A model generated the notes under the pieces. That model was not told the origin of the DNA. It did no database searches and saw only the letters and a list, made by a program, of their open reading frames with translations. Of a stretch of DNA of 64,000 nucleotides, positions 1-64,000 are shown piece by piece. The translations under genes and the position numbers were made by a program. The first letter of the stretch is position 1, and the number at the start of each line of letters is the position of its first letter. The stretch is taken from contig CAMTVD010000013.1 of the NCBI GenBank assembly GCA_947085095.1, forward strand, positions 1 through 64,000, written 5' to 3'. The stretch comes from an uncultured Thermus sp. (GTDB lineage: Bacteria > Deinococcota > Deinococci > Deinococcales > Thermaceae).

Positions 1-139
1 GAGTCGGAGAGGCAGGAAGGGAGGTGGGCAGAACGGAAACTAAAGGGGTTCTCGGAGGTGAAGGAGGTGCTGGAGAAGATGCTTCAGGAGCGGTATGCCC
101 CCCGTACACAGACTCTTACACATAACTCTTGACACGACC
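1..139 (+). mobile_element. Right end of an IS256-family insertion sequence (transposase C-terminus plus terminal inverted repeat), truncated by the window edge
   Basis: Frame 1 reads ESERQEGRWAERKLKGFSEVKEVLEKMLQERYAPRTQTLTHNS* (stop 130-132) and runs into CTTACACATAACTCTTGACACGACC, resembling IS256-type ends where the transposase stop lies inside the terminal repeat. Left end not visible. Confidence 0.7.
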
Positions 140-206
140 CTTCGAGGCGGGCGATCATGGCCTCGAGGTGGGCAATTTCCCTTTCCGCCGCTTCGGACAG
201 CCCCAT
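140..206 (-). pseudogene. 5' fragment of a gene interrupted by the IS (MGLSEAAEREIAHLEAMIARLE...)
   Basis: ATG at 206 preceded by AAAGGAGG RBS and a near-consensus promoter; the frame runs into the IS end at 139. Product unknown. Confidence 0.6.
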
Positions 207-248
207 GTTTCCGGCCTCCTTTACCCGCCCCTTGGCGGGTTGCCCGGT

Positions 249-278
249 ATGATATACCAATGAGTCTATGAATGTCAA
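249..278 (-). promoter_or_regulatory. SigA-type promoter of the interrupted gene
   Basis: Minus strand TTGACA-18 nt-TATCAT in an AT-rich patch. Confidence 0.65.
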
Positions 279-332
279 GGGTATAACCCAGCCCGGCTTT
301 GTGGCCCCGCCCCCTTGTCCTTTCGCTACTTC

Positions 333-341
333 TGGTATACT
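333..341 (+). promoter_or_regulatory. Extended -10 promoter element for the thi operon
   Basis: TGgTATACT about 10 nt upstream of the riboswitch. Confidence 0.6.
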
Positions 342-351
342 GGCCCCTGCA

Positions 352-444
352 GGCTAGGGGTGCCCCAATGGAGGGGCTGAGAGCTGGGTGGTCCCAGCAA
401 CCCTTGGAACCTGATCCGGGTAATGCCGGCGGAGGGAAGCCTAT
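352..444 (+). ncRNA. TPP (thiamine pyrophosphate) riboswitch aptamer
   Basis: Hallmarks GGGGTGCC...GCTGAGA...ACCC..GAACCTGATCCGGGTAATGCCGGCG.AGGGAA directly upstream of thiamine genes. Confidence 0.95.
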
Positions 445-520
445 GCGGAGACACCCCTCACACAACCCAACCTCCCCAGGGCCGCGTGGGCCTTTCCCGT
501 CGGCCTGAGGGGGTGGAAGC

Positions 521-1141
521 TTGCTGGGAAGGCTCTATCTGGTGGTGACTCCCAGGCCCGGTTGGTCCTGGGAGGAAACCTTGGACCGCACCGAACGGGC
601 CCTGGCGGGGGGCGTGGAGGTCTTGCAGCTTCGGGCCAAGGACTGGGAGGCGCGCCCCACCCTGGCCCTGGGAGAGCGGATGCTGGCCCTCGCCCGGCGC
701 TATGGGGTCCCCTTCATCCTGAACGACCGCCCTGACCTCGCCGCCCTCCTGGGGGCGGACGGGGTCCACCTGGGCCAGGGGGACCTAACCCCGGAGGAGG
801 CCCGGCGCTTCTTCCAGGGGATGGTGGGCCGCTCCACCCACGCCCCGGAGCAGGCCCTGAGGGCCCTGGAGGAGGGGGCGGACTACCTCTCCGTGGGGCC
901 GGTGTGGGAGACCCCCACCAAGCCGGGGCGGCCCGCAGCGGGGCTCGCTTACGTGCGCTGGGCGGCGGAAAACCTGGGAGAGAGGCCCTGGTTCGCCATC
1001 GGAGGGATTGACCTGGCCAACCTGGACCAGGTCCTAAAGGCCGGGGCCAGGCGGATCGTGGTGGTGCGGGCCATCCTGGACGCCCCAGACCCCGAGGGGG
1101 CGGCTAGGGCTTTTAGGGAGCGGCTCTATGGTGTGGCTTAA
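521..1141 (+). CDS. thiE: Thiamine-phosphate synthase
   Basis: LYLVVT, VLQLRAK, FILNDRPDLA, GVHLGQGD, GPVWETPTK, AIGGI motifs; TTG start. Confidence 0.95.
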   Translation: MLGRLYLVVTPRPGWSWEETLDRTERALAGGVEVLQLRAKDWEARPTLALGERMLALARRYGVPFILNDRPDLAALLGADGVHLGQGDLTPEEARRFFQGMVGRSTHAPEQALRALEEGADYLSVGPVWETPTKPGRPAAGLAYVRWAAENLGERPWFAIGGIDLANLDQVLKAGARRIVVVRAILDAPDPEGAARAFRERLYGVA

Positions 1142-1322
1142 CGGCGAGGCGAGGCCCCTCGAGGGCCGGACCCTGAAGGAGGTCCTGGAGGAGCTGGGGG
1201 TAGAGCTGGAGCGGGTGGCCGTCCTCGTGAACGAGGAGGCCTTCCCCGGGCGGGAGCTCCCTCCCCACGTCCTAAAGGAGGGGGACGTGGTGGAGGTGGT
1301 TTCCCTCATGCAAGGAGGGTAG
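1128..1322 (+). CDS. thiS: Sulfur carrier protein ThiS
   Basis: 64 aa, C-terminal GG, LNGE start, operon context. Confidence 0.95.
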   Translation: MVWLNGEARPLEGRTLKEVLEELGVELERVAVLVNEEAFPGRELPPHVLKEGDVVEVVSLMQGG

Positions 1323-2105
1323 ATGGACACCTGGAAGGTGGGCGACGTGGAACTCAGAAGCCGCCTCATCCTGGGCTCGGGCAAGTTCCGGGACTTCGGG
1401 GTGATGCGGGAGGCCATCCAGGCGGCGGGGGCCGAGGTGGTCACGGTTTCCGTGAGGCGGGTGGAGCTCAAGGCCCCGGGGCATGTGGGGCTTTTGGAGG
1501 CCCTCGAGGGGGTGCGCCTCCTCCCCAACACCGCGGGGGCCCGTACGGCCGAGGAGGCTCTCCGCCTCGCCCGGCTGGGCCGGGCCCTCACCGGGGAGCG
1601 GTGGGTGAAGCTGGAGGTCATCCCGGACCAGAGCTACCTCCTCCCCGACCCCGTGGAGACCCTAAAGGCGGCGGAGCGGCTTTTGGAGGAGGGCTTCCTG
1701 GTCCTCCCCTACATGGGGCCAGACCTGGTCCTGGCTAGGAAGCTCGCCGCCTTAGGCACGGCCACGGTGATGCCCCTGGCCGCCCCCATCGGCTCGGGCT
1801 GGGGGGTGAAGACCCGGGCCCTTCTGGAACTCTTCGCCCGGGAAAGGGCGGGCCTGCCCCCGGTGGTGGTGGACGCTGGCTTAGGCCTCCCCTCCCACGC
1901 CGCCGAGGTGATGGAGCTGGGCCTGGACGCGGTTTTGGTCAACACCGCCATCGCTGAGGCGGAAGACCCCCCGGCCATGGCCGAGGCCTTCCGCCTGGCG
2001 GTGGCGGCGGGGAGGAAGGCCTACCTGGCCGGGCCCATGCGGCCCAGGGAGGGGGCGAGCCCCTCGAGCCCCACCCAGGGGGTGCCCCTGGGAGGTTCCG
2101 GGTGA
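1323..2105 (+). CDS. thiG: Thiazole synthase
   Basis: [36 protein letters not shown] motifs. Confidence 0.95.
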
Positions 2106-3031
2106 AGGCCGAGGTGGCGGTGGTGGGGGCGGGGATCATCGGGGCCCTCGCCGCCTACGAGCTGGCCAAGCGGGGCCTTTCCGTCCTCCTCCTGGACGCG
2201 GGGAAGGAGGGGGCGGCCACCCTAGCCAGCGCCGGGATGCTGGCCCCCTACCCCGAGGGGCTTTCCGGGGAGCTTCTGGAGGCGGGGCTTTTCGGCCTGG
2301 CCTACTACCAGGAGCTCCTGGCCGAGCTCAAGGAGCGGGGCTTCCCGGTGGAGGCGGGCTTTTCCGGCACCCACGTGGTGGCCCTGAGCGAAGGGGAGAA
2401 GGCGGCCTGGGATGCCCGGGAACCCCTCCCTTACCCGGTGCGGGGCGGCCAGGGGGCGAGGCGTTTCCCCGGGGGGTACGTGAACCCCAGGGCCCTCCGG
2501 GAGGCCCTGCTCGCCGCCCTTCAGGGGATGGGCGTGCCCCTGCTCCAGGCGGAGGCCGAGGGGGTGGAGGAGGGGCGGGTGCGCCTGAAGGAGGGGGAGG
2601 CCCGGGCCCGCTTCCTTCTCCTCGCGGTGGGGGCCTGGGGCGGCCGCTTTGGCCTAGGGGTGCGCCCCCTTAGGGGAGAGGCCCTCCTCCTAGGGGGTGA
2701 GGCCCCGCCCGGCCCCCTCTTCGCCGGGGACGGCTACCTCCTCCCCCGGGAGGGCGGGGTCTACGTGGGGGCCACGAGCCGGGAGGGCTGGGCCGAGGGG
2801 GTGGACCTCTTCGGCCTCCGCTGGCTTGCCGACTACGCCCACGAGCGCTTTCCCCTCCTGGAGGAGGCCCGCTTCCGGGGGGTCCTCTGGGGCTATAGGC
2901 CCCTGGGGGAGCTCTTCGTGGGGGAGGTGGCGAGGGGGGTCTACGCGGCGGTGGGGCACGGGCGGAACGGGGTCCTCCTGGCCCCGTGGACGGCGAAAAG
3001 GCTTCTTGGGCTCATGGGGGTGGAAGGATGA
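2102..3031 (+). CDS. thiO: Glycine oxidase (FAD-dependent)
   Basis: GAGIIG Rossmann motif, [17 protein letters not shown]; thi operon context. Confidence 0.88.
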
Positions 3032-4335
3032 CGCAGCTGGAGGCGGCAAGGAAGGGGATCATCACCGAGGAAATGGCCTACGTGGCGGAAAGGGAAGGGG
3101 TTTCCCCAGAGTTTGTGCGGGAGGGGGTGGCGGCGGGGCGGATCGTGATCCCCCGGAACCCCAACCACGGGACCCTGAAGGACTTCAAGGGGATCGGGGA
3201 GGGCCTCTCCGTGAAGGTGAACGCCAACCTGGGGACCTCATACGATTACGTGGAGGTGGAGGAGGAGGTGGAGAAGGCCAGGGTGGCCATCCGCTACGGG
3301 GCGGACACCATCATGGACCTCTCCACCGGGGGGGACCTCAAGGAGATCCGTAGGCGGATCCTCGAGGTGGCCACTGTGCCCTTGGGCACCGTGCCCATCT
3401 ACGAGGCGGAGTTCCGGGCGGCCAAGCGCAAGAGCTTCTTTGACATGTCAGCAGACGAGCTCTTCGGGGTCATAGAGGAGCACGGGAAGGAGGGGGTGGA
3501 CTACATCACCGTCCACGCCGGGGTGACCCTCAAGAACCTGGAGGTCTACCGGAACACCTCCCGCACCACGGGGATCGTGAGCCGGGGCGGGGGGCTCATG
3601 GCCGCCTGGATGCTCCACCGGGGGGAGGAGAACCCCCTTTACGCCCGCTTTGACGATCTCCTGGAGATCGCCCGCACCTACGACATGACCCTTTCCTTAG
3701 GGGACGGCCTAAGGCCCGGCTCCCTGGCGGACAGCACCGACCGGGCCCAGATCGCCGAGCTCCTCACCATCGGGGAGCTGGTGGAAAGGGCGAGGAGGGC
3801 GGGAGTGCAGGCCATGGTGGAGGGCCCCGGGCACGTCCCCCTAAACGAGGTGGCCGCCAACGTGCAGATCCAGAAGAAGCTCACGGGCCACGCCCCCTTC
3901 TACATCCTGGGGATGCTCCCGGTGGACACGGCCGCGGGCTTTGACCACATCGCCGGGGCCATTGGGGGGGCTTTGGCGGGGTGGTGGGGGGCGGACATGC
4001 TCTGCTACCTGACCCCGGCGGAGCACCTGGGCCTCCCCACCCCCGAGCACGTGAAGGAGGGGGTCATCGCCTTCAAGATCGCCGCCCACGCCGCCGACGT
4101 GGCCCGGGGAAACGCCAGGGCCCTGGAAAGGAACCAGAGGATGTCCGAGGCCCGCTACCGCCTGGACTGGGAGGGGCAGTTCGCCCTAGCCCTCTTTCCC
4201 GAGGAGGCGAGGCGGCTCAAGGAGGAGCGGGGCTCCAGGACCAAGGCCTGCAGCATGTGCGGCCCCTTCTGCCCCATGAACCTGGTGGAGGCGGTTCTGA
4301 AGGGGAGAGCTCGGATGGAGCTTCCCCTAGCCTAG
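3028..4335 (+). CDS. thiC: Phosphomethylpyrimidine synthase
   Basis: [10 protein letters not shown] start overlapping thiO stop, KVNANLGTS, SRGG, EGPGH, C-terminal CSMCGPFC. Confidence 0.96.
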   Translation: MTQLEAARKGIITEEMAYVAEREGVSPEFVREGVAAGRIVIPRNPNHGTLKDFKGIGEGLSVKVNANLGTSYDYVEVEEEVEKARVAIRYGADTIMDLSTGGDLKEIRRRILEVATVPLGTVPIYEAEFRAAKRKSFFDMSADELFGVIEEHGKEGVDYITVHAGVTLKNLEVYRNTSRTTGIVSRGGGLMAAWMLHRGEENPLYARFDDLLEIARTYDMTLSLGDGLRPGSLADSTDRAQIAELLTIGELVERARRAGVQAMVEGPGHVPLNEVAANVQIQKKLTGHAPFYILGMLPVDTAAGFDHIAGAIGGALAGWWGADMLCYLTPAEHLGLPTPEHVKEGVIAFKIAAHAADVARGNARALERNQRMSEARYRLDWEGQFALALFPEEARRLKEERGSRTKACSMCGPFCPMNLVEAVLKGRARMELPLA

Positions 4336-4337
4336 CC

Positions 4338-5114
4338 ATGCGGACCGCCCTCACCATCGCCGGCTCCGACCCCTCCGGGGGGGCGGGGCTCCAAGCGGAC
4401 CTGAAGGCCTTCCAGCGCTTCGGGGTCTACGGGATGGCGGCCCCCACCCTCCTCACGGTGCAGAACACCCTGGGGGTGAGGCGGGTAGAGCTCCTGCCTC
4501 CGCAGTTCGTCTACGAGGAGATCGCCGCCATCGCCCAGGACCTCCCCGTCCACGCGGCCAAGACCGGGGCCCTGGGGAGCGCTGCCATCATCGCCAAGGT
4601 GGCGGAGGCGGTGGAGCGCTTCGGCATCCAGCCTTTGGTGGTGGACCCGGTCATGGTGGCCAAAAGCGGGGACCCCCTCCTGGACCCCTCCGCCGTTTCC
4701 ACCCTGGTGGAGGGGCTTTTTCCCCTCGCCACCCTCATCACCCCCAACCGCATGGAGGCGGAGGCCCTTCTAGGGAGGCCCATCCGGGACCTGGAGGAGG
4801 CCGAGGAGGCTGCCTTGTCCCTTCTGGACCTGGGCCCCAAGGCCGTCCTCCTCAAGGGGGGGCACCTCGAGGGGGCGGAGAGCGTGGATCTCCTGGCCAC
4901 AAGGCAGGGCTTGAAGCCTTTCCCCGCTCCCCGCATTCCCACCCGGAACACCCACGGCACCGGGTGCACCCTCTCCGCCGCCATCGCCGCCCTCTTGGCC
5001 CTGGGAAAGCCCTTGGAGGAGGCGGTGGCCGAGGCCAAGGCCTACCTCACCCGGGCCCTCATGACCGCTCCTCCTTTGGGCCACGGCCACGGGCCCCTGA
5101 ACCACCTGGCTTGA
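4338..5114 (+). CDS. thiD: Hydroxymethylpyrimidine/phosphomethylpyrimidine kinase
   Basis: LTIAGSDPSGGAGLQADLK, DPVMVAKSG, TPNRMEA, THGTGCTLS. Confidence 0.95.
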   Translation: MRTALTIAGSDPSGGAGLQADLKAFQRFGVYGMAAPTLLTVQNTLGVRRVELLPPQFVYEEIAAIAQDLPVHAAKTGALGSAAIIAKVAEAVERFGIQPLVVDPVMVAKSGDPLLDPSAVSTLVEGLFPLATLITPNRMEAEALLGRPIRDLEEAEEAALSLLDLGPKAVLLKGGHLEGAESVDLLATRQGLKPFPAPRIPTRNTHGTGCTLSAAIAALLALGKPLEEAVAEAKAYLTRALMTAPPLGHGHGPLNHLA

Positions 5115-6899
5115 TCACCAGGCCCGAACCCCCTGGACCAGGGCGTAGAGGTAGACCACGGCCCCGGCATCCCAGGCTTGGGGGCGGCAGGCCACGGGGT
5201 AGGGCACAGGGGGTAGGCCCGCCTCCCTGGGGAAGCCCCCCACCAACTCGGGTAGCCGCAGGTCGGGCTGGCTTCGGGCCAGGTCCAGGAGGGCCTGGGC
5301 CACCCACGCCCCCTCCTCCTTGCGGCCGTAGCGGAAGAGGCCACCAGCGAAGAGGGCGGTGTCGTGGGGCCAGACGGAGCCGTTGTGGTAGGAAAGGGGG
5401 TTGTAGCGGGCCTCCTTGCTCCCCAAAGTCCGCAGGCCCCAGCCTGACCACATCTCCTTGGAAAGCAGCGTTTGCAAGAGTTCTTCCGCCTTTTCCTCGG
5501 GGACGGCCCCAGTCCAGAGGAGGTGGCCGGCGTCAGAGGCCTTAACCCTCAAGGGCTCCTTCCAACGGTCCAGGGCCAGGGCGTAGGTCTTCATCTCCTC
5601 CAGCCAGAAGCGCTCCTGGATGAGCCGGAAAAGCTCCGCAGCGCGCTCCCTTTCCCTCTCTGCCCTTTCCCCTTCCCCCAGGGCCTGATAGAACCCGCTT
5701 GCTGCCAGGCGGGCCGCATAGGCGTAGCCCTGGACCTCGCTCACCGCCAAAGGGGGTTCGGCCAGACGGCCGTCTTGGTGGCTCATGGAGTCGTGGGAGT
5801 CCTTCCAGGACTGGACGGCGAGCCCGTGGCCTTTGGGGACGAACTCCAAAAGCCCGTCCCCGTCCAGATCAGCCCCCTCCAGCCAGGCCAAGGCCGCCTC
5901 CCAGTGGGGCCTGAGTTCCCGCACCAAGGCCAGGTCCCCCGTGAGGTCCAGGTAGCGGCCGAGAAGGACGAGGAAAAGGGGGGTAGCGTCCACGGTGCCG
6001 TAGTAGCGGGCGAAGGGAACCTTTCCCAGGCGGGAGAGTTCCCCCAGGCGCACCTCGTGGAGGATCTTCCCCGGTTCCTCCTCCCGGAAGGGGTCCAGGA
6101 CCGCCCCCTGCCGCCTGGCCAGGTAGCGGAGGACTCCCCGGGCCACCTCCTTGCCCCAGGGCAGGAGCATGAAGGCGGTGAGGAGGCTGTCCCGGCCGAA
6201 GGGGGCCACGAACCAGGGGATGCCGGCAGCGGGCACCGGGCCCTCGGGGGTGGCGAGGAGGAGGGCCCTAAGGTCCAAAAGGGCCTGCCTCATGGCCGAA
6301 CCCCAGGGCTCCTCGGCCTCGGGGAAGGCGGCGAGGAAGGCCTCGTAGGGGGGCAGGGCGCCCTCTTCCCCTAAGGAGCTTTCCAGATCCAGCGTCCAAC
6401 CCAGGGTTTCTTCCCCTTTGGGCGGAAGGAAAACCCGGTAACCCCCTGGGGGTGGGGAGGGAGTGAGGGTGATGCGCTTCTCCACCCCGTCTGGAGCCCG
6501 GTAGACTAGGCCCCTCCTCTCCCCGGGTACGGGGTGCCAGCCCCGAGCCTGGAATAAATCTTGAAAACTGGGCTCTACCTCCAGCCCTAAGGCCACCTCC
6601 TGGGGAGCGTTCCCTAGGTTTTGGAAGCGGAGGACCTCCTCCACCCGGCCCCGGGCCACCTTGAGGGTGCGCCTCAGGTAGAGCTCCCCATCTGCCCCCC
6701 CAAACTTGGCCCAATCCTGGACCAGGCGGTCGGGCCTGGGGGAGCGGCTTTGCAGGAGGTCAAGCCCCGGGGGGAGGACCAGACGGTAGCGGGCGAGGAA
6801 GCGGGTGTCGTGGCGGTAAATCCCCTCCGCCCCTGCCTCGGCGAAGCCTTGGTGGTTGAGGACCAGGTAGGTGTCATCCTCCTTGAGAGGAAGCATCAT
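5115..6899 (-). CDS. Amylo-alpha-1,6-glucosidase / glycogen-debranching-like glycoside hydrolase
   Basis: GIYRHDTRFL N-terminal domain, AGIPWFVAPFGRDSL, EEPGKILHEVR, YYGTVDATPLF, WKDS, YHNGSVWPHD, CRPQAW. Confidence 0.85.
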   Translation of the reverse strand: MMLPLKEDDTYLVLNHQGFAEAGAEGIYRHDTRFLARYRLVLPPGLDLLQSRSPRPDRLVQDWAKFGGADGELYLRRTLKVARGRVEEVLRFQNLGNAPQEVALGLEVEPSFQDLFQARGWHPVPGERRGLVYRAPDGVEKRITLTPSPPPGGYRVFLPPKGEETLGWTLDLESSLGEEGALPPYEAFLAAFPEAEEPWGSAMRQALLDLRALLLATPEGPVPAAGIPWFVAPFGRDSLLTAFMLLPWGKEVARGVLRYLARRQGAVLDPFREEEPGKILHEVRLGELSRLGKVPFARYYGTVDATPLFLVLLGRYLDLTGDLALVRELRPHWEAALAWLEGADLDGDGLLEFVPKGHGLAVQSWKDSHDSMSHQDGRLAEPPLAVSEVQGYAYAARLAASGFYQALGEGERAERERERAAELFRLIQERFWLEEMKTYALALDRWKEPLRVKASDAGHLLWTGAVPEEKAEELLQTLLSKEMWSGWGLRTLGSKEARYNPLSYHNGSVWPHDTALFAGGLFRYGRKEEGAWVAQALLDLARSQPDLRLPELVGGFPREAGLPPVPYPVACRPQAWDAGAVVYLYALVQGVRAW

Positions 6900-6902
6900 G
6901 GC

Positions 6903-8276
6903 TCACTCCTTGACCGCACCCACGTTCACTCCCTCCACGAAGTAGCGTTGGAATACGGCGAAGAGGATGAGGATGGGGATCATGGACAAAAACCCTCCCG
7001 CCAGGATGAGCCCCCAGTCTCCCACCTGGCCGTAAGCGTTGCGGAAGGAGAGGAGGCCTAGGGGCAGGGTGTAGATCTCCCGGGGGCTGGTGAGGACGAT
7101 GAAGGGCCAGAAGAACTCGTTCCAAGCGCCTTGGAAAGTGAGGATGGCCGAGGCCCCCAGGGCGGGGGTAGCCATGGGCAAGACGATGCGGAAGAGGGTC
7201 TGCACGGGGGTGGCCCCGTCAATGAGGGCGGCCTCCTCCACCTCTCTGGGAATGGATTCAAAAAATTGCTTCATGATGAACACGGCCCCGGCCCCCACCA
7301 AACCGGAGAGGATGAGGCCGGCGTAGGTGTTGAGCAGGGTCTCCACGCCGAAGAGTCGGGAGAGGCCGAAGATGCCGTCTCGGAGGACCAGGTAGTTGGA
7401 GATGAAGGTCACTTGAGCGGGTACCATCATGCTGAAGAGGAGGAGGAGGAAAAGGGCCTGTCTGCCCGGGAAGCGGAGCCGGGCCAGGGCGTACCCGGCC
7501 ATGGAGGCGAAGACCAGGGTGGTGATCACCTTGATGGCGGCGATGAGGAAGGAGTTCAAGGTCCAGCGCAAGAAGAGGCTCTGCCCCGTTTCCAGGCTGC
7601 GGGTTTCCCGGAAGGCGCGGACGTAGTTGTGAAAGGTGTAGCCTAGGAACCCGGGGACCACGTTGTCCCAGGAGGCGACCCGGCCCCGGCGCTCAAAGCG
7701 GGTGGGGTCCAGGGTGGCCGCTACCAGGAGGGCCCCCCGGGGAGCCTCGAGGTCCAGGGGAACCCGCTCCAAGTAGGGCCCCTCCCTCTGGTAGGCGATG
7801 CGGAGGCGGTAGCGGTAGAGGTACCCTTCGGCCTCCCCCATTCGGAAGGGCCTCTTCTCCAGAAGCTTGGGTCCCTCGAGGCGCACGTAGTCGGCGGCGT
7901 AGGGGTTTTCAAACACCGCCCCCATCCCCGCCCCGGGCCTGCGCCGGGGGATTTCCGCCTGAAGCTCCGGAGGGGTGGTCTCCGGCCAGAAATAGGCGAC
8001 CTCCAAGACCACCTCCCTTCCCGGGCGCATCCCGCCAAGCCAAGGGTCACCTCCTCCCTCGTTGCCCAGACGCCAGGCTGCTACCCAGTTCTTAGGGCTG
8101 ACCTGGGGTAAGCCCAGGGTGAAGGGCCATTCCAAGGGGTTGGTCTTCAAACTCGCCAGAAAGCCCATGAGGAAGGGCCCCAAGAAGAAAACCCCAAAGC
8201 CCAGGAGCAGGCCATAGATCCAGGCGACCCGGGCCCAGCGTCGCCTGCTTGCTTCCTTGGCGCTCACTCTCCCCAC
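6903..8276 (-). CDS. Carbohydrate ABC transporter permease (MalG-like) with large extracytoplasmic insertion
   Basis: EAA motif (EEAALIDGA), AGYALARLRFPGR, WNEFFWP, QRYFVEG. Confidence 0.9.
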   Translation of the reverse strand: MGRVSAKEASRRRWARVAWIYGLLLGFGVFFLGPFLMGFLASLKTNPLEWPFTLGLPQVSPKNWVAAWRLGNEGGGDPWLGGMRPGREVVLEVAYFWPETTPPELQAEIPRRRPGAGMGAVFENPYAADYVRLEGPKLLEKRPFRMGEAEGYLYRYRLRIAYQREGPYLERVPLDLEAPRGALLVAATLDPTRFERRGRVASWDNVVPGFLGYTFHNYVRAFRETRSLETGQSLFLRWTLNSFLIAAIKVITTLVFASMAGYALARLRFPGRQALFLLLLFSMMVPAQVTFISNYLVLRDGIFGLSRLFGVETLLNTYAGLILSGLVGAGAVFIMKQFFESIPREVEEAALIDGATPVQTLFRIVLPMATPALGASAILTFQGAWNEFFWPFIVLTSPREIYTLPLGLLSFRNAYGQVGDWGLILAGGFLSMIPILILFAVFQRYFVEGVNVGAVKE

Positions 8277-9370
8277 CCCCTTTCGCTCACGCCGAAGCGG
8301 CGCTGGAGGAGGACCACAAGGAGGGTAAGCCCTGCCAGGAAGAGGGCCGCCGCCGAGGCTAGGCCCACCCGGGGCGTGGCTCCGGAGGGGAAGACGTTGC
8401 CGTAAACGTAGTAGGCCAGAGTGATGGTGGCCTCGAGCGGGGCGCCGCCTGAGCCACCCACAAAGAGCACCTGGTCAAAGAGCTGCAGGGTGCCGATAAT
8501 GCCCAGGGTGATGACCAGGAAGAGGACCGGCCGCAGGAGGGGCACGGTGATGCGGCTGAACATGACCCAGGGGCTCGCCCCGTCCAGGGCCGCCGCCTCG
8601 TAGAGGGTCTTGGGAATGCCCTTGAGCCCCGCCAGGAAGAGGACCATGAAGGTGGGGATGGTGGTGAAGGTGTTCATGAGGATAATGGCCCAGAGGGGGT
8701 AGGGGATACCGAGGAAGGCGGCGGTGGTGGGGAGCCAAGAGATTTCCACCCGCACCTCCCGAGGCTGAACCAAGCCCGCAAGGCTTAAGGCGTAGGCCCC
8801 AAGAAAGGCCAAGGGCAGGCTCACCAGGGCCAAAGCGGGGTCAAGGAACCGGGCGGGGATGCCCCTTCGCCTTTCCCAAAGCACCTGAGCTCCTTGGACT
8901 GAGGCGAAGATCAGGGCCACGGTCAGGAGATGGGGGAGATAGGCGAGGAAGAGGGAAAGTCCCTGGTTTACTAAGCCCGTGCGCTGGAAGAGCCAGAGGA
9001 GGAGGAGGCTCGCCGCTGCGGTGGAGATGACCGAGGGCAGGTAGTAGACGGTGCGGAAGGCGGTGATCCCCCTTAGGGGCTGGTTCAGGGCCAAGGCCAG
9101 AAGCAGGGCAAGAAAGGTCTGCAAGGAGGTCACCACCAGGCTGTAGGCCAGGGTGTGCCACAGGGCCTTGAGGAAAAAAGGGTCTTGGAAGAGGCGGAGG
9201 TAGTTGGCCAGGCCCACGAACCGGGGCGGGGAGAAGAGGTCGTAGTCGGTGAAGCCAAAGTAGAAGGCGCGCACAAAGGCGTAGAGAAAAAACACCCCCA
9301 GGGTGAAGAGGAAGGGGAGAAGGAGGAAGAGGGCGTAGAGGCCCTCGAGAGTCCGGGCTTTGAGGCGCAT
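8264..9370 (-). CDS. Carbohydrate ABC transporter permease (MalF-like)
   Basis: FVGLANY, FRTVYYLP, LYEAAALDGA; start at MRLK after GGGAGG. Confidence 0.9.
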   Translation of the reverse strand: MRLKARTLEGLYALFLLLPFLFTLGVFFLYAFVRAFYFGFTDYDLFSPPRFVGLANYLRLFQDPFFLKALWHTLAYSLVVTSLQTFLALLLALALNQPLRGITAFRTVYYLPSVISTAAASLLLLWLFQRTGLVNQGLSLFLAYLPHLLTVALIFASVQGAQVLWERRRGIPARFLDPALALVSLPLAFLGAYALSLAGLVQPREVRVEISWLPTTAAFLGIPYPLWAIILMNTFTTIPTFMVLFLAGLKGIPKTLYEAAALDGASPWVMFSRITVPLLRPVLFLVITLGIIGTLQLFDQVLFVGGSGGAPLEATITLAYYVYGNVFPSGATPRVGLASAAALFLAGLTLLVVLLQRRFGVSERGWGE

Positions 9371-9383
9371 AGGCCCTCCCAAA

Positions 9384-9418
9384 GGGAAAAGGGGCGGTGG
9401 GAACCGCCCCCTTTTCCC
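9384..9418 (-). terminator. Intercistronic stem-loop after the binding-protein gene (attenuator/mRNA stabiliser)
   Basis: GGGAAAAGGGGCGGT-GGGA-ACCGCCCC(C)TTTTCCC inverted repeat. Confidence 0.65.
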
Positions 9419-9422
9419 AGGT

Positions 9423-10658
9423 CTACCTCCTGCCCGTGAGCCGGTCCAGGGCCACCTGGGCGTCCCTTAGGGCCTGGTCCACGGTCTTTTGGCCGGTGAT
9501 TACAGCCTGTAGGGCTTCGTTGATGGGCCGCATCCAGTCACCCCCAAAGCCCCGGAACTTGAAGGGGTGGACCGCACCCCCTTGGGCCGTGGACCCCTGG
9601 AAGACGATGCGGTTCAGCTCGGGCTCCTTGCCCGGGCGCTGGAAGTAGGGGTTGTTGGCCAGGGCCCTGCGGCTGGGGATGGCCAGGCCCCGTTCCAGGA
9701 CCCACTGCTGGGCCTCGGGGGAGGTGAGGGCCTTGAGGACTTTGGCCGCCGCCTCCTTGTTCCTGCTTTGGGCGTTCATGCTCCAGGAGACCGTGAAGAC
9801 GAAGTTACCCCGCCTCTTGGTCACCGGGTCCAGGGGGAGGAAGGTGGTGCCGTAGCGCAGGTTGGGGGCCTTGTCCCGGAGGAAGCCCGCGATCCAGGCT
9901 CCCTCTATGGCCGTGGCCGCCTTCTCCCCTCCAAAGCACCCTCCGGTCCAGCCCTCGCCCAGGTCCTGGGCGAACCGGGCGGCCCCCCGCTTCACCAGGC
10001 CGGTGTACCACTCAAAGGCCCGGCGGAAGTTCCCGTCCAAGAGGGTGTGCCCTTTCTCATCAAAGGGCTTCCACCCGGTGGCGAAGGCGAAGGCCCCGAA
10101 GCGGGCGAAGTCCGCTACCACGCAGAAGCCGGCTACGTCCTTTAGCTTGGCCTGAACTTCGCGGAGCTTGGCCTCAAAGGTTTCCCAGGTGTCCTGCTGG
10201 TTGGGGTATCTTACCCCTGCCTCGTCAAAGAGGTCCCTGTTGAACTGCAGGGCCAGGGTGTTGAAGTCCTTGGGGATGCCGTAAAGCTTGCCCTGGTAGG
10301 TGAACGCCTGGACCAGGTTGGGCAGAAACTCCCCCACCTCCTGCCTGGTGAAGTACCGGTCCAAGGGCTCCACCCTGCCGGTGGCGAAGAGGCTCTCCGA
10401 CCAGAAGATGTCCACATAGAAGAGGTCCGGAGCTGTGCCCGCGGACAGAGCGTTGAAGAGCCACTGGGTATAGTCGCCTTCTATCGGTTCGTAGATGACA
10501 CGGATTCCTTCTTTGTCTAACCTGGGTTGCACCACCTCCCGGAGAAGCCCGGTGACGATGGCGATATCGGGGCCGCCCCAGCCCGAGATGCGCACCTGGG
10601 TCTGGGCCAAGGCGGACAAGCCCAGAAGGACCAAAAAGGTTGCGAGAATTTTACGCAT
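9423..10658 (-). CDS. Sugar ABC transporter substrate-binding protein
   Basis: Signal peptide, AGTAPDLFYVD, GKLYGIPKDF, FNRDLFDEAG, C-terminal TVDQALRDAQ. Confidence 0.9.
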   Translation of the reverse strand: MRKILATFLVLLGLSALAQTQVRISGWGGPDIAIVTGLLREVVQPRLDKEGIRVIYEPIEGDYTQWLFNALSAGTAPDLFYVDIFWSESLFATGRVEPLDRYFTRQEVGEFLPNLVQAFTYQGKLYGIPKDFNTLALQFNRDLFDEAGVRYPNQQDTWETFEAKLREVQAKLKDVAGFCVVADFARFGAFAFATGWKPFDEKGHTLLDGNFRRAFEWYTGLVKRGAARFAQDLGEGWTGGCFGGEKAATAIEGAWIAGFLRDKAPNLRYGTTFLPLDPVTKRRGNFVFTVSWSMNAQSRNKEAAAKVLKALTSPEAQQWVLERGLAIPSRRALANNPYFQRPGKEPELNRIVFQGSTAQGGAVHPFKFRGFGGDWMRPINEALQAVITGQKTVDQALRDAQVALDRLTGRR

Positions 10659-10709
10659 GCTTTACCTCCAAACAACTTCCCAGAAGTTAATGCGCCCATT
10701 GCCTATGGC

Positions 10710-11702
10710 CTAGATTTTCTTTCCGGTTATCACCTCCTTTGGGGCCGTGGTCCCCCGCACCACCAAGTGCACGGGCACCCGTTTGGCCACGGGCGCCTCG
10801 CGTGCCATGGCCTTCTTGAGTAGCAGGACGGCCTCCTCGGCTATAGTGGGGATGTCTTGGTGGATAGTGGTGAGTTCCGGGCCCACCTCGGGTAGGTCAT
10901 CGTAGCCCACAAGGCTCACGTCCCAGGGTATGTGAAGCCCCAGGTCCTCGAGGGCGGCCTTGGCCCCTAGAGCCATCTCGTCTGAGGCGGCGAAAAGGGC
11001 TGTGAAGCGCAAGCCTCCTTCCCAGGTTCTGCGGACCACCCGGTAGGCGGTGAGGGGGTCAAAGCCGCCGTCCAGTACGAGTTCGGGCCTGAAGTCCAGG
11101 CCTCTTTCCTCGAGGGCCTTGCGGTAGCCCAGAAGGCGTTCCCGGCCCGCCTGGTGGTGGAGGTGGCCGGTGAGGTGGGCTACCTCGCGGTGCCCAAGTT
11201 CCAGGAGGTGCCGGGTGGCCTGGTAGCCACCGTCCACGTCGTCCGGGGCTACAGCGAACACTTCAGACTGGGCACCGATGAGCACAAAAGGCTTTCCTGC
11301 CTTTCGCAGGTGCTCCACCCTTGGATCGTGGTCATGGGCCCCTAGAAGCACGTACCCTAAGGTTTCTTCCTGGGGGAGACCTAAGGGGTCCGTGGGAACC
11401 TCTTTAACGCGCAAGCCTTCTTTGGCCAGGCTTTCGGAGAGGGCCTCGAGGAGCAGAGCAAAGTAGGGGGTGTAACGGCGGACTCCCGGGGCCAGGAGAA
11501 GGCCCACGGTGGTGGACACCCCGACAAGCTCTCGGGCGGCTGCGGAGGGGGTGAATCCCAAGCTGTTCGCCAGCTTCAAAATCCGTCTCCGGGTCTCTGG
11601 GTTCACACCTGGGCGGTTGTTGAGAGCTCGGCTAACAGTTCCTACGGAAACGTTAGCCAACTTAGCTATCTCTTTGATGGTATAACCTCTTTTCCGCGCC
11701 AT
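10710..11702 (-). CDS. LacI-family transcriptional regulator
   Basis: TIKEIAKLANVSVGTVSRALN HTH; DVSLVGYDD, LTTIHQD. Confidence 0.93.
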   Translation of the reverse strand: MARKRGYTIKEIAKLANVSVGTVSRALNNRPGVNPETRRRILKLANSLGFTPSAAARELVGVSTTVGLLLAPGVRRYTPYFALLLEALSESLAKEGLRVKEVPTDPLGLPQEETLGYVLLGAHDHDPRVEHLRKAGKPFVLIGAQSEVFAVAPDDVDGGYQATRHLLELGHREVAHLTGHLHHQAGRERLLGYRKALEERGLDFRPELVLDGGFDPLTAYRVVRRTWEGGLRFTALFAASDEMALGAKAALEDLGLHIPWDVSLVGYDDLPEVGPELTTIHQDIPTIAEEAVLLLKKAMAREAPVAKRVPVHLVVRGTTAPKEVITGKKI

Positions 11703-11748
11703 CGTAACCGTTTACGATCAGACTAACCTTCACCTGGCTTTCTGTCAA
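11701..11748 (-). promoter_or_regulatory. Promoter and LacI-type operator of the sugar operon
   Basis: TTGACA-17 nt-TAGTCT followed by palindrome ATCGTAA-ACGG-TTACGAT (central CG) overlapping the start codon. Confidence 0.75.
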
Positions 11749-11767
11749 GGGGCCCAATGCAAAACCA

Positions 11768-12043
11768 CGGTCCATCCCCACGTGCGTGGGGACTACTCTT
11801 AGAAGGTTATGGTAGTCTTTCCGACCCTGGTCCATCCCCACGTGCGTGGGGACTACGGAGGGGGACACGGTCATCTGGAACGGTATCCCCGGTCCATCCC
11901 CACGTGCGTGGGGACTACTGGCTCCAGGGGGACCCCAGCCTCGAGGGGGTCGGTCCATCCCCACACGCGTGGGGATGGACCGGAGACGAAGGCGGCCGGA
12001 AATGTCCATAGGGCGTAGTCCCCACACGCGTGGGGAAGGCAGC
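11768..12043. CRISPR. Small type I-E-like CRISPR array (5 repeat units, 4 spacers) with an internal orientation switch; no cas genes or leader in window
   Basis: Repeats at 11768-11796, 11828-11856, 11890-11918 read GTAGTCCCCACGCACGTGGGGATGGACC(G/A) on the minus strand; hybrid palindrome at 11951-11982; degenerate plus-strand repeat GTAGTCCCCACACGCGTGGGGAaggcagc at 12015-12043; spacers of 31, 33, 32, 32 nt. Confidence 0.93.
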
Positions 12044-12044
12044 T

Positions 12045-12075
12045 AAAGGGGCCGGGAAAATAGCTTCCCGACCCC
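12045..12075 (-). terminator. Intrinsic terminator after etfA
   Basis: Minus strand GGGGTCGGGAA-GCTATT-TTCCCGGCCCC-TTT. Confidence 0.65.
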
Positions 12076-12112
12076 TTCTAGCCCCCTCGAGCGGAGGGAT
12101 GAGCTACGCTCC

Positions 12113-13054
12113 TTAGTCCTTGAGCTTCTTCACCGCCTGGATCAGGGCGGGAAGGACCTGGTGCACGTCCCCCACGATGCCGTAATCGGCGTGCTTGAAG
12201 ATAGGGGCCTCGGGGTCCTTGTTGACGGCCACGATGTACTTGCTCTTGTTCATCCCCGCCAGGTGCTGCACCGCCCCGGAGACCCCCAGGGCGATGTAGA
12301 GGGCGGGCTGGACCGTTTTGCCCGTCTGGCCCACCTGCTCGCCATAAGGCCGCCAGCCGGCGTCCACCACCGCCCGGGTGGCGCCCACAGCACCCCCAAG
12401 GAGGGCCGCAAGCTCCTCCGCCCCCTTGAAGGCCTCGGCGCTCCCCATGCCGCGCCCCCCGGTGACCACCACGTTGGCCTCGGTGAGGGAGACCCCCTTC
12501 TTCTCCTCCGCTACCCTTTCCAGCACCTCCACCGTGGGCACCTCGGGCACCGCCAGGGGCACCACCTCCGCCGAGGCCTCCAGGGGCTCCGCCAGGGGGG
12601 TGGTGTTGGGCTTCACCGTGAGGACCACGGGGAGGGCCGCCTTCACCCTTTGCGTGACCCGGTTCAGGTAGGCGTAGCGGGTGGCGTGGACCTCGCTCCC
12701 TTCCAGGGAGGAGTCCAGGGTGTCCTCCAGAAGCCCCGCCTTGAGGGCGTAGGCCACCCGGCCCAGATAGGTCCGGCTCTGCCGGCTGGAGGGGGCCACC
12801 ACCGCCTTGGCCCCCATTTTGGCCGCCTCCAGCACAGCAACCGCCCACTTCTCGGCGGTGTAAGGACCCAAGGTGGCGGTGTAGAGGGTTTCCACGTACT
12901 TTCGGGCCTCCTCCAGGGGGGCCTTCTCCTCGGCCAGGAGCACCCCGACCGCCTTCTCCCCCAGGCCCTCAGCCAGCCTCCGGGCCCGGGTGAGGGCCTC
13001 GAGGCTCCCCTTGCGCAACTTGTTGCCGTCGTGGTCCAGAACTACGAGAACCAT
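12113..13054 (-). CDS. etfA: Electron transfer flavoprotein alpha subunit
   Basis: [42 protein letters not shown]. Confidence 0.96.
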
Positions 13055-13063
13055 GTTGCCCTC

Positions 13064-13807
13064 CTAGATGACCTTGGCCTCTTCGTGAAGAAGCCGGACC
13101 AGCTCCTCCGCCGCCGCCACCGGGTCCTTGCCGTCCAGAATCCTGCCCAGGCGCTGCTTCTCCTGGATTTCTTCAGAAAGGAGCTCCACCCTTGCCCTCA
13201 CCTCCGCCTGCACCTTGCGGATCTCCTTCTTCTTAGCCTTCATGATCCCGGGCAGGGTGGGGTAGCGGGGCTCGTTGAGCCCCTGCTGGGTGGTGAAGAG
13301 GGCGGGAAGCCGCACCCGCACCCACTCGGCCCCCTCGTCCAGGTCGTGCTTGGCTTTGGCCGTATCCCCCTCCAGCTCTATGGCCGTGGTCCAGGCCACC
13401 ACCGGCACCCCAAGCCCCTCGGCCAGGGCCGCTCCCAGGGCCTGGCTGTCCCAGTCCGCCTGCTGCCCCCCGGTGAGGACCAGGGTGGGGGCCTCCTCTT
13501 TTAGCACGGGAACCAGGGCCTCGGCCACGGCCACGGGGTCGGCGAAGCCCTCAAAGACCACGTGCACTCCCCGGTCCATGCCCATGGCGAGGGCGGTGCG
13601 GATGGCCTCCTCGGCGCGCTCGGGGCCAAAGCCCACCACCACGGCTTCCCCCCCGTGCTTCTCCTTGAGGCGGAGGGCCTCCTCCACCGCATACTCGTCC
13701 ATCTGGTCCAGGATGAGGGTGGCCCCCGAGAGGTCCACCTTTCCCCCCTGGATCCTGAGCCGGCTTTCCCCGTCTGGAACCTGTCGGATCACCGCTACGA
13801 ACTTCAT
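13064..13807 (-). CDS. etfB: Electron transfer flavoprotein beta subunit
   Basis: IRQVPD, DEYAVEEALRLKE, ALAMG, NEPRYP..GIMKAKKK. Confidence 0.96.
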   Translation of the reverse strand: MKFVAVIRQVPDGESRLRIQGGKVDLSGATLILDQMDEYAVEEALRLKEKHGGEAVVVGFGPERAEEAIRTALAMGMDRGVHVVFEGFADPVAVAEALVPVLKEEAPTLVLTGGQQADWDSQALGAALAEGLGVPVVAWTTAIELEGDTAKAKHDLDEGAEWVRVRLPALFTTQQGLNEPRYPTLPGIMKAKKKEIRKVQAEVRARVELLSEEIQEKQRLGRILDGKDPVAAAEELVRLLHEEAKVI

Positions 13808-13819
13808 TCGCTACCTCCT

Positions 13820-14965
<1,146 letters not shown>

Positions 14966-15002
14966 GCCGCACCTCCTTGGGGAGGGCCAGGGGGCCACTC
15001 TC

Positions 15003-15017
15003 TTTGACCAAGTCTAA
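15003..15017. promoter_or_regulatory. Probable TetR-family (Thermus FadR-type) operator overlapping the -10 of the acyl-CoA dehydrogenase/etf promoter
   Basis: Pseudopalindrome TT(T)GAC-CAA-GTC(T)AA; overlaps TAGACT of TTGCCA-18 nt-TAGACT on the minus strand; resembles the FadR consensus as I recall it. Confidence 0.55.
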
Positions 15018-15070
15018 GATTTACCCCCCACCCCTGGCAACCCTGGCCCCCATGCTACCATTGGGGCAGG

Positions 15071-17965
15071 ATGCGGCCTGCAGGGCAGATGGAGGTTCTC
15101 GCCCGCTTTCAGCGAGCGCTTTTGAAGGACCTCGAGCCCACCCAGATCCTGAGAAACCTCCTGGAGGTGGCCACGGACGAGGGGGTGGAGCGGGCGGCCC
15201 TCTTCCTCTACCACCCCGGGACCCGGGAGCTTTTGGGGGAGGTGGCCTCGGGGCGGGGGCGGCACTACACCGTTTCCGCCATCGCCCTCCCCCTCTACCA
15301 GGAAGGTGTGGTGCAGCAGGCCTTCTTTAGCGAGGGGCCCCTCAGGCGCAAGGAGGAGTGGCTCCTCCCCGTGGTGGGGGAGGAGGAGCCCTTTTGTTGG
15401 GCCGACCCCGAGGAGCGGTGCACGGAAAGGCCCCGGGCCACCCGGGCCACCCGGGCCATGGTCTGCCCCTCCTGCCCCCGCTTCGCCGCCAAGGGGGTGC
15501 TGAGCCTCGAGGGCGTTCCCCAGGCTCTCGTCCCCCTCCTGCCCCTCCTGCCCCAGCTCACCGCCTTGGCCCTGAAGAACGCGGCCATCCTCAAGGAGCG
15601 GAACCAGGCCCTAAGCCGCCTTTCCCGCCACGCCGAGGCCCTCGCTCACGTGATGGCCCTCACCCGGGAGGTGGCCAAGGCCTTAGAGCCGGGGGCCGTC
15701 CTGGAAACCCTGGCCCGAGCCCTGGCGGAGCGCTTCGGCTTTTACCGGGTCACCGTGGCCCTGGTGCGGGGGGAGTTCTTGGAGGGGTACCTCACCGCGA
15801 AGGAGGGAAGGGTTTACTGGACCGAGGGGCGGAGCCAGGTCCGCCTGAGCCTGGCCTCCTCCCCCGACCCCATGGCCCGGGCGGCCCGGGAGAAGGTGAG
15901 CCTCCTCCTCCGCAAGGAGGCCCTGCCCCCTGGTGTGGCCCAGGAGGCGGGGCCCAACGTGGCCTACGTGCCCGTTCTGGCCGAAGAGAGGGTCTTGGGA
16001 GTCCTGGCCCTGGACCACGGCCCCGGGGGCCAGGCCATCCGCGAGGAGGACCTCCGCTACGTGGAGCTTTTAGCCCAGGCGGCGGGGGTGGCCTACCGCA
16101 ACGCCGAACTCTTCCGGGATAAAAAGGAGCTCTCCCTGGCCCTGGCCGCGGAGCGGGAGCGGCTTTCCCAGGTTTTGGAAGAGCTCCCGGATGGAGTGGT
16201 GGTCCTCTTTGGGGAGCGGGGCTTTGCCAACGGGAAGGCCCGGGAGGTCCTCTCCGTGGGGCCGGAGGTGGCCCTGGAGGACCTGCCCGCTGCCTTGGGG
16301 CCGGCCCTCGAGGGGGGGCGGTTGGAGCTGGCCATCGGGGGAAGCACCTTTAGCGTCCGGGGGCGGCGGGTGGGGGAGGCGGGGATCCTGGTCCTGCACG
16401 ATATCAGCGAGCGTACCCGCATGGAGCGGGCCTTGCGGGAGCAGGCGGCCTTCACCCAGGCTTTGGTGGACCTGGCGCAGGAGGCCCTGCGGCAACGGGA
16501 CCTTTCTGCCCTGGGGGAGGCCATCGTGGGCCGCCTCAGGACCCTGTTCCTCGCTGACGAGGGCCTCCTCCTTTCCGAAAACGGTGGGCGGGAAGAGGTC
16601 CTCTTCGCCACCTGCCCCATCCCCGCAGAACTTCCCTGGCCCAACCTCCTGGAGCGGGCCCTGGTCCAGGAAGCCCCCCTGGGGGTAGAGGTCTTGAGGC
16701 CCGAAGACTGCGCCTTGGCGGAGGGTCTGGGCCTCAAGAGCGCTTTGGCGGTGCCCTTTCGGGCGGAGGGGTTCCGTGGGGCCCTCTTTCTCGGGTACCG
16801 GAAGGAGCGCCGCTTCCCCGAAAGGCTTCTCGCCCGGATGCGTCAGGTGGGCACGCTCCTCGCCCTGGTCCTGGAGAAGGCCCGCTTCCTGGCCCTTCTG
16901 GAGTCCGAGGAGGCGAGGCTCAAGGCCCTTTTGGAGCACGCCCAGGATGTGGTCTACGTCCTGGATCAGGAGGGCATGGTCCGCTTCGTCTCAGAAAGCG
17001 TCCGCCACATCCTGGGTTACGACCCCGAAGGGTACAGGCGGGTGCCCACACAGGCTTTGGACTTTGTCCACCCTGAGGACCGGCCCAGGGCGGAGGCCCT
17101 CTTCCGGGAGCTTTTGACCCGGCCGGGGGAGGTGCGGGTGGCGGAGTTTAGGGTCCTCCACGCCGATGGCACCCCGGTTCCCGTGAGCGCCTGGGGACAG
17201 AACCTCCTCCAGGACTCCAGGGTGGGGGGGGTGGTGGTTACCCTACGGGACCTGAGGCCCCACCTGGAGGCGGAGAGGCTCAAGGGGGAGTTCATCGCCG
17301 CGGTGAGCCACGAACTCAGGACCCCCCTGGCCGTCATCATGGGCCTGGCGGAGCTCCTCAAGGAGGAGGACCTTTCCCCTTCCGCTCAGGAGTCCGTGGA
17401 GCTGATCCTGGAAAGCGCCTTCCGCCTCAAGACCATGGTGGACAACCTTCTGGACACGAGCCGCCTCGAGGCGGGCCGCTTTGAGGTGTCCAGGCGCCCG
17501 GTGGACCTCAGGCCCCTCCTCCTGGACCTGGCCCGGAGCTTCGGGGGGGTGGCCCGGCTTTCCGGGGTGGAGTTCCGCGTGGAGGTGAAGGAGCTTCCCC
17601 TTTTGCAGGCGGACCCGGAACGGCTGGTCCAGGTGGTGGGGAACCTCCTGGCCAACGCTTTTAAGTTCACCCCCCCGGGCGGGGAGGTGCGTCTAGCCAC
17701 CTTTTCCCATGGGGAGAACGTGGTTCTGGAGGTGGCGGACACCGGGCCCGGTATCCCGGAGGAAGAGCTTCCCAAGCTCTTCCAGCGCTTTGCCCGGGCG
17801 GAGAATGCCAGGGCCCGGGGGGTTTCCGGCACCGGGCTTGGCCTCTACATCTCCAAGCACATCGTGGAGGCCCACGGGGGGCGGATAGAGGTGGAGACCA
17901 AGGAGGGCCAGGGAAGCCGCTTCCGGGTTATCCTACCCCTATATGGCCCGCATCCTGTTGGTTGA
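15071..17965 (+). CDS. Cytoplasmic multi-sensor histidine kinase (GAF/PAS domains)
   Basis: VSHELRTPL H-box, NLLANAFKF, DTGPGI, GTGLGL; PAS FVHPEDR; no obvious TM helices. Alternative start 15089. Confidence 0.92.
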   Translation: MRPAGQMEVLARFQRALLKDLEPTQILRNLLEVATDEGVERAALFLYHPGTRELLGEVASGRGRHYTVSAIALPLYQEGVVQQAFFSEGPLRRKEEWLLPVVGEEEPFCWADPEERCTERPRATRATRAMVCPSCPRFAAKGVLSLEGVPQALVPLLPLLPQLTALALKNAAILKERNQALSRLSRHAEALAHVMALTREVAKALEPGAVLETLARALAERFGFYRVTVALVRGEFLEGYLTAKEGRVYWTEGRSQVRLSLASSPDPMARAAREKVSLLLRKEALPPGVAQEAGPNVAYVPVLAEERVLGVLALDHGPGGQAIREEDLRYVELLAQAAGVAYRNAELFRDKKELSLALAAERERLSQVLEELPDGVVVLFGERGFANGKAREVLSVGPEVALEDLPAALGPALEGGRLELAIGGSTFSVRGRRVGEAGILVLHDISERTRMERALREQAAFTQALVDLAQEALRQRDLSALGEAIVGRLRTLFLADEGLLLSENGGREEVLFATCPIPAELPWPNLLERALVQEAPLGVEVLRPEDCALAEGLGLKSALAVPFRAEGFRGALFLGYRKERRFPERLLARMRQVGTLLALVLEKARFLALLESEEARLKALLEHAQDVVYVLDQEGMVRFVSESVRHILGYDPEGYRRVPTQALDFVHPEDRPRAEALFRELLTRPGEVRVAEFRVLHADGTPVPVSAWGQNLLQDSRVGGVVVTLRDLRPHLEAERLKGEFIAAVSHELRTPLAVIMGLAELLKEEDLSPSAQESVELILESAFRLKTMVDNLLDTSRLEAGRFEVSRRPVDLRPLLLDLARSFGGVARLSGVEFRVEVKELPLLQADPERLVQVVGNLLANAFKFTPPGGEVRLATFSHGENVVLEVADTGPGIPEEELPKLFQRFARAENARARGVSGTGLGLYISKHIVEAHGGRIEVETKEGQGSRFRVILPLYGPHPVG

Positions 17966-18308
17966 GGACGAGCCCCTGGTGGCCCACATGGTCCGGCGCC
18001 TTCTGGAAAAGGCCGGGCATCAGGTGGACTGGGCTCCCTCGGGCCAGGCGGCCCTGGAAAAGCTGGGGCAAGCCTATGATCTTGTGGTCTGCGACCTGGT
18101 GATGCCGGGGGTTTCGGGCCTCGAGGTCATCCGCCAGGTGCGGGCCCAGGGGAGGACCCCCGTTTTGGCTCTTTCCGCTAGCGTCTCTGAGAAAAGCCGG
18201 GAGGAGGCCCTGGCTGCCGGGGCCCAGGCCTTTATGGGCAAGCCCTTTGAGGGTCAGGCCCTCCTCGCCCAGGTGAGCGGGCTCCTCCGGGAGGGGGATG
18301 GGGCATAG
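17943..18308 (+). CDS. Single-domain response regulator (CheY-like receiver)
   Basis: ILLVEDE, DLVVCDLVMPG, KPF; 121 aa, overlaps kinase stop. Confidence 0.92.
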   Translation: MARILLVEDEPLVAHMVRRLLEKAGHQVDWAPSGQAALEKLGQAYDLVVCDLVMPGVSGLEVIRQVRAQGRTPVLALSASVSEKSREEALAAGAQAFMGKPFEGQALLAQVSGLLREGDGA

Positions 18309-18367
18309 CCCTTTTGGGTTCGGGCGGCTGGGCGGGGTGGTAGAATCTAAGTTCCAAAGGAGGGCGT

Positions 18368-19444
18368 ATGCAAAGGCGGAGCTTCCTGAAGAAGGCAGGG
18401 GTGGGCTTGGGGATGAGCCTTTTCTATGGGGCCTATGCCCAGGCCACGCCCTCGGTGCGCTGGCGCCTGGTCTCCAGCTACCCCAAGAGTCTGGACACCC
18501 TCTACGGCGGGGCCGAGGACCTGGCCAACCGGGTGGCCGAGCTCACGGGAGGGCGCTTCCAGATCCGCCCCCACCAGGCGGGGGAGATCGTCCCCGGGGG
18601 GCAGGTGCTGGACGCAGTGCAGCAGGGGACGGTGGAAGCGGGGCACACCTACGGCCCCTTCTACATAGGCAAAAACCCGGCCATCGCCTTTGACGGGGGC
18701 GTGCCCTTCGGCCTGACCTACCGCCAGCACAACGCCTGGATGCGCTACGGCGGGGGCCTGGAGCTCCTCAGGGGCGTCTACGCCGACTTCGGCGTCCTCC
18801 AGTTCCCCGGGGGGAACACCGGGGCCCAGATGGGGGGCTGGTTCCGCAAGGAGATCAAGGCCCTCACCGATCTGAAGGGCCTCAGGATGCGGATCCCCGG
18901 CCTTGGGGGCGTGGTGATGGGGCGGCTTGGGGTGGTGCCCCAGACCCTGGCGGCGGGGGACATCTACCCGGCCCTGGAGCGGGGCACCCTTGACGCCACC
19001 GAGTTCTCCGGCCCCTATGACGACGAGAAGCTGGGCTTTTACAAGGTGGCCCGGTACTACTACTACCCCTCCTTCTGGGAGCCCTCCGCCCAGCTTTCCT
19101 TCCTGGTGAACCAAAGGGAGTGGGCCCGCCTGCCCAAGGAGTTCCAGGAGGCCTTCCAGGTGGCGGCCGCCGAGGTGAACCTCACCATGATGGCCAAGTA
19201 CGATGCGCAAAACCCCCAGGCCCTGGAGCGCCTCCTGAAGGCTGGGGTCAGGTTGAGGCGGTGGCCCCTGGAGATCATGAAAAAGGCCCTGGAGGAGGCC
19301 CGGGCCCTTTACGAGGAGCAGGCGGCCAAGGACCCCACCTACAGGCGGATCTACACCGCCTACTGGGCCTTCCGGCAGGAGCAGTACCGCTGGTTCGCCG
19401 TGGCCGAGTTGGGCTACGCCACCTTTGCTTTCCCCAGCCCCTAG
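18368..19444 (+). CDS. TRAP transporter substrate-binding protein (DctP/TakP-like), Tat-exported
   Basis: RRSFLKK Tat motif, GNTGAQMGGWFRKEI, GLRMRIPG, ALERGTLDA. Confidence 0.9.
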   Translation: MQRRSFLKKAGVGLGMSLFYGAYAQATPSVRWRLVSSYPKSLDTLYGGAEDLANRVAELTGGRFQIRPHQAGEIVPGGQVLDAVQQGTVEAGHTYGPFYIGKNPAIAFDGGVPFGLTYRQHNAWMRYGGGLELLRGVYADFGVLQFPGGNTGAQMGGWFRKEIKALTDLKGLRMRIPGLGGVVMGRLGVVPQTLAAGDIYPALERGTLDATEFSGPYDDEKLGFYKVARYYYYPSFWEPSAQLSFLVNQREWARLPKEFQEAFQVAAAEVNLTMMAKYDAQNPQALERLLKAGVRLRRWPLEIMKKALEEARALYEEQAAKDPTYRRIYTAYWAFRQEQYRWFAVAELGYATFAFPSP

Positions 19445-21480
19445 TCCGCCTTTTCCAGGCGCACCGCGCTCACCTTGTACTCGGGGATGCGGCTGATGGG
19501 GTCTAGGGCGTCCAGGGTGAGGCGGTTGGCCGGGGCCTCGGCGAAGTGGAAGGGGGCGTAGACCACCCCTTCGGGGGTGCGCTCGGTGACCCAGGCCCGG
19601 GCCCGGATCCGCCCCCGGCGGCTCACCACGTAGATGGGCTCCCCGTCGGCGATGCCAAGCCGCTCGGCGTCCTTTGGGTTCACCTCCACCCGCAGCTCCG
19701 GGTAGGCCCGTTCCAACCCGCTGTTGCGGCTTAGGGTCCCCCCGTGCCAGTGGTAGAGCACCCGGCCCGTGGACAGGGTGAGGGGGAAGTCCTGGGAGGG
19801 GGTCTCCGCAGGGGGAAGATAGAGGGCGGGGAAGAAGCGGGCCTTGCCCGAGGGGGTGTTGAAGCGCTCCCGGAAGAGGAGCGCCTCCCCGGGCTCATCC
19901 TCCCGGGGGCAGGGCCAGCGCACCCCCTCCTTCTCCAGGCGGGCGTAGCTGATCCCCCCCATCATCTCCGGGATGGCCCTCCGCACCTCCTCCCAGATGG
20001 CCTCGGGGCCGGGGTAGGTGGGCCAGGGGCGGGCGAGGGCCTTGGCCAGGCGCTGGCCCAGCTCCCCTGTGATCCACCAGTCGGGCCTGGCCTCCCCTGG
20101 GGGGTCCAGGAGCTTCCGCACCCTTTGCACCCGGCGGTCGGTGTTGGTGAAGGTGCCGTCCTTTTCCAGGAAGCTGGCGGCGGGCAGGACCACGTCGGCG
20201 AAGGGGGTGGTTTCGTTTTCCAGGATGTCCTGGACCACCAGGAAGGGGAGCTCCTCCAGCTTGGCCTTGAGGTGGTCCTGGTGGGGTTCGCTGGTGACCG
20301 GGTCTTCCCCGATCAGGTAGATGGCGGCCACCTCGGGGATGCTTTGAAAGACCTCGGTCATGCGCAGACCTGGCTCCCCAGGAAGGGGGACCCCCCAAAG
20401 CGCCTCGTAGCGCCTTCTTGCCGCCTCGTCCCCCACCTTGAGGTATCCGGGGAAGACATCGGGCAGGGCCCCCATGTCCCCGGCCCCCTGCACGTTGTTC
20501 TGGCCCCGCAAGGGGTTGAGGCCCGCCCCTTCCTTGCCCACCTTGCCCGTGAGGAGGGCCAGGTTCACCAGGGCCTGGGCGGTGGCCGTGCCCTTGGTGT
20601 GCTGGGTTACCCCCATGGCCCAGTAGGCCCCCGCCTTCGGGGTGGTGGCGTAGAGGCGGGCGGCCTCGGCGATCCGCTCTTTGGGGACGCCTGTGACCTC
20701 CTCGGCGGCCTCGAGGGTGTAGGGCTTCAGGCTTTCCGCCCACTCCTGGAACCCTTCGGTGCGCGCCTCCACGTAAGCCTGGTCCCAGAGCCCCTCCTCC
20801 AGCACCTGCCGGGCCATGGCGTTGAGGAGGAAGACGTCGGTGCCGGGGCGCACCCTTAGCCACAGGGTGGCGGCCTCGGCCATGCCCGTGTACCGGGGGT
20901 CCACCACGATCATCCTGGCCCCCTGCCGTACCCGTTTCTTGATCATGGCGGCGATGACAGGGTGGGTCTCCGTGGTGTTGGAGCCCACCACCAGGAAGAG
21001 GTCGGTCTTGCTGATGTCCTCGAGGGGGTTGGTCATGCTGGCCCCGCCCAGGGAGCGGGAGAGGGCGGCGGTGGAGGAGGAGTGGCAAAGCCTGGAGCAG
21101 TGGTCCACGTTGTGGGTGGAAAGGAGGACCCGGGCCAGCTTCTGGGCCAGGTAGACCTCCTCGTTGGTGGTCTTGGCGGAGGGGAAGACGGCCAGGGCCT
21201 GGGGGCCTTTCGTCTCCAAAATCTCCAGGAATTTCCTGGCCACCAGGTCCAGGGCCTCCTCCCAGGTGGCCCGGCGCAAGGGGCCACCCTTTTTCTCCCG
21301 CACCATGGGGTAGAGGAGGCGCTTGGCGGAGAAGGGGAAGTCCAGGCCGAAGCGCCCTTTGACGCAAAGGGCCCCGTGGTTGGGGGGCAGATCCGGGGCC
21401 AGGACCCGGACCACGCGGCCATGCCGGATCTCGGGCTCCACCTGGCAGCCCACACCGCAGTAGGGACAGGTGGTGCGCAT
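19441..21480 (-). CDS. Formate dehydrogenase catalytic (Mo/W-bisPGD) subunit, Cys-type
   Basis: TTCPYCGVGC, LCVKGRFG, VDHCSRLCH, PLRGQNNVQGAGDMG, EKDGTFTN.DRRVQ, PEYKVSAV. Confidence 0.9.
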   Translation of the reverse strand: MRTTCPYCGVGCQVEPEIRHGRVVRVLAPDLPPNHGALCVKGRFGLDFPFSAKRLLYPMVREKKGGPLRRATWEEALDLVARKFLEILETKGPQALAVFPSAKTTNEEVYLAQKLARVLLSTHNVDHCSRLCHSSSTAALSRSLGGASMTNPLEDISKTDLFLVVGSNTTETHPVIAAMIKKRVRQGARMIVVDPRYTGMAEAATLWLRVRPGTDVFLLNAMARQVLEEGLWDQAYVEARTEGFQEWAESLKPYTLEAAEEVTGVPKERIAEAARLYATTPKAGAYWAMGVTQHTKGTATAQALVNLALLTGKVGKEGAGLNPLRGQNNVQGAGDMGALPDVFPGYLKVGDEAARRRYEALWGVPLPGEPGLRMTEVFQSIPEVAAIYLIGEDPVTSEPHQDHLKAKLEELPFLVVQDILENETTPFADVVLPAASFLEKDGTFTNTDRRVQRVRKLLDPPGEARPDWWITGELGQRLAKALARPWPTYPGPEAIWEEVRRAIPEMMGGISYARLEKEGVRWPCPREDEPGEALLFRERFNTPSGKARFFPALYLPPAETPSQDFPLTLSTGRVLYHWHGGTLSRNSGLERAYPELRVEVNPKDAERLGIADGEPIYVVSRRGRIRARAWVTERTPEGVVYAPFHFAEAPANRLTLDALDPISRIPEYKVSAVRLEKAD

Positions 21481-22082
21481 CAGATCACCTCCAGGGCCAG
21501 GGGCCTGAGGGCCCCCGTGGGGCAGACCTGGACGCAGTTGCCGCAGAAGACGCAAGGGGTTTCGGGCAGGGGGCGGGCCAAGGGGGTGGTGGGGTGGGAG
21601 AGAAAACCTTTCCCCTCCATGGCGAGGGCGTAAACCCCCATGATCCCATCCCCACAGGCGTCCACGCAGCGGCGGCAGTTCACGCACTTGGCGTAGTCCC
21701 GGAGGAAGAAGGGGTTGTCCCGGAGGGGCTCCCTTCCCTGACGGCCGGGAACCGGGCCCCAGCGCTCCGGGTTAGCCCCCAGTTCCTTGCTCAGGGCCTG
21801 GAGTTCGGGGGCCAGGGACAGGTCGGTGGTGAGAAGGAGCCATTCCAAGAGAGTTTTGCGCAGGGCCCGAAGTTCCTCCGTTTTTGTGCGGATTTCCATG
21901 CCTTCCCTGGTCTCCGTGGCGCAGGCGGGGGCCAGGCGGCCGTCCACCTCCACCAGGCAGAGGCGGCAGAGGCCCCGGGTCTCCGTGTGGGGGTGGTGGC
22001 ACAGGGTGGGCACCGCCGCCACCTCCAGGAGAAGGGCTCCTTCCCGGGCCTCGAGTTCCACGCCGTCCACCTTAAGCCGCAC
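21480..22082 (-). CDS. Formate dehydrogenase iron-sulfur subunit (NuoG/FdsA N-terminus-like)
   Basis: PTLCHH, GLCRLCLVE, PAC, CVNCRRCVDAC, CVFCGNCVQVCPTGAL. Confidence 0.88.
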   Translation of the reverse strand: MRLKVDGVELEAREGALLLEVAAVPTLCHHPHTETRGLCRLCLVEVDGRLAPACATETREGMEIRTKTEELRALRKTLLEWLLLTTDLSLAPELQALSKELGANPERWGPVPGRQGREPLRDNPFFLRDYAKCVNCRRCVDACGDGIMGVYALAMEGKGFLSHPTTPLARPLPETPCVFCGNCVQVCPTGALRPLALEVI

Positions 22083-23544
22083 CTTCCACCTCCAAAAGGC
22101 TCTGGTAGGCCCAGTACGCGCTCTGACCCAGGCCGCAGAGACTTCCCCTTAGGGTCTGGGCCAGGTCGGCCACCAAGTCCCGGTTCCTTTCCCGCCTCTT
22201 GACCAGCTCCAGTTGCACCGTGGTTCCCAGGGGGCAGGGGAAGCACTTGCCGCAAGACTCCTCCTGGAAGAAGTGGGCCAGGCCCAGAAGGACCTCCCAA
22301 AGGTCCGCCTCCGGCCCAAAGGCCACGATGGCCCCCGCTCCCAGGGGAAGGCGCTCCTTGTAGCGGAGGGGAAACCCCCACTCCCGGGTGAAGACCCCCG
22401 CCGCCCCCCCCAATAGGACCGCCCTCAACCCCTCGGGCTCCCCGCCCGCCCGCCTCAGGGCCTCCGCCAAGGGGGTGCCCAGGGGGAGCTCGTAAAGGCC
22501 CGGCGCTGCCACGTCCCCGCTGATGGAGAAGAGTTTGGGCTCCTCGCTTCGCCAGCGCTCGGGGCCTTCCTCCAGGATCAGGGGGAGGTTGGCCAGGGTC
22601 TCCACGTTCTGCACCAGGGTGGGCCGGCCCCAAAGCCCCTTCTCCACGGGAAAGGGGGGCTTGAGCCGGGGCTCAGCCCGCTTCCCTTCCATGGACTCCA
22701 GCAGGGCTGTCTCCTCCCCGCAGATGTAAAGCCCTCCGCTTCGGAAAACCTCCGTGGGGATGAGCAAAAGCCCCGCCTCCCTCAGGGCCTCCACCGCCTT
22801 CTCCAGGCCCAGGATGGCGGCCTGGAACTCCTCCCGCACGTACAGGTAGACCTTGGCCGCCCCCACCGCCAAGCCCGCCAAGAGGGCCCCTTCCAGGAGC
22901 AAAAAGGGGTGGTGCTCCAGGAGGAAGCGGTCCTTGAAGTTGCCGGGCTCGGACTCGTCGGCGTTCACCACCAGGTACCTGGGGGCTTCCCCCCGGACCA
23001 CGGCCCGCATTTTGAGGTGGGTGGGGAAGGCGGCCCCTCCCCGGCCCAGAAGCCCCGCCTTCTCCACCGCCGCCATCACCCCTTCCGGGGTGAGGTGCCC
23101 CTTCTGCAAGGCAAAAAGCCCCTTCAGCCCCCCTAAGGCCCGGTAGGCCGGGAGTTCCAGGACGGGTTCCGGGGGGATGAGGCGCTTGCCGTGGGCTAAG
23201 GAGAAGGGCAGGCGGAACTCGGCGAAGGGAACGGGGCCACCCTCCACCTCCACGAAGCGCTCCCCGTTTTGGAAGCGCAGGTAGATGGGGGAGAGGGCCT
23301 CGAGGCCCAGAGGGGGGTAGGTGCCCTCCGCCTCCTGCCTCAGGCGGGCGAACCCCCGGGCCCGGGCCACGGGGTCGTCCACCAAAAGCCTTCCCTGGGG
23401 CAGGCCCCGGTAGCGGGGGTAGTAGGCCACCACGCCAAAGGCCTGGGCCAGGGGAACCCCGGCCAGGCGGGCGGCCTCCGCCATCCTTTCCTCATCTAGG
23501 GGGAGGAGGCGGTCCAGGAGGGGGAGGAGGCTCGGTTTCTCCAT
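22072..23544 (-). CDS. Formate dehydrogenase FMN/NAD-binding (NuoF-like) subunit
   Basis: GRGGAAFPT, NADESEPG, YICGEETAL, ESCGKCFPC, SLCGLG. Confidence 0.9.
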   Translation of the reverse strand: MEKPSLLPLLDRLLPLDEERMAEAARLAGVPLAQAFGVVAYYPRYRGLPQGRLLVDDPVARARGFARLRQEAEGTYPPLGLEALSPIYLRFQNGERFVEVEGGPVPFAEFRLPFSLAHGKRLIPPEPVLELPAYRALGGLKGLFALQKGHLTPEGVMAAVEKAGLLGRGGAAFPTHLKMRAVVRGEAPRYLVVNADESEPGNFKDRFLLEHHPFLLLEGALLAGLAVGAAKVYLYVREEFQAAILGLEKAVEALREAGLLLIPTEVFRSGGLYICGEETALLESMEGKRAEPRLKPPFPVEKGLWGRPTLVQNVETLANLPLILEEGPERWRSEEPKLFSISGDVAAPGLYELPLGTPLAEALRRAGGEPEGLRAVLLGGAAGVFTREWGFPLRYKERLPLGAGAIVAFGPEADLWEVLLGLAHFFQEESCGKCFPCPLGTTVQLELVKRRERNRDLVADLAQTLRGSLCGLGQSAYWAYQSLLEVEGAA

Positions 23545-23650
23545 GTCCCTAGCTTAAAGGAGCCCGGGCCCCAGCCCCCAAGGGCAAAACTCCCTGCCTG
23601 GGAGTCCTTCCTTGCCCTGGCCCGATGGCCAGAGGCATCGGGAACCCAGC

Positions 23651-24694
23651 CTAGAGCAGGCGCAGTTGGGGGAAACGGGCCTGCAGAATTTCCTGGAAGG
23701 CCTGGTAGCGGGGGGCCTCCACCAGGGCCACCACCGCCCCGCCGAAGCCCGCTCCGGTGAGCTTGGCCCCCAGGGCCCCGGCCTTCAGGGCCGCCTCCAC
23801 CAGTTCGTCCAGCACGGGGAGACTTACCTCGTAGTCCTGGGCGAGGGAGCGGTGGCTTTGGGTCATGAGCTCGCCGAAGGCCTGGGCATCCCCGCGCCTG
23901 AGGGCTTCCACCCCCTTGAGCACCCGCAGGTTCTCGCCCACGATGTGCCGGGCCCGCCGGTCCAAGGGGGCGGGGAGGCTTTCCACCAGGCAGAGGTCGC
24001 TGACGTCCCGCAGGGCCTGGACGCGGAGGAGCCTAGCCGCCTCCTCGGCCTCCTGGCGGCGCTGGTTGTAGCCGGCTTCGGCCAGGCGGCGCTCTAGCCC
24101 CAGGTCCAAGACGGCCACCCGGGTCCCGGGGGGAAGGGGAAGGTTTTCGTGGGCCAGGGTGCGGGTGTCCAGGAAGAGGGCCTTGCCTACCTCGCCCACG
24201 CTGGCCGCCATCTGGTCCATGATGCCGCAACGCACGCCCACGTATTCCACCTCGGCCCTCTGGCCCAAAAGGGCCAGGTCCACGTCAGAGAGGGGCAGGC
24301 GGTAGAGGGCCCTCAGGGCCCTGAGGCTGGCCACCTCGAGGGCCGCGGAGCTGGAAAGCCCCGCTCCCATGGGGAGGTTGCCGCGGACGTAAAACCGGGC
24401 CCCGGGAACCCGGTGCCCCGCCTCCCTCAGCGCCCACACCACCCCCATGAGGTAGTCCAGAAAGTCCCCTTGGGGCGGGCTGGGGAGGGGCCTGGCCCGA
24501 AGCTCCCTCAGGGTTTCGCTGTAGGCCTCCACCCGGCCTTCCGCCCTGGCCGCCTCCACCTGGATGTGGTAGGGGACCGGGGTGGGAAGGACGTACCCCT
24601 CCTGGTAGTCCGTGTGCTCGCCCAAGAGGTTCACCCGGCCCGGGGCCTGGGCGCTGGCCTCGGGCAGGGTGCCGAAGATCTCCTTGAAGCCCAT
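23651..24694 (-). CDS. galK: Galactokinase
   Basis: APGRVNLLGEHTDY, PMGAGLSSSAA, CGIMDQ, TGAGFGG. Confidence 0.95.
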   Translation of the reverse strand: MGFKEIFGTLPEASAQAPGRVNLLGEHTDYQEGYVLPTPVPYHIQVEAARAEGRVEAYSETLRELRARPLPSPPQGDFLDYLMGVVWALREAGHRVPGARFYVRGNLPMGAGLSSSAALEVASLRALRALYRLPLSDVDLALLGQRAEVEYVGVRCGIMDQMAASVGEVGKALFLDTRTLAHENLPLPPGTRVAVLDLGLERRLAEAGYNQRRQEAEEAARLLRVQALRDVSDLCLVESLPAPLDRRARHIVGENLRVLKGVEALRRGDAQAFGELMTQSHRSLAQDYEVSLPVLDELVEAALKAGALGAKLTGAGFGGAVVALVEAPRYQAFQEILQARFPQLRLL

Positions 24695-24701
24695 GCCCCC
24701 A

Positions 24702-25556
24702 TTATGGGCAAAGGGCCTTCCGGTTGTGGTCCAGGAGGTCCAGGTAGCTCTTCACCCTGTCATCCAAGGTGTCCGTGTAGAGGACGGCCACCCTGGCCCC
24801 GATGGCCTCTGCCAGGGTGCGGATGGCCCTCCCCTGGAACTGGGGCTCGGCCAGGACCAGCTTGACCCCCTCCCTCTTGGCCTTTTCCACCAGGGCGAGG
24901 AAGCTTTTACTTCCCACTTCCTGGGCCCCCCCGTGGCTCAGGACGCCCACCACCACCAGGCCGTACCGCCGGGCGAAGTAGCGGAAGGCATCGTGCTGGG
25001 CCACCACCTTGACCCCCTTGAGGCGGCAAGACCTGAAGGCCTGGTCCCGCTTCCCCACCTCTTCCCGGAAGCGTTGGAGGCCCGCCTGGTACTGGGCCTT
25101 GCCCGCGGGGTCCAGGGCGGAGAGTTCCTTGGCGATGGTCTCGGCGTAGGCCAAGGCGTAGGTGGGGTCCAGCCAGAGGTGGGGGTCGCAGGGCCCGTGG
25201 GCGTGGTCCTCTTTCTCCCCGGGGTGGGCTTCCTCCTCGCAGATCAGGCCCTTTCGCCCCTCGGCCAGGAGGACGACTTTGGCCCCTTTGGGCAGAAGGG
25301 TTTTCAGCCTGGGGAGGAAGGGCTCGAGGCCAAGCCCGTTGGCGAAGAGGAGCCCGGTCTGGGAGAGGGCCTTGGCCAGCGAGGGACTGGGTTCAAAGGT
25401 GTGGGGGTCGGCCCCCGGGGGAACCACCGCCACCACCTGGACCCGGCCTCCCCCCACCTGGCCCACCAGGTCCGCCAGGATGGGGGTGGTGGCCGCCACC
25501 CGGACCTGGGCCAGGGCGGGGGCGAAGAGGAGGAAAAGAACCAGGGCGCGCCTCAT
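24702..25556 (-). CDS. Metal (Zn/Mn) ABC transporter substrate-binding protein
   Basis: Signal peptide, DPHTFEP, NGLGLE, His-rich loop, DPHLWLDP, HDAFRYF. Confidence 0.9.
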   Translation of the reverse strand: MRRALVLFLLFAPALAQVRVAATTPILADLVGQVGGGRVQVVAVVPPGADPHTFEPSPSLAKALSQTGLLFANGLGLEPFLPRLKTLLPKGAKVVLLAEGRKGLICEEEAHPGEKEDHAHGPCDPHLWLDPTYALAYAETIAKELSALDPAGKAQYQAGLQRFREEVGKRDQAFRSCRLKGVKVVAQHDAFRYFARRYGLVVVGVLSHGGAQEVGSKSFLALVEKAKREGVKLVLAEPQFQGRAIRTLAEAIGARVAVLYTDTLDDRVKSYLDLLDHNRKALCP

Positions 25557-25562
25557 GCTGGT

Positions 25563-25592
25563 GATGATAACGCATTATCACCTTATGGGCAA
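25563..25592 (-). promoter_or_regulatory. Promoter with Fur/Zur-type palindromic operator
   Basis: TTGCCC-17 nt-TATCAT-7 nt-ATG; palindrome TGATAA-CGCA-TTATCA at 25565-25580 covers the -10. Confidence 0.7.
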
Positions 25593-25620
25593 GGGGGTTC
25601 CTGGGTATAATCCCCTCAGA

Positions 25621-26937
25621 ATGGACCTCAAAGCTCTGCACAAGCGGCATGTCCTCACCCCTTGGCTTCCGCAAAAGCCTTTGGACCCGCCCCTCGTCGT
25701 CCGCGGGGAGGGGGTTTGGCTTTACGACGCCGAGGGCAAGCGCTACCTGGACTTCTCCGCGGGCCTGGTGGCGGTGAACCTGGGCCACGCTCACCCCAGG
25801 ATGGTCCGGGCCCTTGCCGAGCAGGCCGTCACCTTGGCCTACGCTGCCCCGAGCCTCTTCCACGACAAGCGGGCCCTTTTGGGCAAGGCCCTCTCGGACC
25901 TAGCCCCCTGGCCGGAGGGGGCCCGGGTCTTCTTCACCCCCTCCGGCACCGAGGCCAACGAGGACGCCATCAAGTTCGTCCGCCACCTCACGGGGCGCTT
26001 CAAGGTCCTGGCCGCCTACCGCTCCTTCCACGGGGCCACCCACGGCGCCGCCGCTCTTACCGGGGAGAACCGAAGGTGGCCCGCCGAGCCCGCCATCCCC
26101 GGGGTGGTCCACTTCTTCGCTCCCTACCCCTACCGGAGTCCCTTCTACACCGAGGAGCCGGAGGAGGAGACCAGGAGGGCCCTGGACCACCTGGAACGGG
26201 TCCTCCTCCACGAGGACCCCAGGCGGGTGGCCGCCATCTTCCTGGAGCCGGTGGTGGGCTCCAACGGGGTCATCGTCTACCCCGAGGGGTATCTGGAGGG
26301 GGTTAGGCGCATCTGTGACCGGCACGGGATTCTCCTGGTCTTTGACGAGGTGATGACGGGGTTTGGCCGGCTGGGGGCGGCCTTTGCCGCGGGGCGGTTT
26401 GGGGTGGTCCCCGACCTCATCACCTTTGCCAAGGGGGTGACCTCGGCCTACGTGCCCCTGGGCGGGGTCCTGGTGCGGGAGGGGCTGGCCCAGGCCTTTG
26501 AGGAAACCCCCTTGCCCACGGGGCACACCTACGCCGGGCACCCCCTGGCGGTGGCCGCGGGCCTGGCGGCCCTCGAGGCCTACCGGGAGGAGGGGGTCTT
26601 TGAGCGGGTCAGGCGGCTAGAGCCCTTCTTCCGGGAGGCCCTGAGGTCCCTCCTGGACCACCCCTGGGTGGGGGAGGTGCGGGGGTTAGGGGCCTTCTTT
26701 GGGGTGGAGCTGGTGCGGGACCGGGAGACCAAGGAACCCCTCTCCCCCTGGCACGCCCCCTTTAGCCCCCCCATGCAGGCCCTCCTGAAGGCCCTCTTCC
26801 AGGAAGGGGTTTACCTCCTGGCCAAGCACAACCTCCTCGTGGTGGCCCCGCCCCTCACCATCCGCGAGGAGGAGTTCCTGGAGGGGGTGGAGCGGCTCTC
26901 CCGCGCCCTAAGGCGGGTGGAGGTGGAGGTCAGCTGA
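25621..26937 (+). CDS. Class III (omega-amine) aminotransferase
   Basis: YLDFSAGL, SGTEANE, SFHGAT, FDEVMTGFGR, FAKG, GHTY; TATAAT 9 nt before ATG. Confidence 0.92.
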   Translation: MDLKALHKRHVLTPWLPQKPLDPPLVVRGEGVWLYDAEGKRYLDFSAGLVAVNLGHAHPRMVRALAEQAVTLAYAAPSLFHDKRALLGKALSDLAPWPEGARVFFTPSGTEANEDAIKFVRHLTGRFKVLAAYRSFHGATHGAAALTGENRRWPAEPAIPGVVHFFAPYPYRSPFYTEEPEEETRRALDHLERVLLHEDPRRVAAIFLEPVVGSNGVIVYPEGYLEGVRRICDRHGILLVFDEVMTGFGRLGAAFAAGRFGVVPDLITFAKGVTSAYVPLGGVLVREGLAQAFEETPLPTGHTYAGHPLAVAAGLAALEAYREEGVFERVRRLEPFFREALRSLLDHPWVGEVRGLGAFFGVELVRDRETKEPLSPWHAPFSPPMQALLKALFQEGVYLLAKHNLLVVAPPLTIREEEFLEGVERLSRALRRVEVEVS

Positions 26938-26977
26938 GCCCGGGCCTTGCCCTCGTTCCCCCGCGGCTGGAGGGCTG

Positions 26978-28363
26978 ATGTCGGGCATCCCCCTCATCCA
27001 GCTGTTGGCGCTTCCCGCGCTCTCCCAGGCCCGCCTTTTGGCGGGGGACCCCTCGAGGCCCGTGACCTGGGTCCACGTGGTGGACCTCCCCGAGCCCGCT
27101 CCCTGGGTGCGCCGGGGGCAGCTCCTCCTCTCCACCGGCTACGCCTGGCCCCGGGAGGAGGGGGCTTTGCGGCGCTTCGCCGAGGGCCTGGCGGCGGCGG
27201 AGCCCGCTGGGGTGGCTTTGGCCGTGCCCCAGTTTTTTGAACGCTTCCCCGAGCCCGCCCTCGAGGTCCTGGCGGCGGCGGGGGTGGCCGCCTTGGAGCT
27301 CCCCTGGGAGGTGCCCTTTGCCCAGGTCACCGAGGAGGTGCTAAAACGGCTTCTCGCCCGGCAGCTGGAGGTGCAGGAGAGGGTCCAGACCCTGCACCGG
27401 GCCCTCATGGCCGCCCTTTTGGATCGGGAGGACCTGGCCTCCTTCCTGGCCCACCTTTCCCGCCTCATGGGCCGGGAGGTGCGGTGGACGGAGCTTCCCG
27501 GTGAGGGGCTGGCGGTGCCCGTGCCCCTGGGCCGGGAGCGGGGTGGGTACCTGGTCCTGGAGGGACCGGTGGAGGAGGTGGAGGCCCGGGCCCTGGAGAA
27601 CGCCGCCCTGGTGGCCGGGCTCATCCTGGCCCACCAGCGGGCCCTGGCCGAGCGGGAGGCCCGGCTGGGCTACGCTTTTCTGGACGCCCTTCTGGAGGGG
27701 GGGCGGGAGGCCCTGACCCCGGAGCGGGCCAGGGCCTTTGGCCTGGACCTGGGGCGGCGCTACCGCCTGGGGGTGGTCCTGCTTCCCCTGAGCCTTCCCC
27801 TCTCGGAGCGGGCCTTCCAGGAGCGGGAGCGGGCCTTGGGAGAGGTGCGGAACCTCCTCAGGGCCAAGGGGGTGGGGGGCGTGGTCTCGGTGAACCTGAA
27901 CCAGGTGCGTTTTCTCCTGCCCGAGGAGCTGGACCCCGGGGCCTTTTTCCGCGCCTTGGCCAAGCCCTGGCCCTGCTACTTCTCCCGGCCTTACGCCCCC
28001 CTGGAGCTGGCCAGGGCCCTGGAGGAGGTGGAGAGGCTCTTTATCTTCCCCGACCCCGGGGTCTACCGGTACGAGGCCCATCTCGTTCCCCGCTTTCTCC
28101 TGGGGGACCTCGAGGCCCGGCGGGAGCTCCTGGGCATGCTGGAACCCCTCCGCCCTGGCGAGCGTCAGGCCCTTTTGGCCTGGGTGCGGGCCGGTTTTCG
28201 CTTTCAGGAGGCGGCGAAGGCTCTGGGGGTCCACCTGAACACCCTGCGTTACCGCCTCGTCCGCCTGGAGGAAAAGCTTGGGGTTTCCCTAAGGGATCCT
28301 GAGGAGCGCTTTCTGCTGGAGCTGGCGGCCCGCATTTGGTTAATAGAGCACAAAAACACCTGA
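26978..28363 (+). CDS. PucR-family transcriptional regulator
   Basis: N-terminal VTWVHVVDLP/LLLSTG PucR domain; C-terminal AAKALGVHLNTLRYRL HTH. Confidence 0.9.
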   Translation: MSGIPLIQLLALPALSQARLLAGDPSRPVTWVHVVDLPEPAPWVRRGQLLLSTGYAWPREEGALRRFAEGLAAAEPAGVALAVPQFFERFPEPALEVLAAAGVAALELPWEVPFAQVTEEVLKRLLARQLEVQERVQTLHRALMAALLDREDLASFLAHLSRLMGREVRWTELPGEGLAVPVPLGRERGGYLVLEGPVEEVEARALENAALVAGLILAHQRALAEREARLGYAFLDALLEGGREALTPERARAFGLDLGRRYRLGVVLLPLSLPLSERAFQERERALGEVRNLLRAKGVGGVVSVNLNQVRFLLPEELDPGAFFRALAKPWPCYFSRPYAPLELARALEEVERLFIFPDPGVYRYEAHLVPRFLLGDLEARRELLGMLEPLRPGERQALLAWVRAGFRFQEAAKALGVHLNTLRYRLVRLEEKLGVSLRDPEERFLLELAARIWLIEHKNT

Positions 28364-28414
28364 GCCTTTTTGTGGGCTGAAACCATTGCCGGGCCTGGCT
28401 TGGTGGCCTATCCT
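28349..28414 (+). promoter_or_regulatory. Promoter of the gabT-led operon with upstream inverted repeat (candidate PucR-family activator site)
   Basis: CACAAAAA-N10-TTTTTGTG (28349-28374) then TTGCCG-17 nt-TATCCT and AAAGGAGG RBS. Confidence 0.6.
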
Positions 28415-28434
28415 TTCGCCTCAAAGGAGGCAAG

Positions 28435-29724
28435 GTGGCCCTCATAGAATCGCGCAACCAGGCGCTTTGGCAACTGCGGGAGCGGTTCGTGCCCAGGGGG
28501 GTGGCCCAGGCTCACCCCGTCTTCGTGGCCCGGGCCCAAGGGGCCCGCCTTTGGGACGTGGATGGCCGGGAATACCTGGACTTCGCCGGGGGCATCGGGG
28601 TTATGAACGTGGGCCATGGGCATCCCCGGGTCCTCCAGGCGGTGCGGGCCCAGCTGGAGCGTTTCACCCACGTCTCTTTCCAGGTAACCCCCTATGAGCC
28701 TTACGTGCGCCTGGCGGAGCGGTTGGCCCTTCTCGCCCCCGGGGATTTCGCCAAGAAGACCATCTTCCTCACCACGGGGGCCGAGGCGGTGGAGAATGCG
28801 GTGAAGATCGCCCGGGCCCACACGGGGAGGCCAGCGGTGGTGGCCCTCACCCACAGCTTCCACGGCCGCACCCTCCTGGGCATGTCCCTCACCGGCAAGG
28901 CCTCCTACTACAAGCAGAACTTCGGCCCCTTCGCCCCCGAGGTCTACCACGCCCCTGCCCCCTACCCCTACCGGGGGGTTTCCGATGGCCTGGCCCTGGA
29001 GGGCCTGGAGGAGCTTTTCCGCACCCAGGTGGACCCGGAGCGGGTGGCGGCCTTGATCCTGGAGCCCGTCCTGGGAGAGGGGGGGTTTATTCCCTTGTCG
29101 CCAGCGTACCTGGAAGAGGTGCGCCGGATCACCGCGGCCCACGGCATCCTCCTGGTGGCCGACGAGATCCAGTCTGGCTTCGGCCGCACGGGCAGGATGT
29201 GGGCCATTGAGCATAGCGGCGTAGTGCCGGATCTCCTCACCTTCGCCAAGAGCGTGGCCGCCGGGCTTCCCCTTTCGGGGGTGGTGGGGAGGGCTGAGGT
29301 CATGGACGCCCCCAAGCCTGGGGGCCTGGGGGGTACGTATGGGGGTAACCCCCTGGCCTGCGCCGCCGGGCTTGCGGTGCTGGAGGTGTTCGCGGAAGAA
29401 GGCTTGCTGGAGCGGGCCGAGGCCCTGGGCGGGGTCCTTTGGCGGGGGCTTGAGCGCCTAAGGGCCCGTTTCCCCCAGGTGGGGGAGGTGCGGGGCCTGG
29501 GACCCATGGTGGCCCTGGAGCTGGTGCGGGACCCGGGGAGCAAGGAGCCGGCCCCGGAGCTGACCCAAAGGGTTCTGGAGGCGGCGCGGGCCCGGGGCCT
29601 CATCCTGCTGAAGGCGGGCATGTTTGGGAACGTCCTGCGACTGCTGGTTCCTCTGGTGGCCTCCCCAGAGGAGGTGGAGGAGGGGCTTGGGCGGCTGGAG
29701 GCATCCTTGGAGGTGAGCCTATGA
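28435..29724 (+). CDS. gabT: 4-aminobutyrate aminotransferase-like protein
   Basis: [48 protein letters not shown]. Confidence 0.88.
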
Positions 29725-31151
29725 ACCTTGAGCGGCGTATGTGGATAGCTGGCGAAGCGGTTTTGGGTGAGGGGGAGGTCCTGCCCGTTTACGACCCCAG
29801 CACCGGGCAGGTGGTGGCCGAGATCCCCGAGGCCAGCCCTGGACAGGTGCACGAGGCCGTGGAGGCAGCGGCGCGGGCCTTTCCCCAGTGGAGCCAGACC
29901 TCTCCCAAGGAGCGCTCCTACCTTCTCCTGGAGCTGGCCCGGCGCCTGGAGGAGGAGGCGGAGACCTTCGCCCGCCTCGAGGCCCTGGACGTGGGTAAGC
30001 CTTACCAGGCGGTTCTCAACGACGAGATCCCCGCCATCGTGGACACCCTCCGCTTCTTCGCTGGGGCCGCCCGGGTCCTTCCCGGCTCCGCCGTTGGCGA
30101 GTACCTCCCCGGCCACACCAGCATGATCCGCCGGGACCCGGTGGGGGTGGTGGCGGCCATCACCCCTTGGAACTACCCCTTGATGATGGCCGCTTGGAAG
30201 CTGGGTCCCCTGCTGGCTGCGGGCAACACCGGCGTCCTCAAGCCCTCGGAGATCACCCCCCTCACCACCCTGAGGCTGGCGACCCTGCTGGGGGAGATCT
30301 TCCCCAAGGGAGTGGTCAACGTGGTCTTTGGCCGGGGCCCCACCGTGGGCCAGGCCCTGATAACCCACCCCCGGGTGGAGATGATCTCCCTCACGGGCTC
30401 CGTGGTCACGGGGGAGAAGGTCCTCCAGGCGGCGGCAAGGGGGATCAAGCGCACCCATTTGGAGCTGGGGGGCAAGGCCCCGGTGATCGTCTTCCAGGAC
30501 GCCGACCTCGAGGCCGCCGCCGAGGCGGTGCGCTTCTTCGGCTTTTACAACGCCGGCCAGGACTGCACCGCCGCCTGCCGCGTCTACGTGGAGCGGGAGG
30601 TGTACGACACCTTCCTGGAACTCCTCTCGCAAAAGATCCGGGCCATCCGGGTGGGCCCCGCCTTCCAGGAGGGGGTGGAGATGGGGCCCCTGGTCTCCAG
30701 GGAGCACCGGGAGCGGGTGCACGGGTACGTGACCCGGGCCTTGGCCGCGGGGCACATTGAGGCGGTGGTGGGGGGTAGGCCCATGGAGGGGTCGGGGTTC
30801 TTCTATGAGCCCACCCTCCTCGCCCACGCCCGGCAGGACGACGAGATCGTGCGCCAGGAGGTCTTCGGCCCCGTGGTCTCGGTGACCCCCTTTTCCGGGG
30901 TGGAGGAGGCCGTCCTCCTGGCCAACGACTCGGACTACGGGCTGGCCTCCAGCGTCTTCACCCGGGACGTGGGCAGGGCCATGCAGGTGGCCGCCCGCCT
31001 TCGCTACGGCACCACCTGGGTCAACACCCACTTCATGCTGGTCAACGAGATGCCCCACGGGGGCTTGAGAAAGTCCGGCTACGGCAAGGACATGAGCCTC
31101 TACGCCCTGGAGGACTACACCGTGGTCCGCCACGTGATGGTGAGGTGGTGA
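29721..31151 (+). CDS. Gamma-aminobutyraldehyde dehydrogenase (PatD/Prr-like)
   Basis: [54 protein letters not shown]. Confidence 0.87.
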
Positions 31152-31154
31152 GGC

Positions 31155-32504
31155 GTGGACCGGGATAGGGTGGAGCGCCTTTTCGCCGAGGAACGGGAGC
31201 GCTACGCCGCCCAGCGCCCCCGTTCCCGGGCCCTGGCGGAGCGGGCTCTTGGCCACCTGCCCGCTGGGGTGCCCATGCCCTGGATGACCCGGTATGCGGG
31301 GCCCTTTCCCCTGTTCCTGGCCTATGCGGAAGGGGCCTGGGTGTACGACGTGGACGGGCATGTCTACGCGGACTTCGCCCTGGGGGACACGGGGGCCATG
31401 ACCGGCCACAGCCCCAAGGAGGTGGTGCCCGAGCTTCAGGCCCAGCTGGCCCACGGCCTCACCGCCATGCTCCCCACGGAGGACGGCCTGTGGGTGGCCG
31501 AGGAGCTTTCCCGCCGCTTTGGTTTGCCCTTTTGGCAGTTCACCCTTTCCGCCACCGATGCCAACCGCTTCGCCCTGCGCATCGCCCGGGCGGTGACGGG
31601 GAGGCCCAAGGTCCTGGTCTTCCACGGGTGCTACCACGGCACCGTGGACGAGGCCTTTGTGGCCCTGGAGGGGGAGACGCCCCGGAGCCGCCGAGGCAAC
31701 CTGGGCCCACCGGTGGACCCCCTCCTCACCACCAGGGTGGTGGAGTGGAACGACCTCGATGCCGTGGAAAAGGCCTTGGCCGAGGAGGATGTGGCCGCGG
31801 TGCTCACGGAGCCGGTCCTGACCAACGTGGGCATCGTCCATCCCCTTCCGGGCTTCCTGGAGGGGCTTCGCGCCCTTACCCGGGCCTATGGGACCCTCCT
31901 TATCCTGGACGAGACCCACACCCTCTCTGCGGGGCCTGGGGGGTGCACCCGGCGCTTTGGCTTAGAGCCCGACATGGTTACCCTGGGCAAGGCCTTAGGG
32001 GGTGGGGTGCCCATCGGGGCTTACGGCCTTTCCCGGGAAGTGGCCGAGGCCTACGCCGCCTTGCTGGCTGGCCCCCACGCCGACACCGCTGGGGTGGGGG
32101 GAACCTTGGCCGCCAACGCCTTTTCCCTGAGGGCGGCCCGGCTCATCCTGGAGCGGGTGCTCACCGAGCCCAAGTTTGCCCACATGGAAGCCATGGGGGA
32201 GCGTTTTGAGAAGGGGGCGCAGGGGGTTTTTGCCCGCCACGGCCTCCCCTGGCACGTGACCCGCCTGGGGGGACGGGTGGAGTACCTCTTCCGCCCCGAT
32301 CCTGCCAGGAACGGCACCGAGGCCATGGCGGGCCAGGACTCCCTTTTGGACCCCTTCATCCACCTCTTTCTCCTGAACCGGGGGGTGCTCCTCACCCCCT
32401 TCCACAACATGGCCCTCATGAGCCCGGCCACCACGCCGGAGATGGTAGACAGGCACACGGAGCTTCTGGAGGAGGCGGTGCGCACCATGCTGGGGGTAGG
32501 ATGA
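31155..32504 (+). CDS. Class III aminotransferase (GSA-aminomutase-like subgroup)
   Basis: DFALGDTG, SATDANR, YHG, LDETHT, GKALGGG; substrate unknown. Confidence 0.85.
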   Translation: MDRDRVERLFAEERERYAAQRPRSRALAERALGHLPAGVPMPWMTRYAGPFPLFLAYAEGAWVYDVDGHVYADFALGDTGAMTGHSPKEVVPELQAQLAHGLTAMLPTEDGLWVAEELSRRFGLPFWQFTLSATDANRFALRIARAVTGRPKVLVFHGCYHGTVDEAFVALEGETPRSRRGNLGPPVDPLLTTRVVEWNDLDAVEKALAEEDVAAVLTEPVLTNVGIVHPLPGFLEGLRALTRAYGTLLILDETHTLSAGPGGCTRRFGLEPDMVTLGKALGGGVPIGAYGLSREVAEAYAALLAGPHADTAGVGGTLAANAFSLRAARLILERVLTEPKFAHMEAMGERFEKGAQGVFARHGLPWHVTRLGGRVEYLFRPDPARNGTEAMAGQDSLLDPFIHLFLLNRGVLLTPFHNMALMSPATTPEMVDRHTELLEEAVRTMLGVG

Positions 32505-33535
32505 CCTCCAAGGTGGGGGAGCTAAAGGGGACGGGGCTGGTCCTCGAGGCCCTGCGCAAGCGCTTCGGGGAGCAGGAGGTGCTGAAAGGGGTTTCCCTGG
32601 AGGTGCGCCCGGGGGAGTTCTTCACCCTGCTGGGGCCTTCCGGGTGCGGCAAGACCACCCTCCTGCGCATCGTGGGGGGGTTTGAGGTGCCCGATGAGGG
32701 CAGGGTGGTGCTCAAGGGCCAGGACCTCACGCCCCTTCCCGCCCACCGGCGGCCGGTGAACACGGTTTTTCAGAACTACGCCCTCTTCCCCCACCTCACC
32801 GTCTACGAGAACGTGGCCTTTGGCCTCCGTAGCCGCCGCTTTCCCGAGGCGGAGGTGCGGGCCCGGGTGGGGTACGCCCTGGGGCTTTTGCGGCTGGAAA
32901 ACCTGCTCCACCGCTATCCCCACCAGCTCTCCGGGGGGCAGAAGCAGCGGGTGGCCCTGGCCCGGGCCTTGGTCAACGAGCCCGAGGTTCTGCTTCTGGA
33001 CGAGCCCATGAGCGCCCTGGACGCCAAGCTCCGGGCTGAGGTGCAGGTGGAGCTTCGCAACCTGCAAAGGCGGCTTGGGGCCACCTTCATCCTGGTCACC
33101 CACGACCAGGAGGAGGCCATGGCCGTTTCCGACCGCATCGGGGTAATGGAGGCGGGGACCCTCCTGCAGGTGGGCACCCCGGAGGAGGTGTACGAGCGGC
33201 CCCGCACCCGGTTCGTGGCGGAGTTTTTGGGCGTGGCCAACCTGATCCCCGCCCGCCGGGTGGGGGAGGGGGTGGAGACCCCTTTCGGCTTCTTCCCCTT
33301 GAGGGCGCCCTGGGCGGAGGGGTTTCTCGCCCTGCGCCCGGAGAGGGTGGAGGTTTTCCGGGGAGCTGTTCCCGGAAGTTTCGTGGCCCGGGTGCGGGAG
33401 GTGGTCTACCGGGGGGCTTACCTGGAGGCCTTCCTGGAGCCCCCGCTTCGCCTTCGGACCGCGCTCCGGCTGGCGCCCGGGGAGGAGGTCTTCGTGCGGA
33501 TTCCCGTGGAGGGGCTGGTGGTGTTGGATGGCTAG
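32501..33535 (+). CDS. potA: Polyamine ABC transporter ATP-binding protein
   Basis: GPSGCGKT, VNTVFQNYALFPH, LSGGQ, THDQEEA. Confidence 0.9.
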   Translation: MTSKVGELKGTGLVLEALRKRFGEQEVLKGVSLEVRPGEFFTLLGPSGCGKTTLLRIVGGFEVPDEGRVVLKGQDLTPLPAHRRPVNTVFQNYALFPHLTVYENVAFGLRSRRFPEAEVRARVGYALGLLRLENLLHRYPHQLSGGQKQRVALARALVNEPEVLLLDEPMSALDAKLRAEVQVELRNLQRRLGATFILVTHDQEEAMAVSDRIGVMEAGTLLQVGTPEEVYERPRTRFVAEFLGVANLIPARRVGEGVETPFGFFPLRAPWAEGFLALRPERVEVFRGAVPGSFVARVREVVYRGAYLEAFLEPPLRLRTALRLAPGEEVFVRIPVEGLVVLDG

Positions 33536-34433
33536 ACTCCTGGTCTGGTACGGGGAGCTCACCACTGGGTCCAGTCTGGCGCGCCGGGGACTTCTCCTTC
33601 TCCTTCCCGGGCTGGCGTGGCTTCTGGCCTTCCTCCTCCTGCCGGGCCTCCTCCTCATCCCCCTCTCCTTCGCCGAGCGGGGGGCTTTTGGCGAGGTGGT
33701 CTGGACCTTCAGCCTGGAGAACTACCACCGGCTTCTGGGCTTTGGGATTTTGGGCTTCAGCCTGGACAACCTCATGGCCCTCCTCCGCACCCTTTGGGTG
33801 GCCTTCTGGACCACGCTGATCTGCGTGCTCCTGGCCTACCCCATCGCCTTCTTCATCCGTGCGCAACCGGCTGGCCGCCGCTACCTCTTCCTGTCCCTGG
33901 TCATCATCCCTTTCTGGACTAACCTGGTGATCCGCACCTACGCCTGGCAGCTCCTCCTGGCCCCCGAGATGCCCCTGGCCCGCTTCCTGGCCGCCTTGGG
34001 TCTAGCGGAGCCGGGCATGGCCCTCTTCCCCAGCGCCTTCGCCGTGTATGTGGGCATGGTGAGCGCCTTTTTGCCCTTCATGGTCCTTCCCCTTTACTCC
34101 AGCGTGGAGCGCTTGGACCAGAGCCTGGTGGAGGCGGTGCAAGACCTCTACGGCAGCCCCTGGCGCACCTTTGTCCACGGCGTTTTGCCCCAGACCCTAC
34201 CCGGCCTCACCGTGGGGGTGATCCTCACCTTTATCCCGGCCATGGGCATGTTCCTGGTTCCCGACCTCTTGGGCGGGGCCAAGTACCTTTTGGTGGGCAA
34301 CCTGATCCAGCAGGCCTTCTACACCATGCGGGACTGGCCCTATGGGGCGGCGTTGAGCCTGGTCCTCATCCTGCTCACCCTCCTGGCCTTGCGCCTTTAC
34401 CGCCGCTATGGGAAGGAGGTGAGCCTGGCGTGA
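33528..34433 (+). CDS. potB: Polyamine ABC transporter permease
   Basis: IPFWTNLVIRTYAW, LPFMVLPLY, RDWPYGAA. Confidence 0.9.
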   Translation: MARLLVWYGELTTGSSLARRGLLLLLPGLAWLLAFLLLPGLLLIPLSFAERGAFGEVVWTFSLENYHRLLGFGILGFSLDNLMALLRTLWVAFWTTLICVLLAYPIAFFIRAQPAGRRYLFLSLVIIPFWTNLVIRTYAWQLLLAPEMPLARFLAALGLAEPGMALFPSAFAVYVGMVSAFLPFMVLPLYSSVERLDQSLVEAVQDLYGSPWRTFVHGVLPQTLPGLTVGVILTFIPAMGMFLVPDLLGGAKYLLVGNLIQQAFYTMRDWPYGAALSLVLILLTLLALRLYRRYGKEVSLA

Positions 34434-35221
34434 AGGCCTCCCTCTGGGTGCGGGCGGTGGCCTTGGCCTCCTTGGCCTTCTTGTACCTGCCCATGCTGGC
34501 GGTGGCCCTCTTTTCCTTCAACAAGACCCGCCACGGCCTCTCTTGGGGAGGCTTTACCCTGGACTGGTACCTGAGGCTTTTTCAAAACGAGGCCATCCTC
34601 GAGGCCACCCGCAACACCTTCCTGCTGGCCATCTTCTCCACCCTGCTGGCCACCTTCCTGGGCACCCTGTTCGCCTTGGGGATGGAGCGCCATCCCTGGG
34701 GCCGGGGTTTTCGCACGTATTTGGAGAACGTTCTCTACCTGCCCGTGGTGACCCCCGACCTGATCCTGGCCGCCGCCTTGGTGGTGGCTTTTGGCTTCCT
34801 TAGGGCGGTCTCCGGCCTCTTTGAGCCGGGGCTGCTCACCATGGTGATCGGGCACGTCACCTTCCAGGTGGCCTTCGTGGCCCTGGTGGTGGGAAGCCGC
34901 CTGCGGAGCCTGCCCCGGGAGCTGGACGAGGCGGCCCGGGACCTGTACGCCACCTACCCCGTGTACTTGAGGCGGGTGCTTTTGCCTCTCCTTCTTCCCG
35001 GCATCGTGGCCGGGGCCATGCTAGCCTTCACCCTCTCCCTGGACGACTTCGTCATCAGCTTCTTCACCGCTGGCCCCACCAGCCAGACCCTGCCCCTCAT
35101 CATCTACGCTTCCACCCGTCGGGGCATCACCCCGGAGATCCACGCGGTTTCCACCCTGCTCTTCCTCTTCACGGTGCTTTTGGTCTTGGGCGCGGAGCGC
35201 TTGACAAGGAGGTCGGCATGA
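34430..35221 (+). CDS. potC: Polyamine ABC transporter permease
   Basis: FLYLP, FSFN, EAARDL, FTLSLDDF. Confidence 0.9.
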   Translation: MKASLWVRAVALASLAFLYLPMLAVALFSFNKTRHGLSWGGFTLDWYLRLFQNEAILEATRNTFLLAIFSTLLATFLGTLFALGMERHPWGRGFRTYLENVLYLPVVTPDLILAAALVVAFGFLRAVSGLFEPGLLTMVIGHVTFQVAFVALVVGSRLRSLPRELDEAARDLYATYPVYLRRVLLPLLLPGIVAGAMLAFTLSLDDFVISFFTAGPTSQTLPLIIYASTRRGITPEIHAVSTLLFLFTVLLVLGAERLTRRSA

Positions 35222-36240
35222 AAAGGATTTTGGCGGCGTTGATGGTTCTTCTGGCCCTGGGCTTGGCCCAGAAGGAACTGCGGCTTTTCATCTGGTCGGA
35301 GTACATGGACCCCGCCATCCTCGAGGCCTTCAGCAAACAGACGGGCCTCAGGGTGCGGGTGGACCTGTACGAGTCCAACGAGGAGCTGATCGCCAAGCTG
35401 CAGGCGGGCGGGGTGGGGCAGTACGACCTCATCTTCCCCTCGGACTTCTACGTGCCCTCCATCATCCAGCTGAAGCTGGTCCAGCCCCTGGACCACAGCA
35501 AGATCCCCAACCTGAAGAACCTGGACGACAAGTTCAAAAACCCCCCCTTTGACCCCGGAAACCGCTACTCCGCCGCCTACCAGTGGGGCACCACCGGGCT
35601 CATCTACCGCAAGGACCGGGTGCCGGAGCCCAAAAGCTGGGCGGTCCTCTTCAAGGAGCCCAAGGCCCCCTTTATCCTCATGGACTCCACCCGGGAGATG
35701 CTGGGCAACGTCCTCAAGTACCTGGGCTACTCGGTGAACACCAAAAACCCCAAGGAGGTGCAGCAAGCGGGGCAGGTGCTCCTGCAGGCCAAGCGGAGCC
35801 GCTACTTCCTGGGGTTTGAGGGTGGGGTGGGGGGCAAGAACCGGGTGGTGGCGGGGGCCGCCACCTACGCCGTGGTCTACAACGGGGACGCGGTCAAGGC
35901 GGCGGACGAGAACCCGGGCAAGGTGGCCTTCACCATCCCCCAGGAAGGGGCCACCCTGTGGGTGGACTCCATGATGATCCCCGCCAAAGCCCCTAACCCC
36001 GAAGGGGCCCACCGCTTCATCAACTTCATCCTGGACCCCAAGGTGGGGGCGCAGCTTTCCAACTTCAACCGCTACGCCACCCCCAACAAGGCGGCCCTGC
36101 CCCACATCAACCCCGCGGACCGCAAAAACCCCGCCATCTACCCCTCGGCCGAACTCATGAAGCGCTTGGAGTTTATCCTGGACCTGGGCAGGGACAACCG
36201 CATCTACGACGAGGTCTGGACCGCGGTGAAGAGTAGGTAA
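35218..36240 (+). CDS. potD: Polyamine ABC transporter substrate-binding protein
   Basis: WSEYM, YESNE, PSDFY, WGTTG, YNGDA, WVDSM. Confidence 0.9.
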   Translation: MKRILAALMVLLALGLAQKELRLFIWSEYMDPAILEAFSKQTGLRVRVDLYESNEELIAKLQAGGVGQYDLIFPSDFYVPSIIQLKLVQPLDHSKIPNLKNLDDKFKNPPFDPGNRYSAAYQWGTTGLIYRKDRVPEPKSWAVLFKEPKAPFILMDSTREMLGNVLKYLGYSVNTKNPKEVQQAGQVLLQAKRSRYFLGFEGGVGGKNRVVAGAATYAVVYNGDAVKAADENPGKVAFTIPQEGATLWVDSMMIPAKAPNPEGAHRFINFILDPKVGAQLSNFNRYATPNKAALPHINPADRKNPAIYPSAELMKRLEFILDLGRDNRIYDEVWTAVKSR

Positions 36241-36245
36241 AGGCC

Positions 36246-37589
36246 ATGGGGTACATCCAGCTAAAGACCCCCATCCCCGGTCCCAGGAGCCGGGCCCTGC
36301 AGGAGAGGCGCTCCCAGGCGGTCACCCGTGCCCTGGCCCAGGCCAACCCCGTCGCCGTGGCCAGGGCCCACGGGGCCCTGGTGGAGGATGTGGACGGCAA
36401 TGTGCTCATTGACCTGGCGGGGGGGATCGGGGCTTTGGCCGTGGGCCACACCCCTGAGACGGTGGTGGCGGCCATCAAGGACCAGGCGGAGCGCCTCGTC
36501 CACATGTGCGCCATCGTGGCCAACTACGAGCCCTACGTGGCCCTGGCCGAGGCCTTGAACCGCCTCTTTCCCGGGCCCGGCCCCGCCAAGACCCTTCTCG
36601 CCAACGGCGGAGCCGAGGCCGTGGAAAACGCCGTCAAGCTGGCCCGGGCTTACACGGGCAGGGCGGCGGTGATGGTCTTTGAGGGGGCCTACCACGGGCG
36701 CACCAACCTCACCATGGCCATGACCTCCAAGTACGCCCTCTTCAAGAAGGGGTTTGGCCCCTTCGCTCCCGAGGTCTACCGCCTGCCCGTGCCCAACCTC
36801 TACCGCACCCCGAGGGGCATGACCGAGGAGGAGTACCTGGACTGGTCCCTTTGGAACCTGGAGAACGCCCTCATCGCCCACATTGATGGGAGCGCCCTGG
36901 CGGCCATCGTCATTGAGCCGGTTTTGGGTGAGGGGGGCTTCCTCCCCGTTCCCTTCGCATTTTTGCGCAAGCTCCGGGAGATCGCCGACCGCACCGGGGC
37001 CCTCCTGGTGGCGGACGAGGTGCAGTCGGGCTCGGGGCGCACGGGAAGGATGTGGGCCATTGAGCATAGCGGGGTGGTGCCGGACCTCCTGGTGTCCGCC
37101 AAGAGCCTGGGGGCGGGGATGCCCATCAGCGCCGTGACGGGCAGGGCGGAGGTCATGGACGCCCCCCACGTGGGCGGGGTGGGGAGCACCTACGGGGGGA
37201 ATCCCCTGGCGGCGGTGGCGGCCCTCGAGGCCCTTAAAATCCTGGAATCCCCCGGCTTCCTGGACCGGGCCAAGGCCATAGAGGCCAAGGTGCGGGAGAT
37301 CTTTGAGCCCCTGAAGGCCCAGGTCCCGGCCTTGGGGGACGTGCGGGGAATGGGGGCCATGATGGCCCTGGAGTTCGTCAAGGACCCCAAGACCAAGGAG
37401 CCCTGGCCCGAGTTCGTCCTGGAGCTGGTGCGGAAGAACGCCGAAAAGGGGGTGATCACCATCCGCGCGGGCCTCTACTCCAACGCCCTCCGCTTCCTCC
37501 CCCCCTTGGACATCCCCTTGGACATGCTGGAGGAAGCCTTGCGTGTGGTGCGGGAGAACATCCGGGAGGTGTATGCGGCCCTTGCCTGA
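36246..37589 (+). CDS. Second GabT-like class III aminotransferase
   Basis: [39 protein letters not shown]. Confidence 0.88.
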   Translation: MGYIQLKTPIPGPRSRALQERRSQAVTRALAQANPVAVARAHGALVEDVDGNVLIDLAGGIGALAVGHTPETVVAAIKDQAERLVHMCAIVANYEPYVALAEALNRLFPGPGPAKTLLANGGAEAVENAVKLARAYTGRAAVMVFEGAYHGRTNLTMAMTSKYALFKKGFGPFAPEVYRLPVPNLYRTPRGMTEEEYLDWSLWNLENALIAHIDGSALAAIVIEPVLGEGGFLPVPFAFLRKLREIADRTGALLVADEVQSGSGRTGRMWAIEHSGVVPDLLVSAKSLGAGMPISAVTGRAEVMDAPHVGGVGSTYGGNPLAAVAALEALKILESPGFLDRAKAIEAKVREIFEPLKAQVPALGDVRGMGAMMALEFVKDPKTKEPWPEFVLELVRKNAEKGVITIRAGLYSNALRFLPPLDIPLDMLEEALRVVRENIREVYAALA

Positions 37590-38241
37590 ACCCCTTCTCT
37601 TATCCGAGGACGGGCGCTTCGCCGTGGTGCGCTCCGAGCCCTGGATGGCGGAGGCCCTGGAAGAGATCCAGGAGAAGAGCTTCCCCACCCTCTCCCGGGA
37701 GGAGCGCATGACCCGGGAGCACTACCTCTCCCACATGAGGGTCTTCCCGGAAGGGCAGCACGCGGTGGTGGAGCTGGCCACGGGCAGGGTGGTGGCCTGC
37801 TCCACGGATTTCCGCACCCGGGTGGACTTCCACCACTACCAGCACCGCTATATAGAGGCGGTGGCGGAGAACTGGCTCACCAACCACGACCCGGAGGGGG
37901 ACTGGCTTTACGGGGCGGACATCGGCGTTCTGCCGGAGTACCGGGGCCTCGGGCTTTCCAAGCTCCTCTACCAGGTGCGGCAGGACCTGGTGCGCCGCCT
38001 GGGGCTCAAGGGTCACGTGGCGGGGAGCATGCCCAAGGGCTACCACCTCTATGCCCAGGAGATGCCCATTGAGGAGTACGTGCACCGGGTGGTCCGGGGG
38101 GAGCTCAGCGACCCCGTCCTCACGGTGCAGCTTAAGCGGGGCTATCGGGTCTACGGCATCATCCCCGAGTACCTCAAAGACCCCTCCTGCCTGGACTACG
38201 GGGTCTTCGTGGTCTGGCGGAACCCGGAGGTGGGCTGGTGA
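37573..38241 (+). CDS. GNAT-family acetyltransferase-like protein
   Basis: FPEGQ, LYGADIGVLPEYRGLGLSKLLY acetyl-CoA motif, DPVL; ATG after GGAGG. Confidence 0.8.
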   Translation: MRPLPEPLLLSEDGRFAVVRSEPWMAEALEEIQEKSFPTLSREERMTREHYLSHMRVFPEGQHAVVELATGRVVACSTDFRTRVDFHHYQHRYIEAVAENWLTNHDPEGDWLYGADIGVLPEYRGLGLSKLLYQVRQDLVRRLGLKGHVAGSMPKGYHLYAQEMPIEEYVHRVVRGELSDPVLTVQLKRGYRVYGIIPEYLKDPSCLDYGVFVVWRNPEVGW

Positions 38242-39704
38242 GGGAGGTGGCGGGCAGGATCTACGTTCCCGATGCCCGGGGGCGGTACCGCCCCTATAGG
38301 GCCCTGTGGGTCAGGGAGGGGCGGGTGGCGGGCCTCGAGCCGGGGCGCGGGGAAGGGGAGACCATCCTACCGGGCTTTCACGATGCCCACGTGCACGTCT
38401 GGAAGGTGGGCCAGCTCCTCACCGACCTTCTGGACCTCCGGGGCGTGGCGAGCCTCGAGGCCTTGGGGAAGCTCTTGCAGGAGCGGGACCGCCTTCTCCC
38501 TCCGGGGGCCTGGCTCCTGGGGCGGGGCTGGAACGAGGCCCATCTCGGGGCCTGGCCCACCCGGGCCTTCCTGGACAGCGTCCTTCCCCACCGCCCCGTG
38601 GTCCTGACCCGCACCTGCGCCCACATCCACGTGGCCAACACCAGGGCCCTGGAGGTGGTGGGCATCGGGCCGGACACGCCAAACCCCCCTGGGGGCGAGA
38701 TCCGCTACCGGGAGGGCCTGCTCCTGGAACGGGCCTTTGGCCTTTTAGAAAAGGCCATGCCCAAGCGCACGGTGGAGGACTACGAGCGCTACGTCCTGGC
38801 CGGGGCCAGGCACCTCCTGGCCCAGGGGATCACCTCGGCCCTGGAGCCGGGGGCCGACCCCCTCCTCCTCGCCGCCTACCGCCGCCTGGACCAGGAGGGG
38901 CGCCTTCCCCTGAGGGTCAGCGTCTTGGCCGTGGTGCGCCCCGACGGGGAGGAGGCCACCTACCCCCTGCCCGAGCCTTATCGCTCGGAGCGCCTGGTCA
39001 TCGCCGGGGTCAAGTTCTTCGCCGACGGAGGGCTCTCTGGAGCTTCGGCGGCCGTGAGCCGGCCCTACCGCGAGGTGGGGGGGAGGGGGGTCTTGCGCCT
39101 TAGGGCGGAGGAGCTCTTGGAGCTGGCCCTGCCCGCCCACGAGAAGGGCTTTTTCATCGCCACCCACGCCATCGGGGATGTGGCCATCCTCGAGGTCCTC
39201 AAGGCCTACCGCCGCCTCTACCAGGCCAAGCCCCTGCCCCTTCGCCACCGCCTGGAGCACTTCGGCCTGCCCAGCCCCAAGGCCTTGGCCCTGGCCCGGG
39301 CCCTGGGGGTCTGGGTGGTGCCCCAGCCCATCTTTTTGCAGGAGCTTCGGGAAAACTTCCTCCGCTACCTTCCCCCGGAGTTTCTGCCCTGGTGCTACCA
39401 GTTCGCCCGCATGGAGCGGGCGGGGCTTGCCCTGGCCTTCTCCTCCGATGCCCCGGTGGTGCGGGAGGTGAACCCCCTCAAAGGGGCCCTGGCCGCAGGC
39501 CGTCCCCTGATGGGAAGCGGGGTCCCTGTGGAGCGGGCCCTCTTCTACTACACTCGGCCTGAGGCGAGCGGCCTGCCCCCCGCTCGGCTATGGCCGGGGC
39601 ATGCGGTGGACCTGGTAGCCTTTGACCGGGATCCTTTCCGTCACCCGGAAGAAGCCCGGGTGGTGCGCGTGGAGGTGGACGGTGTGGCGGTCTTTGCGGC
39701 TTGA
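38238..39704 (+). CDS. Metal-dependent amidohydrolase (amidohydrolase 3 / YtcJ-like)
   Basis: PGFHDAHVH, GVKFFADG, HAIGD, RLEH, SSDAPV. Confidence 0.88.
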   Translation: MREVAGRIYVPDARGRYRPYRALWVREGRVAGLEPGRGEGETILPGFHDAHVHVWKVGQLLTDLLDLRGVASLEALGKLLQERDRLLPPGAWLLGRGWNEAHLGAWPTRAFLDSVLPHRPVVLTRTCAHIHVANTRALEVVGIGPDTPNPPGGEIRYREGLLLERAFGLLEKAMPKRTVEDYERYVLAGARHLLAQGITSALEPGADPLLLAAYRRLDQEGRLPLRVSVLAVVRPDGEEATYPLPEPYRSERLVIAGVKFFADGGLSGASAAVSRPYREVGGRGVLRLRAEELLELALPAHEKGFFIATHAIGDVAILEVLKAYRRLYQAKPLPLRHRLEHFGLPSPKALALARALGVWVVPQPIFLQELRENFLRYLPPEFLPWCYQFARMERAGLALAFSSDAPVVREVNPLKGALAAGRPLMGSGVPVERALFYYTRPEASGLPPARLWPGHAVDLVAFDRDPFRHPEEARVVRVEVDGVAVFAA

Positions 39705-41394
39705 CCTGACGGGAAAAAAGGCCTACTGGCACGAGGTGCCCCCGGAGGAGGTGGCCTTTGGGGGAAGGTACCGCACGGGGAAGATCCTCCTGGAGCGGGA
39801 GGCCTACCGCTTTGACCCCCTCTCCCCGGAGAACCCCCTGGTCTTCGCCGTGGGGCCCTTGGCGGGCACGGGGTTTTCCAACGCCAACCGCACCAGCGTG
39901 GGCACCCGTAGCCCCCTGACCCTGGGCATCAAGGAGGCGAACGGCGGGGGCACCTTCGGCTACGCCCTGGGGCAGATGAAGCTGGCCTGGCTGGTCCTCG
40001 AGGGCCAGAGCCAGGACTGGGTGGTCCTCCGCCTCACCAAGGCGGGGGAGGTCTTCTTTGACCCCGCCCAGGACCTCCTGGGCCTTGGCAACTTCGCCGC
40101 CGCCAAAAAGCTCTTCGCCGCCTACGGGGAGAGGATCGCCTTCGCCCTCCTGGGCCCCGTGGGGGAGCAGCTGGGCCTCCTTTCCGGCATCGCCTTTTCC
40201 GATGTAGACGGGCGGCCCTCCCGCCTGGCGGCCCGGGGGGGCGTGGGGGCGGTCATGGGCCTGAAGCGGGTCAAGGCCATCGTGGTGGAGGTGCCGGGGA
40301 AGGCGGAGGTCCACGACAAGCCCAAGGTCCTGGAGGGCGTCCGCCGCTACGCCCGCCTCCTCCGGCAGGACCCCCTGGTCATGCAGTTCTACAACGCCAT
40401 CGGCACCATGGGCATGGCGGACTTCCAAAACGCCTTCGGGGGCCTGCCCGTGCGCAACTTCCGCGAGGGGCGGCTCGCTCCCCCGGAGGCTTTCCGCATG
40501 GGGGGGCAGTACATCGCCCCCCTGAACAAAAAGCGGGGCGGGAAGCACACCCACGCCTGCATGCCGGGGTGCGTGATCCAGTGCTCCAACGTGATCGTGG
40601 ACGAGAGGGGGGAGGAGGTGGTCTCCCCCCTGGAGTACGAGACCATCGGCCTCCTGGGCACCAACTGCGGCCTCGCCGACCCCGACCAGCTCGCCCGCCT
40701 CAACCGCCTGGCCAACGATCTGGGCATAGACACCATTGAGACCGGGGCCAGCCTGGCCCTCTTCATGGAGAAGGGCCTGGCGGACTGGGGGGACTACGCC
40801 TTCATGGAGGCCAAGCTCAAAGCCCTTTACGGGGCGAGTGAGGAGGCCCGCTTCCTGGCCCAGGGCACGGCCCGGGTGGGGGAGGCCCTGGGGGTGAGGC
40901 GCATCCCCGTGATCAAGCGCCAGGCCATCTCCGCCTACGATCCCCGGGTGGTGGAGGCCACGGGGATCACCATGATGGTCACCGCCCAGGGGGCGGACCA
41001 CACCGCCGGGAACGCCCCCAGGCTGGAAACCCGGGCCATGGGGGTGGAGGAGATCCTCGAGGCCAGCTACACCGCGCAAGTGAACGCCGCCGCCAACGAC
41101 GCCCTGGGGCTTTGCGTCTTCGGGGGGAGCGTCACCAACAAGGAGGTGGCCTTCGTGGCCGAGGCGGTGAACGCCGCCCTTGGTACCCGCTTCACCCCGG
41201 AGTTCTGGCGGGAGGTGGGGGAGGGGGTCCTAAAGCTGGAGCACCGCTTCAACCACCTGGCGGGCTTCACCCACGAGGAGGACCGCCTCCCCGAGTTCTT
41301 CTACCAGGAGCCGGTCCCCCCCAAGGGGTACACCGCCCGCTTCACCCCTGAGGACCTGAAGCCCCTCTACGAGAGGCTCCACCAGGGGTCGTAA
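39682..41394 (+). CDS. Aldehyde:ferredoxin oxidoreductase-family (tungstopterin) enzyme
   Basis: SPLT.GIKEANGGG, AARGGVGAVMG.KRVKAI, CMPGCVIQC, EYET, GIDTIE, DRLP; GTG start after GGAGG. Confidence 0.9.
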   Translation: MWRSLRLDLTGKKAYWHEVPPEEVAFGGRYRTGKILLEREAYRFDPLSPENPLVFAVGPLAGTGFSNANRTSVGTRSPLTLGIKEANGGGTFGYALGQMKLAWLVLEGQSQDWVVLRLTKAGEVFFDPAQDLLGLGNFAAAKKLFAAYGERIAFALLGPVGEQLGLLSGIAFSDVDGRPSRLAARGGVGAVMGLKRVKAIVVEVPGKAEVHDKPKVLEGVRRYARLLRQDPLVMQFYNAIGTMGMADFQNAFGGLPVRNFREGRLAPPEAFRMGGQYIAPLNKKRGGKHTHACMPGCVIQCSNVIVDERGEEVVSPLEYETIGLLGTNCGLADPDQLARLNRLANDLGIDTIETGASLALFMEKGLADWGDYAFMEAKLKALYGASEEARFLAQGTARVGEALGVRRIPVIKRQAISAYDPRVVEATGITMMVTAQGADHTAGNAPRLETRAMGVEEILEASYTAQVNAAANDALGLCVFGGSVTNKEVAFVAEAVNAALGTRFTPEFWREVGEGVLKLEHRFNHLAGFTHEEDRLPEFFYQEPVPPKGYTARFTPEDLKPLYERLHQGS

Positions 41395-42911
41395 AGCTCA
41401 GGTTTGGCCGCCTCCTTGGGGAGGCTTTCCCCCTCCAGGAAGCGCAGGGCGTAGAGGCGGGCCATCTCCCCGTAGGCCTCCCTCATGGCCATGAGGGCGT
41501 GGACGCTCACGGCGTCGGCGAGGCGCCTCAGGGCCTCCTTGGCGTGCCAGGGGCCCTCCTCCTCCAGGCGTTTCAGGGCCCCCTCGGCTGCCTTCAGGGC
41601 CACGGGGGTTTCCTTGAGCATCTCCAGGAGGGGCTCGTGGGCCCGCTTCTTGGCCATGGCCTCCAGCATGTCCAGGGCCTGGATGTTGGCGGGGCCTTCC
41701 CAGATGGGGGTGATCAGGGCCTCCCGGTGCCAGCGGGCCACCCCGTACTCCTCCAGGAAGCCCAGCCCCCCGAAGAGCTCCATGGCGAGCCCGGTGATTT
41801 GGGCGGCGTGCTCGGCGGTGCGGCCCTTGGCCAGGTGGGAGAGGAGGCGGGCCAGGTGGTAGCCCGGGGAGTAGGGGGGCCTTTCCTCCCAGACCCGGTC
41901 AAACTGGGCCACGGCCAAAAAGGCCAGGGCGGTGCCCGCCACCTGCCTCAGGCGCATCTCCAAAAGGTCGTGCTGGATGAGGTCGTGCTCCAGGAGCCTC
42001 TTGCCGAAGGCCGTGCGGCGGCGCACCCGGAAGAGGGCCTCGAGGTGGGCCTTCTTGGCGAGGCCCATGGCGGCCACGGCGTTGGCCAGGCGGGAGACCG
42101 TGAGGTTTTCCAGGGTGTAGTAGATCCCCTCCTCCAGGCGGCCGATGGGGTAGGCCAGGCTACCCTGAAGCTCCACCTCCCCCGAGGGCACGGCCCGGGT
42201 GGCCAGCTTCTCCTTGAAGCGGCGCACGGTGAAGTTGAGCCTCCCCTCCACCTCCCGGGGAAGGAGGAAGAGGCCAAGCCCCTTGGCCCCATCCGGGGCC
42301 CCTTCCGGCCTGGCGGTGACGATGGCCCAGTCGGCGAGGCCCGCCCCGGAGGCGAAGTACTTGTCCCCCCCGTAGAGGCGGAAGGCCCCGCCCTCCCGCC
42401 TGGCCAGGGTGCGGTTCGCCCCCAGGTCGCTTCCTCCCTGGATCTCCGTCATCCAGGTGGCCCCAAAGGCCTTGCCGTAGAGGAGGTCCCGCTTCACCCC
42501 TTCCCACTCGGGGGCGTACTTGTGGAGGGCGTAGGCCACCTGGTGGGTGATGGTGAGGATGCAGTAAAGCCCCCCGTCCGCCAGGAGGTAGCCCATGGCG
42601 TAGTGGAGGGGCCAGCCCCGGCCCTCGTAGGCGGGGCGGACCATGGGCCTCAGCTTCTCCAAAAGTTCCCTCTGGGCCGGGGAGATCCAGGCCCGGTCTA
42701 TGCGGTTCCCGTCCAGGTCGTGCATCTGCAGGCGGGGCGGGGAGAGGGTGTCTATGTGGTGGGCCACCTCCAGGACCTCCTCCCCCACCAGCCTGCCAAA
42801 GGCCGAGAGCTCCTCCTGGGGCAGGCCCGGAGCAAAAGTGTCCAAGACCGCTTTCAAGTCCGGGTCTAGGCTGTAGTGGTCCTGGCCCAGGCTGTAGAGG
42901 ATCGCCGCCAT
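41367..42911 (-). CDS. Acyl-CoA dehydrogenase-family protein (AidB-like)
   Basis: WMTEIQGGSD, KYFAS, KEKLATRAVPSGE, IWEGPANIQALD. Confidence 0.85.
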   Translation of the reverse strand: MAAILYSLGQDHYSLDPDLKAVLDTFAPGLPQEELSAFGRLVGEEVLEVAHHIDTLSPPRLQMHDLDGNRIDRAWISPAQRELLEKLRPMVRPAYEGRGWPLHYAMGYLLADGGLYCILTITHQVAYALHKYAPEWEGVKRDLLYGKAFGATWMTEIQGGSDLGANRTLARREGGAFRLYGGDKYFASGAGLADWAIVTARPEGAPDGAKGLGLFLLPREVEGRLNFTVRRFKEKLATRAVPSGEVELQGSLAYPIGRLEEGIYYTLENLTVSRLANAVAAMGLAKKAHLEALFRVRRRTAFGKRLLEHDLIQHDLLEMRLRQVAGTALAFLAVAQFDRVWEERPPYSPGYHLARLLSHLAKGRTAEHAAQITGLAMELFGGLGFLEEYGVARWHREALITPIWEGPANIQALDMLEAMAKKRAHEPLLEMLKETPVALKAAEGALKRLEEEGPWHAKEALRRLADAVSVHALMAMREAYGEMARLYALRFLEGESLPKEAAKPELYDPWWSLS

Positions 42912-42932
42912 CCTGGCCTCCTTTCTGCCCGC

Positions 42933-42962
42933 AAGCTACCCTTTTCACCCTTTTGCCGTCAA
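42933..42962 (-). promoter_or_regulatory. Promoter of the AidB-like gene
   Basis: TTGACG-18 nt-TAGCTT on the minus strand; spacer holds a 9-bp-period AAAAGGGT direct repeat. Confidence 0.5.
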
Positions 42963-42996
42963 GGGCGTTTCCCAGGCCAGGCGGTAGAGTAAGGGG

Positions 42997-44481
42997 GTGC
43001 TGGAGGGGTTCTACCTGCGCTTCGGGGAGGGCATCTCCGAGGCGGGCAACCGGGAGGCCCTGGCCCTGGCCCAGGCCCTTTTAGCAAATCCCCCCAGTGG
43101 CCTCCTGGACGCGGTGCCCGCCTACGGCACCCTCTACCTGGAGTACGACCCCAGGCGGCTTCCCCGGAGGAAGCTTCTTCGCCGCCTCCAAGCCTTGCCC
43201 CTTGGGGAGGTGGAGGAGGGGAGGGTGGTGGAAATCCCCGTGCGCTACGACGGGGAGGACCTTCCGGAGGTGGCCTTGCGCACGGGCCTCTCCCTGGAGG
43301 CGGTGAAGGCCCTCCACCAGAAGCCCCTCTACCGGGTCTACGCCCTGGGCTTCACCCCGGGGTTTCCCTTCATGGCCCCGGTGGCGGAGGCCCTGCGCCT
43401 TCCCCGAAGGCCCCACCCCAGGCCCAAGGTGCCCGCCCACAGCGTGGCGGTGGCGGGGGCGCAGACGGGCATCTACCCCCTGCCCTCCCCGGGGGGGTGG
43501 AACCTCTTGGGGACCGCCCTCCTCGCCGTCTACGACCCCCACCGCGCTGAACCCTTCCTCCTCCGCCCCGGGGACCGGGTCCGCTTCCGGGAGGCCGAGG
43601 GGCCCACGCCAGAGGAGCCCTCTCCCTTGGAGCTCCTCCCCCAAAAGCCCAGGCTTCCCGCCATCAGGGTGGAGGAGCCCGGGCTTTTGGACCTGGTGGT
43701 GGATGAGGGGAGGTTTTTGGCGGGGCGGTTTGGCCTGGCCCGCTCGGGGCCTCTAGACCCCTACTCGGCCCGGGTGGCCAACCGCCTGGTGGGGAACCCT
43801 CCCCATGCCCCCCTTCTGGAGGTGAGCCTAAAAGGCCCCGTCCTCACTGCCCTGAGGCCTCTGGTGGCGGCCTTCGCGGGGTTTGGGCTTCGGGTGGAGG
43901 TGGAGGGGGAGGAGATGCCTCCGGGGCGGAGCTTTTTCTGGCCCCAGGGCAAGGCGCTCCGCTTCCTTCCCAAGGGCCAGGGGGTGCGGGGGTACCTGGC
44001 GGTGGCGGGGGGCCTTCAGGCCACCCCCTTCCTGGGCTCCGTCTCCCCGGACCTCCGGGGGCGGATTGGAAGGCCCCTCGGGGCGGGGGATGTTTTGGGC
44101 CTCCAGGAGGAGCGCCCCGTCCGCCCGGGCCTGGCCTTTCCCCTAAGGCCCCTCCCCCAGGTCCTCACCCTCCGCCTCCTCCCCGGGCCCCAGTTCTCCC
44201 CAGAGGCCTTCCAGGCCCTTCTCCGGGGGGCCTTCCGGGTGGCGCGGGCGGACAGGATGGGCCTGGAGCTGGAAGGCCCCGGGGTCCCTGGGGGAGAGGG
44301 GCTTTCCGAGCCCACCCCTCTGGGCGGGGTCCAGGTGCCCCCCTCGGGAAGGCCTTTGGTCCTGCTAGCGGACAAGGGAAGCCTGGGGGGCTACGCGAAG
44401 CCCGCCATCGTGGACCCCCGGGACCTCTGGCTTTTAGGCCAGGCCTGGCCGGGGGCCTGGGTACGCTTTAGGGCTCCCTAA
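42997..44481 (+). CDS. pxpBC: Fused 5-oxoprolinase subunits B/C (KipI/KipA-like)
   Basis: [48 protein letters not shown]. Confidence 0.85.
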
Positions 44482-46396
44482 GGGCCTTCAGGGCCTCCTC
44501 CAGGCTCTGGGCGGGAAGGCGGCAGGCTCCTTGGCGGCAGGGGTAGAGGAGGCCAGGCTCCCTTCCCTCCAGGGCGGGCAGGGCCCCCGCCGGCCCCAGG
44601 ACCAGCTGGGTGAGGGGCAGGTGGAGGGCTTGGACCTCCCGGAGAAAGGGGGAGGGGAGGGGGACGGCCAGCTCGCTCCCTTCTCTCAGGAGGCGGTGCA
44701 CCAGGAGGAAGCCGGGAAAGGCCTGGGGGTGGCGGGCCAGGAAGTGGGCCTGGCGTTCCAGGAGGGCCTCCGCCCTCTCGTGGTGGGTGGGGCCGAAGAG
44801 GCTTCCCAGGCGCCAGAAGGCCTCGGCCAGGGCGCTTTCCCCCGAGGGCAGGGCCCCCTCCTCCAGCGCCTTGGCGGGGAGGGGAAGCCCCCCTTCTGGG
44901 GTTTGCGCCAGCTCCCACCCCGCCTCCGCCAGGCGCTGGGCCTGTTCCAGGTACGGCCATTCCCCGGTGGCGGTGTAGAGCTCCAGCAGGGCCAGGGCGG
45001 CGAAGCTCTGGTCGGCCAGGTAGGCCTCCTCCCCCAGGGCCCCTTCCCGCCAGGTGTGGCGCAAAACCCCCTTCTTGGTCATGCGGAGGAGGAGGAAGTG
45101 GGCCCCCTTGCGGGCGGCCTCCAGATAGCGGGCCTCTCCAAGGAGCCTCCCCGCCTCCGCCAGGGCCCGCACCGCCAGGGCTGACCAGTCGGAAAGGACC
45201 TTGTCGTCCAGGGCCGGGGGGATGCGCTTGCGCCTGGCGGAAAGAAGCCTCTGCCGCACCCGTTCCCGCCAGGGGGCGAACCCTTCCCCCAGTTCCCGCT
45301 TCAGCGCCTCCTCCCCCCAGGCGGTGAGGACCGAGCGGCCCAGGAGGTCCTCCCCCAGGGCGAAGTAGCGGCGGGCCAGGGGGAAGTCCTCCCCCAGGGC
45401 CTCTTTGAGCTCCTCCTCCGTCCAGGTGTAGTAGCGCCCCTCCTCCCCCTCGCTTTCCGCGTCCAGGGCGGTGAAGAACCCCCCTTCCTTGTGCTGCATG
45501 GAAAGGAGCCAGTCCAGGGTTTCCCGGGCCACCCGCAGGAAGAGGGGGTCTTTCAGGACCCGGTGGGCCCCCAGGTAGACCCGGGCGAGAAGGGCGTTGT
45601 CGTAGAGCATCTTCTCAAAGTGGGGTACCCGCCAGTAGCGGTCCACGGCGTAGCGGTGGAACCCCCCGCCCACCTGGTCGTAGACCCCGCCCAGGGCCAT
45701 GGCGGTGAGGGTTTTCCGGAGCATGGCCCTGGGAGCCTCCTCCCCCCGCCAGGCCCGGGCCAGGAGGTAGAGGAGGAGGGGCCCCTGGGGGAACTTGGGG
45801 GCGGGGAGGAAGCCCCCCCATTCCGGGTCAAAGGAGCGGGAGAGGGCGTTTAGGGCCCGTTCCTCCACGTCCTGGGGGATGGGGCTTGGAGGGGGGCTAA
45901 GGCTTCGCCAGAGGGCCTTGGCGAGCCTCTCCGCCTCCTCCTCTAGGGCCGCTCGCTCCTCCCGCCAGGCCCTTTCCACGGCCAGGAGGACCCGCTTGAA
46001 CCCGGGGAGGTTTCCCCGGTCCTCCTTGGGGAAGTAGGTGCCCCCGAAGAAGGGCTTGCCCTCCGGGGTGAGGAAGAGGCTCATGGGCCAGCCTCCCTGG
46101 CCGGTGAGGCTCACGAGGGCCCGCATGTAGGCGGCGTCCACATCGGGGCGCTCCTCCCGGTCCACCTTGACGGGCACGAAGTGGGCGTTGAGGAGGGCGG
46201 CCACCTCGGGGTCTTGGAAGGACTCCCGGTGCATCACGTGGCACCAGTGGCAGCTGAAGTAGCCCACGGAGAGGAAGATGAGCTTGTCCTCCCCCTTAGC
46301 CCTGGCAAAGGCCTCCTCCCCAAAGGGGTGCCAGTCCACGGGGTCTTCCGCGTGGGCCAGGAGGTAGGGGCTCTTGGCGTCCTTGAGGCGGTTCAC
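44468..46396 (-). CDS. Thioredoxin-domain protein, YyaL/SSP411 family
   Basis: NRL...[33 protein letters not shown]. Confidence 0.9.
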
Positions 46397-46463
46397 CCCC
46401 TAAGCCTACGCCACCGCCCGCTGGGCTTTTGTGAAGGCGGTCGGGCCAGGGTATAAAGGAGGG

Positions 46464-47303
46464 GTGGAGGGGTTTTCCCATCTGGACGAGGCTCTAAGGG
46501 CCTGGCTCCTAGAGGACCTGGGGCATGGGGACCTCACCTCCTCCCTCCTGGTCCCGGAAGCCCTCGAGGGGGAGGCGGTCATCCTGGCCAAGGAGGAGGG
46601 GGTGGTGGCGGGCCTCCCCGTGGCGGGCCGGGTCTTCGCCCTGCTGGACCCAAGGGTGGCCCTCACTCCCCTGGTGGCCGAGGGGGCCTTGGTGGCGAGG
46701 GGGCAGGAGGTGGCTCGGGTGGCGGGGCCCCTGCGGGGCATCCTGGCCGGGGAGAGGCTGGCCCTGAACCTGCTTCAGCGGCTTTCCGGCATCGCCACCC
46801 TGACCCGGGCCTACGTGGAGGTCCTCCGGGGCACCAAGGCCCAGGTCCTGGACACCCGCAAGACCACCCCCGGCCTCCGGGCTTTGGAGAAGTACGCCGT
46901 GCGGGTGGGCGGGGGGAGGAACCACCGCTTCGGCCTCTTTGACGGGATTCTCATCAAAGAGAACCACATCCGGGCGGCGGGGGGGGTCAAGGAGGCGGTG
47001 CAAAGGGCCAGGGCAGGGGCCCCCCACTACCTCAGGGTGGAGGTGGAGGTGACGAGCCTCAGCGAGCTGGAGGAGGCCCTGGAGGCGGGGGCGGACCTCG
47101 TCCTCCTGGACAACTTTTCCTTGGAGGATATCCGCGAGGCGGTGCGCCGGGTAGGGGGGAGGGTGCCCCTCGAGGCCAGCGGCAACATGACCCTGGAAAG
47201 GGCCAGGCAGGTGGCGGAGGCCGGGGTGGACTACGTGAGCGTGGGGGCCCTCACCCACTCCGCCAGGGCCCTGGACCTCTCCCTCCTGGTGATCAAGCCA
47301 TGA
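46464..47303 (+). CDS. nadC: Nicotinate-nucleotide pyrophosphorylase (quinolinate phosphoribosyltransferase)
   Basis: [37 protein letters not shown]. Confidence 0.95.
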
Positions 47304-47336
47304 TGGCATGATGTGCTACCATGGTGGCATGGTGCG
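47298..47336 (+). promoter_or_regulatory. Promoter/operator of the TA pair
   Basis: Imperfect direct repeat CCATGATGGCATGATGTG / CCATGGTGGCATGGTGCG with 21-bp period; TGcTACCAT extended -10 six nt before ATG 47329. Confidence 0.55.
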
Positions 47337-47583
47337 GACCCAGGTCCAACTTCCGGAGGAGCAGGTTTCCCGGCTGAAGGCCAAGGCCCTGGAGGAGGGC
47401 ACCTCCCTGGCGGAGCTGGTGCGCCGGGCGGTGGAGCGCTACCTGGCGGAGGAGGAGAACGGCGGCTACCAGGAGCGGGCCCGAAGAGCCCTTCTGGCGG
47501 TGGGGCGCTTCGCCTCCGGGGCACAGGACGTGAGCGAGGCCCACGACCGCCACCTGGACGAGGCCTTCCGTGGTCTTCGTTGA
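47329..47583 (+). CDS. vapB: Ribbon-helix-helix (CopG-like) antitoxin
   Basis: MVRTQVQL...SLAELVRRAVERYL; C-terminal DVSEAHD; overlaps PIN gene. Confidence 0.85.
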   Translation: MVRTQVQLPEEQVSRLKAKALEEGTSLAELVRRAVERYLAEEENGGYQERARRALLAVGRFASGAQDVSEAHDRHLDEAFRGLR

Positions 47584-47980
47584 CACCTCGGCCCTCTACG
47601 CCCTTTTGGACCGGGATGACGCCCATCACCAGGAGGCGGCCTATACCTTTGCCCACCTCCTTAGGCGAAGGGTTCGCCTCCACACCCACGCCTACGTGGT
47701 GGTGGAAAGCCTGGCCCTGGTCCAAGGGCGGCTGGGGATGGAGGCGGCCAGGGTCCTGGTCCACGACCTCCTGGGGGTGGTGCGGGTGGCCCCGGTGGGC
47801 GAGGGCCTGCACCAGGCGGCCCTCACCGCCACCCTGGCCTCGGGGCGGCGGGACGTGAGCCTGGTGGACTGGACCAGCTTCCTCTACATGCGGCAAAGGG
47901 AGATACAAATGGCCTTCGCCTACGACAACCACTTTTGGGAGCAAGGCTTCAAGCCTGTCCAAGCGGAAGACCATGGATAA
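47570..47980 (+). CDS. vapC: PIN-domain toxin
   Basis: FVDTSALYALLD.DD.HH, VVE, SLVD, AFAYD.HF; 136 aa. Confidence 0.9.
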   Translation: MVFVDTSALYALLDRDDAHHQEAAYTFAHLLRRRVRLHTHAYVVVESLALVQGRLGMEAARVLVHDLLGVVRVAPVGEGLHQAALTATLASGRRDVSLVDWTSFLYMRQREIQMAFAYDNHFWEQGFKPVQAEDHG

Positions 47981-48896
47981 GGAAACCCTGACCCAAGCGG
48001 TACTGGAACTGAAGCGGGAGCGGAAGGCGGTCATCCTGGCCCACTCCTACCAGCTCCCCGAGGTGCAGGAGGTGGCGGACTTCGTGGGGGACTCCCTGGG
48101 CTTAGCCCGGGAGGCCCAGCGCGCCCGGGCTGAGGTCATCGTTTTCGCCGGGGTCCACTTCATGGCCGAGACCGCGGCCATCCTGAACCCGGAGAAGACC
48201 GTGCTCCTCCCCGACCTCGAGGCGGGCTGCTCCCTGGCCGACAGCATCCGCCCCGAGGACATCCTGGAGTGGAAAAGGGCCCACCCCGAGGGGATCGTGG
48301 TGGCCTACGTGAACACCAAGGCCGAGGTCAAGGCGCTGGCCGACGTGTGCGTCACCTCTGCCAACGCCGTGGAGGTGGTCTTTGGCCTCCCCCCAGATCG
48401 GCCCATCTACTTTGTCCCCGACATGTTCCTGGGGGCCCATGTGGCCCGGGTCACCGGGCGGAGGCTGGACCTCTTCCCCGGGGAGTGCCACGTGCATGCG
48501 GGGATCCGGGAGGAGCACCTGAAGGCCCTGCTGGAGGCCCATCCTGAGGCGGAGTTCCTCATCCACCCCGAGTGCGGCTGCGGCTCGGGCTGCCTCTACC
48601 TGAAGCCCGATGCCAGGATGCTCTCCACCGAGGGGATGGTGCGCCACGCCAAGGCCTCGGAAAAGGAGGCCTTCGTGGTGGCCACCGAGGTGGGCATCCT
48701 CCACCGCCTCAGGAAGGAGGCCCCGGGAAAGGCCTTCTTTCCGGTGAAGCCGGATGCGGTCTGCGAGTACATGAAGCGGATCACCCTGGAAAAGGTCTAC
48801 GCCTCCCTCCGTGACCTGAAGCACGTGGTCCGGGTGCCTGAGGAGGTGGCGGAGAAGGCCAGGCGGGCCCTTCTTGGCATGGTGGCCGTGGGCTAA
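47973..48896 (+). CDS. nadA: Quinolinate synthase
   Basis: LAHSYQ, GVHFMAE, GCSLA, YVNT, CHVH, HPEC, CEYMK. Confidence 0.95.
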   Translation: MDKETLTQAVLELKRERKAVILAHSYQLPEVQEVADFVGDSLGLAREAQRARAEVIVFAGVHFMAETAAILNPEKTVLLPDLEAGCSLADSIRPEDILEWKRAHPEGIVVAYVNTKAEVKALADVCVTSANAVEVVFGLPPDRPIYFVPDMFLGAHVARVTGRRLDLFPGECHVHAGIREEHLKALLEAHPEAEFLIHPECGCGSGCLYLKPDARMLSTEGMVRHAKASEKEAFVVATEVGILHRLRKEAPGKAFFPVKPDAVCEYMKRITLEKVYASLRDLKHVVRVPEEVAEKARRALLGMVAVG

Positions 48897-50386
48897 TGGA
48901 GACCCTGGAGACCGATCTCTTGGTTCTGGGGGCAGGGGTGGCCGGGGTCTACGGGGCCCTGGCGGCGGAGGCGGAAGGGGCCAGGGTCCTCCTCCTCAGC
49001 AAGGACCCCCTGCCCTCGGGCTCCACCCCCTGGGCCCAGGGCGGGGTGGCCTTTCCCCTGGACGAGGCCGACCTCGAGGCCCACCTCCTGGACACCCTCC
49101 GGGCCGGGCGGGGCCTGGTGGAGGAAGGGGTGGCCCGCTCCATCCTGGAGGAGGCCCCCCGCCACCTGGAGCGCCTCCTCGCCCTTGGCCTTCCCTTCCA
49201 CCCCGAGCCCACCCGGGAAGGGGGGCATAGCCGCCCCCGGGTCCGCCACCTGGGGGGAGATAGATCTGGCCTCCTCCTCCTGAAAGGCCTCCTCGCCCGC
49301 CTGCAAAGCCCGCTCCTGGAGGGCTACCAGGCGGTGAGCCTCCTCCTTTCGGGGGAACGGGTGGCGGGGGCCTGGGTCCTCTCCCCCAGGGGTCCCCTCC
49401 TGGTGCGGGCCGGGGCGGTCCTGCTGGCCACGGGGGGCTTGGGGCGCCTCTTCCCCGTGACCACCAACCCCAAGGGGGCCACGGGGGACGGGATGGCCCT
49501 GGCCTTTCGGGCGGGGGCCATTCTGAGGGACCTGGAGTTCGTCCAGTTCCACCCCACGGCCCTGCCCGATGGTTCCCTCATCAGCGAGGCCTGCCGGGGG
49601 GAGGGGGCCATCCTCCTCAACGCCCATGGGGAGAGGTTCATGCCCCGCTACGACCCCCTGGGGGAGCTCGCTCCCCGGGACGTGGTGGCCCGGGCGGTCC
49701 ACCGGGAAAGGGAGAGGACGGGCGGGGCCTTCCTGGACCTGAGGCCCATTCCCCACCTGGGGGAGCGCTTCCCCACGGTGGTGGCCTCCGCCCGGGCCCT
49801 GGGCCTGGACCCCTTCCATGAACTCCTCCCCGTGGCCCCCGCCGCCCACTACGCCATGGGCGGGGTCAGGACGGACCTTTTGGGCTTCACCGGGGTGCCG
49901 GGGCTTTACGCCGCCGGGGAGGTGGCCTCCACCGGCTTCCACGGGGCCAACCGCCTGGCCTCCAACAGCCTCCTCGAGGGCCTGGTCATGGGGGAGCGGG
50001 CCGCTCTTGCCGCCCTAGGGGACCTGGCCTTTCCCAAAGGGTGGGAGCCCCTTCCCGCCCTCAGCCTGGACCCAGGGCTTCTTCCCGAGCTACGGGAGGC
50101 CCTGGGCCGGGAGGCGGGAGTGGTGCGGCGGGAGGAGGGCCTGAAGGAGGCCTTAGCCCTGGCCGAAGGCCTGCCCCTCCGGGAGCGCCCGGCCCAAGAA
50201 GTGGGGCGGGAGGAGGTGGAGGCGGGAAGCCTCCTCCTTCTCGCCCGCCTTCTCCTCCGCATGGCCCTCCTCCGGCGGGAAAGCCGGGGAGCCCACTTCC
50301 GGGAGGACTTTCCCGGGGAAGGGGAGGAGGCCTACCACCTCGAGGCCCAGGGCCAGGAGGTGCGCCGGGTGCCCCTTCCGGGCTAA
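48896..50386 (+). CDS. nadB: L-aspartate oxidase
   Basis: STPWAQGG, EGGHS, QFHPT, ISEACRGEG, HGANRLASNSLLE, ESRGAHFR. Confidence 0.93.
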   Translation: METLETDLLVLGAGVAGVYGALAAEAEGARVLLLSKDPLPSGSTPWAQGGVAFPLDEADLEAHLLDTLRAGRGLVEEGVARSILEEAPRHLERLLALGLPFHPEPTREGGHSRPRVRHLGGDRSGLLLLKGLLARLQSPLLEGYQAVSLLLSGERVAGAWVLSPRGPLLVRAGAVLLATGGLGRLFPVTTNPKGATGDGMALAFRAGAILRDLEFVQFHPTALPDGSLISEACRGEGAILLNAHGERFMPRYDPLGELAPRDVVARAVHRERERTGGAFLDLRPIPHLGERFPTVVASARALGLDPFHELLPVAPAAHYAMGGVRTDLLGFTGVPGLYAAGEVASTGFHGANRLASNSLLEGLVMGERAALAALGDLAFPKGWEPLPALSLDPGLLPELREALGREAGVVRREEGLKEALALAEGLPLRERPAQEVGREEVEAGSLLLLARLLLRMALLRRESRGAHFREDFPGEGEEAYHLEAQGQEVRRVPLPG

Positions 50387-51585
50387 AGCCCCTCCACCAC
50401 CATGGCGATCCCCTGGCCCACCCCGATGCACATGGTGGCGAGGCCCCACTGCACCCCCCGCCTCCGCATCTCGTGGACCAAGGTGGTGAGGATCCGGGCC
50501 CCCGAGGCCCCCAGGGGGTGGCCCAGGGCGATGGCCCCGCCGTTGGGGTTGAGCCGATCGTCCTCCGGGTCCAGGCCCCATTCCCTTAAGACCGCCAGGC
50601 TCTGAGCGGCGAAGGCCTCGTTGAGCTCAATGAGGCCGATGTCCTTGAGGCTTAGACCTGCCCTTGCTAAGGCCTTCTTCGTGGCGGGCACCGGGCCGAT
50701 GCCCATGATCCGGGGGGGCACCCCGGCCACGGCCAGGGCCTTGATGCGGGCCAGGGGCCTGAGGCCGTGGGCCTGGGCGTAGGCGTCCGAGACCAGGAGC
50801 ACCGCCGCCGCCCCGTCGTTCAAGGGGCTACTGTTCCCTGCGGTCACCGTTCCCCCTTCCCGGAAAACGGGCCTTAAGGCGGCGAGCCTCTCCAAGGAGG
50901 TGTCCCGCCTGGGCCCCTCGTCCACCTCCACCAGGGCCTCCTCCTTCCCCCTCTTCACAGGCACGGGGACCACCTCCTCCAAAAAGCGTCCCTCGTCCCA
51001 GGCCCGCACCGCCTTCTGGTGGGAGAGGAGGGCGAAGCGGTCCTGCTCTTCCCGGGCGATCCCGTACATCTCCGCCAGGTTCTCCGCCGTCTCCCCCATG
51101 CTCTCCGTGCCGTAGAGGGCCTGCATCCTGGGGTTGACGAAGCGCCAGCCTAAGGTGGTGTCGTACATGACCAGGTTCCCCGTGGGGAAGCCCTTCTCCG
51201 GCTTGGGGAGGGCGTAGGGGGCGCGGGACATGGACTCCACCCCGCTTCCCACGTAGACCTGCCCCTCCCCGGCCCAGATGGCCCGGGCCGCCTGGGCCAC
51301 GGCCTCCAGCCCCGAGCCGCAGAGGCGGTTCACCGTGCACCCCGCCACCTCCACGGGAAAGCCGGAGAGGAGGAGGGCCATGCGGGCCACGTTGCGGTTG
51401 TCCTCCCCCGCCTGGTTGGCGCAGCCGGCGTAGACGTCCTCCACCTCCTCCTTGGGGACCCCGGAGCGCGCCATGAGGGCAGAAAGGACGTGGGCCAGGA
51501 GGTCGTCGGGGCGCACGGAGGAGAGGGCCCCGCCGTGCTTGCCGATGGGGGTCCTAACCGCTTCCACAATCCAGGCTTCGGGCAT
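50383..51585 (-). CDS. Thiolase (3-oxoadipyl-CoA thiolase, PaaJ/PcaF-like)
   Basis: GCANQAGEDNRNVAR, NRLCGSG, NEAFA, GHPLG, MCIGVGQG. Confidence 0.9.
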   Translation of the reverse strand: MPEAWIVEAVRTPIGKHGGALSSVRPDDLLAHVLSALMARSGVPKEEVEDVYAGCANQAGEDNRNVARMALLLSGFPVEVAGCTVNRLCGSGLEAVAQAARAIWAGEGQVYVGSGVESMSRAPYALPKPEKGFPTGNLVMYDTTLGWRFVNPRMQALYGTESMGETAENLAEMYGIAREEQDRFALLSHQKAVRAWDEGRFLEEVVPVPVKRGKEEALVEVDEGPRRDTSLERLAALRPVFREGGTVTAGNSSPLNDGAAAVLLVSDAYAQAHGLRPLARIKALAVAGVPPRIMGIGPVPATKKALARAGLSLKDIGLIELNEAFAAQSLAVLREWGLDPEDDRLNPNGGAIALGHPLGASGARILTTLVHEMRRRGVQWGLATMCIGVGQGIAMVVEGL

Positions 51586-51595
51586 ACCGCCTCCT

Positions 51596-51642
51596 AACCG
51601 GTCGGTCGGTACCAGCCTAGGGGCTTGGGGCCCCGCCGTCAA
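51596..51642 (-). promoter_or_regulatory. Thiolase promoter with TetR-family (PfmR-like) operator
   Basis: TTGACG-17 nt-TAGGCT, then TACCGACCGACCGGTT (51611-51596) before the AGGAGG RBS. Confidence 0.6.
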
Positions 51643-51646
51643 GGCC

Positions 51647-53020
51647 CTAGCCCAAAAGGAGGTCCCGGGCCCGCAGGGCCAGGTGCACCCGGGCCAGCAC
51701 CTCGGGGCGGGAGAGGGGGCCGAGGAGCCGCTCCATGCGCCTCAGGCGGTAGCGCAGGGTGTTGGGGTGGATGTGGAGCCTCTGGGCCGCCTCCTCCAGG
51801 CTTTGCGACTCCAGGTAGGCCTCCAGGGTCTTGAGGAGCTTTGGGGGAAGGGGGAGGTAGCGCTCCACCAGGGCCTTTAGGTCCTCGGGGGACTGTTGCA
51901 GGAGGACGAAGGCCACGGGGTCAAGCCCGGTGAAGGAGAGGGCCTCCCCGGGTCTGGCGGCCTTCAAGGCGATGAGGGCCTCCCGGTAGGCCTCGGCCAC
52001 CTCCCCCCCGGCGTGGACCGCCGAGTAGCCCAGGCGGCTTCCCGGGGGGAGGGCGGCGAGGAGGGTTCCCGCCTCCTTTTTGGGGCTGTGCACCTGCCAC
52101 ATGGCCAGGAGCCGGTTCCCCCGCACCCCCAGGAGGTAGGGCACCCCTAAGCGGTCCAGGTAGGCCCCAGAGCGCCGCCGTAGCTCCAAGGTGGCCTCCC
52201 GCCTCCTTTCCTCCGCCAGGCGGTGCCGCCCCGGGACGGAGGGGGGCTCCACCAGGGCCAGGACCCACTCCACCCCCTCGGTGAAGCCGAAGGCGAAAAG
52301 CCTCTCGGGCTCCGCCTCCCCCAGGACCAGGGCCAAAAGGAGGGCTTCCCCCAGGGACTCCTCCTGCATCCTTTCCAAGCTCTTCTCCAAAGCCCGCACC
52401 CGCAGGAGGCGGGCCGCCACCTCCAAAAGCCCCCGCGATGTCCGCAAAACCCCCTCCTCCCCGTAGGCCACCAAAACCCCCTCCCCCGCCTCCAGGGCCA
52501 GGTAGCCCTTCCCCTCCCCGGGGGCCTTGGGGTGTTCCGGGGGCACGGGCCCGGCGAAGCCCAGGACCTCCCCCCAGGGGGCCACCCGGGCCAGGGAGAG
52601 GCCCGTGGCCTGGTGGAGAACCTCCAAGAGGGGCCTTTCCGGGAGCTTGAGGAGGAGGTCCAAAAGCCCCGCCAGGGCCATCCCCGGCCCCAGGGCGAAG
52701 AGCCTTAAGGAGATGGCCCTTTCCAGCTCCTCCCGCTTAAGCCAGGGGGGGTAGAGGGCCAGGCCCAGGCCCTCCCGCTCGGCGAAGCTCTGCACCTCGA
52801 GGTCGGGCTCGGGGAGGAGGAGGCCCGAGGCGGCGCGGTGGCGGAAGAGGCTCCCTTCCGGGCGGAACAGCAGCAGGGCCCCCTCTTGGGCGAGGAGGGG
52901 CCTGGGCTCGGGGAGGAGGTAGAAGACGGGCCTGTCCGAGGGGACCAGGACGGTGAGGCCCAGGTCCTGCATGAGGGCAGAGAAGCCTATGGCGTTTTCA
53001 CCAAAGTTAGCCAGGGTCAT
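51647..53020 (-). CDS. PucR/CdaR-family transcriptional regulator, divergent from hpa operon
   Basis: C-terminal AAQRLHIHPNTLRYRL HTH, AYREALIAL; start uncertain (53020 or 52972). Confidence 0.82.
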   Translation of the reverse strand: MTLANFGENAIGFSALMQDLGLTVLVPSDRPVFYLLPEPRPLLAQEGALLLFRPEGSLFRHRAASGLLLPEPDLEVQSFAEREGLGLALYPPWLKREELERAISLRLFALGPGMALAGLLDLLLKLPERPLLEVLHQATGLSLARVAPWGEVLGFAGPVPPEHPKAPGEGKGYLALEAGEGVLVAYGEEGVLRTSRGLLEVAARLLRVRALEKSLERMQEESLGEALLLALVLGEAEPERLFAFGFTEGVEWVLALVEPPSVPGRHRLAEERRREATLELRRRSGAYLDRLGVPYLLGVRGNRLLAMWQVHSPKKEAGTLLAALPPGSRLGYSAVHAGGEVAEAYREALIALKAARPGEALSFTGLDPVAFVLLQQSPEDLKALVERYLPLPPKLLKTLEAYLESQSLEEAAQRLHIHPNTLRYRLRRMERLLGPLSRPEVLARVHLALRARDLLLG

Positions 53021-53165
53021 GGTGCAAAAGCACCATACCACACCCTGGCTTCTCCGGGAGATCTCTGATTTTTGTTGTTGAGACCAAAATGTAGCGGAAC
53101 ATTGTCTAATAGCATGATTGCCCTTCCCCCAGGCCCGCCCCATCCTGGGAGGTGAAAGGAGCCCC

Positions 53166-54056
53166 ATGTTCCGCGGGTCCATACCACCCCTCATCACCCC
53201 TTTTCGGCGGGGCCAGATTGACGAGGCGGCTCTGAGGCGGCTTGTGGACCGAGCCATCCAGGGGGGCTCCCACGGGATCAGCGTGGGGGGCACCACCGGG
53301 GAGCCCGGCACCCAGACCCTGGAGGAGAGGAAGCGGGTCATAAGCATCGCCGTGGAGGAGGCGGCGGGCCGGGTCCCGGTCCTGGCGGGCACGGGGTCCT
53401 TGCGGTTAGAGGAAACCCTGGAGCTCACCCGCTACGCCCAGGAGGTGGGGGCAACGGGAGCCATGGTCATCGTCCCCTACTACGTGAAGCCCAACCAGGA
53501 GGGCCTCTACCGCTACTTCGCCGAGGTGGCCCGGGCGGTCCCCGATTTTCCCCTCATCCTCTACAACATCCCGGGCCGGAGCGGGGTGGAGATCGCCCCC
53601 AGGACCGTGGCCCGCCTCAGGCGGGACTTCCCCAACATCCTGGGCCTCAAGCACTCCTCCAAGGACCTGGAGTACCTCTCCCACCTCCTAGAGGAGGCGG
53701 GGCGGGACTTCCTGGTCTTCTGCGGCCTGGAGAGCCTCACCCTGCCCATGATGAGCTTGGGGGCCGTGGGCACCATCGCCGCCACCGCCAACTGGCTTCC
53801 TAAGGAGGTGGCCCTCCTCTGCGAGAAAGCCCTTGCCGGGGACTACCAGGGAGCCAGGGAGATGCACTTCTACCTCCTCGAGGCCAACGAGGCCATCTTC
53901 TGGGACACGAACCCCATCCCCTTGAAGACCGTCCTCTCCTGGATGGGCCTCTGCGAGAAGGAGTGGCGCCTGCCCCTCGCCCCCACCACCCCCGAGGTGG
54001 AGGAGCGGCTCAGGCGCATGGCGGAGCGCTACGGCCTTTTGGGGGGTGGAGCGTGA
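53166..54056 (+). CDS. hpaI: DapA-family 2,4-dihydroxyhept-2-enedioate aldolase
   Basis: GGTTGE, LYNIPGR, GLKHS, TNPIPLK; first gene of hpa cluster. Confidence 0.82.
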   Translation: MFRGSIPPLITPFRRGQIDEAALRRLVDRAIQGGSHGISVGGTTGEPGTQTLEERKRVISIAVEEAAGRVPVLAGTGSLRLEETLELTRYAQEVGATGAMVIVPYYVKPNQEGLYRYFAEVARAVPDFPLILYNIPGRSGVEIAPRTVARLRRDFPNILGLKHSSKDLEYLSHLLEEAGRDFLVFCGLESLTLPMMSLGAVGTIAATANWLPKEVALLCEKALAGDYQGAREMHFYLLEANEAIFWDTNPIPLKTVLSWMGLCEKEWRLPLAPTTPEVEERLRRMAERYGLLGGGA

Positions 54057-54793
54057 AGCTAGCCCGCTTCCTCCACAAGGGCCGGGTCCACCAGGGGGTC
54101 TTTCGGGAGGGCCTCCTCCTGGACGAGGCGGGGGAGGCCCATTCCCCCGAGGAGGTCACCTGGCTCCTCCCCTTTACCCCGGGGAAGGTCCTGGGCGTGG
54201 CCCTGAACTACGCCGACCACGCCGAGGAGCTGGGCCTGGGGCGCCCCGAGGAGCCCGCCCTCTTCTGGAAGCCTAATACCAGCCTCCTCCCCCACCAGGG
54301 CACCGTCCTCTACCCCAAGGGGGCGGAGTTCGTCCACTACGAGGTGGAGCTCGCCGTGGTGGTGGGCCGCCCCATGAAGCGGGTGAGGGCGAGGGACGCC
54401 CTGGACTACGTCCTCGGCTACACCATCGCCAACGACCTGGTGGCCCGGGACTTCGTCCAGAACACCTTCCGCCCCCCCATAAGGGCCAAGGGCCGGGACA
54501 CCTTCCTCCCCTTGGGGCCCTTTTTGGTGGTGGGGGAGGTGGAAGACCCCCAGAACCTGTGGCTAAGGGCCTACGTGAACGGGGAGCTTAGGCAGGAGGG
54601 GCACACCTCGAGGATGCTCTATAGCGTGGCCGAGCTCCTCGCCTTCATCTCCGAGTTCATGACCCTGGAGCCCTATGACGTCCTCCTCACCGGCACCCCC
54701 AAGGGGGTGAGCCGGGTGCGGCCGGGGGACGTGATGCGCCTGGAGATAGAGGGCCTGGGGGCCCTGGAGAACCCCATAGAGGAGGAGGCATGA
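54053..54793 (+). CDS. hpaG: FAH-family isomerase/decarboxylase (single-domain HpaG-like)
   Basis: ALNYADH, HYEVEL, GYTIAND, KGRDTF, TGTPKG. Confidence 0.82.
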   Translation: MKLARFLHKGRVHQGVFREGLLLDEAGEAHSPEEVTWLLPFTPGKVLGVALNYADHAEELGLGRPEEPALFWKPNTSLLPHQGTVLYPKGAEFVHYEVELAVVVGRPMKRVRARDALDYVLGYTIANDLVARDFVQNTFRPPIRAKGRDTFLPLGPFLVVGEVEDPQNLWLRAYVNGELRQEGHTSRMLYSVAELLAFISEFMTLEPYDVLLTGTPKGVSRVRPGDVMRLEIEGLGALENPIEEEA

Positions 54794-56343
54794 GGTACCA
54801 GGACCAGGTGGCAGGCATCCCTTGGGAGAGGATTGAGGAGGTGCGGAAGCGGCTTGGGGAAAGGCCCGCCCTCCACTTCATCGCCGGGGAGTTCGTGCCC
54901 TCGGAAAACGGGGAGACCTTTCCCTCCCTGGACCCCGCCACGAACGAGGTCCTGGGGGAGGCGGCGAGGGGGGGGAGGGTAGAGGTGGACCGGGCGGCCA
55001 AGGCGGCCCTCGAGGCCTTCCAGAAGTGGAGCCGCACCCGGGCCAGGGAAAGAAAGCGCTACCTCCTGAAGATCGCCGAGCTCATAGAGAAGCACGCCGA
55101 CGAACTCGCGGTCACGGAGTGCCTGGATGCGGGGCAGGTTCTGAGGATCGTCCGCGCCCAGGTGGCCCGGGCGGCGGAGAACTTCGCCTTCTACGCCGAG
55201 TACGCCGAGCACGCCATGGAGGACCGCACCTACCCTGTGGACCGGGACTGGCTCTACTACGCCCTCCGGGTCCCCGCGGGCCCCGTGGGCATCATCACCC
55301 CCTGGAACGCCCCCCTCATGCTCTCCACCTGGCGCATCGCCCCGGCTTTGGCCTTCGGGGACACCGTGGTCCTGAAGCCCGCCGAGTGGAGCCCCTTCAC
55401 CGCCACGAAGCTTGCCGAGATCCTCCAGGAGGCGGACCTGCCCCCCGGGGTCTTCAACCTGGTCCAGGGCTATGGCGAGGAGGCGGGGGCCGCTTTGGTG
55501 GCCCACCCCCTGGTTCCCCTCATCACCCTCACCGGGGAGACGGAGACGGGGAGGATCGTCATGAAAAACGCCGCCCAGCACCTCAAGCGGCTTTCCCTGG
55601 AACTTGGCGGCAAAAGCCCCGCCCTGGTCTTCGCCGATGCCGATCTGGAAAGGGCATTGGACGCCGTGGTATTCCAGATCTACTCCTTCAACGGGGAGCG
55701 GTGCACGGCGAGCTCCCGGCTTCTGGTGGAGGAGCGCATCTTTGAGGCCTTCGTGGCCCGGGTGGCGGAAAGGGCGGGGAGGATCCGGGTGGGCCACCCC
55801 CTGGACCCGGAGACCGAGGTGGGGCCCCTGATCCACCCCGAGCACCTCCAAAGGGTCCTGGGCTACATAGAGGCGGGGAAGGGGGAAGGGGCCAGGCTTC
55901 TCGTGGGCGGGGAGCGGGCCCTAAGGTCCTTCCGGGGGGAGGACCTCTCCCGGGGGAACTACCTCCTGCCCACCCTCTTCGTGGGGGAGAACGGGATGAA
56001 GATCGCCCAGGAGGAGATCTTCGGCCCCGTTTTGGTGGCCATCCCCTTCAAGGACGAGGAGGAGGCCCTCAGGAAGGCGAACGACACCCGCTATGGCCTC
56101 GCCGCCTACGTCTTCACCCGGGACCTGGAGAGGGCCCACCGCCTGGCCCTGGAGCTTCAGGCGGGGATGGTCTACCTCAATAGCCACAACGTCCGCCACC
56201 TCCCCACCCCCTTCGGCGGGGTGAAGGGGAGCGGGGACCGGCGGGAAGGGGGGCATTACGCCCTGGACTTCTACACGGACCTGAAGAGCGTGGGCCTCCC
56301 CTTGAGGCCCCCCCACGTGCCCAAGTTCGGCCAAGGAGGCTAG
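54790..56343 (+). CDS. hpaE: 5-carboxymethyl-2-hydroxymuconate semialdehyde dehydrogenase
   Basis: PWNAP, LELGGKSP, NGERCTA, NVRHLPTPFGG, REGG. Confidence 0.9.
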   Translation: MRYQDQVAGIPWERIEEVRKRLGERPALHFIAGEFVPSENGETFPSLDPATNEVLGEAARGGRVEVDRAAKAALEAFQKWSRTRARERKRYLLKIAELIEKHADELAVTECLDAGQVLRIVRAQVARAAENFAFYAEYAEHAMEDRTYPVDRDWLYYALRVPAGPVGIITPWNAPLMLSTWRIAPALAFGDTVVLKPAEWSPFTATKLAEILQEADLPPGVFNLVQGYGEEAGAALVAHPLVPLITLTGETETGRIVMKNAAQHLKRLSLELGGKSPALVFADADLERALDAVVFQIYSFNGERCTASSRLLVEERIFEAFVARVAERAGRIRVGHPLDPETEVGPLIHPEHLQRVLGYIEAGKGEGARLLVGGERALRSFRGEDLSRGNYLLPTLFVGENGMKIAQEEIFGPVLVAIPFKDEEEALRKANDTRYGLAAYVFTRDLERAHRLALELQAGMVYLNSHNVRHLPTPFGGVKGSGDRREGGHYALDFYTDLKSVGLPLRPPHVPKFGQGG

Positions 56344-56344
56344 C

Positions 56345-57796
56345 ATGGCGAGGACGGGAGCGGAGTACATAGAAGCTCTAAGGATGCGCCCCCCCAACCT
56401 CTGGTACAAGGGGGAGAAGGTGGAAGACCCCACCACCCACCCGGTCTTCCGGGGGATCGTGCGCACCATGGCCGCCCTTTACGACCTGCAGCACGACCCC
56501 CGTCACCGGGAGGCCCTCACCTACGAGGAGGAGGGGCGGCGGCACGGGATGAGCTTCCTCATCCCCAGGACCAAGGAGGACCTCAAGCGGCGGGGGAGGG
56601 CCTACAAGCTCTGGGCTGACCAGAACCTGGGGATGATGGGCCGAAGCCCCGACTACCTCAACGCCGTGGTCATGGCCTACGCCGCCAGCGCCGAGTACTT
56701 TGGGGAGTTCGCCGATAATGTCCGCAACTATTACAAATACCTTCGGGACCAGGACCTGGCCACCACCCACGCCCTCACCAACCCCCAGGTGAACCGGGCC
56801 AAGCCCCCCTCGGCCCAGCCCGACCCCTACATCCCCGTGGGGGTGGTGCGCCAAACGGATCAGGGCATCGTGGTCCGGGGGGCGCGGATGACGGCCACCT
56901 TTCCCCTGGCGGACGAGGTGCTCATCTTCCCCTCCACCCTCCTCAAGGAGGGCCCCGGGGCGGAGAAGTACGCCATCGCCTTCGCCCTGCCCACCTCCAC
57001 CCCGGGCCTCCACTTCGTCTGCCGGGAAGGCCTGGTGGGGGGGGATAGCCCCTTTGACCACCCCCTCAGTAGCCGCCTCGAGGAGATGGACTGCCTGGTC
57101 ATTTTTGACGAGGTCCTGGTCCCCTGGGAAAGGGTCTTCATCCTGGGGAGCGTGGAGCTCTGCAACAACGCCTACGCCGCCACCGGGGCCCTGAACCACA
57201 TGGCCCACCAGGTGGTGGCCCTGAAGACCGCCAAGACCGAGGCCTTCCTGGGGGTGGCGGCCCTCATGGCCGAGGGGATCGGGGCCGACGCCTACGCCCA
57301 CGTCCAGGAGAAGATCGCCGAGATCATCGTCTACCTGGAGGCCATGCGGGCCTTCTGGACCCGGGCGGAGGAGGAGGCCAAGGAGAACGCTTACGGCCTC
57401 CTGGTCCCGGACCGCGGGGCCCTGGACGGGGCCCGGAACCTCTACCCCAGGCTCTACCCCCGCCTGAGGGAGATCCTGGAGCAGATCGGGGCCTCTGGAC
57501 TCATCACCCTGCCCTCGGAGAGGGACTTCCTTGGCCCCCTGGCCCCCCTTTTGGAGAAGTACCTGCAGGGGGCGACCCTCGAGGCCAAGGAGCGGGTGGC
57601 CCTCTTCCGGCTGGCCTGGGACATGACCCTCTCGGGCTTCGGGGCCCGGCAGGAGCTTTACGAGCGCTTCTTCTTCGGGGACCCGGTGCGCATGCACCAG
57701 ACCCTCTACAGCGTCTACGACAAGGAGCCCTACAAGGCCCGTATCCGGGAGTTTCTTAGGGCTTCTTTGCAGGTCTTCGCGGAGGTGGGGGCGTGA
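56345..57796 (+). CDS. hpaB: 4-hydroxyphenylacetate 3-monooxygenase, oxygenase component
   Basis: MARTGAEY, GRSPDY, HALTNPQVNR, ARQELYERFFFGD. Confidence 0.93.
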   Translation: MARTGAEYIEALRMRPPNLWYKGEKVEDPTTHPVFRGIVRTMAALYDLQHDPRHREALTYEEEGRRHGMSFLIPRTKEDLKRRGRAYKLWADQNLGMMGRSPDYLNAVVMAYAASAEYFGEFADNVRNYYKYLRDQDLATTHALTNPQVNRAKPPSAQPDPYIPVGVVRQTDQGIVVRGARMTATFPLADEVLIFPSTLLKEGPGAEKYAIAFALPTSTPGLHFVCREGLVGGDSPFDHPLSSRLEEMDCLVIFDEVLVPWERVFILGSVELCNNAYAATGALNHMAHQVVALKTAKTEAFLGVAALMAEGIGADAYAHVQEKIAEIIVYLEAMRAFWTRAEEEAKENAYGLLVPDRGALDGARNLYPRLYPRLREILEQIGASGLITLPSERDFLGPLAPLLEKYLQGATLEAKERVALFRLAWDMTLSGFGARQELYERFFFGDPVRMHQTLYSVYDKEPYKARIREFLRASLQVFAEVGA

Positions 57797-58242
57797 GGGA
57801 GGCCTTCAAGGAGGCCATGAGCCGCTTCGCCGCCGGGGTTACCGTGGTCTCCGCCCGCTTGGGCGAGGAGGAAAGGGGCATGACCGCCACCGCCTTCATG
57901 TCCCTGAGCCTCGAGCCCCCCTTGGTGGCCCTAGGGATCTGGGAGGAGGCCAAGATCCTTCCCCTCCTGGAAAAGAGCGGGGCCTTTACCGTGAGCCTTC
58001 TAAGGGAGGGGCAGGAGGGGGTTTCCCAGCACTTCGCTGGCAGGCCCCAGGAAGGGGTCTTCCTGGTGGAGGGGGCCGTGCCCGGGGCCCTGGCGGTATT
58101 GCGGTGCCGCCTTACGGCCCTCCACCCCGGGGGGGACCACCGCCTGGTGGTGGGGCGGGTGGAGGAGGTGGCCCTGGGGGAGGCTGGCCCCCCCTTGGTC
58201 TACTTCGCCCGGGGCTACAGGAGGTTGGTATGGCCATCGTGA
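57793..58242 (+). CDS. hpaC: Flavin reductase component
   Basis: FAAGVTVV, SLSLEPPL, GDH, PLVYF. Confidence 0.92.
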   Translation: MREAFKEAMSRFAAGVTVVSARLGEEERGMTATAFMSLSLEPPLVALGIWEEAKILPLLEKSGAFTVSLLREGQEGVSQHFAGRPQEGVFLVEGAVPGALAVLRCRLTALHPGGDHRLVVGRVEEVALGEAGPPLVYFARGYRRLVWPS

Positions 58243-59189
58243 GGGTGGGGTTCTTGGAGCTTTGGGTTAGGGACTTGGAAAGGAGCCTGGAGTTTTACCA
58301 GGGGCTTTTGGGCCTTCGCCTGGAGCATAGGGAGGGGAAGAGCGCCTACCTCCGGGGCTACGAGGAGCTGGAGTGGAGCCTGAAGCTCAAGGAGGCGGAC
58401 TTCCCGGCGGTGCGGAGCCTGGGCTTCAAGGTGGACTCGGAGGAGGGGATGGAGGCCCTAAGGGCCTGGGCAGAGCGGGAGGGGCTTCCCCACCAGGAGG
58501 AGGCCGACTGGGGCCGTCCCGAGGTCCTCCGGGTCCAGGACCCCTTCGGCTACCCCCTGGCCTTCTACTTCCAGGCGGCGAAGCTCCCCAGGGTCCTCCA
58601 GCGCTACCACGAGCACCGGGGCCCGGGCCTTTTGCGCCTGGACCACCTGAACGTCTTCTCCCCGGAGGTTTCCCAGGCCACCCGGTACTACCAGGAGGCC
58701 CTGGGCTTCCGCTTGAGCGAGTACACCGAGGACGAGGAGGGCAGGCTCTGGGCCAGCTGGCTCCACCGCAAGGGCAACGTCCACGACATCGCCTTCACCA
58801 ACGGGGAAGGTCCCAGGCTCCACCACTTCGCCTACTGGCTCCCCGACGCCATGGCCATCCTCCGGGCGGCGGACATCCTGGCGGGGGCCATGCGCACCGA
58901 CCAGATTGAGAGGGGCCCCGGGCGGCACGGGATCTCCAACGCCATGTTCCTCTACCTCAAGGACCCCGACGGCCACCGCGTGGAGCTCTACACCTCCGAC
59001 TACCTCACCGTGGACCCCGACCATCCCCCCTTGCGCTGGTCCCTCAACGACCCCCGCCGCCAGACCCTCTGGGGGCACCGCACCCCCAAAAGCTGGTTCC
59101 TGGAGGGAAGCCCTCTCCTGGACCTGGAGGGAAGGCCTCTCCCCACGCGGGCTTCCCGCCTGGAGGGCATCCCCCAGCACGTCATCTAG
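58230..59189 (+). CDS. hpaD: 3,4-dihydroxyphenylacetate 2,3-dioxygenase (VOC extradiol type)
   Basis: RLDHLN, VHDIAF, HHFA, ERGPGRHGISNA, DPDGHRVELY. Confidence 0.9.
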   Translation: MAIVRVGFLELWVRDLERSLEFYQGLLGLRLEHREGKSAYLRGYEELEWSLKLKEADFPAVRSLGFKVDSEEGMEALRAWAEREGLPHQEEADWGRPEVLRVQDPFGYPLAFYFQAAKLPRVLQRYHEHRGPGLLRLDHLNVFSPEVSQATRYYQEALGFRLSEYTEDEEGRLWASWLHRKGNVHDIAFTNGEGPRLHHFAYWLPDAMAILRAADILAGAMRTDQIERGPGRHGISNAMFLYLKDPDGHRVELYTSDYLTVDPDHPPLRWSLNDPRRQTLWGHRTPKSWFLEGSPLLDLEGRPLPTRASRLEGIPQHVI

Positions 59190-59194
59190 GCCCC

Positions 59195-59242
59195 TTGACG
59201 GGACAAAGGTCCCTTCCTATGCTTGAAGCAAACGTTAGTTAG
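59195..59242 (+). promoter_or_regulatory. Promoter of ABC/paa operon with PaaR-like operator
   Basis: TTGACG-17 nt-TATGCT followed by CAAACGTTAGTTAG (59229-59242). Confidence 0.6.
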
Positions 59243-59285
59243 GCCCAACCGGGCCCCAGGCCCGTGGGAAAAAAGGAGGTGCGAG

Positions 59286-60458
59286 ATGAAGCGTTGGCTC
59301 TTGGCAGGTCTTTTCCTGGTGGTTTCGGCTTTGGCCCAAGGGGCCCTCAAGGTGGGGGTGGTGGTTTCCACCACCGGCCCCGCCGCTTCCTTGGGCATCC
59401 CCGAGCGGAACACCATGCTCCTCATCCAGGACATCCTGGACCGCACGGGGGGCGTGGCCGGGAGGAAGGTGCAGTTCATCATCCTGGACGACGCCTCGGA
59501 CACCACCCAGGCGGTGCGGAACACCAGGCGCCTGGTGGAGGAGGGCGTGGTGGCCATCATCGGCACCACCACCACCCCGGCCTCCTTGGGCATGATCCCC
59601 GTGGTGGCCGAGGCCAGGGTGCCCACCATCTCCCTGGCCGCCAGCAAGGACATCATCCACCCGGTGGACGCCCAGCGCTTCTGGGTCTTCAAGACCCCCC
59701 AGACCGAGGAGCTCATGGCCCGGGCCATCGCCGCCGACATGGTGGCCCGGGGGGTGAAGACCGTGGGCTACATCGGCTTCAACGACGCCTACGGGGAGGG
59801 CTGGGCCCGCTTCTTTGAGGCCGAGGCCAGGGCCAAGGGCCTCCAGGTGGTGGTGAGCGAGCGCTACGCCCGCACGGACACCAGCGTCACCGGCCAGGTG
59901 CTGAGGATCCTGGCCCGGAGGCCGGACGCCGTGCTGATCGGGGCCAGCGGCACCCCCGCCGTTCTTCCCCAGCGCACCCTGAGGGAGCGGGGCTATGGGG
60001 GCCTCATCTACCAGACCCACGGGGTGGCCAACCCCGACTTCCTGCGGGTGGGAGGCAAGGATGTGGAGGGCACCCTCCTCCCCGCCGGGCCCATCCTGGT
60101 GGCCGAGCAGCTCCCTGGGGGCTTCCCCAGCAAGCGGGTGGCCCTGGACTACATCCAGCGCTACGAGGCCAAGCACGGCATCGGCTCCTACTCCACCTTT
60201 GGGGCCCACGCCTGGGACGCCTGGCTCATCCTGAGGCCGGCCCTGGAGCGGGCCTTGAGGCGGGCCGATCCCGACAGGGACCTGGCCGCCTTCCGCGCCG
60301 CCCTCCGGGACGAGATTGAGGCTACCCGGGGCCTGGTGGCTACCCACGGGGTCTTCACCTTCAGCAGGGAGGACCACCTGGGCCTCCGCTTTGAGGACAG
60401 CGCGGTGATGGTGCAGGTGGAAGACGGCCGCTGGAAGCTTGTCCGCACCTTCCGCTAG
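59286..60458 (+). CDS. Liv-type ABC transporter substrate-binding protein (probable aromatic acid uptake)
   Basis: Signal peptide, TGPAASLG, LDDASD, DAYGE; start MKRW after AGGAGG. Confidence 0.88.
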   Translation: MKRWLLAGLFLVVSALAQGALKVGVVVSTTGPAASLGIPERNTMLLIQDILDRTGGVAGRKVQFIILDDASDTTQAVRNTRRLVEEGVVAIIGTTTTPASLGMIPVVAEARVPTISLAASKDIIHPVDAQRFWVFKTPQTEELMARAIAADMVARGVKTVGYIGFNDAYGEGWARFFEAEARAKGLQVVVSERYARTDTSVTGQVLRILARRPDAVLIGASGTPAVLPQRTLRERGYGGLIYQTHGVANPDFLRVGGKDVEGTLLPAGPILVAEQLPGGFPSKRVALDYIQRYEAKHGIGSYSTFGAHAWDAWLILRPALERALRRADPDRDLAAFRAALRDEIEATRGLVATHGVFTFSREDHLGLRFEDSAVMVQVEDGRWKLVRTFR

Positions 60459-60461
60459 GCC

Positions 60462-61439
60462 ATGGACGCCACCATCCTCGGCCTCCTCCTCCTGGACGCC
60501 CTGCAGAACGGGGTGATCTACGGCCTTATGGCCGTGGGCCTGGTCCTGGTCTTCGCCGTGACCCGGGTGATCCTGGTGCCCATCGGGGAGCTTCTCATGT
60601 TTGCCCCCCTCTCCCTGGTGTGGCTCCACTCTGGCAAGCTCCCCGGCACCCTGGCCCTGGCCCTGGCCTTGGGCCTCCTCTGGGCCCTCCTGGCCCGGGG
60701 CCGGGGCGGCCTCTGGCCCCTTCTGGGGGGCCTGGGGCTTTTCCTCCTCTTCCTCTTGGCCCTGAGGGTGCCCCTTCTCGCCTACCCCGCCAGCGTCCTC
60801 CTGGTGGTGTACCTGGGGGTGGCCACCTACCGGGTCTTCTTCCAGCCCATGCGGGAGGCCACGGTCCTGGCCTACCTCATCATGGCCGTGGGGCTCCATG
60901 TGGCCTACCAGGGCCTGGGCCTCGTCTTCTTCGGGCCCGAGCAGTACCGCCCCGCCCCCCTCCTCTCGGGGGAGGTGGTGGTGGGGCTTTCCTGGCAGGG
61001 GGTCTTGGTCCTCCTCTTCGCCGGGGCGGCCGTGCTTGGGCTTTACCTTTTCTTCCGCCTTTCCCTATACGGCAAGGCCCTTTTGGCAGCGGCACAGAAC
61101 CGGCTTGGGGCCAGGCTTTCGGGGATTCGCCCCGAGGAAGCGGGGATGGTGGCCTTCGCCATCGCCAGCCTTTTGGCGGGCGTTTCCGGGCTCCTCCTTG
61201 CCCCCCTCATCAACGCCGCCTACTTCATGGGCTTCATGCTGGGCCTGAAGGGCTTCGTGGCGGCCATCCTGGGGGGTCTGGTGAGCTACCCGGTGGCCCT
61301 TTTGGGGGCCCTTCTGGTGGGCCTTTTTGAGAGCTTGACCAGCTTTTACGCCAGCGCCTACAAGGAGGCTTTGGTGTTTCTCCTCTTGGTGCCCGCCCTC
61401 TTTCTCCAAAGCCTCAGGGCCCGTGCGGTGGAGGAGTGA
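60462..61439 (+). CDS. Liv-type ABC permease (LivH-like)
   Basis: GVIYGLMAVGL, GKALLA, LKGFVAAILGG. Confidence 0.88.
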   Translation: MDATILGLLLLDALQNGVIYGLMAVGLVLVFAVTRVILVPIGELLMFAPLSLVWLHSGKLPGTLALALALGLLWALLARGRGGLWPLLGGLGLFLLFLLALRVPLLAYPASVLLVVYLGVATYRVFFQPMREATVLAYLIMAVGLHVAYQGLGLVFFGPEQYRPAPLLSGEVVVGLSWQGVLVLLFAGAAVLGLYLFFRLSLYGKALLAAAQNRLGARLSGIRPEEAGMVAFAIASLLAGVSGLLLAPLINAAYFMGFMLGLKGFVAAILGGLVSYPVALLGALLVGLFESLTSFYASAYKEALVFLLLVPALFLQSLRARAVEE

Positions 61440-63187
61440 TGCGTTACCTCTGGTTTGCCCTCTTGCTCTTGCCCTTGCTCCTGGCCCCTTTTCCCTTTTA
61501 CCTGACCCTCCTCAACTTCTTCGCCCTTTCCGCCCTGGTGGCCCTTTCCCTTTACGTCCTCACGGGGCTTGGGGGGATGACCAGCTTCGCCCAGGCGGCC
61601 TTCATGGGGATGGGGGCCTACGCCACGGCCCTCCTCACGGTGAAGGGGGGGTTTTCCCCGTGGCTGGGGCTTCTCCTGGGGCTGGCCCTCTCCTTCCTCC
61701 TGGCCCTGGTCCTGGGGGGGCTCACCGTGCGGCTTAAGGGCCACTTCCTGCCCCTTTCCACCATCGCCTGGCAGGTGGCCCTCTACATCCTGGCGGGGAA
61801 CCTGGTGGGGCTTACCGGGGGGCACACCGGCCTCACCGACCTTCCTCCCCTGCTCCTCCTGGGGCTTCCCCTGGACAACACCTTCCGCTATGCCTTTTTG
61901 GGGCTTTTCCTCCTGGTCCTCTCCGTCCTCGCCTTGCAGAACCTCCGGGAAAGCCGCCTGGGCCGGGCCCTTCTGGCCCTGAGGGGGGATGCTCTGGCCG
62001 CCGCCAGCTTCGGGGTGGACCCGGCGGGCCTGAGGCTGAAGGCCTTCCTCCTCGCCGGAGTCATGGCGGGGCTTGCGGGCTTCCTCTATGCCCACTTCCT
62101 CCGCTTTGTGAACCCCACCCCCTTTTCCCTGGAGGCCTCCATCAAGTACCTGGTGATGGCCGTGGCCGGGGGGGTGGGGTCCATCCCTGGGGTCCTCCTG
62201 GGGGCGGCCCTCTTCACCGGCTTGGAGGACTGGCTCAAGGACCTCCTCCCCCTCTTCCTGGGGCGGCAGGGGAACTACGAGACCATTGGCTACGGCCTCA
62301 TCCTGGCGGCCATCCTCATCCTGGCCCCCAGGGGCCTCTGGCCCCTTCTGGCCCGCTACCTCCCCCAAAAGGAGGGCCGCCTGCCCCAGGAGGCGCCCCT
62401 TTCCCTGAAGCCCCCCTCGGGGGCTAGGGGGGAGGTGGTCCTCGAGGCCCAGGGACTCAGGAAGGCCTTCGGGGGGCTGTTGGCGGTGAGCGGGGTCTCC
62501 TTCGCCCTGAGGCGGGGGGAGATCCTCGCCCTCATCGGCCCCAACGGGGCGGGGAAGACCACGGTCTTCAACCTCGTCACCGGGGCCATCCCCCCCGATG
62601 GGGGCCAGGTCTTCCTCTTCGGCCGGGAGATCACCGGCCTTCCCCCCCACCGCATCCACCCCCTGGGCCTGGGCCGCACCTTCCAGCACCCCCATCTCTT
62701 TCCCGAGCTTTCCGTCTTGGAGAACGTGGCCCTGGGGACCTATGCCCGCACCCGGGCGGGCTTCCCCCAGGTCCTCCTGGGCCTCCACCGGAAGGAGGAG
62801 GGAAGGGCCCTAGCCCTCGCCTACCAGGCCCTCAAGCGGGTGGGCCTGGAGAGCCTGGCCCTGGAGAGGGCCGAGAGGCTTCCCGCGGGGCAGCAGCGCC
62901 TCCTGGAGATCGCCCGCGTCCTGGCCTCGGGAGCGGAGGTCCTTCTCCTGGACGAGCCGGGGGCGGGGCTCAGGGCGGGGGAGAAGCGGGAGCTGGCCCA
63001 CCTCCTCAGGTCCCTGAGCCGCGAGGGGTACACCATCCTCATCGTGGACCACGACATGGACCTGATCATGGGCCTGGCGGACCGGGTGGTGGTGATGAAC
63101 TACGGGGAGAAGATCGCCGAGGGCACGCCCATGGAGGTGCAGAGGAACCCCCTGGTGCGGGCCGCTTACCTGGGGGAGGTGGCGTGA
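61439..63187 (+). CDS. Fused permease/ATPase (LivM-LivG-like)
   Basis: N-terminal TM domain (SFAQAAFMG, GRALLALR) fused to GPNGAGKT, GRTFQ, LLDEP, DHDM. Confidence 0.88.
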   Translation: MRYLWFALLLLPLLLAPFPFYLTLLNFFALSALVALSLYVLTGLGGMTSFAQAAFMGMGAYATALLTVKGGFSPWLGLLLGLALSFLLALVLGGLTVRLKGHFLPLSTIAWQVALYILAGNLVGLTGGHTGLTDLPPLLLLGLPLDNTFRYAFLGLFLLVLSVLALQNLRESRLGRALLALRGDALAAASFGVDPAGLRLKAFLLAGVMAGLAGFLYAHFLRFVNPTPFSLEASIKYLVMAVAGGVGSIPGVLLGAALFTGLEDWLKDLLPLFLGRQGNYETIGYGLILAAILILAPRGLWPLLARYLPQKEGRLPQEAPLSLKPPSGARGEVVLEAQGLRKAFGGLLAVSGVSFALRRGEILALIGPNGAGKTTVFNLVTGAIPPDGGQVFLFGREITGLPPHRIHPLGLGRTFQHPHLFPELSVLENVALGTYARTRAGFPQVLLGLHRKEEGRALALAYQALKRVGLESLALERAERLPAGQQRLLEIARVLASGAEVLLLDEPGAGLRAGEKRELAHLLRSLSREGYTILIVDHDMDLIMGLADRVVVMNYGEKIAEGTPMEVQRNPLVRAAYLGEVA

Positions 63188-63912
63188 TGCTTTTGGTGGA
63201 GAACCTTACCGTGCGTTACGGCCCCCTCGAGGCGGTGCGGGGAGTGTCCTTGGCCCTGGAGGAGGGGGAGGCCCTGGCGGTGATCGGCCCCAACGGGGCG
63301 GGGAAGACGAGCCTCCTCCGGGGGCTTCTGGGCCTGGCCTCTTCCGAGGGCCGGGTTGTTCTGGACGGGGCGGAGCTCCGCTCCCGAAGCCCCGAGGGCC
63401 TCCTGGCCCAAGGGATGGTTCTGGTGCCCGAGGGCCGGGCCCTCTTTCCCGGGCTTTCCGTGGAGGACAACCTGCTCCTTGGGGGGTTTACCCGCTTCCG
63501 CAAGGGGGAGGACCTGAGGGCTGATCTGGAGCGGGTCTACGCCCTCTTCCCAAGGCTTCTGGAGCGGAGGCGGCAGCCCGCGGGGACGCTTTCCGGGGGG
63601 GAGCAGCAGATGCTGGCCATGGGCCGGGCCCTCATGGCCAGGCCCAGGCTCCTCCTTCTGGACGAGCCCTCCCTGGGCCTCGCCCCCCTGATGGTGCGGG
63701 AGATCTACCGCATCCTGGGGGAACTCAAAAAGGAAGGGACCACGCTTCTCGTGGTGGAGCAGAACGCCAAGGTGGCCCTGGAGCTGGCGGACCGGGGGCT
63801 GGTCCTCGAGGCGGGGGAGATGGTCCTTTTGGGCCCTGCGGCGGAGCTTAAGGAGAACCCCCGGGTGGTGGAGGCCTACCTGGGCATGGTCCGGGAGGTG
63901 GAAGAGGGATGA
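63187..63912 (+). CDS. Liv-type ABC ATP-binding protein (LivF-like)
   Basis: GPNGAGKT, VPEGR, LSGGEQQM, DEPSLGLAP, EQNA. Confidence 0.9.
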   Translation: MLLVENLTVRYGPLEAVRGVSLALEEGEALAVIGPNGAGKTSLLRGLLGLASSEGRVVLDGAELRSRSPEGLLAQGMVLVPEGRALFPGLSVEDNLLLGGFTRFRKGEDLRADLERVYALFPRLLERRRQPAGTLSGGEQQMLAMGRALMARPRLLLLDEPSLGLAPLMVREIYRILGELKKEGTTLLVVEQNAKVALELADRGLVLEAGEMVLLGPAAELKENPRVVEAYLGMVREVEEG

Positions 63913-64000
63913 GGGACCCCTTTATGGAGACCCTGGGGCTAAGGGTCCTCTACCTGGCCCCGGGGGAGGCGGTGGTGGCCGGGGAGGTGGGCGAGGGGCA
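63909..64000 (+). CDS. paaI: Phenylacetyl-CoA thioesterase PaaI, 5' part (truncated by window edge)
   Basis: ATG overlapping livF stop; reads MRDPFMETLGLRVLYLAPGEAVVAGEV, matching my recollection of the Thermus PaaI N-terminus; not in the ORF track. Confidence 0.75.
   Translation, partial: MRDPFMETLGLRVLYLAPGEAVVAGEVGEG

Follow-up and report, generated by a model that had tools for sequence, protein, structure and literature searches.

A short type I-E CRISPR array in the genome of an uncultured hot-spring Thermus species reverses its orientation at a palindromic repeat composed of two repeat 3' halves. Its most probable origin, to which we assign a probability of roughly 55%, is the collapse of a canonical Thermus type I-E locus from which the cas operon was removed by exchange within the repeat core. 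The array is located at positions 11768 to 12043 of the window, i.e., the 64,000-nucleotide stretch of DNA that was analyzed, and is a remnant with five repeats: three repeats on the minus strand, the palindromic hybrid (11951 to 11982), and, after a 32-nt spacer, a degenerate terminal repeat on the plus strand. The uniform repeat orientation of type I-E arrays is thus broken (three minus repeats, the hybrid, and one plus repeat). A first-pass annotation had described this reversal at a palindromic hybrid, and the description was confirmed at these coordinates.

On the plus strand, R1, R2, and R3 read CGGTCCATCCCCAC-GTGC-GTGGGGACTAC, except that the first base of R2 is T; they are the reverse complement of GTAGTCCCCAC-GCAC-GTGGGGATGGACCG. 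R1 (11768 to 11796, minus strand), a full type I-E repeat with the sense loop GCAC, is the tail repeat, at the outer end of the minus-oriented part. It is followed on the same strand by the 31-nt spacer S1 (11797 to 11827); R2 (11828 to 11856), an I-E repeat with the sense loop GCAC and a final sense base of A rather than G; the 33-nt spacer S2 (11857 to 11889); R3 (11890 to 11918), a full I-E repeat with the sense loop GCAC; and the 32-nt spacer S3 (11919 to 11950). The strandless hybrid has the sequence CGGTCCATCCCCAC-ACGC-GTGGGGATGGACCG. Beyond it, on the plus strand, are the 32-nt spacer S4 (11983 to 12014) and the terminal repeat R5 (12015 to 12043; GTAGTCCCCACACGCGTGGGGAAGGCAGC), whose sense loop is ACGC and whose 3' end (GTGGGGAAGGCAGC) is degenerate. 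The five repeat units are spaced at 60 to 62 nt, with spacers of 31, 33, 32, and 32 nt. The core CCCCAC-N4-GTGGGG was found five times in the window versus 0.09 expected, and none of 100 shuffles reached five. The first 24 to 28 nt of R5 match the ACGC-loop repeats of relatives at 96 to 100%. Comparison with the end of an ACGC array in one relative (G016), the terminal repeat of which also has the ending GTGGGGAAG, makes R5 look like an authentic old terminal repeat.

Comparison of the S1-S4 region with 50,697 phage records gave no protospacer match better than E = 9 (two chance matches at E = 9). In the search for self-targets and for spacers common to the fetched loci, the longest nonself match was 15 to 21 nt, which is chance level. 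No spacer was shared with the 31 relatives, none of which is of the same species; the best array match (78% over 155 nt) covered repeats only, and S4 had a homologue in none of the 31. Matches to plasmid records (24 of 29 records from Thermus) were rejected because every match was repeat driven. No Rfam CRISPR-DR family was detected in positions 9000 to 15000 up to E = 1, with just subthreshold miRNA and sRNA chance matches.

The arms of the 32-nt hybrid (14 nt each) are 100% complementary and enclose a 4-nt loop (inverted-repeat detection, I10). The predicted DNA hairpin has a free energy of -17.9 kcal/mol, and folding was equally good in none of 200 shuffles; the corresponding value for R3 is -6.8 kcal/mol. 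The arms end exactly at the repeat ends and S3 and S4 are both 32 nt long, as would be expected if two real repeat-spacer units had been joined. A fold-back or inverted duplication was ruled out because the reverse complement of S3 is identical to S4 at only 8 of 32 positions.

Could the hybrid have formed in place, by template switching that replaced the short arm of a minus repeat with a copy of its long arm? Such quasipalindrome mutagenesis converts a short imperfect inverted repeat into a longer perfect one (PMC7202029, PMC8604942, PMC13100816), and homogenizing and lengthening of inverted-repeat arms are described in two of these sources (PMC8604942, PMC13100816). The process fits two metagenomic loci, L053 and L061, in which the leader-proximal repeat is palindromized and its arms (20 nt in L053, 19 nt in L061) reach into the neighboring spacer by 6 and 5 nt, respectively; arms extending into a spacer are the signature of fold-back copying. 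In contrast, the arms of the window hybrid end at the repeat boundary, S4 still has its full 32 nt, and different real spacers and opposite repeats lie on its two sides. Furthermore, R5 is truly plus oriented with a GTAGT 5' end, which is impossible by arm copying. In-place palindromization is therefore a very improbable origin for the window hybrid. The literature search found no paper connecting CRISPR repeats with quasipalindrome template switching.

The genome was binned from a short-read metagenome (41 contigs, 93% complete), and links made by 31-mers through identical 29-nt repeats are ambiguous, so that a strand-switch chimera arising at the palindromic repeat during assembly or library preparation had to be weighed. 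The first-pass annotation had allowed for a misjoin spanned by no reads. Instead, the path R3-S3-hybrid-S4-R5-etfA was found with 0 differences in separate Logan contigs of all four runs (X1, record 7; X2, record 13; X4, record 30; X3, records 22 and 23). These runs come from one study, probably the source of the genome itself, and hence count as an independent assembly rather than an independent sample. The depth of the junction contigs (299 to 627) was like that of the flanks (529 versus 564 in X1). In run X4, the lacI flank lacked cover and the piece with S1 and S2 had a depth of 51, versus 331 on the side of the hybrid. Parts of the window are also contained in the hot-spring runs X5 to X14. 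In the 31-mer assembly, the array is connected to the lacI flank through 29-nt repeats shared with contig C29, and a single base beyond the repeat confines that path to the locus at 11768 to 12043. The loops are not self-complementary, so that normal repeats cannot give rise to the 31-mers of the hybrid, and S3 and S4 are unrelated. The orientation switch is bridged without mismatches by independently built contigs of four runs, which argues against a misjoin; we consider an artifact scarcely credible.

The I-E repeat, identical apart from its loop, flanks Cse1-containing operons in 18 loci of related genomes. In 16 of these, the cas operon lies between a left minus array and a right plus array, in agreement with the expectation of the first-pass annotation that divergent arrays would flank cas genes in related Thermus. 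The rule that the leader lies on the GTAGTC (5') side of the repeats was checked in the relatives G005 and G019, where both the leader and the cas genes were on that side. The canonical locus consists of a divergent upstream array, a cas3-cas2 operon, and a downstream array; the upstream array is transcribed away from cas and the downstream array is codirectional with cas, so both tails point outward. In seven of the 16 two-array loci (G013, G007, G024, G003, G012, G022, and G008), the upstream array has GCAC loops and the downstream array ACGC loops, as in the relic; clean reverse pairing (upstream ACGC, downstream GCAC) was seen in none of the 16. The proposal that two different arrays contributed to the junction is thus supported by a loop pairing that, in these seven loci, distinguishes the two arrays of a single locus. 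The loop difference suggests two arrays but is no proof of them, since the GCAC array of G003 closes with an ACGC terminal repeat; mixed loops also occur within one array, the downstream array of G010.

Written on one strand, the upstream repeat is CGGTCCA-TCCCCAC-GTGC-GTGGGGA-CTAC and the downstream repeat is GTAG-TCCCCAC-ACGC-GTGGGGA-TGGACCG. The self-complementarity of the core means that, aligned in direct register, the two agree at 16 of 18 core bases, which upholds the earlier idea that the core could serve as a direct microhomology between opposite repeats. The relic resembles the canonical Thermus I-E locus in its 29-nt repeat family, 32-nt spacers, outward tails, and GCAC/ACGC pairing. 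It differs in that it lacks both leaders, all cas genes, and almost every spacer and in that the tails meet in one hybrid, and its genomic position is unlike what is seen in each of the 31 relatives. The hybrid repeat itself was found in none of the relatives' genomes and hence is not a stable element that they share, the other circumstance that the first-pass annotation had set against its reading. A match to the hybrid pattern with one mismatch in G015 was dismissed as chance, as it lies in coding sequence without an array.

Searches for Cse1, Cas6e, Cas7e, and I-E Cas2 (PF09481, PF08798, PF09344, and PF09707) gave no matches in the 93%-complete bin, and the controls in these searches matched Thermus thermophilus. 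Only 12 I-E repeats are present in the genome, distributed across four relics. Leader homologues are limited to C29:980-1061 and the relic at C13:71473-71839 (C13:71647-71810); neither arm of the window array has one beside it, as had been claimed. The site syntenic to the I-E locus of G005 is this separate relic at C13:71473-71839, 60 kb away, which has kept leader B. The cas operon syntenic to that of G005 was lost there by a deletion that spared leader B. The retention of leader B means that an ancestor would need a second I-E locus or further arrays. A common parent locus for the window array and the C13:71473-71839 relic was rejected because a core-to-core deletion would have removed leader B. 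The suggestion of repeat-mediated CRISPR-Cas loss stands in part: four I-E cas families are absent, and a cas operon may once have lain at this particular spot, but the lacI-etfA interval occurs in none of the 31 relatives. The cas genes could also sit on unbinned DNA, the genome being a metagenome bin of 41 contigs.

For a canonical locus to collapse in this way, a repeat of the upstream array would have undergone illegitimate exchange with one of the downstream array in the left stem arm, presumably within TCCCCAC (11958 to 11964) or at the two loop bases that follow. Everything between the exchanged repeats would have been lost, including the more recent spacers, the two leaders, and the cas operon; judging from G005, such a deletion would span roughly 10 kb or more. 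What would remain is the upstream tail R1-R3, a two-3'-half hybrid with the downstream loop, and the downstream tail of S4 and R5. The exchange may have begun with breakage provoked by a hairpin or cruciform and ended in microhomology joining, or it may have occurred by template switching. By analogy with the relatives, we infer that a cas operon once stood between these two arrays. The observed junction has the form expected of a deletion between divergent arrays, with a GCAC tail on the left, the hybrid, and an ACGC tail with a degenerate terminal repeat on the right. An uncollapsed allele, with the same spacers and cas genes between them, was not found in the relatives, which include no genome of the same species and have no locus at either flank. 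The relic is presumably now inert and nonfunctional, because it lacks a leader and the genome has no Cas6e match that could account for transcript processing.

The left flank of the relic is lacI (10710 to 11702, minus strand), which encodes a LacI-family regulator (Pfam LacI, 9.8e-16; Peripla_BP_3, 1.3e-31); a sugar ABC transporter is encoded further left. The lacI-side block (window positions 297 to 11755) is orthologous in G019 and G005 at 87% identity. It includes the strandless lacI upstream region (11703 to 11755), homologous to G019, where the alignment stops at 11755. The 12 nt AATGCAAAACCA between this region and R1 (11756 to 11767, no strand) have no homologue in G019 or G005 and could be an array trailer, a spacer stump, or the former end of the lacI-amidohydrolase intergenic region. 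On the right, 69 nt (12044 to 12112, minus strand) separate R5 from the stop codon of etfA (12113 to 13054, minus strand; electron transfer flavoprotein alpha; Pfam ETF_alpha, 1.7e-34). In this segment, which has a homologue in none of the 31 relatives, positions 12048 to 12058 pair with 12065 to 12075, and TTTA comes next on the minus strand, as judged by eye. This hairpin is probably the etfA terminator; it was not called by a consensus terminator scan. No promoter-like site was found in positions 11500 to 12300, and a terminator-like site called inside R1 was discounted as simply the repeat hairpin. An 8-bp direct repeat, AAGGGGCC, at 11747 to 11754 and 12046 to 12053 was considered as a target duplication and rejected, as the genome has 457 copies of it.

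The gene etfA is present in 31 of 31 relatives, with homology ending at its stop codon, and lacI and etfA are neighbors in none of them; the nearest pair among the matches listed is 56 kb apart. No repeats were detected within 1.5 kb of etfA at any of the relatives' 29 etfA loci or beside lacI in G019 and G005. In G019 (contig 4), the left flank (297 to 11755) aligns at 1916344-1927802 on the plus strand and the right flank (12114 onward) at 301523-294199 on the minus strand. In G005, the left flank is at 1686057-1674633 (minus strand) and the right flank at 1516088 onward (plus strand). Compared with both genomes, the window flanks are joined by like ends, so that the relic lies exactly at an inversion-type synteny break, and the CRISPR segment occupies precisely the gap between the two homology ends. 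The old neighbors of the two flanks, gene P and the amidohydrolase-LamB/YcsF block, now adjoin each other on contig C26.

These observations raise the possibility that the hybrid is itself an inversion breakpoint, at which same-direction arrays beside lacI and etfA exchanged through the inverted core microhomology and flipped the DNA between them. The like ends, the new adjacency on C26, and the exact fit of the CRISPR segment all favor an inversion, as does the metagenomic array L059, which carries both reciprocal hybrid types. However, a repeat-mediated reciprocal inversion requires complementary CRISPR hybrids at both junctions, and the C26 side is clean: its 33 nt (C26:4582-4614) contain no repeat, leader, or spacer. 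A reciprocal 5'-half hybrid (GTAGTCCCCAC-N4-GTGGGGACTAC, with one mismatch or fewer) was found in none of the 32 genomes searched, including this one. Furthermore, no relative has arrays at either site, and G005 fits only with further rearrangements, its amidohydrolase being 44 kb beyond lacI. We regard an inversion at the hybrid as unlikely. The missing reciprocal hybrid is as the deletion model predicts, and the search for it had been put forward to separate inversion from deletion; its outcome speaks for deletion, whereas the break is of the inversion type relative to G019 and G005, with a CRISPR-free junction on C26. A point against deletion is that it would account for the inversion-type break only if a CRISPR-Cas island specific to this lineage had been located at the junction.

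Two further candidates at these junctions were rejected. The 9-mer GGGCCATCC at C26:4582 looks like the end of a repeat, but over the 19 positions that follow, the match to the repeat is at chance level, and the genome has 194 copies of the 9-mer. A model in which a 59-kb etfA block was excised as a circle predicts that P is joined to the vapBC-Y side; P is actually joined to the amidohydrolase. In Thermotogales, large chromosomal inversions are reported to be bordered by CRISPR arrays, a finding attributed to DeBoy et al. (2006). The relic is similar in that, in a thermophile, CRISPR sequence coincides with an inversion-type synteny break; in the present genome, CRISPR sequence is present at one of two junctions only and with a hybrid repeat.

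Hybrid repeats were also found in metagenomes. The array L060 has the same build as the relic, with 49 minus repeats, a 3'-half hybrid, and a plus repeat, and its inter-repeat segments are all distinct. In L059, the two reciprocal hybrids are 33 units apart, which indicates that core-mediated inversion does occur. Of the loci that match the hybrid pattern, 12 of the 16 from metagenomes and 7 of the 9 from genomes were lone palindromes without an array and were rejected. L067, a contig end with two cores at a 41-nt spacing, was set aside as uninterpretable. Palindromized first repeats beside cas2 in unrelated bacteria were another observation of the pattern search.

L059 provides a natural example of inversion within an array, and it is conceivable that part of a single plus array by etfA was flipped through its cores in the window, the leader side and the 5'-half hybrid being cut off later by the rearrangement that brought in lacI. 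Mixed loops within one array, as in the downstream array of G010 and at the terminal repeat of G003, are compatible with such a history. We nevertheless consider it quite improbable, because the flipped part is all GCAC and the unflipped part ACGC, the severed part would be expected at the reciprocal junction, which is clean, and one event more is required than in the deletion model.

The deletion between divergent arrays can be set beside known forms of CRISPR decay. Orphan arrays average eight repeats, and neutral loss of cas clusters has been proposed (Bernheim et al. 2019, PMC7145637). Like those arrays, the relic is short (five repeats) and its genome lacks a cognate cas cluster; the available part of that study offers no junction-level mechanism, whereas the specific scar of the relic points to an event. 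In spacer loss by homologous exchange between direct repeats, whole repeats that point the same way are aligned, and the repeat that remains is a normal one (Kupczok et al. 2015, PMC4524480). The relic similarly involves repeats as a recombination substrate for removing intervening units, but opposite repeats would pair by the palindromic core alone and leave a two-3'-half hybrid. The "order inversions" of that paper refer to spacer order and not to strand. The literature search turned up no account of arrays that switch orientation at a hybrid of two repeat 3' halves.

CRISPR-Cas loss and the origin of orphan arrays are common and mostly unexplained at the sequence level. The two-3'-half hybrid is a readable scar that tells which two repeats exchanged, and where, and it can be searched for by a simple pattern in any genome with palindromic repeats. 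For this genome, the relic also marks a rearrangement junction. With tails-outward arrays in 16 of the 18 Thermus loci examined, one such event would remove a whole system, and the intra-array inversion and palindromized first repeats elsewhere suggest that the mechanism may be general. We tentatively propose, as a possibility that we hold to be less than even, that the hairpin core of palindromic (type I-E) repeats is a recurrent substrate for strand-switching exchange, an unrecognized class of rearrangement with three outcomes. Arrays that flank cas may fuse tail to tail, excising the whole immune system in one step (the window and L060); spacer blocks may be inverted within an array and hence silenced (L059); and the leader-proximal repeat next to cas2 may be palindromized, which may block the uptake of new spacers (L053, L061, and L056). 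If this is true, strand switching at the cores would be a self-destruct route built into type I-E loci by the repeat structure itself.

Five units of the type I-E repeat of Thermus lie at positions 11768-12043, and the window contains five copies of the repeat core motif compared with an expectation of 0.09. R1 (11768-11796), R2 (11828-11856) and R3 (11890-11918) are minus-oriented with sense loop GCAC and read CGGTCCATCCCCAC-GTGC-GTGGGGACTAC on the plus strand, and R5 (12015-12043; GTAGTCCCCACACGCGTGGGGAAGGCAGC) is plus-oriented, has loop ACGC and is degenerate at its 3' end. The proposal of the first-pass annotation that the array switches orientation at a palindromic hybrid was confirmed, with minus repeats to the left and a plus repeat to the right of a hybrid repeat at 11951-11982 (CGGTCCATCCCCAC-ACGC-GTGGGGATGGACCG). 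The hybrid is a perfect palindrome with 14-nt arms, and when folded as single-stranded DNA it reached -17.9 kcal/mol versus -6.8 for a normal repeat. The spacers S1 to S4 are 31, 33, 32 and 32 nt long. Fold-back duplication was ruled out, because S4 and the reverse complement of S3 are identical at 8 of 32 positions. An Rfam scan of the relic region returned no CRISPR family. Directly repeated copies of the 8-bp word AAGGGGCC stand on either side of the relic (11747-11754 and 12046-12053); with 457 copies in the genome, the pair may be due to chance.

On the left, the relic is bordered by a LacI-family regulator gene (10710-11702, minus strand), followed further left by a sugar ABC transporter, and on the right by etfA (12113-13054, minus strand), accompanied by etfB and an acyl-CoA dehydrogenase gene. 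A hairpin within the 69 nt separating R5 from the etfA stop is, read by eye, a putative etfA terminator; a consensus terminator scan did not call it, and a promoter scan around the relic found no promoter-like site. At the start of the contig (1-140) is a multi-copy element of ∼140 nt that recurs with 97 to 100% identity at many sites of three relatives (G030, G031 and G017); it is a probable insertion-sequence end, which would explain the contig break.

The genome is a metagenome bin (41 contigs, 2.08 Mb, 93% completeness), and the possibility that the junction is an assembly artefact was considered. The segment R3-S3-hybrid-S4-R5-etfA recurred with zero differences in the Logan contigs of each of four runs from one study, at a depth across the hybrid similar to that of the flanks. 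These runs are probably the bin's own source, and thus provide an independent assembly of the same sample. Graph errors on normal repeats cannot yield the 31-mers of the hybrid, because the loops are not self-complementary. The link from lacI to the array passes through 29-nt repeats that are also present on contig C29, but in short-read contigs the base after the repeat restricts this path to the relic locus. An artefactual junction is therefore barely conceivable. In run X4, within 11300-11920, the lacI flank lacked contig cover and the R1-R3 piece reached a depth of 51, compared with 331 for the piece from the hybrid to etfA; the drop may stem from heterogeneous strains at the relic or from a filtering gap.

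Eighteen I-E loci of the genus were compared (those of relatives G005 and G019 and 16 more). Sixteen have a minus array to the left of the cas operon and a plus array to the right, with tails outward; G019 has the downstream array only, and the G015 contig ends too early for the layout to be judged. Seven of the 16 two-array loci (G013, G007, G024, G003, G012, G022 and G008) combine an upstream sense loop GCAC with a downstream ACGC, and the clean reverse pairing occurs in none of the 16. The relic, with GCAC on its minus side and ACGC on its plus side, has the pairing and polarity of those seven. R5 looks like a genuine old terminal repeat, because the ACGC array of G016 likewise ends in a degenerate repeat starting GTGGGGAAG. 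R1 may be a natural array end too, since in relatives the last repeat of an upstream array often carries few changes or none.

Read on one strand, upstream and downstream repeats have TCCCCAC-NNNN-GTGGGGA in common, a stretch that matches at 16 of its 18 bases when the two are aligned in direct register. If the two arrays of one locus exchanged in this register, the intervening DNA would be deleted and a repeat would remain whose left portion comes from the upstream array and whose right portion comes from the downstream array, and the observed hybrid is the product predicted. The exchange point would fall within the left arm of the stem or in loop bases 1 and 2, because the hybrid has the downstream loop. 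Candidate routes are template switching, or a break at an extruded hairpin that is then joined through microhomology. The 16 of 18 core bases and the two loop types support the earlier suggestion of an exchange within the self-complementary core of oppositely oriented repeats from two arrays. We place the probability that a cas operon was deleted between two arrays of one locus at roughly 0.55.

Matches to the hybrid pattern (CCATCCCCAC-N4-GTGGGGATGG) were found at 16 metagenome and 9 genome loci; 4 and 2 of these, respectively, are inside arrays, and the remainder are lone palindromes. One match (L067) is at a contig end. Among the 32 Thermus genomes, only the genome studied here has the hybrid. 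The metagenomic locus L060, in which 49 minus-oriented repeats are followed by a hybrid and a plus-oriented repeat, has the same build as the relic. It has 34 spacers in common with L059, a metagenomic I-E locus with both a 3'-half hybrid (∼2997-3028) and a reciprocal 5'-half hybrid (∼983-1011), 33 units apart, where all 50 inter-repeat segments are distinct. At the position of that 5'-half hybrid, L060 has minus-oriented repeats, and both contigs end ∼100 nt past the 3'-half hybrid. The L059 layout is an inversion of a 33-unit block within an array; a similar inversion inside one array, followed by truncation, is a quite improbable origin for the Thermus relic. In bacteria unrelated to Thermus, the leader-proximal I-E repeat at L053:870-901 and L061:2997-3028, ∼50 nt from cas2-cas1, is a perfect palindrome whose arms, 20 and 19 nt long, run over into spacer 1 by 6 and 5 nt, and L056:87-118 is a leader-proximal hybrid with 14-nt arms. 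The L053 and L061 palindromes, which lie at the spacer integration site, look like fold-back template switching, a mutational process known from the literature (PMC7202029, PMC8604942, PMC13100816). Palindromisation of a repeat in place is a very improbable source of the Thermus hybrid.

The first-pass annotation looked to the lacI-etfA interval of relatives for divergent arrays flanking cas genes. Such arrays exist, but the interval does not: lacI and etfA are adjacent in none of the 31 relatives (closest listed pair, 56 kb apart), no I-E repeats occur within 1.5 kb of etfA at 29 loci, and none lie beside lacI in G019 or G005, all of which counts against a simple deletion. The left flank ends at 1927802 (plus strand) of G019 contig 4, on which the right flank runs down from 301523; the corresponding ends in G005 are 1674633 and 1516088. 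Compared with either genome, like ends of the two flanks have been joined, the layout that an inversion would give, although G005 fits it only with additional rearrangements. Former neighbours of the two flanks are now adjacent on contig C26. Gene P (C26:2512-4581), the gene next to etfA on its far side in G019 and G005, encodes a 689-aa protein without a Pfam family; after a gap of 33 nt come an amidohydrolase gene (C26:4615-5697) and then a LamB/YcsF gene whose homologue is 5 kb from lacI in G019. C26:4582-4614 is thus a putative reciprocal junction. CRISPR arrays of Thermotogales reportedly lie at inversion borders, in work by DeBoy et al. from 2006.

However, C26:4582-4614 contains no CRISPR sequence, and neither a terminator nor a promoter is evident there. 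A 5'-half hybrid (GTAGTCCCCAC-N4-GTGGGGACTAC), whose absence had been proposed as the mark of a deletion, is absent from all 32 genomes, so that this check favors deletion while the inversion-type flanks speak against it. We consider it unlikely that the hybrid is itself the inversion junction. By synteny, the relic sits exactly at a rearrangement junction, with no sign at the reciprocal end of arrays driving an inversion. We prefer the reading that a lineage-specific CRISPR-Cas island collapsed at one breakpoint; the alternative is a later loss of the reciprocal array heads. A second multi-copy element of ∼140 nt (C26:7211-7351; 82 to 86% identical to several G005 and G031 sites) occupies the spot of the lacI-transporter block in G005, a hint that the block has been mobile between genomes.

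Twelve I-E repeats are present in the genome, at four sites. C29:767-1061 has four minus-oriented repeats with loop GCAC and a leader of ∼80 nt resembling leader A of the G005 I-E locus, with no cas genes after it; a putative toxin-antitoxin-like gene pair lies beyond its tail. One degenerate repeat (C25:11243-11271) directly follows a gene's stop codon near a contig end. The remaining pair, C13:71473-71501 (minus) and 71811-71839 (plus, loop ACGC), bounds a second relic (C13:71473-71839). C13:55987-71461 is collinear with G005 1562000-1577903, directly after which the G005 upstream array starts. This relic consists of a degenerate minus-oriented repeat, a single stretch of spacer length, 82 nt with 88% identity to the 3' end of a vapC-like gene beyond the G005 downstream array, 187 nt with 73% identity to the end of the last cas gene and leader B of G005, and one degenerate ACGC repeat, in an order scrambled relative to G005. 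The 12 kb after it has no homologue in five relatives. Since leader B is retained, the syntenic cas operon was lost there by a different route. With the syntenic locus already accounted for, the relic in the window must derive from a further I-E locus or further arrays.

Profile searches that matched Thermus thermophilus controls found no Cse1, Cas6e, Cas7e or I-E Cas2 in the 93% complete bin. The one Cas1 match (C7:22187-22976), in two pieces in different frames, may be a disrupted cas1 from a different type of CRISPR system.

In the literature searched, which covered few subscription journals, neither a repeat made of two 3' halves nor a tail-to-tail fusion of arrays was described, and no paper found there connected CRISPR repeats with quasipalindrome switching. 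Orphan and shrinking arrays with neutral cas loss (PMC7145637) and spacer loss through exchange between direct repeats (PMC4524480) are well documented. The relic, almost certainly inert today, is a variant of such known array decay, and its value lies mainly in the legible scar and in its recurrence in other organisms.
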